Shown here: piece by piece, positions 1 to 10,447 of the stretch
Numbering within the stretch: the stretch's first letter is position 1
How the letters are laid out: the number at the start of each line of letters is the position of its first letter
NCBI GenBank assembly: GCA_023136205.1
Contig: JAGLRQ010000036.1
Span: forward strand, 1 to 10,447
DNA from: Candidatus Auribacterota bacterium
GTDB lineage: Bacteria > Auribacterota > UBA6266
Direction: 5' to 3'
DNA length: 10,447 bases
The notes under the pieces: generated by a model
Seen by the model: the letters and a program-made list of their open reading frames with translations, nothing else
Told to the model about the DNA's origin: nothing
The model's database searches: none
Position numbers and translations under genes: made by a program

Positions 1-662
1 AGGGATACCAGCCGCCTGGAATCACCAAAATTTAGAAAAAACATCCCTCCGGGCCGCAGATGCCTGCGTATATTGGCAAAAACCCGGGAAGGGTTTACAA
101 TATTTGACAGAGTAGCATAACAGGTAATTGCGTCAAAAGTTTTCGTAAAAGGCCAATCCCCTTCAAAATCCGCCCGTAAAACATCAACTCCGTAAGTTTC
201 ACGCCCCAATGCAATCATAGCATCGCTGATATCTATGCCGGAAGCCCTGTATCCGGACTGTGAAAGAGCGTTAACAAACAAACCATCCGAACAGCCTAAA
301 TCCAGAATACGGGCATTACAGGACAAATGCGGGGCCATCCATTTAACGCGTATTTCCGCGGTGCGCCTGCGTATATCTTTTTCACCAAGATACGAGTAAT
401 AATTAAGCATTGTAGAATCGGTTGGCCCTTTAGTCTTATGAGACCAGTATTCCAATGTTTCATAAAGATGTTCAAGGCTTTCTTTGTCCAAGACAGGATC
501 CTGATAAACCAGCCCGCAGGACAGGCAACGGACAAAACAAAATTCTTTACCAAGAAAAGGAACCGAATAAAGCGGTTTGCTCTCCCGGCTTCCGCACAAA
601 TCACACCTCTTAACAACGAATTTTAATTTTGACAGATCAAGCGGATTGAATTTTTCACTCAT
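1..662 (-). CDS. Class I SAM-dependent methyltransferase with N-terminal CxxC...CxxC zinc ribbon (3' end lies beyond the left window edge)
   Basis: Not in the ORF track because the frame reaches position 1 without a stop. The ATG at 662..660 overlaps the upstream TGA (661..659) as ATGA. I translated the frame by hand with no stops: MSEKFNPLDLSKLKFVVKRCDLCGSRESKPLYSVPFLGKEFCFVRCLSCGLVYQDP...NARILDLGCSDGLFVNALSQSGYRASGIDISDAMIALGRE...FDAITCYATLSNIVNPSRVFANIRRHLRPGGMFFLNFGD. The Zn-ribbon cysteines lie at 516..605. SAM motif I (ILDLGCSDG) is at 282..308, followed by GIDIS and LRPGGMFF, typical of the class I fold. Confidence 0.8.
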   Translation of the reverse strand, partial: MSEKFNPLDLSKLKFVVKRCDLCGSRESKPLYSVPFLGKEFCFVRCLSCGLVYQDPVLDKESLEHLYETLEYWSHKTKGPTDSTMLNYYSYLGEKDIRRRTAEIRVKWMAPHLSCNARILDLGCSDGLFVNALSQSGYRASGIDISDAMIALGRETYGVDVLRADFEGDWPFTKTFDAITCYATLSNIVNPSRVFANIRRHLRPGGMFFLNFGDSRRLVS

Positions 663-2362
663 TCAGAACAAGCCTCATTGAATTTATTACACTGCCATCC
701 ACAGGCTGTTTTTTCACCCAGAATACCGTCTTGAGGCAGTTGGAAAGGGCCATCCGGAACAACATTAAACTTTTTGCGTTTTTTAAATATATACAGATGG
801 TAATTTTTATCAAAACGTTTTCTGAACCACCACCAGTAATTCTTAACATAAGTGGTGGCATCTTTATCCCTTACAGCAATCATCACATCAAGAATTGAAA
901 TAAAAAACCTGAAGGGAAGCATCCAGAAAATCCTGTAAAACTTCATTTTCAACATAAGCCTCTTTGCCCATGGAGGTAAAAAACTCATCAATCTAAGCAT
1001 CCCGCGATAACCGTTTAGAAGACGTAAACGCTCGGGATCCGTTATTATAGAACCCCCTGTCATATAATTATCATGCAATCCGGCATTAAGCCTTTCTATT
1101 TCGCAATCATCCAATTCACCGCCCCTGACACCATGTTCAATGAGGACAGTAGCAGGCATATACTGAATTATAAAAGGGGCAATCCGATAACAATGACGCA
1201 AAGGAATTAAAAATTCCGCAAAACCCATCAACTCTTTTTTAAGAGATTCCAATACCTCTTCTTCCGATAAAGGAACAGGATTTCCCTTCTCCGTATGCTT
1301 TGGTAAACGCGGAAGTCCAAGAATATAATCATAGGCATAAGGCTGGCCAACTTTCTCCAGAATTTCTGTTGCCCTGTAAATATCCTCATTTGAATCAATA
1401 CGATTGAGAATTTTATTTCTGATTTCTTCATTCCAGCATTCAATCCCGATTTGAATAGCAAAACATCCGGCTTCTTTCATGGCTCGAACAGAAGCTTCAG
1501 TAACCAAAAGAGGATGGCTGAAACAACGGAAGGGAAGATTAATTTCCTCTTTGTAACGGGAGAAAAATTCGACTGTCCATTTTTCACTGGCAGACATCAC
1601 CGGCTGACGAAAATCTATCCACGAACATTTATATTTAATAATGTGGGCCTTTATTTCCTCTATAAGCGAATTAACAGAACGTTCCCGAAGCCTGGGGCCT
1701 TTTAATCTTTCAGCTTCCTCCCCTAAAAATGAAAGAGAACAATATGTGCACTTATAAGGACATCCCCTGGACGGACACGCGAGATAAGAATATTTTATCG
1801 GGACGTGCGGTGCAAATAATTCTTTATCTATAACAGGAAGGCTGTCAATATCTTTTATTAAAGGACGCATCTTATTCTTAATTAAAGTTCCATTTTCAAT
1901 CCGGAACCAGAGATTTTCAATGCTATAATCTATTTTCCCGGCATCTATGCTGTCAGCCAGCTCTAAGAGAGGATATTCTCCTTCCCCGAGACAGATTATA
2001 TCCACGGTAGGATCATCAGAAAATAGAACTTCATTTGGAGCAGAATGGGGATGTATCCCCCCAAAAATAACGGGGACGCGATAATATTTCTTTAATTCTT
2101 TCGCAAGATTCTTCATTTCCTGATACTGAATTGTCTGAACGTGGAACCCGACAAGGTCCGGCTCCAACTCAATAATACGTTGAAGCACCAGATCTTTTTG
2201 GCCGAACAATTTAGCCAGGAAATCAATTTTCAAATAATTCTTATCATCAAACAATGCCTGGTCATAAACAAGGTGAACCTCATGTCCATGTTCCTTAAGC
2301 ATTGCGGAAAGCGCCTGTAAAGCAATGTTTTCCCACCCTATCGCGACTAACACACATTTCAT
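659..2362 (-). CDS. Cobalamin (B12)-binding-domain radical SAM enzyme (class B rSAM), divergent paralog, probable methyltransferase or other C-H functionalising enzyme
   Basis: 567-aa ORF with an ATG at 2362..2360 in an ATGA overlap with the upstream GT2 stop. The N-terminal flavodoxin-like B12-domain pattern reads MKCVLVAIGWENIALQALSAMLKEHGHEVHLVYD...VIFGGIHPHSAPNEVL...IICLGEGEYPLLEL. The radical SAM CX3CX2C motif (CPYKCTYC) is at 1739..1762. The C-terminal tail is hydrophobic and basic. Confidence 0.85.
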   Translation of the reverse strand: MKCVLVAIGWENIALQALSAMLKEHGHEVHLVYDQALFDDKNYLKIDFLAKLFGQKDLVLQRIIELEPDLVGFHVQTIQYQEMKNLAKELKKYYRVPVIFGGIHPHSAPNEVLFSDDPTVDIICLGEGEYPLLELADSIDAGKIDYSIENLWFRIENGTLIKNKMRPLIKDIDSLPVIDKELFAPHVPIKYSYLACPSRGCPYKCTYCSLSFLGEEAERLKGPRLRERSVNSLIEEIKAHIIKYKCSWIDFRQPVMSASEKWTVEFFSRYKEEINLPFRCFSHPLLVTEASVRAMKEAGCFAIQIGIECWNEEIRNKILNRIDSNEDIYRATEILEKVGQPYAYDYILGLPRLPKHTEKGNPVPLSEEEVLESLKKELMGFAEFLIPLRHCYRIAPFIIQYMPATVLIEHGVRGGELDDCEIERLNAGLHDNYMTGGSIITDPERLRLLNGYRGMLRLMSFLPPWAKRLMLKMKFYRIFWMLPFRFFISILDVMIAVRDKDATTYVKNYWWWFRKRFDKNYHLYIFKKRKKFNVVPDGPFQLPQDGILGEKTACGWQCNKFNEACSE

Positions 2363-3084
2363 AGTTTTTTATTTTTCTCCCTGATTTCCCAAAAAAACTT
2401 TAGCATGTCATATATAGTCCGCGCTATAACAGAAAAACGAGTGTTAGTTGCCCTGCCATACATACGTCTTTTCATTCTCGCGGGCACTTCCGCGATAATC
2501 AATCCTTGCCTTCGCGCTTTAACCAGAATTTCAACGAGATAAAAAAACCTTGAATTGTCAAATCGGATTGTACCCGAAGAAAACAAATTTCGCCGATAAA
2601 CCTGAATCCAGTTTACATCCGTCAACCCAATATTAAACAGCAATGGAATCAGGATCCTATTATAAACAAACGATGCAAAGCGGGCAAAACCGCTATATCC
2701 AAGCCGTTCAACCCTGTACCCCACCACAATGTCACACACATCCATTCTGGGCAGATAAGCTTCCATATCTTCAATATCCAGAGGGTTATCAACAGGCACA
2801 AACATTACATATTTTTTGCCCGCGTGAGCAATTCCTGTTCGAAAGGCTCCGCCGCTGCCCTGATTAGTCCCATGATGAAAACAATAAATATTCGGGTAAC
2901 AACTTGCAATGCTATCGGCAATTTGCCCTGTTTTGTCCGTACTGCTGTCATCAACAATAATCATTTCAAAATCAAGATTTAATGACTGAAAAGTTTTCAT
3001 GGTATGCAAAACTGCATTTTCCAGAATTTTCTCTTCGTTATGCGCAGGTATCACAACTGAAACACTGTATCGGGAATTAGTCAT
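2359..3084 (-). CDS. Glycosyltransferase family 2 (GT-A fold), soluble DPM1-like type without a C-terminal TM hairpin
   Basis: GT2 signatures: VSVVIPAHNEEKILENAV and MIIVDDSSTDKTGQIA. I place the start at ATG 3084..3082 (MTNSRYSV...), preceded by AGGAGA at 3094..3089 and overlapping the upstream stop as ATGACTAA. The ORF-track start at 3108 is a TTG with no Shine-Dalgarno (SD) sequence. Confidence 0.85.
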   Translation of the reverse strand: MTNSRYSVSVVIPAHNEEKILENAVLHTMKTFQSLNLDFEMIIVDDSSTDKTGQIADSIASCYPNIYCFHHGTNQGSGGAFRTGIAHAGKKYVMFVPVDNPLDIEDMEAYLPRMDVCDIVVGYRVERLGYSGFARFASFVYNRILIPLLFNIGLTDVNWIQVYRRNLFSSGTIRFDNSRFFYLVEILVKARRQGLIIAEVPARMKRRMYGRATNTRFSVIARTIYDMLKFFWEIREKNKKL

Positions 3085-4183
3085 AAAATCTCCTAACTGC
3101 TCCAGCAACAGTATCGATTTGTTTATCGGTAATCTCCGGAAACATTGGAAGAGAAATTATTTTTTCTGACAGCTGTTCCGCCACAGGGCAGCTGCCTTTT
3201 TTATATCCGAGCGATGTAAAAGCCCGATGGAGATGGATAGGGACAGGATAATGGACTCCGCATCCTATATCCTGTTTAGTCAAATAATCTAAAAGCTCAT
3301 CACGCCGTTCGCATGTAAGGACAAAAAGGTGGAAAACGTGTCTGGAAATATTATCAAAGTCCAACACCGGCAGATGCAGGCCGTTTATATTTTTAAGTTT
3401 TTCGGTATAGCGGCGGGCCGCGTAAAACCGCTTTTTGTTCCATTCATCGAGAAACTTAATCTTAATATTTAAGATCGCTGCCTGCAGGGAATCCAGACGG
3501 CTGTTCGTCCCAGGAAATTCGTGTATATATTTTTTAATAGAACCGTAATTACGAAGCAACCTTAGTTTTTCCGCGACAGAATGGTCTTCAGTTACTATCA
3601 TTCCACCGTCCCCAAACGCTCCAAGATTTTTACCGGGATAAAAACTGAAACATCCAACAGCCCCAAAACTGCCCACGCGCCGGCCTTCCCACATAGCTCC
3701 ATGCGCCTGACACGCATCCTCAATAAGAATAAGATTGTGTTTTCGCGAGAATGCTGTTACAGCATCCATATCCATACTCCGGCCATAAAGATGCACCGGT
3801 AAAATTGCTTTTGTCCGGCCGGTAAGACGGCTGGAAGCATCAGTCAGATCCATAAGAAACGATTCAGGATTAACATCAACAGGAACCGGAATAGAGCCCA
3901 GGTCATAAACACTAAGAGCTGTAGCGATAAATGTATTTGCCGGAACCAGAACTTCATCGCCGGGGCCGATGCCGAGAGCCTGACACGCAAGACGTAAAGC
4001 ATCCGTTCCGCTGGCCACTCCAACCGCCTCTTTTACTCCAAGGTACGCGCAAAATCGTTTTTCAAAACGCTGCACTTCAGGGCCAAGGACAAACATTCCC
4101 GAAGAGCAAACATCTTCAAAAGCTTTTTTAAATTCTTTTCTATAAAGGGTGTATTGCTGCACAACATCAACAAAAGGTATCAT
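3077..4183 (-). CDS. DegT/DnrJ/EryC1/StrS-family PLP-dependent nucleotide-sugar aminotransferase
   Basis: 368 aa. Family hallmarks: MIPFVDVVQQY...FVLGPEVQRFEKRF...GVASGTDALRLACQALGIGPGDEVLVPANTFIATA...IEDACQAHGA...SFYPGKNLGAFGDGGMIVT. The candidate PLP lysine K185 is encoded at 3629..3631. Further hallmarks are NSRLDSLQAAIL and SLPMFPEITD. The ATG at 4183 is preceded by AAGGA at 4196..4192. Confidence 0.9.
   Translation of the reverse strand: MIPFVDVVQQYTLYRKEFKKAFEDVCSSGMFVLGPEVQRFEKRFCAYLGVKEAVGVASGTDALRLACQALGIGPGDEVLVPANTFIATALSVYDLGSIPVPVDVNPESFLMDLTDASSRLTGRTKAILPVHLYGRSMDMDAVTAFSRKHNLILIEDACQAHGAMWEGRRVGSFGAVGCFSFYPGKNLGAFGDGGMIVTEDHSVAEKLRLLRNYGSIKKYIHEFPGTNSRLDSLQAAILNIKIKFLDEWNKKRFYAARRYTEKLKNINGLHLPVLDFDNISRHVFHLFVLTCERRDELLDYLTKQDIGCGVHYPVPIHLHRAFTSLGYKKGSCPVAEQLSEKIISLPMFPEITDKQIDTVAGAVRRFYD
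3089..3094 (-). promoter_or_regulatory. Shine-Dalgarno (AGGAGA) for the soluble GT2, embedded in the 3' end of the aminotransferase gene
   Basis: The minus strand reads AGGAGATTTTATGACTAA. The SD, the start codon and the upstream stop all fall within 18 nt. Confidence 0.55.
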
Positions 4184-4191
4184 ATTGCCTA

Positions 4192-4196
4192 TCCTT
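4192..4196 (-). promoter_or_regulatory. Shine-Dalgarno-like AAGGA for the aminotransferase, overlapping the oxidoreductase stop codon
   Basis: The minus strand reads TTAAGGATAGGCAATATG, with 8 nt between the SD and ATG 4183. Confidence 0.4.
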
Positions 4197-5208
4197 AATT
4201 TATATTCTGCGGTATCCCTCCAGCCCGCATGGATTTATGAGCCGCAACAAGTGTCCGAGTAACGCCGAGGTCAAATCCTCCATCTACAATGTTTTCTTCA
4301 TTATCCAAAACCAGCCTTACAAAAGCGTCGCTCATCTGACTAACCGGTTCACGCATATCAACTTTTGGGCTAATAATATCTCCATCCCGCAGTAAAAAAC
4401 GAAAATTGCCAAAATCAGGCTCAACAGAATCAGAAATACAAATCCCCTTTTCAAAAAGGCGCACCGGTTCCAGATTATTCAAGTCGTTAAATACCGCCCT
4501 GGCCTTACTGCCGATAACATGTACCCGCCGCTCCTTATTTGAATCAACCCAGCTTACATGAATCTGGCCAACTATACCTCCGGGATAAAAAAGTGTTATA
4601 AAAGCAATGTCCGCCTGGTCAAAACCTAAAGGACTTGCTGATACGGCGGAAACTTTCTCCGGAACAGCGTTTAAGAGATAATTCATAATAGAAACATCAT
4701 GAGGGGCAAGGTCCCACGCGACGCTAACATCTTTACGAACAAGCCCCATGTGCGTTCGCATTGCTGTCAAATAATACAATTTCCCAAGTCTTTCCGAGTC
4801 AATTAACTCTTTAAGTTTCCTAACAGCGTTGTTAAAAAGAAAGGTATATCCAACCATTAGCTTACACCCTGATGACTTAGCAATAGCACACAGTTCCTCA
4901 CATTTCGCCCCATCCAAAGCAAGCGGTTTCTCGCTAAAAACATGCTTACCCGCTAGAAGAGCTTTCTTTACCAAATCATAATGGGTTGACGCGGGAGTAA
5001 TAATTGCCACCGAATCAATATCAGAGGCATTTACAACCAGAGATGCATCGGTAACACATTTACATTCTTTGGGAAGTAATCCTTTCACTCCTTTAAATGA
5101 AGATTCCAAAACATCACAGACATATTTGAGATTTACCCTGGGATGCCCGACAAAATTTCGAACAATATTCGGGCCCCAGTGGCCAAGTCCTATAATTCCT
5201 ATGTTCAT
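4195..5208 (-). CDS. Gfo/Idh/MocA-family NAD(P)-dependent oxidoreductase, probable nucleotide-sugar dehydrogenase (WbpB/GnnA-like role inferred)
   Basis: The Rossmann N-terminus is MNIGIIGLGHWGPNIVRNF. The family EKP motif (VFSEKPLA) and DLAPHD are present. The ORF-track start at 5232 is a TTG. GGAGG at 5219..5215 sits 3 nt before ATG 5211 and 6 nt before ATG 5208, so I prefer 5208, with 5211 possible. Confidence 0.85.
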   Translation of the reverse strand: MNIGIIGLGHWGPNIVRNFVGHPRVNLKYVCDVLESSFKGVKGLLPKECKCVTDASLVVNASDIDSVAIITPASTHYDLVKKALLAGKHVFSEKPLALDGAKCEELCAIAKSSGCKLMVGYTFLFNNAVRKLKELIDSERLGKLYYLTAMRTHMGLVRKDVSVAWDLAPHDVSIMNYLLNAVPEKVSAVSASPLGFDQADIAFITLFYPGGIVGQIHVSWVDSNKERRVHVIGSKARAVFNDLNNLEPVRLFEKGICISDSVEPDFGNFRFLLRDGDIISPKVDMREPVSQMSDAFVRLVLDNEENIVDGGFDLGVTRTLVAAHKSMRAGGIPQNIN

Positions 5209-5214
5209 CATTTT

Positions 5215-5219
5215 CCTCC
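5215..5219 (-). promoter_or_regulatory. Shine-Dalgarno (GGAGG) for the oxidoreductase gene
   Basis: The minus strand reads TTGGAGGAAAATGATGAAC. This is the strongest SD in the window and lies in the only gap longer than 21 bp. Confidence 0.6.
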
Positions 5220-5240
5220 AAAACGTATTCAAAATCTTTT

Positions 5241-6767
5241 TTAACTCATCCTGAATATCTTTATAAATTCCCTCATCGATATAGAGGTTTTTCTCTTCAG
5301 CAGAACATTAAAAAATAACTCACCGAATTTAACGAGCATTATAACAAATAAAACAATAAGCGCGGGCATCTTTTTAAGAAAACCAAATATTTTTCTGCCG
5401 GGGTTAAACCACCTCATGCCTGTATCGGGCCTGGTAAATATCTTCTTAATTCTGTTAATATCAAAATAAAACGCAAAATAACTAAATAAAATATCCATTC
5501 TTAATTCTTCTTCAGAACTTCCAATCGGGACATATGAAAAGGGTATTTTTTTAAAAGGATTTTCAATAAAGGCCGATACCGAGTTGAAATTTTCGTATAG
5601 CCCCCGCACATTTAACCTGTTTTCTCTTTTTGCAATCTCATAGAGCTCGGTTCCGGGATATGGTGTCGCATTATTAAACCTCACCATATCCAATTTCAAT
5701 ACCTTGCTCATTTTTGCACAATTAAGTCTCTCTTCGTGAGTTTCACCCGGGATACCATACATAAATACGGCACTGATATGAAACCCAATCTGTCCGGCTC
5801 CCTTGGCGGCTTCGACACATTGTTTAACAGTTTCACTTTTCTGAAGAACCTTCATCATTCTCTCAGATGCTGTTTCTAAACCCAAGGAAAGATTTTTAAA
5901 ACCAGTGTTATATAAAGCTTCAAACAGTTTATAATCAAAACTATCCGCTCTTGCCTGAAAAGAAAAAGTCATCTTTTTATCAAACCCTCTTTTCTTAAGT
6001 TCTTCCAGAAGAATATATATTCTCTCTTTATTAACCAGAAAATTATCATCAAGAAAAAGAATATGATTCTGGTGATACTTATTATGTAAGATATCCAGTT
6101 CATTAACTACAGATTCAACCGATCTAAACCTGTATCTTTTTCCGGTTATAAGCCTGTTGCTGCAAAAAATACAGTCAAAAGGGCATCCCCGCGAAGTTAC
6201 TATAGAACCAAGGTCATATCTTGCAGGGTTAAAAAGATGGAATGGAAAGGGCGGTAATTCATTAAGATTTTCTATAAAAGGCGCATCCCTGTTATGAATA
6301 ACCCGGCCGTTTCGCCTATAAGAAAGCCCATCTAAATGGAAAAAATCCTTTCTCCCTTTTACAAGCCCGTATAATTCGGGCAAAGTTTTCTCTCCTTCAC
6401 CCCTAATGACAACATCAATATGGCCATAAGACAAAACTTCCTCCGGCACAGCCGTCGGATGAATTCCCCCGAAACAAATCACAGAATCAGGATAAAGTTC
6501 TTTTACCCTCTTTGAAGTCAGCACAGCGGTTTTAAAGGCTGCCGTTAAAACACTAAATCCAAAAATATAAGGGGGTTCTGTCTCTTTTATATATTTTTCT
6601 ATCAGCCCAAGAGTATTACTTTCGACATGCTCATCTATAAACCTGGCCTTAATTTTCTTGTTTTCGGTAACAGCCAGAAGAGATCCAATCCCTATCGGCA
6701 GATTAGTGCGCGAAAAGGGCTGAAATATCTTCAAAGTATCTTTTGGTGAGGAATTAATTAATATCAT
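5241..6767 (-). CDS. Cobalamin (B12)-binding-domain radical SAM enzyme (class B rSAM), canonical-looking paralog
   Basis: 508 aa. B12-domain pattern: LPIGIGSLLAVTENKKIKARFIDE...VICFGGIHPTAVPEEVL...VVIRGEGEKTLPEL. The CX3CX2C motif (CPFDCIFC) is at 6162..6185. Core rSAM motifs are SLGLETASERMMKVLQK and MYGIPGETHEE. A C-terminal hydrophobic segment (KMPALIVLFVIMLVKFGELFFNVLL) is at 5298..5372. The ATG at 6767 overlaps the upstream gene by 14 bp. Confidence 0.9.
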   Translation of the reverse strand: MILINSSPKDTLKIFQPFSRTNLPIGIGSLLAVTENKKIKARFIDEHVESNTLGLIEKYIKETEPPYIFGFSVLTAAFKTAVLTSKRVKELYPDSVICFGGIHPTAVPEEVLSYGHIDVVIRGEGEKTLPELYGLVKGRKDFFHLDGLSYRRNGRVIHNRDAPFIENLNELPPFPFHLFNPARYDLGSIVTSRGCPFDCIFCSNRLITGKRYRFRSVESVVNELDILHNKYHQNHILFLDDNFLVNKERIYILLEELKKRGFDKKMTFSFQARADSFDYKLFEALYNTGFKNLSLGLETASERMMKVLQKSETVKQCVEAAKGAGQIGFHISAVFMYGIPGETHEERLNCAKMSKVLKLDMVRFNNATPYPGTELYEIAKRENRLNVRGLYENFNSVSAFIENPFKKIPFSYVPIGSSEEELRMDILFSYFAFYFDINRIKKIFTRPDTGMRWFNPGRKIFGFLKKMPALIVLFVIMLVKFGELFFNVLLKRKTSISMREFIKIFRMS

Positions 6768-7407
6768 TTCTTTTTAATTTCTCTTTATATCTCATGCTGA
6801 CACCATCAAAATAGGCAGAAGTTCCTGCATCCGCGACACACATGATGTAAAGAGACTGGGTATCAACCGGAACTTTATAAGGAATCTTAAGTTTTTCCCA
6901 TTGTCCACTATTTTGGTAGAACACTCTATTATAAGGATCATCCCTGCCATTGATGGAAACAACATAAATATAAACTTTGTCAGGACTTTTATTTGCCGAT
7001 TTAATCCACGCGTCAATAATTATATTTTTGTTTAACAGACTATATAATTTATCTCTGGGAACACAAAAAATTATATGGGTAGCTTCAGTTTTATCCGCCT
7101 CCACTTCCACAGAAGACGTTCCTATTTTAACATTTTCTGCACCGGTTGCCCTTCGGATTCCCTGCTGTTTAGGAAAAACCCAACCAGAAGGAACAGAAAA
7201 TTTTCCATTGCTCCACGATTCAAAACCGCCGTTTGTCTCAGGCCTCAGGATAGTGTTTATTATATCATCATCCGATTGGGCAATCTCACTGATAGCACAT
7301 TCCCTGTTTTTTGACATAAACAGTACAATTACAATAATTAATCCTATAAAAAGCCACATTAGTTTTTTTGTTGCAACCCTACGCCGCTGTCCTGAAACTT
7401 TTTTCAT
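6754..7407 (-). other. C-terminal module of the polytopic protein: signal-anchor-like segment plus a roughly 155-aa CBM/jelly-roll-like domain
   Basis: An in-frame ATG at 7407..7405 begins MKKVSGQRRRVATKKLMWLFIGLIIVIVLFMSKN. The TM is encoded at 7315..7362. After it comes ...ETNGGFESWSNGKFSVPSGW...GTSSVEVEA...IIIDAWIKS...VYIYVVS...QWEKLKIPYKVP...LYIMCVADAGTSAYFDGVSMRY. The alternating beta-strand pattern and the NGGFE-x-W opening resemble CBM_4_9-type carbohydrate-binding modules. Confidence 0.5.
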
Positions 7408-8994
7408 TACTTCAGCACTTTCTGCCGACACAGAACAATATTTTTTATCCCAGTCTTCCTGAAAACATTTTTTGATTGTTGCGGACCAAGAGTTAGTTTT
7501 ATTTTCATCTATACGGTATCTCACAGACCCTTCAAAAATACTTACAACCCCTTTGACTAAAACCGCTAATCCAACTGACAAAAGAAGAACAAACACAGGA
7601 AAATAATTTGTTGTGTGAACATCTGCCGGAGGAAAGTACACACAAAGAATGCCAAGCATATAAAATCCCTGAAATACAACTGTAATCAAAGGCCCAAAAT
7701 TCTTTTTGCGGAAAAAGAAAAGTACCAAAAGGCTAAAAAGTACAAGCCACGGGAAAATGCGGGTGAGCTTAAGAATTTTAGGATCGTACCTAACATACTT
7801 TTTATTGCTGTCCAATATTCCGAATTTTTTATCAGTATCCAGAATACCAAAAAAGGCGGGGCCTCCTATATAACGAACTCTGTCTTTTGGTGTCATTGCT
7901 ATTCCGGAACAGAAATTGGTTTTGAAGTTACGCAGAAAAATATCCGGCCTCTCTTTAAATAAACAAACTATCTCTTTCATTACAAATTTATCATATTCCT
8001 GAATTCCCACTTTATTAAGATCAGGCCCGCCCCTCTCCATCACCCAATCTATCGCAGTCAGATCAGCACTGTCTTTTACGCCAAACGGATTCGGGTAAGC
8101 GCCCAATCCCTGAATAACATTGTGCCATTTACCTCTTACAGACAGGGTATATCGATCATAATATTTCTGTGTAATAAGTACCTGCGGTACCAGCAATATC
8201 CCCTGTCCCATCAACATGGCAAGGATCAATATCAGACTTCTTTTATAGTTTCGTTCACGAAAAAAAATCAGAGGAGACAAAAACAAAGGAAGAAAGAGAA
8301 AACTGAGACGAAGAGAAGTAGCAAATCCTATTACCACGCCGTATAAAAAAAACAATGAAAACAAAACTTTCAGGGAATATGTTCTGCTTTCAGGTTTGTA
8401 GATTGCAGCCCAGAATAAAAGGCTCAAGGCTGAAAATGGAATAGACCAGTAGTAGTAAGATACCCAGCTCATCATCATAATAGATGGCTTGAATAAGGCG
8501 TAAAGCACTGCCGCGAAACTACCGCCAAGAGGGCCCGCTATTGACCTGCCGGCAAAAAATAGAAGAATTATAACAAGAAGGTCCAACATCATTTGATATC
8601 TAACAACCGTCATTGCCAGATTCTGTATACCCCTTGTACCCTCCTTGAATATCAGGCTCAGGATAAACTCCCAGCCTTTCTCGTTTTCAAAAGACGCGGT
8701 CGCGGGTTCTTTAGGATAATGGGTAAAAACATAATCATCCGGATTTTCTTTTATTTTCAAGCCTTCTTCAAAGTTGTAACCTCCAGGTTCCGTCCAAAAA
8801 TGTGAGGCCATCTCAACATAAAATTCAAAACCACCATTTATTCCAAAGTTTTTCTTAATATCAACAGCCCTATACCCCGCGCCTACAACCAGTGAGATTA
8901 AAAGTATCAAAAAAATAACTGGTTTTACAAATCTGTGGCGGGTTTTCAGAAATCTTTCATATAAATTTACTGATATTTTCCGTATTTTTGGCAT
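6754..8994 (-). CDS. Polytopic membrane protein (about 11 TM segments), putative GT-C-type lipid-carrier-dependent glycosyltransferase (or polymerase/ligase-like), with a C-terminal extracytoplasmic beta-sandwich module
   Basis: A long ORF with strongly hydrophobic segments that fit the positive-inside rule. The N-terminus is basic (KIRK, KTRHRFVK). There are two large loops, at about residues 48-130 and 281-417 in ORF-track numbering. The basic stretch RRRVATKK precedes the last TM. The gene sits immediately downstream of an ArnC/GtrB-type GT2. The start is uncertain: the track's 9009 is a TTG, and GTG 8997 and ATG 8994 follow. I list ATG 8994. The family assignment was not verified. Confidence 0.7.
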   Translation of the reverse strand: MPKIRKISVNLYERFLKTRHRFVKPVIFLILLISLVVGAGYRAVDIKKNFGINGGFEFYVEMASHFWTEPGGYNFEEGLKIKENPDDYVFTHYPKEPATASFENEKGWEFILSLIFKEGTRGIQNLAMTVVRYQMMLDLLVIILLFFAGRSIAGPLGGSFAAVLYALFKPSIMMMSWVSYYYWSIPFSALSLLFWAAIYKPESRTYSLKVLFSLFFLYGVVIGFATSLRLSFLFLPLFLSPLIFFRERNYKRSLILILAMLMGQGILLVPQVLITQKYYDRYTLSVRGKWHNVIQGLGAYPNPFGVKDSADLTAIDWVMERGGPDLNKVGIQEYDKFVMKEIVCLFKERPDIFLRNFKTNFCSGIAMTPKDRVRYIGGPAFFGILDTDKKFGILDSNKKYVRYDPKILKLTRIFPWLVLFSLLVLFFFRKKNFGPLITVVFQGFYMLGILCVYFPPADVHTTNYFPVFVLLLSVGLAVLVKGVVSIFEGSVRYRIDENKTNSWSATIKKCFQEDWDKKYCSVSAESAEVMKKVSGQRRRVATKKLMWLFIGLIIVIVLFMSKNRECAISEIAQSDDDIINTILRPETNGGFESWSNGKFSVPSGWVFPKQQGIRRATGAENVKIGTSSVEVEADKTEATHIIFCVPRDKLYSLLNKNIIIDAWIKSANKSPDKVYIYVVSINGRDDPYNRVFYQNSGQWEKLKIPYKVPVDTQSLYIMCVADAGTSAYFDGVSMRYKEKLKRNDIN
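7798..7851 (-). repeat. In-frame 2 x 27-bp imperfect tandem duplication encoding FGILDTDKK / FGILDSNKK
   Basis: The minus strand reads TTTGGTATTCTGGATACTGATAAAAAA (7851..7825), then TTCGGAATATTGGACAGCAATAAAAAG (7824..7798). By hand alignment, 18 of 27 nt and 7 of 9 aa are identical. Confidence 0.8.
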
Positions 8995-8998
8995 CACA

Positions 8999-9937
8999 TT
9001 AACTATCAAAATTGACTTTTTCTTTAATAATTATATAGGGTTTTTTTCGGACCTGGGAATGAATGGCTACTACATATTCACCTACCATTCCTATAAAAAA
9101 GAGTTGAATACCTAAAAACAGCAGCATTAAAATAATAAAACCCGCGGCAACTGATATTTGGGTTTTATAAATGCTTAATTTTAAAATAAGGTAAATAAAA
9201 CCCATCAAAAAACTCAAAACCGATAATCCGATACCAGTAAGAGTACATAATCTAACCGGCGCTATCGAACTACTTACAATACCGTTAATCGCAAAATCTA
9301 TCAGAAAAGCGAATGTGCTTTTTGATTTTCCTTTGGGCCTTGTTCCTCTAATATACTCTACACCGATTTGATTGAAACCAACCGAAGCCATCAGGCCTCT
9401 TATATACGGCCTGTAATCTTCTATTTTAACCAGTTCATCAACTATTTTTCTGTCCACTAAACGAAACCCTCCGGAATTCAACGGCGGCTTATCTTCCGAC
9501 AAAGAATTGATCAATCTATAAAAAATTCTGCGGACAAAAGCCATCAAAAAAATTTCCCGGCTTTTATTTCTAACCCCGTATACAGCAGAATATCCATCCT
9601 CCCAGTGCTTTATAAAAGTGGTTATTAAGTCCGCGGGATCTTTCAAATTTGCCTCATAACAAATTACAGCGGCCCCTGCCGCGTATTTGTAACCTGTCAT
9701 TAAACCTCTCAGGACACCAAAGTTTTTGGAAAACACTAATATTTTTACTTTTTTATCTTTTTGGGCTATTTCTTTCAAAATAGAAACCGTTGCGTCAGTA
9801 CTGCAATTATCCATAAATATGTGTTCGTAATCGTACTTTTTTTCTAATCCCGCAAATACCCTTTTTATCTCTTTATAAACCTCCGCGACTGTTTCTTCTT
9901 CATTCCGAACGCCGGTTATAACAGAAATCTTTTTCAT
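8999..9937 (-). CDS. GT2 polyprenyl-phosphate glycosyltransferase (ArnC/GtrB/CsbB/DPM1-like) with a C-terminal two-helix membrane anchor
   Basis: 312 aa. Signatures: ISVITGVRNEEETV, FMDNCSTDAT and DGYSAVYGVRNKSRE. Two C-terminal TM helices end in the family-typical GIQLFFIGMVGEYVVAIHSQVRKKPYIIIKE. The ATG at 9937 is preceded by GAGGAA at 9948..9943. Confidence 0.9.
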   Translation of the reverse strand: MKKISVITGVRNEEETVAEVYKEIKRVFAGLEKKYDYEHIFMDNCSTDATVSILKEIAQKDKKVKILVFSKNFGVLRGLMTGYKYAAGAAVICYEANLKDPADLITTFIKHWEDGYSAVYGVRNKSREIFLMAFVRRIFYRLINSLSEDKPPLNSGGFRLVDRKIVDELVKIEDYRPYIRGLMASVGFNQIGVEYIRGTRPKGKSKSTFAFLIDFAINGIVSSSIAPVRLCTLTGIGLSVLSFLMGFIYLILKLSIYKTQISVAAGFIILMLLFLGIQLFFIGMVGEYVVAIHSQVRKKPYIIIKEKVNFDS

Positions 9938-9942
9938 AAAAA

Positions 9943-9948
9943 TTCCTC
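9943..9948 (-). promoter_or_regulatory. Shine-Dalgarno (GAGGAA) for the membrane-anchored GT2
   Basis: The minus strand reads ATGAGGAATTTTTATG, with 5 nt between the SD and ATG 9937. Confidence 0.5.
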
Positions 9949-9958
9949 ATATTTCAAT

Positions 9959-10447
9959 TTATACGGCCTTTAACATCTTTTCAAAAATCTTACGAATATA
10001 TTCACGCTGTTTTTCGCATATCCCCGGATAAACTCCAACCCAGAAAAGACGATCCATTACTAAATCGGTATTAAATAACTTTCCGGAAACCCTGTATTTT
10101 ACATCCCGGTAAGCAGGCTGCCTGGTCAAATTCCCGCCAAACAACATACGAGTCGCTATTTTATTATTTTCCAAATAATTCACAATGCCATCCCGTGTAA
10201 AAGGCGCATTTTCTTTTACCAATATGGGAAAACCAAACCAGCTCGGTTCGGAATTCTTCTCAGCACGCGGTAAAATAAAATGTTTTTTATGTTTTTCCAA
10301 AAGATTATAGATAAAACTAAAATTTTTTCGGCGCAGGCTGATAAAATCCTTAAGTTTTTTTAACTGAGCACAGCCAATTGCTGCCTGCATATCGGTTATC
10401 TTAAGGTTATATCCGATATGCGAATAAATATATTTATGGTCATAACC
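9959..10447 (-). CDS. rfbH: RfbH/DdhC (E1)-like NDP-4-keto-6-deoxyhexose 3-dehydrase family protein within the DegT superfamily (N-terminus lies beyond the right window edge)
   Basis: The track lists 9959..10390, but the frame stays open to 10447: GYDHKYIYSHIGYNLKITD precedes MQAAIGCAQLKKL. The C-terminal region (SWFGFPILVKE...ATRMLFGGNLTRQPAYRDVKYRVSGKLFNTDLVMDRLFWVGVYPGI) closely follows what I recall of the Salmonella RfbH C-terminus (AGNLTRQP...VKYRV.G.L.NTD..M...FW.G.YPG). The catalytic His-for-Lys diagnostic position lies outside the window. Confidence 0.75.
   Translation of the reverse strand, partial: GYDHKYIYSHIGYNLKITDMQAAIGCAQLKKLKDFISLRRKNFSFIYNLLEKHKKHFILPRAEKNSEPSWFGFPILVKENAPFTRDGIVNYLENNKIATRMLFGGNLTRQPAYRDVKYRVSGKLFNTDLVMDRLFWVGVYPGICEKQREYIRKIFEKMLKAV

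What the first reader, a model, noticed from the sequence alone, without database searches (positions are those of the whole stretch)
1..10447. One operon combines an Arn/Gtr-type lipid-carrier glycosylation module with two cobalamin radical SAM enzymes and a Zn-ribbon methyltransferase
Seen in sequence: nine minus-strand genes with gaps of 0-29 bp. There are ATGA overlaps at 659-662 and 2359-2362, an ATGACTAA overlap at 3077-3084, and a 14-bp overlap at 6754-6767. Established knowledge: a DegT-family aminotransferase, a GT2 with a C-terminal TM hairpin and a polytopic transferase together form the logic of three known systems. These are ArnB/ArnC/ArnT (lipid A aminoarabinose), GtrB/GtrC (O-antigen glucosylation) and CsbB/YfhO (teichoic acid glycosylation). 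In each, the sugar is loaded on undecaprenyl phosphate, flipped, and transferred outside the membrane. Class B rSAM enzymes methylate unactivated carbons, for example GenK and GenD1 on aminoglycoside sugars and HpnP/HpnR on hopanoids. Inference: this locus would build and export a methylated amino or deoxy sugar onto an extracytoplasmic acceptor, probably in an anaerobe. I cannot match this gene set to a characterised pathway from memory. No GtrA- or ArnEF-like flippase is in the window.
Basis: partly seen in the sequence, partly recalled or inferred. Interest (0 to 1): 0.7.

Follow-up and report, generated by a model that had tools for sequence, protein, structure and literature searches.

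The report
Radical-enzyme sugar-decoration gene cluster fragment
This is a piece of a very long gene array from an uncultured anaerobic bacterium that appears to build unusual deoxy and amino sugars, load them on a membrane lipid carrier, alter them with vitamin-B12-dependent radical enzymes and attach them outside the cell membrane, and no such pathway has been described.

Summary
There are nine tightly packed minus-strand genes, and every overlap sits at the stated coordinates. The window is a whole 10,447-bp contig of a Candidatus Auribacterota MAG. It is a fragment of a co-directional array of at least 29 kb and 24 genes. That array holds five B12-radical SAM (rSAM) genes, one further radical SAM gene, three or four polytopic transferases and a YfhO homologue.

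- The cut gene at the right end is an E1/RfbH 3-dehydrase, not an aminotransferase. It ends a CDP-3,6-dideoxyhexose module that feeds a GtrB-type GT2.
- The polytopic protein has a GT-C fold and belongs to a rare family with no Pfam model. It carries a C-terminal CBM-like domain.
- The complete DegT gene most resembles C-3 aminotransferases and pairs with the Gfo/Idh/MocA dehydrogenase.
- Gfo, DegT, the TM-less GT2 and the 567-aa rSAM form a cassette kept at 53-75% identity in four other lineages. Relatives of the 508-aa and/or 478-aa rSAM accompany it. The GT-C partner varies.

This enzyme set mirrors the gentamicin garosamine steps (GenD2, GenS2, GenN, GenD1). The chemistry, the lipid carrier and the acceptor are inferred. 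I found no characterised homologous locus.

The parts
9959..10447 (-). 3' part (last 162 codons) of an E1/RfbH-type CDP-4-keto-6-deoxyglucose 3-dehydrase gene. The 5' end is cut by the contig end. The full protein is 437 aa on L001.
   Evidence: The best NCBIfam hit is RfbH, E 1e-70 over model positions 278-437. The full-length protein scores 543 bits to Yersinia E1 (3bcx/3bb8). It has FYPAHH at residue 217 and CWCx7C at residue 252.
8999..9937 (-). GT2 with a C-terminal two-helix membrane hairpin: a GtrB/PgfS/ArnC-type polyprenyl-phosphate glycosyltransferase (312 aa).
   Evidence: It matches PF00535. It scores 204.7 bits to PgfS and 120.6 bits to ArnC, both below cut-off. It scores 172.8 bits over its full length to Synechocystis GtrB 5ekp. 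Hydrophobic segments lie at residues 230-292.
6754..8994 (-). Polytopic GT-C-fold transferase of a family with no Pfam model (746 aa). It has about 11 TM helices and an invariant Glu105 in the first outside loop.
   Evidence: The AF2 model has pLDDT 85 and pTM 0.85. Foldseek hits are AglB at 1.3e-7, EmbA/B/C, ArnT at 8.5e-5 and STT3, all at probability 1.00. No Pfam hit to the TM part in any of 29 family members. Only 37 of 1.84 billion representatives reach E<=1e-30. Invariant residues come from alignment A1.
6757..7233 (-). C-terminal beta-sandwich, carbohydrate-binding-module-like domain of the GT-C protein (residues ~588-746), predicted to lie outside the cytoplasm.
   Evidence: CBM_4_9 hit at E 7.7e-5, below cut-off. 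Foldseek matches to CBM16, CBM61, CBM4 and CBM22 have TM-scores of 0.7-0.78 normalised to the target. Paralogues in other lineages carry LamG (PF13385) in this position.
5241..6767 (-). Class B (cobalamin-binding) radical SAM enzyme, 508 aa, with a C-terminal hydrophobic helix.
   Evidence: It matches PF02310 and PF04055, with CX3CX2C at residue 195. The best NCBIfam hits are ApyD, HpnJ and BchE, all far below cut-off. The family has more than 120 clusters at 55-64% identity. The C-terminal helix at 459-491 has a Kyte-Doolittle hydropathy (KD) of 2.25 and is conserved in 102 of 117 members. A 54.5%-identical orthologue sits in the Desulfarculus cassette L029.
4195..5211 (-). Gfo/Idh/MocA NAD-dependent sugar dehydrogenase (337-345 aa), probably a nucleotide-sugar 3-dehydrogenase.
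   Evidence: It matches PF01408 and PF22725. The best NCBIfam hit is UDP-GlcNAc 3-dehydrogenase at 129 bits, below cut-off. PDB hits include 7bvj, which I recall as GnnA. It is 53-61% identical in the cassette in L022 and L029-L031.
3077..4183 (-). DegT/DnrJ/EryC1-family PLP aminotransferase (368 aa), of the C-3 aminotransferase type.
   Evidence: PF01041 at E 1e-119. The PLP lysine motif SFYPGK is at residue 180. The closest solved proteins are 7b0d, DesV 2oga, QdtB 3frk and WbpE. ArnB scores clearly lower.
2359..3084 (-). TM-less GT2 (241 aa) whose catalytic domain resembles ArnC, DPMS, AglJ and PpgS. It is a candidate polyprenyl-phosphate sugar synthase.
   Evidence: It matches PF00535. It aligns over the whole catalytic domain to ArnC (9hwj, residues 7-228) and to P. 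furiosus DPMS (5mlz, residues 7-234). NCBIfam gives weak hits to ArnC, AglJ and PpgS. It is 57-61% identical and always adjacent to the rSAM567 orthologue.
659..2362 (-). Class B radical SAM enzyme, 567 aa. It is the core enzyme of the conserved cassette.
   Evidence: It matches PF02310 and PF04055, with CX3CX2C at residue 201. About 55 clusters are 64-80% identical across phyla. The AF2 model has pLDDT 92. Foldseek hits are TsrM at 4e-19, MgmA, OxsB, AprD4, CysS and TokK.
1..662 (-). 5' 220 codons of a class I SAM methyltransferase with an N-terminal four-Cys zinc ribbon. The full protein is 309 aa. The 3' end is cut by the contig end.
   Evidence: It matches Methyltransf_11, _25 and _23. CxxC pairs lie at residues 20 and 46. 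The full length is read on L001 16106-17035. It is 65% identical in L022 and absent from L029-L031.

Best explanation
The window is a fragment of a modular envelope-glycosylation locus of an uncultured anaerobe of the candidate phylum Auribacterota. The locus glycosylates through a lipid carrier. Two modules meet inside the window.

Module A lies mostly upstream of the window. It runs RfbF, RfbG, an epimerase/reductase, a 437-aa B12-rSAM and the E1/RfbH dehydrase. Together these would make a CDP-3,6-dideoxyhexose-type sugar. The GtrB-type GT2 would load that sugar on polyprenyl phosphate. After flipping, the new-family GT-C enzyme would transfer it to an acceptor outside the membrane, which its CBM-like domain may recognise.

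Module B runs Gfo dehydrogenase, C-3 aminotransferase, TM-less ArnC/DPM1-like GT2, the 567-aa B12-rSAM and the Zn-ribbon methyltransferase. The 508-aa rSAM flanks it, and the 478-aa rSAM lies just outside the window. I propose it oxidises a nucleotide sugar at C-3, aminates it and puts it on a lipid carrier. It would then tailor the sugar at unactivated carbons, most likely by C-methylation, and at the amine by N-methylation. This is the same four-enzyme logic that turns xylose into garosamine in gentamicin.

Shown: gene content and order, the family and fold assignments, and conservation of the modules. Inferred: the nucleotide-sugar identities, polyprenyl phosphate as carrier, methylation as the rSAM chemistry, the order of steps, and the acceptor.
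For: - Source and extent: the window equals NCBI contig proteins MCK4947137-145 of a Candidatus Aureabacteria/Auribacterota MAG. It is 99.99% identical to L001. The array covers scaffold positions 70435-99713.
- Module A: the E1 match is 543 bits, with the His and iron-sulfur motifs present. RfbG is most like CDP-glucose 4,6-dehydratase, at 215 bits. The GT2-TM protein matches GtrB at 172.8 bits. The whole block is 66-73% identical and in the same order in L023.
- GT-C: AF2 plus Foldseek give AglB, Emb, ArnT and STT3 for the membrane part and a CBM fold for the C-terminus. Glu105 in the first outside loop is invariant.
- Module B: the aminotransferase is nearest to DesV, QdtB and WbpE. The Gfo protein is nearest to UDP-GlcNAc 3-dehydrogenase models. 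The soluble GT2 aligns over its catalytic domain with ArnC and DPMS.
- Cassette conservation: Gfo, DegT, GT2 and rSAM567 are kept at 53-75% identity in L022, L029 (Desulfarculus), L030 (marine) and L031. Orthologues of rSAM478 (56-70%) and/or relatives of rSAM508 (35-55%) accompany them.
- Lipid-carrier logic: in L031 the cassette sits beside a GT-C of a different family (PMT_2). In L030 it sits beside an unknown 767-aa membrane protein. This fits the sequence GT2, then lipid-linked sugar, then GT-C.
- rSAM class: four of the six solved B12-rSAM folds that match rSAM567 are methylases.
- Precedent: GenD2, GenS2, GenN and GenD1 perform 3-oxidation, transamination, N-methylation and B12-rSAM C-4 methylation of a sugar (PMC4340712).
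- Host: the phylum is inferred to be anaerobic and has cobalamin transporters (PMC9324843).
Against: - No gene reaches the curated cut-off of any equivalog model, so substrate identities are guesses.
- No flippase, E3 reductase or acceptor gene was recognised in the DNA I hold.
- The top NCBIfam hits of the rSAMs include non-methylating enzymes (HpnJ, BchE). The fold matches include OxsB and AprD4. Methylation is therefore only the most common outcome for the class, not a result.
- The Desulfarculus cassette (L029) has no GT-C nearby. It has a PF03706 membrane protein instead.
- The methyltransferase is missing from three of the four other cassettes.
- Homology to the Gen enzymes themselves could not be tested. 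GenN did not appear among the PDB hits of the methyltransferase.
- The cassette sample is small: five lineages.
Confidence: 0.55

Rival explanations
1. Glycolipid head-group remodelling. The GT2 enzymes would put the sugar on a membrane lipid, such as a hopanoid, a prenol or another lipid. The B12-rSAMs would then carry out non-methylating radical chemistry on it. Examples are ring contraction to a cyclitol as HpnJ does, dehydration as AprD4 does, or rearrangement as OxsB does. The end product would be a modified membrane glycolipid, not a sugar passed on to an outside acceptor.
For: - HpnJ and BchE are among the best NCBIfam hits of rSAM508, rSAM478 and rSAM437.
- OxsB and AprD4 are among the fold matches.
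- The Desulfarculus cassette L029 carries a PF03706 membrane protein and no GT-C. From memory, PF03706 is the family of HpnL, so this would echo hpnI-J-L.
- rSAM508 has a conserved C-terminal hydrophobic helix.
Against: - HpnJ scores are 77-161 bits against a cut-off of 577.6.
- No hopanoid genes (hpnG, hpnH, shc) occur in about 29 kb of the array or in the related loci.
- GT-C transferases sit in or beside the cassette in L001, L022 and L031.
- The window's own GT-C has a lectin-like outside domain, which implies transfer to a glycan or protein acceptor.
Confidence: 0.2
2. Ordinary O-antigen or capsule locus. The GT2 enzymes would be cytoplasmic transferases that build a repeat unit on undecaprenyl diphosphate. 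The polytopic proteins would be polymerases or ligases. The rSAMs would modify nucleotide sugars before transfer.
For: - RfbF, RfbG and RfbH are classic O-antigen dideoxyhexose genes.
- Gfo plus DegT pairs occur in O-antigen sugar pathways such as WbpB/WbpE.
- The array is long and co-directional.
Against: - No Wzx, Wzy, WaaL, Wzz, ABC exporter or initiating phosphoglycosyl transferase was seen in the roughly 29 kb held.
- The membrane GT2 is specifically GtrB/PgfS/ArnC-like.
- The polytopic protein matches OST, Emb and ArnT folds, not Wzy or WaaL.
Confidence: 0.1
3. Secondary-metabolite cluster, for an aminoglycoside-like or RiPP product. The enzymes would tailor a small molecule, and the membrane proteins would serve export or self-resistance.
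For: - The enzyme set matches GenD2, GenS2, GenN and GenD1.
- The best NCBIfam hit of rSAM508 is the RiPP enzyme ApyD.
- The aminotransferase's top PDB hit is a scyllo-inositol transaminase.
Against: - No 2-deoxy-scyllo-inosose synthase, precursor peptide or other scaffold gene is present.
- The ApyD score is 165 bits against a cut-off of 750.
- Several GT-C and YfhO transferases are embedded in the array.
- The cassette is spread across many phyla of uncultured anaerobes at high identity, which is unlike niche antibiotic clusters.
Confidence: 0.05

Closest known systems
GtrB/GtrC (with GtrA) O-antigen glucosylation, and the related PgfS/PgfM and CsbB/YfhO systems
   Same: The GT2 with a C-terminal TM hairpin is homologous to GtrB over its full length (172.8 bits to 5ekp). 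It gives its best NCBIfam hit to PgfS. A polytopic transferase gene follows it directly. A YfhO-family gene (1057 aa) lies farther down the same array.
   Different: - The sugar donor would be a CDP-dideoxyhexose-type sugar, not UDP-glucose or UDP-GlcNAc.
- The polytopic partner belongs to none of the GtrC, PgfM or YfhO families and has a CBM-like tail.
- No GtrA-type flippase is present.
- B12-rSAM genes are interleaved.
ArnB/ArnC/ArnT (with ArnA, ArnD, ArnE/F) lipid A aminoarabinose pathway
   Same: The overall logic is shared: a modified amino sugar is placed on undecaprenyl phosphate by a GT2, tailored while lipid-linked, and transferred by a GT-C. Both GT2 proteins align with ArnC. The GT-C model matches ArnT 5ezm and 5f15.
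   Different: - Every Arn equivalog model scores far below cut-off: ArnC 120.6 against 529, ArnB 227 against 631.
- The aminotransferase is of the C-3 type and pairs with a Gfo dehydrogenase.
- ArnA, ArnD and ArnE/F are absent.
- The GT-C gives no PMT_2 hit.
Gentamicin A2 to X2 tailoring (GenD2, GenS2, GenN, GenD1) that forms garosamine
   Same: The same four enzyme classes sit side by side: an NAD dehydrogenase acting at C-3, a PLP aminotransferase, a class I SAM methyltransferase and a cobalamin rSAM. In gentamicin the rSAM C-methylates the neighbouring carbon (PMC4340712).
   Different: - The Gen enzymes act on a soluble pseudotrisaccharide antibiotic. Here the set surrounds a polyprenyl-phosphate-type GT2 and sits among GT-C transferases.
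- Sequence homology to the Gen proteins was not tested.
- Up to three B12-rSAMs accompany the cassette.
- The methyltransferase is replaced by an acyltransferase plus a Rieske protein in some lineages.
HpnI/HpnJ/HpnK (with HpnL) hopanoid glucosamine-to-cyclitol ether pathway
   Same: A GT2 and a B12-rSAM act on a lipid-bound amino sugar. HpnJ is among the best model hits for three of the rSAMs. A PF03706 membrane protein sits in the Desulfarculus cassette.
   Different: - Scores are far below the HpnJ cut-off.
- No hopanoid core genes are present.
- There is no HpnK-type deacetylase.
- GT-C transferases are present.
CDP-3,6-dideoxyhexose (abequose, paratose, ascarylose) pathway: RfbF, RfbG, RfbH(E1), RfbI(E3)
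   Same: RfbF-like and RfbG-like genes and a clear E1 orthologue are present. The E1 protein has the His-for-Lys substitution and the CxCx7C [2Fe-2S] motif.
   Different: - No E3 reductase gene is in the array.
- A B12-rSAM (437 aa) sits between the reductase/epimerase and E1.
- The product appears to go to a GtrB-type enzyme, not to an O-unit transferase.

Membership tests
Class B (cobalamin-dependent) radical SAM enzymes | N-terminal B12-binding domain followed by a radical SAM core with a CX3CX2C cluster motif | tested here: met
   Both proteins match PF02310 and PF04055 above cut-off. CX3CX2C lies at residues 195 and 201. The rSAM567 model matches TsrM, MgmA, OxsB, CysS and TokK.
Class B (cobalamin-dependent) radical SAM enzymes | Methyl transfer to an unactivated carbon (methylase subclass) | not testable with these tools
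   No sequence rule separates methylases from OxsB-, AprD4-, HpnJ- or BchE-type members. Both kinds appear among the best hits.
GT-C fold glycosyltransferases | Polytopic N-terminal membrane module with the GT-C fold, and a soluble domain outside the membrane | tested here: met
   The AF2 model has pLDDT 85. Foldseek gives probability 1.00 to AglB, EmbA/B/C, ArnT and STT3. The C-terminal domain has a CBM fold. This rests on a predicted structure only.
GT-C fold glycosyltransferases | Conserved acidic catalytic residue in the first extracytoplasmic loop | tested here: inconclusive
   Glu105 is invariant in 29 family members and lies in the loop after TM1. I did not check by superposition that it corresponds to the catalytic Asp or Glu of ArnT or PglB.
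Known Pfam GT-C families (PMT_2/ArnT, YfhO, others) | Match to the family HMM | tested here: not met
   None of the 29 members hits any GT-C Pfam model, even at E<=10. Of 10 distant relatives, one gave a sub-threshold PMT_2 hit at E 0.007.
GtrB-type polyisoprenyl-phosphate glycosyltransferase | GT2 catalytic domain plus a C-terminal TM hairpin, homologous to GtrB over its full length | tested here: met
   172.8 bits over residues 4-305 to Synechocystis GtrB 5ekp. Two hydrophobic helices span residues 230-292. The PgfS equivalog model scores 204.7 against a cut-off of 500, so it is not a PgfS orthologue.
Arn pathway (ArnB/ArnC/ArnT) | Proteins reach the ArnB and ArnC equivalog cut-offs, and ArnA, ArnD, ArnT and ArnE/F are present | tested here: not met
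   ArnC scores 120.6 against 529. ArnB scores 227 against 631. No formyltransferase, deformylase, PMT_2 or ArnE/F gene occurs in the array.
E1/RfbH CDP-4-keto-6-deoxyglucose 3-dehydrase | DegT fold with His replacing the PLP lysine, and a CxCx7C [2Fe-2S] motif | tested here: met
   The full-length protein on L001 has FYPAHH at residue 217 and CWCGPGDDNTC at residue 252, and scores 543.7 bits to 3bcx. Only the last 162 residues lie in the window, and both motifs are outside it. The RfbH model scores 238.6 bits on that fragment.
E1/RfbH CDP-4-keto-6-deoxyglucose 3-dehydrase | Partner E3 (RfbI) reductase | tested here: not met
   No E3-like flavin/iron-sulfur reductase gene occurs in the 29 kb held. 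From memory, general ferredoxin or flavodoxin reductases can substitute, as reported for SpnQ.
Sugar C-3 aminotransferases (DesV, QdtB, WbpE) | PLP lysine present; closest relatives act at C-3; paired with an enzyme that makes the 3-keto sugar | tested here: met
   SFYPGK is at residue 180. Scores are DesV 353.6, QdtB 336.7, WbpE 253.7 and ArnB 171.8 bits. The adjacent Gfo/Idh/MocA gene is conserved with it in five lineages. Regiochemistry itself was not shown.
Hopanoid HpnI/HpnJ system | The rSAM reaches the HpnJ equivalog cut-off, and hopanoid genes are nearby | tested here: not met
   HpnJ scores 160.7 bits (rSAM508) and 76.7 bits (rSAM567) against a cut-off of 577.6. No hpn genes are in the loci held.
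Gentamicin GenD2/GenS2/GenN/GenD1 set | Sequence homology to the Gen enzymes beyond shared superfamily | not tested
   No Gen sequences were available in the tools. GenN structures did not appear among the PDB hits of the methyltransferase at E<=0.01. The resemblance is one of enzyme classes and gene adjacency.

The most novel reading that the evidence does not exclude
A widespread pathway, enriched in anaerobes and not described before, exists in which sugars already mounted on a membrane lipid carrier are edited by two or three cobalamin-dependent radical SAM enzymes. GT-C transferases then attach them to the cell surface. One of those GT-C enzymes belongs to a new family with a lectin-like domain. 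This would be the first case of class B radical SAM chemistry built into primary cell-envelope glycan assembly. It might also account for unexplained heavily methylated surface glycans, such as the anammox S-layer O-glycan.
Probability: 0.35. Interest if true: 0.8.

Novelty: new variant of a known kind. Interest (0 to 1): 0.62.

Why it matters
Class B radical SAM enzymes are known almost entirely from antibiotics, cofactors, hopanoids and RiPPs. Here several of them are fixed parts of lipid-carrier glycosylation loci. One cassette (dehydrogenase, aminotransferase, GT2, rSAM) is kept at 53-75% protein identity across unrelated, mostly uncultured lineages.

If the inference holds, it defines three things:
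- a new route to C-branched or C-methylated amino and deoxy sugars on bacterial surfaces;
- a new GT-C family with a built-in carbohydrate-binding domain;
- a compact four-to-six-gene set that can be expressed and assayed.

It also gives candidate genes for the unassigned methylated surface glycans of anammox and related bacteria.

Tried and rejected
I extended the locus by anchoring on window genes instead. I did not reach the true ends of the array.
- The genome and metagenome scans with the GT-C profile returned only 7 and 8 loci. Neighbourhood evidence therefore rests on about a dozen contigs.
- One look-up (P0184, Latescibacteria) returned gene calls without DNA.
- Five literature searches found no description of this gene set. 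A sixth was rejected for its syntax.
- The Kuenenia S-layer glycan paper names no genes, so that link stays speculative.
- Rfam found nothing in 42.6 kb around the window, so no cobalamin riboswitch was detected.
- Promoter and terminator scans were at shuffle level and do not settle the operon question.
- I first read the C-terminal hydrophobic helix of rSAM567 as a membrane anchor and then rejected that. It contains an invariant Arg and Asp, and the model packs it into a helical domain.
- I considered a TcaB9-type sugar C-methyltransferase identity for the Zn-ribbon methyltransferase. The match is only 20.7 bits, there is no PF08421 hit, and the tool rules barred a structure prediction of the full protein.
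- PDB sequence searches for the rSAMs and the methyltransferase were too distant to assign substrates.

Full report
**Observation.** The window carries nine genes, all on the minus strand. The first and the last are cut by the window ends.
- ATGA overlaps at 662-659 and 2362-2359.
- ATGACTAA at 3084-3077.
- A 14-nt overlap at 6754-6767.
- Gaps of 4 to 29 nt elsewhere.

Pfam and NCBIfam confirm the domain calls:
- two DegT-family genes;
- two GT2 genes, one with a C-terminal hydrophobic hairpin;
- a 746-aa polytopic protein;
- two proteins with a B12-binding domain plus a radical SAM domain, with CX3CX2C at residues 195 and 201;
- a Gfo/Idh/MocA oxidoreductase;
- a class I methyltransferase with two CxxC pairs.

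Promoter-like and terminator-like sites occur at shuffle frequency, and none falls in an intergenic gap. This fits co-transcription but does not prove it.

**Source and true extent.** The window's proteins are exact matches to NCBI entries MCK4947137-145 of a MAG labelled Candidatus Aureabacteria/Auribacterota, on a contig of 10,447 bp. The window is therefore a whole MAG contig. It is 99.99% identical to part of a 291-kb ENA scaffold.

Walking along that scaffold shows a co-directional array of at least 29 kb. In order it reads:
1. B12-rSAM (483 aa)
2. 543-aa membrane protein
3. polytopic paralogue (512 aa)
4. RfbF-like
5. RfbG-like
6. epimerase/reductase
7. B12-rSAM (437 aa)
8. RfbH (437 aa)
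9. the window genes
10. radical SAM (347 aa)
11. two TIGR04076 proteins
12. B12-rSAM (478 aa)
13. SDR
14. 146-aa membrane protein
15. YfhO-family protein (1057 aa)
16. 421-aa protein

"Nine genes, one operon" is thus an effect of the contig ends. The phylum is inferred to consist of anaerobic fermenters with cobalamin transporters (PMC9324843).

**The genes, re-read.**
- *Right-hand DegT fragment.* This is not an aminotransferase. The full-length protein scores 543 bits to Yersinia E1 (CDP-6-deoxy-L-threo-D-glycero-4-hexulose 3-dehydrase). It has FYPAHH in place of the PLP lysine and a CxCx7C iron-sulfur motif. With the RfbF-like and RfbG-like genes upstream, it ends a CDP-3,6-dideoxyhexose-type module.
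- *GT2 that follows.* It is homologous over its full length to GtrB (172.8 bits to 5ekp), and next to ArnC.
- *Polytopic protein.* No Pfam model matches its membrane part in any of 29 family members. An AlphaFold model (pLDDT 85) matches AglB/STT3, EmbA/B/C and ArnT with Foldseek probability 1.00. Its last ~160 residues match CBM16, CBM4, CBM22 and CBM61 modules. A glutamate in the first outside loop is invariant. The family is rare: a profile search of 1.84 billion representatives found 37 proteins at E<=1e-30. Named members come from Auribacterota, Omnitrophota, Brocadiales and Desulfobacterota.
- *Complete DegT.* It keeps the lysine. It is closest to the C-3 aminotransferases DesV, QdtB and WbpE, well ahead of ArnB. 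The neighbouring Gfo/Idh/MocA protein is most like UDP-GlcNAc 3-dehydrogenases.
- *Soluble GT2.* It aligns across its catalytic domain with ArnC and archaeal Dol-P-Man synthase.

I compared all cluster proteins with every related locus I could fetch. Two blocks are conserved independently of each other.
- *Block A.* Polytopic paralogue, RfbF, RfbG, epimerase, rSAM437, RfbH, GtrB-like GT2 and then the GT-C. It recurs at 66-73% identity in L023.
- *Block B.* Gfo, DegT, soluble GT2 and rSAM567 recur at 53-75% identity in L022, in a Desulfarculus MAG (L029), in a marine contig (L030) and in L031. An orthologue of rSAM478 (56-70%) and/or relatives of rSAM508 (35-55%) accompany them.

rSAM567 has about 55 clusters of 64-80% identity across phyla. 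rSAM508 has more than 120 clusters at 55-64%.

The GT-C partner of Block B varies:
- the new family in L001 and L022;
- a PMT_2 protein in L031;
- an unknown 767-aa membrane protein in L030;
- none in L029, which has a PF03706 membrane protein instead.

The methyltransferase is kept only in L022. L030 and L031 carry a hexapeptide acyltransferase and a Rieske protein in its place. So both rSAM families do recur, but with the dehydrogenase, the aminotransferase and the soluble GT2, not with the GT2-TM/polytopic pair as such. More loosely, contigs that carry the new GT-C family almost always also carry B12-rSAM, GT2 and methyltransferase genes (L006, L007, L015, L021, L024).

**Mechanism.** The best-supported reading is a modular system that glycosylates through a lipid carrier. 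Each module makes an unusual nucleotide sugar and loads it on polyprenyl phosphate with a GtrB/ArnC/DPM1-type GT2. A GT-C enzyme then transfers it outside the membrane.

Block B contains the same four enzyme classes that convert the xylose of gentamicin A2 into garosamine. Those are 3-oxidation (GenD2), transamination (GenS2), N-methylation (GenN) and cobalamin-rSAM C-4 methylation (GenD1) (PMC4340712). I therefore propose a 3-amino sugar, probably N-methylated here and N-acylated in L030 and L031, that carries one or more rSAM-installed C-methyl groups.

The rSAM567 model (pLDDT 92) matches every solved B12-rSAM: TsrM, MgmA, CysS and TokK, which are methylases, and OxsB and AprD4, which are not. 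The class is certain. The chemistry is not.

rSAM508 ends in a conserved hydrophobic helix. That would suit a membrane-bound substrate. The hydrophobic helix of rSAM567 contains an invariant Arg and Asp and packs into a helical domain, so I do not count it as an anchor.

Carrier identity, order of steps, flippase and acceptor are all inferred or unknown.

**Rivals.**
1. *Head-group remodelling of a membrane glycolipid by non-methylating radical chemistry, as in HpnI/HpnJ.* In favour are the HpnJ and BchE model hits and the PF03706 gene in L029. Against are scores far below cut-off, the absence of hopanoid genes and the recurrent GT-C partners.
2. *A conventional O-antigen or capsule locus.* RfbFGH fit this. 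Against it, no Wzx, Wzy, WaaL, ABC exporter or initiating transferase is present, and the GT2 and GT-C identities point elsewhere.
3. *A secondary-metabolite cluster.* The Gen-like set fits. Against it, there is no scaffold gene, and the cassette is widely spread among uncultured anaerobes.

**Comparison with known systems.** The locus works like the Gtr, Arn, CsbB-YfhO and PgfS systems, but it is a member of none of them. Every equivalog model is far below cut-off, and the GT-C family is new to Pfam. It shares genuine E1 and GtrB homologues with the dideoxyhexose and Gtr systems. It shares only enzyme-class logic with gentamicin tailoring. Five literature searches found no description of the gene set.

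**Verdict.** It is also less self-contained, because the window is a fragment. I rate it a new variant of a known kind of system, with interest 0.62.

Noticed in passing
L001 17035-21474 (just outside the window, downstream of the methyltransferase); also L023 13031-17926 and L020 18313-22934: A sub-module recurs in an unrelated contig and in a Brocadiales MAG. It comprises a non-B12 radical SAM (347 aa), two tandem Cys-rich TIGR04076-family proteins, the B12-rSAM of 478 aa and an SDR. In the other two loci a DUF362/ferredoxin gene accompanies it. Its role is unknown.
   Followed up: partly
L020 (Brocadiales MAG GCA_030586635.1) 392-12934: An anammox-order genome carries the new GT-C family: a 55%-identical homologue with a LamG tail, and a 51%-identical homologue of the 543-aa membrane protein. 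Two further LamG-domain proteins (748 and 897 aa) lie beside them, and I did not establish that these belong to the family. The Kuenenia S-layer O-glycan has methylated HexNAc and a 174-Da 'dimethyl-deoxyhexose', and no biosynthetic genes have been assigned to it (PMC5088730). A link is possible but untested.
   Followed up: partly
L025 17532-20705 and L021 2801-5914: A very long YfhO-family protein (1057 aa; PF09586 at 34 bits, above cut-off) closes the visible part of the array. It is 46% identical to a 1037-aa protein beside the GT-C paralogues in L021. At least two different polytopic transferase families therefore share these loci.
   Followed up: partly
window 5241-6767 (rSAM508 family): Close relatives (55-64% identity) are recorded from Omnitrophota, Patescibacteria and a record labelled Aenigmarchaeota. 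This suggests very wide distribution or lateral transfer among small-celled uncultured lineages.
   Followed up: no
window 659-2362, protein residues ~478-497: The hydrophobic helix FWMAPFRxFIxxLDxMIAI is almost invariant in about 55 orthologue clusters, including the embedded Arg and Asp. It looks like a functional element, perhaps a site for a lipid or a partner protein, and not a simple anchor.
   Followed up: partly
L025 17085-17525 and L029 1635-2069: A 146-aa membrane protein gives a sub-threshold YdjM/PF04307 hit. It follows the SDR in the Auribacterota array. A 43%-identical homologue lies directly upstream of Gfo in the Desulfarculus cassette. It may be a hydrolase or a flippase partner.
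   Followed up: no
L030 7635-8150 and 13446-14396; L031 13251-14769: In the two cassettes that lack the Zn-ribbon methyltransferase, a hexapeptide-repeat acyltransferase and a Rieske iron-sulfur protein are present. This hints that the 3-amino group is acylated there, and that an oxygen-dependent step replaces one tailoring reaction.
   Followed up: no
L002/L026 versus window 2626-3488 and 8845-9065: The assembly from a second sample matches the window in three blocks separated by short breaks, and gene calls are missing there. These are most likely scaffold gaps, not real deletions.
   Followed up: no

Follow-up and report, generated by a model that had tools for sequence, protein, structure and literature searches.

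A divergent GT-C-fold membrane protein with a carbohydrate-binding-like module, probably a lipid-linked-sugar-dependent glycosyltransferase, from Candidatus Auribacterota

The window (the whole stretch of 10,447 nucleotides analysed, from contig JAGLRQ010000036.1 of a Candidatus Auribacterota bacterium) encodes a large membrane protein between a GT2 gene and a B12-binding radical SAM gene (Table 1), which raises the question of what this protein does. Translation from the ATG at 8994 yields 746 aa, identical to the recorded gene product P0001; the preliminary description had counted from an in-frame TTG at 9009 and its residue numbers are therefore 5 higher than ours. The strings GGFEFYVEMASHFW, PDDY and WHNVIQGLGAYPNPFG that it had singled out are all found in the translation. 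The gene is real and under selection, judging by 42 homologs at 33–70% identity whose invariant residues (E105, Y181-Y182-W183, R229, R287, N302, N356 and N360) are concentrated on the outer face. Nearly all invariant polar residues of the family lie on this face, where some 20 polar and aromatic residues of the target, invariant or nearly so, are distributed over EL1, EL2, EL3 and EL4.

Table 1. Positions of the features discussed in the text, numbered along the window and along the 746-residue protein.
Feature	Positions	Strand	Residues	Description
Target gene, whole	6754..8994	-	1-746 + stop	GT-C-fold polytopic glycosyltransferase (probable) with C-terminal CBM-like module
GT-C membrane domain	7510..8994	-	1-495	TM1 to TM10; Foldseek and profile relatives
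TM1, TM2, TM3, TM4			24-47, 125-148, 154-175, 182-198	Kyte-Doolittle, AlphaFold
TM5, TM6, TM7, TM8			208-228, 232-247, 254-279, 405-427	Kyte-Doolittle, AlphaFold
TM9, TM10, TM11			433-453, 463-487, 541-562	Kyte-Doolittle, AlphaFold
EL1, outer loop	8623..8853	-	48-124	AlphaFold secondary structure, positive-inside topology
E105	8680..8682	-	105	Motif FENEKGW; sole invariant acidic residue of EL1
Y180-Y181-Y182-W183	8446..8457	-	180-183	EL2/TM4 boundary; conservation and alignment chain
R229	8308..8310	-	229	3-residue outer loop EL3; invariant in family, >90% conserved across superfamily
EL4, outer loop	7783..8157	-	280-404	Mostly helical; AlphaFold and conservation
R287-G-K-W290-H291-x4-G-x-G-x3-N302-P-x-G-x5-D311	8062..8136	-	287-311	Signature at start of EL4
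Cytoplasmic linker	7375..7533	-	488-540	Conserved CFxEDWD motif and RRRV stretch
TM11	7309..7374	-	541-562	Returns chain to outside; Kyte-Doolittle, AlphaFold, positive-inside
C-terminal beta-sandwich	6757..7272	-	~575-746	CBM4/9/16/22-like, extracytoplasmic
Partner GT2 gene	8999..9937	-		312 aa, GtrB/ArnC/PgfS-type; upstream of target
RfbH-type CDP-6-deoxy-hexulose 3-dehydrase, 3′ part	9959..10447	-		Continues beyond window
B12-binding radical SAM gene	5241..6767	-		Pfam B12-binding and Radical_SAM

Kyte-Doolittle windows and two AlphaFold models of the target (pLDDT 85.4 and 85.9, pTM 0.86 and 0.88) agree on 11 membrane helices. The earlier view of a large polytopic protein with about 11 hydrophobic segments and two large outer loops is thereby confirmed, those loops corresponding to EL1 and EL4. 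The cytoplasmic segments hold 28 Lys and Arg in 101 residues (12 of them in the 53 residues of the linker, where AlphaFold pLDDT is low at 523-535), against 1 in 18 for the short outer loops, the sole one being the invariant R229. Under the positive-inside rule these counts support a predicted N-in/C-out topology, and so place the RRRVATKK linker inside and the C-terminal module outside, as the preliminary description had proposed along with an internal N-terminus. EL1 is modelled as three short helices (residues 56-64, 75-83 and 107-115). A domain directly after TM1 is a hallmark of GT-C enzymes, and EL1 takes that role in the target. Of some 80 conserved positions, about 34 fall in EL4.

The preliminary description had regarded the protein as a GT-C-like extracytoplasmic transferase, to be checked by structure comparison, and the Foldseek search bears this out: the 36 best matches of the membrane domain in the PDB are all GT-C proteins. 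The best is AglB (7e9s, E 9.3e-7, TMq 0.51–0.52), and others include STT3, ArnT (5ezm, E 4.9e-4), ALG3, PglB, Pmt1/2/4, AftB, ALG9/12, PimE and AftA; the first match that is not GT-C has a probability of 0.08. At the level of sequence, no Pfam, NCBIfam or PDB model matches the membrane domain, and the HMM searches suggested earlier, PMT, PMT_2 and Wzy_C among them, gave no match to these three families. Database names of family members are all “hypothetical” or “LamG domain-containing”, in keeping with the suggestion that the family might be undescribed. It is rare and absent from the descriptions in curated databases; searching 1.84 billion protein representatives with its profile recovered only 278 relatives. 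However, the family is not an orphan, as intermediate sequences link it to GT-C enzymes of the PMT_2/AglB type. PMT_2 is present in 40 of 100 distant relatives, and the profile of these relatives matches AglB, its best PDB sequence match (E 2.6e-10), and TMEM260 (E 0.0086). The same superfamily profile aligns with E. coli ArnT over TM2-TM7 of the latter (hhalign probability 88.9%, E 2.4e-6). By itself, the family profile picks up none of the solved GT-C enzymes and gives no alignment with ArnT, and homology of the target to these enzymes is therefore transitive or structural.

Where, then, might the active site lie? The acids to which a catalytic role had been assigned in loop 1 (E57, E61 and D86-D87) are not the conserved ones. 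Among 42 homologs, position 57 is acidic in 60% and Gly in the LamG subgroup, position 87 is acidic in 68% and position 86 in 93%; the invariant acid is instead E105, which is Glu in 40/40 homologs and lines up with “dpG” in the wider superfamily. E105 is a candidate catalytic or donor-binding carboxylate, and in position it may resemble the YFEKP motif of ArnT. In many GT-C enzymes the catalytic base directly follows TM1. No invariant Asp or Glu is found there in the target family, position 45 being acidic in 45% and position 48 in 68%. At the boundary of EL2 and TM4, Y181, Y182 and W183 are invariant and Y180 is Tyr in 40/42 homologs. An alignment chain, from the family to the wider superfamily and from the superfamily to AglB and to E. 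coli ArnT, places this YYYW where AglB (D161-H162-H163) and ArnT (LDPF) carry their acidic EL2 motif. Since Tyr-Tyr-Tyr-Trp stands in for these acidic residues, we suggest that the target may be independent of divalent metal. R229 is a candidate ligand for the donor phosphate. The EL4 signature is invariant or near-invariant in the family and is kept by the wider superfamily as WH..G.G...NP.G....D; it had previously been likened to the H-N motif of Wzy_C proteins, but in the superfamily profile its WH pair (W290-H291) aligns with FWHYFF of ArnT.

The C-terminal module, which starts with NGGFESW and finishes with AYFDGVSM, is matched by Pfam CBM_4_9 just below the cut-off (E 7.7e-5, 23.5 bits vs 25.9 bits) and by Foldseek to CBM16 (2zey, E 5e-6, TMt 0.74–0.76), as well as CBM61, CBM4-2 and CBM22. 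Each cluster holds 2–3 family paralogs whose tails are a CBM, a LamG domain or none, and this swapping of a lectin-like tail points to polymeric glycan acceptors. The upstream GT2, whose stop codon and the target ATG are 4 nt apart, matches GtrB over its full length in a phmmer search of the PDB (5ekp, E 1.1e-49), followed by ArnC (E 1.5e-27) and DPMS (E 4.7e-9), and scores 204.7 bits with NCBIfam PgfS, under the 500-bit cut-off. Presumably it makes the lipid-linked sugar donor. The pairing with a GT2-TM enzyme noted earlier is upheld by this match and by its recurrence: similar GT2 genes occur in at least 5 related clusters. GtrB-like ones lie in L001, L005, L006, L007 and L009, and another at the edge of L004. 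Two related loci have no GT2 of GtrB/ArnC size within 8 kb: L002 has no GT2 at all, and the only one in L003 is 246 aa. The RfbH-type gene (184 bits over 143 aa with NCBIfam RfbH) is the last of a CDP-dideoxyhexose-type module that stops at the GT2; the full RfbH gene, in L001, reaches 716.7 bits where the cut-off is 423, and RfbF 331 bits where it is 300. A DegT aminotransferase scores 227 bits with the ArnB model. Downstream, the B12-radical-SAM gene shares 14 nt with the target 3′ end and is part of the same operon, and at each of the 8 loci examined such genes adjoin family members. No flippase candidate was found in the 22-kb locus.

We propose that the target is probably a GT-C_A-type glycosyltransferase that depends on a polyprenyl-phosphate sugar and acts on the outer face of the cytoplasmic membrane, with a surface glycan as acceptor. 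This reading builds on the observed fold, topology, conservation pattern, GT2 identity, CBM fold and recurring gene context. An unusual sugar would be built in the cytoplasm by the CDP-glucose-derived deoxyhexose module of the same operon (RfbF, 4,6-dehydratase, RfbH and SDR) together with the B12-radical-SAM enzyme, put on undecaprenyl phosphate by the GtrB/ArnC-type GT2, and carried across the membrane by some flippase. The target might then bind this donor in a groove formed by EL1, EL4 and the outer ends of TM1-TM7, with the donor phosphate held by the invariant R229 and by R287/H291 and the acceptor hydroxyl activated by the invariant E105, possibly with D311. The CBM-like module, held outside by TM11, could help to capture the acceptor. 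We infer the identity of the donor, the roles of these residues and the glycan nature of the acceptor; most likely, the target takes an unusual sugar from its lipid carrier and adds it to a glycan of the cell surface.

Other acceptors and activities were weighed against this proposal. Transfer to an S-layer or other surface protein, from a lipid-linked sugar as in PMT and TMEM260 or from a lipid-linked oligosaccharide as in AglB, STT3 and PglB, we regard as unlikely. It would account for AglB, an oligosaccharyltransferase, being the best structural match and, with the O-mannosyltransferase TMEM260, a match of the superfamily profile, and LamG tails of paralogs could bind protein. Moreover, a Brocadiales MAG encodes one of the family members, and the S-layer protein of anammox bacteria is an O-glycoprotein with a putative dimethylated deoxyhexose and a methylated HexNAc (PMC5088730), a glycan that would be in keeping with a gene context of deoxyhexose, methyltransferase and radical-SAM functions. 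However, the target has neither a WWDYG motif nor any WW pair, carries YYYW in place of the STT3-type acidic EL2 motif, reaches 12.6 bits with NCBIfam archaeo_STT3 against a 450-bit cut-off, and lacks PMT, PMT_2 and TMEM260-like matches and MIR or TPR domains. Its own tail has a carbohydrate-binding fold, and a GT2 of the adjoining type yields monosaccharide-phosphate-lipid donors, not pyrophosphate-linked oligosaccharides. An ArnT-like modifier, which would take an amino or deoxy sugar from Und-P and attach it to lipid A, LPS core or some other glycolipid, seems less probable still. The gene order recalls arnB-arnC...arnT (DegT aminotransferase, ArnC-like GT2, then GT-C), the superfamily profile aligns with ArnT, and FENEKG resembles YFEKP, a functional motif of ArnT (PMC5377068). 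Nevertheless, ArnT models, like PMT_2, leave the target unmatched, ArnT has no CBM, arn operons lack the 2–3 paralogs per cluster, and the swapped tails favour polymeric glycans over a glycolipid.

Little probability attaches to a non-catalytic GT-C-like scaffold, such as PIGU in GPI transamidase, or to a transporter or flippase of lipid-linked sugar. The fold search did match PIGU (7w72_U, E 0.035), the cluster yielded no flippase and the canonical Asp after TM1 is absent, but the conserved polar and aromatic residues of the outer face form a pattern typical of an active site, and transporter folds reach a Foldseek probability of at most 0.1. A Wzy/WaaL-type polymerase or ligase acting on undecaprenyl-pyrophosphate-linked repeat units is scarcely credible. 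The target is polytopic with a large outer loop bearing W-H...N-P, and one distant relative has a marginal Wzy_C match (E 0.045, 14 bits vs a 31.7-bit cut-off). On the target itself there is no Wzy_C match at E up to 0.1, and WaaL (7tpg) ranks behind the 36 GT-C proteins (E 0.74, probability 0.14, TMq 0.18). The fold comparison thus effectively refutes this identity, and with it the faint O-antigen-ligase resemblance suggested earlier.

The proposed surface-glycan glycosyltransferase can be set beside several known systems. AglB, STT3 and PglB (GT66) are closest in structure (TMq 0.51–0.52 over ~500–530 aligned columns), but the target lacks their WWDYG-bearing C-terminal domain and DxD/DxH, has 11 rather than 13 TM helices and, judging by its gene neighbourhood, would use a monosaccharide-P-lipid donor, not an oligosaccharide-PP-lipid one. 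In ArnC/ArnT (GT83, PMT_2) and GtrB/GtrC-type O-antigen glucosylation, as proposed here, a GT2 loads Und-P and a GT-C enzyme transfers the sugar periplasmically. To the likenesses to ArnT given above (TM2-TM7, W290-H291 and FENEKG) stand opposed the escape of the target from the PMT_2, PMT and NCBIfam ArnT models, the replacement of the LDPF Asp by Tyr, the additional TM11 and CBM, and an acceptor that is probably a glycan instead of lipid A; no ArnE/F- or GtrA-like flippase lies near the target. Mycobacterial EmbA/B/C, AftA, AftB and AftD are likewise GT-C enzymes with extracytoplasmic carbohydrate-binding modules, EmbC and EmbA-EmbB appearing in the whole-protein fold search. They also comprise several paralogs serving one pathway with one lipid-linked monosaccharide donor, an analogy drawn from gene content only, whereas they are much larger, belong to another sequence family, bear other CBM types and are confined to Actinobacteria.

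Finally, ORF12 of Citrobacter youngae O1, the founder of GT136, belongs to a three-component extracytoplasmic glycosylation system, in which its partners are a flippase and a synthase of the lipid-linked donor. Its 11 TM helices are accompanied by a small helical domain outside the membrane, which follows TM1, and by a beta-rich CBM, which follows TM11 and binds the unmodified acceptor polysaccharide backbone (PMC11127046). Compared by description, the target has the same architecture and a nearby-encoded synthase of a lipid-linked monosaccharide donor. ORF12 differs in using Und-P-ribofuranose, which a UbiA-type synthase forms from PRPP, where the target has a GtrB-type GT2, and in a functional Asp at TM1 (D31) with no conserved counterpart in the target family (PMC11127046). 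Moreover, ORF12 is single copy and no radical-SAM context is described for it, in contrast to the paralogs and B12-radical-SAM neighbours of the target family. Overall, we regard the target as belonging to a divergent and so far undescribed GT-C family that works in a system of a known kind.

A GT-C fold is unambiguous in the AlphaFold model of the target's membrane domain (pLDDT 85.9, pTM 0.88). When this model was compared with the PDB by Foldseek, matches 1-36 were all GT-C proteins, including AglB (E 9.3e-7, TMq 0.51-0.52), ArnT (5ezm, E 4.9e-4), eukaryotic STT3, ALG3, PglB, Pmt1/2/4, AftB, ALG9/12, PimE, AftA and the GT-C-like PIGU. The highest-ranked unrelated fold had a probability of 0.08. 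The comparison, which took in ArnT and PglB structures, thus upholds the GT-C-like transferase reading of the preliminary description. A faint likeness to Wzy_C/O-antigen-ligase proteins had also been suggested there, and this we reject: the Wzy_C HMM found no match on the target and WaaL (7tpg) was a poor structural match (E 0.74, probability 0.14, TMq 0.18). A Foldseek search of viral models returned nothing significant (best E 0.024).

Sequence searches were far less informative. Neither Pfam nor NCBIfam gave a match to the membrane domain; the PMT_2 and PMT HMMs found nothing on the target at E up to 0.1, nor did Pfam STT3, Pfam YfhO or the NCBIfam ArnT model, and NCBIfam archaeo_STT3 scored 12.6 bits against a cut-off of 450 bits. 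The earlier suggestion of a possibly undescribed family therefore stands, since none of the PMT_2, PMT, YfhO and Wzy_C models matches. YfhO-like genes occur as separate neighbours of family members in three related loci (L002, L003 and L006). Searches of all PDB chains with the target (phmmer) and with the family profile (hmmsearch) gave no match, and neither did tblastn against phage and plasmid collections. A word-indexed search identified 42 homologs at 33-70% identity, all named 'hypothetical' or 'LamG domain-containing'; their source MAGs bear the labels Omnitrophota, Auribacterota, Brocadiales and Desulfovibrionaceae. When 1.84 billion cluster representatives were searched exhaustively with an HMM profile of the membrane domain, 278 relatives passed E 1e-3, of which only 34 reached E 1e-30, whilst a motif-seeded scan of 185,579 species-representative genomes found 5 loci. 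We found no mention of the family in the literature on Omnitrophota or anammox.

The ten nearest outgroup proteins had no confident Pfam match, two of them showing marginal, sub-threshold hits to Wzy_C (E 0.045) and PMT_2 (E 0.0068). Among more distant relatives, PMT_2 was found in 40/100, PMT in 4/100, Glyco_transf_22 in 3/100, DUF2142 in 2/100, and STT3 and a TMEM260-like domain in 1/100 each. A profile of these distant relatives aligned with the family (hhalign probability 100%, E 3.7e-52), with AglB (E 2.6e-10) and TMEM260 (E 0.0086) in the PDB, and with residues 73-238 of E. coli ArnT (hhalign probability 88.9%, E 2.4e-6). The family profile alone was not significant against ArnT (hhalign probability 0.7%). 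As ArnT is reached only through the wider superfamily, the family lies, on these profile comparisons, at the margin of the PMT_2/STT3-like GT-C clan as a divergent branch that no database has curated, and is not an orphan fold.

Hydropathy and two AlphaFold models (full-length model: pLDDT 85.4, pTM 0.86) concur on 11 membrane helices, within the 7-13 of GT-C enzymes. The first outer loop, EL1, is a small, mostly helical extracytoplasmic domain right behind TM1, as expected of the GT-C fold. TM10 is followed by a 53-residue basic linker, TM11 and a C-terminal beta-sandwich. Lysine and arginine make up 28 of the 101 residues in the proposed cytoplasmic segments compared with 1 of 18 in the short outer loops, the sole exception being the invariant R229. 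This distribution indicates an N-in/C-out orientation, which puts EL1, EL4 and the C-terminal module on the outer side, in agreement with the topology first proposed. Residues are numbered here from the ATG at 8994; the preliminary numbering began at an in-frame TTG (9009) and runs 5 higher, and all the sequence strings quoted with it were found in the target. The low-confidence tip of EL4 carries a 9-residue tandem duplication (FGILDTDKK/FGILDSNKK) that is an insertion relative to most homologs; its DNA copies are identical at 18/27 bases and Tandem Repeats Finder gives no report. The cytoplasmic linker between TM10 and TM11 bears a family-conserved motif, EGxxRCW...ECFxEDWD, which in the target reads KCFQEDWD with the first Cys lost. 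A partner protein in the cytoplasm might dock at this motif.

In the full-length model the C-terminal domain clearly matches a CBM-type beta-sandwich, resembling CBM16, CBM61, CBM4-2 and CBM22 (Foldseek, TMt 0.66-0.76, probability 1.00); carbohydrate binding is putative. Pfam CBM_4_9 matches the tail at E 7.7e-5 (23.5 bits, under the 25.9-bit cut-off), and the homolog P0027 has a precomputed PF02018 match. The tail starts with NGGFESW and finishes with AYFDGVSM, strings typical of the edge strands of CBM_4_9 domains. Tails vary across the 42 homologs: 25 are CBM-type (3 of them also with LamG), 8 are LamG only and 9 are short. Paralogs are also common, with three each in L006 and L008 and two in L004. 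The window's scaffold has two family members, the target and a tail-less paralog of 516 aa, together with a more distant 543-aa relative, making three GT-C-like genes in the cluster.

Across the 42 homologs, the invariant or near-invariant polar and aromatic residues lie almost entirely on the outer face. The loop-1 acids singled out in the preliminary description are not the conserved ones: E57 is acidic in 60% and D87 in 68% of homologs, with D86 at 93%, whereas the only 100% conserved acid of EL1 is E105, in the motif FENEKGW. Unlike characterised GT-C enzymes, the family lacks a conserved acid directly after TM1; there is no invariant acid at the positions adjoining this helix, position 45 being 45% and position 48 being 68% acidic. 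Across the wider superfamily, conservation exceeds 90% at the Gly after E105, R229, N302, D311 and P350. In chained alignments, the YYYW cluster falls on H162-H163-I164-W165 of AglB, directly after D161, and on the Asp of the ArnT 'LDPF'; W290-H291 aligns with the ArnT 'FWHYFF'. The D161/H163 motif of AglB is a metal-binding one. Tyr thus stands in the family at positions that are acidic in AglB and ArnT, and the acidic DxD/DxH motif of EL2 is absent from the target, YYYW standing at the aligned position. The target also contains no RYA or YFEKP string (ArnT), no conserved DE after TM1 (PMT), and no WWD or WW, hence no WWDYG motif of STT3/AglB/PglB. YFEKP is a functional motif of the first periplasmic loop of ArnT (PMC5377068), which FENEKGW may recall by position and E-K pair, a likeness that carries no statistical result. 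From these residues we would predict a metal-independent mechanism: E105 is the candidate base, perhaps together with D311, and R229, with R287/H291, would bind the donor phosphate.

All genes of the window are on the minus strand and closely packed. The upstream GT2 gene stops 4 nt short of the target ATG and the downstream B12-radical-SAM gene begins 14 nt before the target stop, so that the three genes form one operon. The identical 746-aa product (P0001) is on record, its source being a metagenomic scaffold of 291 kb. Scanning the window for Rfam families and tRNAs revealed none. Two overlapping ORFs of 99-106 aa at 296-626 are artefacts, this region being the 5′ part of a methyltransferase gene. 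The GT2 partner aligns end to end, GT-A domain and C-terminal membrane helices included, with solved GtrB (5ekp, E 1.1e-49), ArnC (E 1.5e-27) and DPMS (E 4.7e-9) and is therefore a polyprenyl-phosphate glycosyltransferase. It scores under the PgfS and ArnC equivalog cut-offs. This full-length match fits the GT2-transferase pairing proposed at the outset. GtrB-like GT2 genes recur in L001 (the 22-kb locus around the target), L005, L006, L007, L009 and at the edge of L004, and a polyprenyl-phosphate-linked sugar is the presumed donor of the target.

On the parent scaffold, the five genes before the GT2 gene together make up a route of the CDP-3,6-dideoxyhexose type into which a radical-SAM step is inserted. 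In L005 the same block precedes a GT2 gene and a family member. This arrangement hints that the lipid-linked donor is a C-modified deoxyhexose. Downstream in the window lies a second block, found also in L007, which comprises a GFO/IDH/MocA oxidoreductase (UDP-GlcNAc 3-dehydrogenase-like), a DegT aminotransferase and a 249-aa GT2 without membrane helices that has weak PpgS/AglJ/DPM-like matches. This may be a module supplying a lipid-linked amino-sugar donor to a paralogous GT-C enzyme. B12-radical-SAM genes stood beside family members in 8/8 loci examined, with SAM methyltransferases nearby in most of the 8 and carbamoyltransferases in three. B12-binding radical SAM genes are unusually dense around the target: the window contains two and the 22-kb locus at least five, and a SPASM-type radical SAM gene is also present in L001. 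The best family matches of the L001 B12-radical-SAM genes (HpnJ, ApyD, BchE) are all far under cut-off. Two adjoining soluble Cys-rich proteins of 214 and 176 aa, which share a GLCP..YH motif and have no family match, are encoded between radical-SAM genes.

Features of the target protein, its gene and the surrounding locus (L001, 22-kb locus around the target)
Feature	Position	Strand	Remarks
Target ORF	window, ATG 8994 to stop 6754-6756	-	746 aa
GT2 partner	window 8999-9937	-	312 aa; residues 4-305 align with GtrB 5ekp
CDP-3,6-dideoxyhexose-type module	window 9959-10447, continuing L001 3669-9036	-	five genes before GT2: glucose-1-phosphate cytidylyltransferase (RfbF, 331 bits, above cut-off); CDP-glucose 4,6-dehydratase-like protein; SDR; B12-radical-SAM enzyme; RfbH (716.7 bits, above cut-off)
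Genes downstream of target	window		B12-radical-SAM, GFO/IDH/MocA oxidoreductase, DegT aminotransferase, 249-aa GT2, second B12-radical-SAM, methyltransferase
B12-binding radical SAM genes	window 659-2362, 5241-6767	-	
Oxidoreductase/DegT/GT2 block	window 2359-5232	-	
SAM-dependent methyltransferase	window 1-662, runs off window end; L001 18333-19262	-	309 aa
Tail-less paralog	L001 1988-3538		516 aa; family profile E 1.6e-153
Polytopic protein	L001 350-1981		543 aa; no Pfam match; wider-superfamily profile only, E 4.4e-12
Cys-rich protein pair	L001 20302-21466		
EL1	residues 48-124, after TM1		helices 56-64, 75-83, 107-115 (AlphaFold); outside by positive-inside rule
EL4	residues 280-404, after TM7		mostly helical
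Tandem duplication in EL4	window 7795-7848; residues 383-400	-	
TM10-TM11 linker (bears the motif)	window 7375-7533	-	
Conserved, TM1 and EL1	R42; D86, E103, E105, E118		
Conserved, outer half of TM2	R132, Q134, D138		
Conserved, EL2/TM4 boundary	Y180-Y181-Y182-W183, S188		
Conserved, EL3 and TM7	R229; Q271		EL3 is 3 residues long
Conserved, EL4	R287, W290, H291, N302, D308, D311, D325, N327, E348, N356, N360		

Those steps of glycan and glycoprotein assembly that take place outside the cell are the work of GT-C enzymes; examples are ArnT, which acts in polymyxin resistance, the Emb proteins, which ethambutol targets, and OST. The cluster probably follows the logic of three-component extracytoplasmic glycosylation, in which a GT-C enzyme cooperates with a donor synthase and a flippase, a scheme reviewed and extended in PMC11127046. 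A flippase (GtrA, SMR, MATE or Wzx-like) was sought in the 22-kb locus and none was found. Rival readings of the target's role are less likely. Since its closest relatives of solved structure are AglB and TMEM260, the target is possibly a protein glycosyltransferase of OST-, PMT- or TMEM260-like type, and the S-layer protein O-glycan of anammox bacteria, whose methylated sugars include a putative dimethylated deoxyhexose (PMC5088730), would suit this role. However, the defining OST features and PMT-type domains are absent from the target, and its tail has a carbohydrate-binding fold. ArnT-like transfer to a lipid acceptor is likewise possible, but swapped lectin tails and multiple paralogs fit poorly with it. 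A non-catalytic role fits poorly too, given the dense conservation on the outer face.

We also put forward a bolder reading, which we consider unlikely: that the family is the core of an extracytoplasmic assembly line of two or three paralogous GT-C enzymes that build a surface glycan from radical-SAM-modified donors with a metal-independent active site. Here the paralogs would be alike except for the lectin tail (CBM, LamG or none), and the glycan would be built and not merely decorated. The donors would be lipid-linked monosaccharides derived from CDP-deoxyhexose and amino-sugar precursors and remodelled by B12-radical-SAM enzymes, the Tyr-Tyr-Tyr-Trp cluster would replace the acidic EL2 motif to give the metal-independent site, and the hosts would be uncultivated anaerobes (Omnitrophota, Auribacterota, Brocadiales, Desulfobacterota and Armatimonadota). 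Were it true, such an assembly line would be a previously unrecognised, non-actinobacterial counterpart of mycobacterial arabinan assembly.

GT-C sequence families are still being founded experimentally, GT136 in 2024 being an example. Because the present family has no curated model, automated annotation labels its members 'hypothetical', and these labels hide a set of surface-glycan clusters in poorly known phyla. The missing acidic motifs bear on GT-C mechanism and the swapping of lectin modules among paralogs on how acceptor specificity is set, whilst the B12-radical-SAM and methyltransferase setting bears on C-/O-methylation of lipid-linked or nucleotide sugars.

Systems that pair a GtrB-like synthase with a GT-C transferase are well established, and for the architecture there is a precedent from 2024. 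This is the founder of GT136, C. youngae ORF12, which has 11 TM helices, a helical domain behind TM1 and, at its C-terminus, a CBM that attaches to the acceptor polysaccharide (PMC11127046). The target has the same layout, the likeness being one of architecture. What is new relative to these systems is a sequence family without a curated model and confined to uncultivated lineages, the loss of the usual acidic motifs, the modular lectin tails among co-clustered paralogs and the constant association with B12-radical-SAM chemistry.
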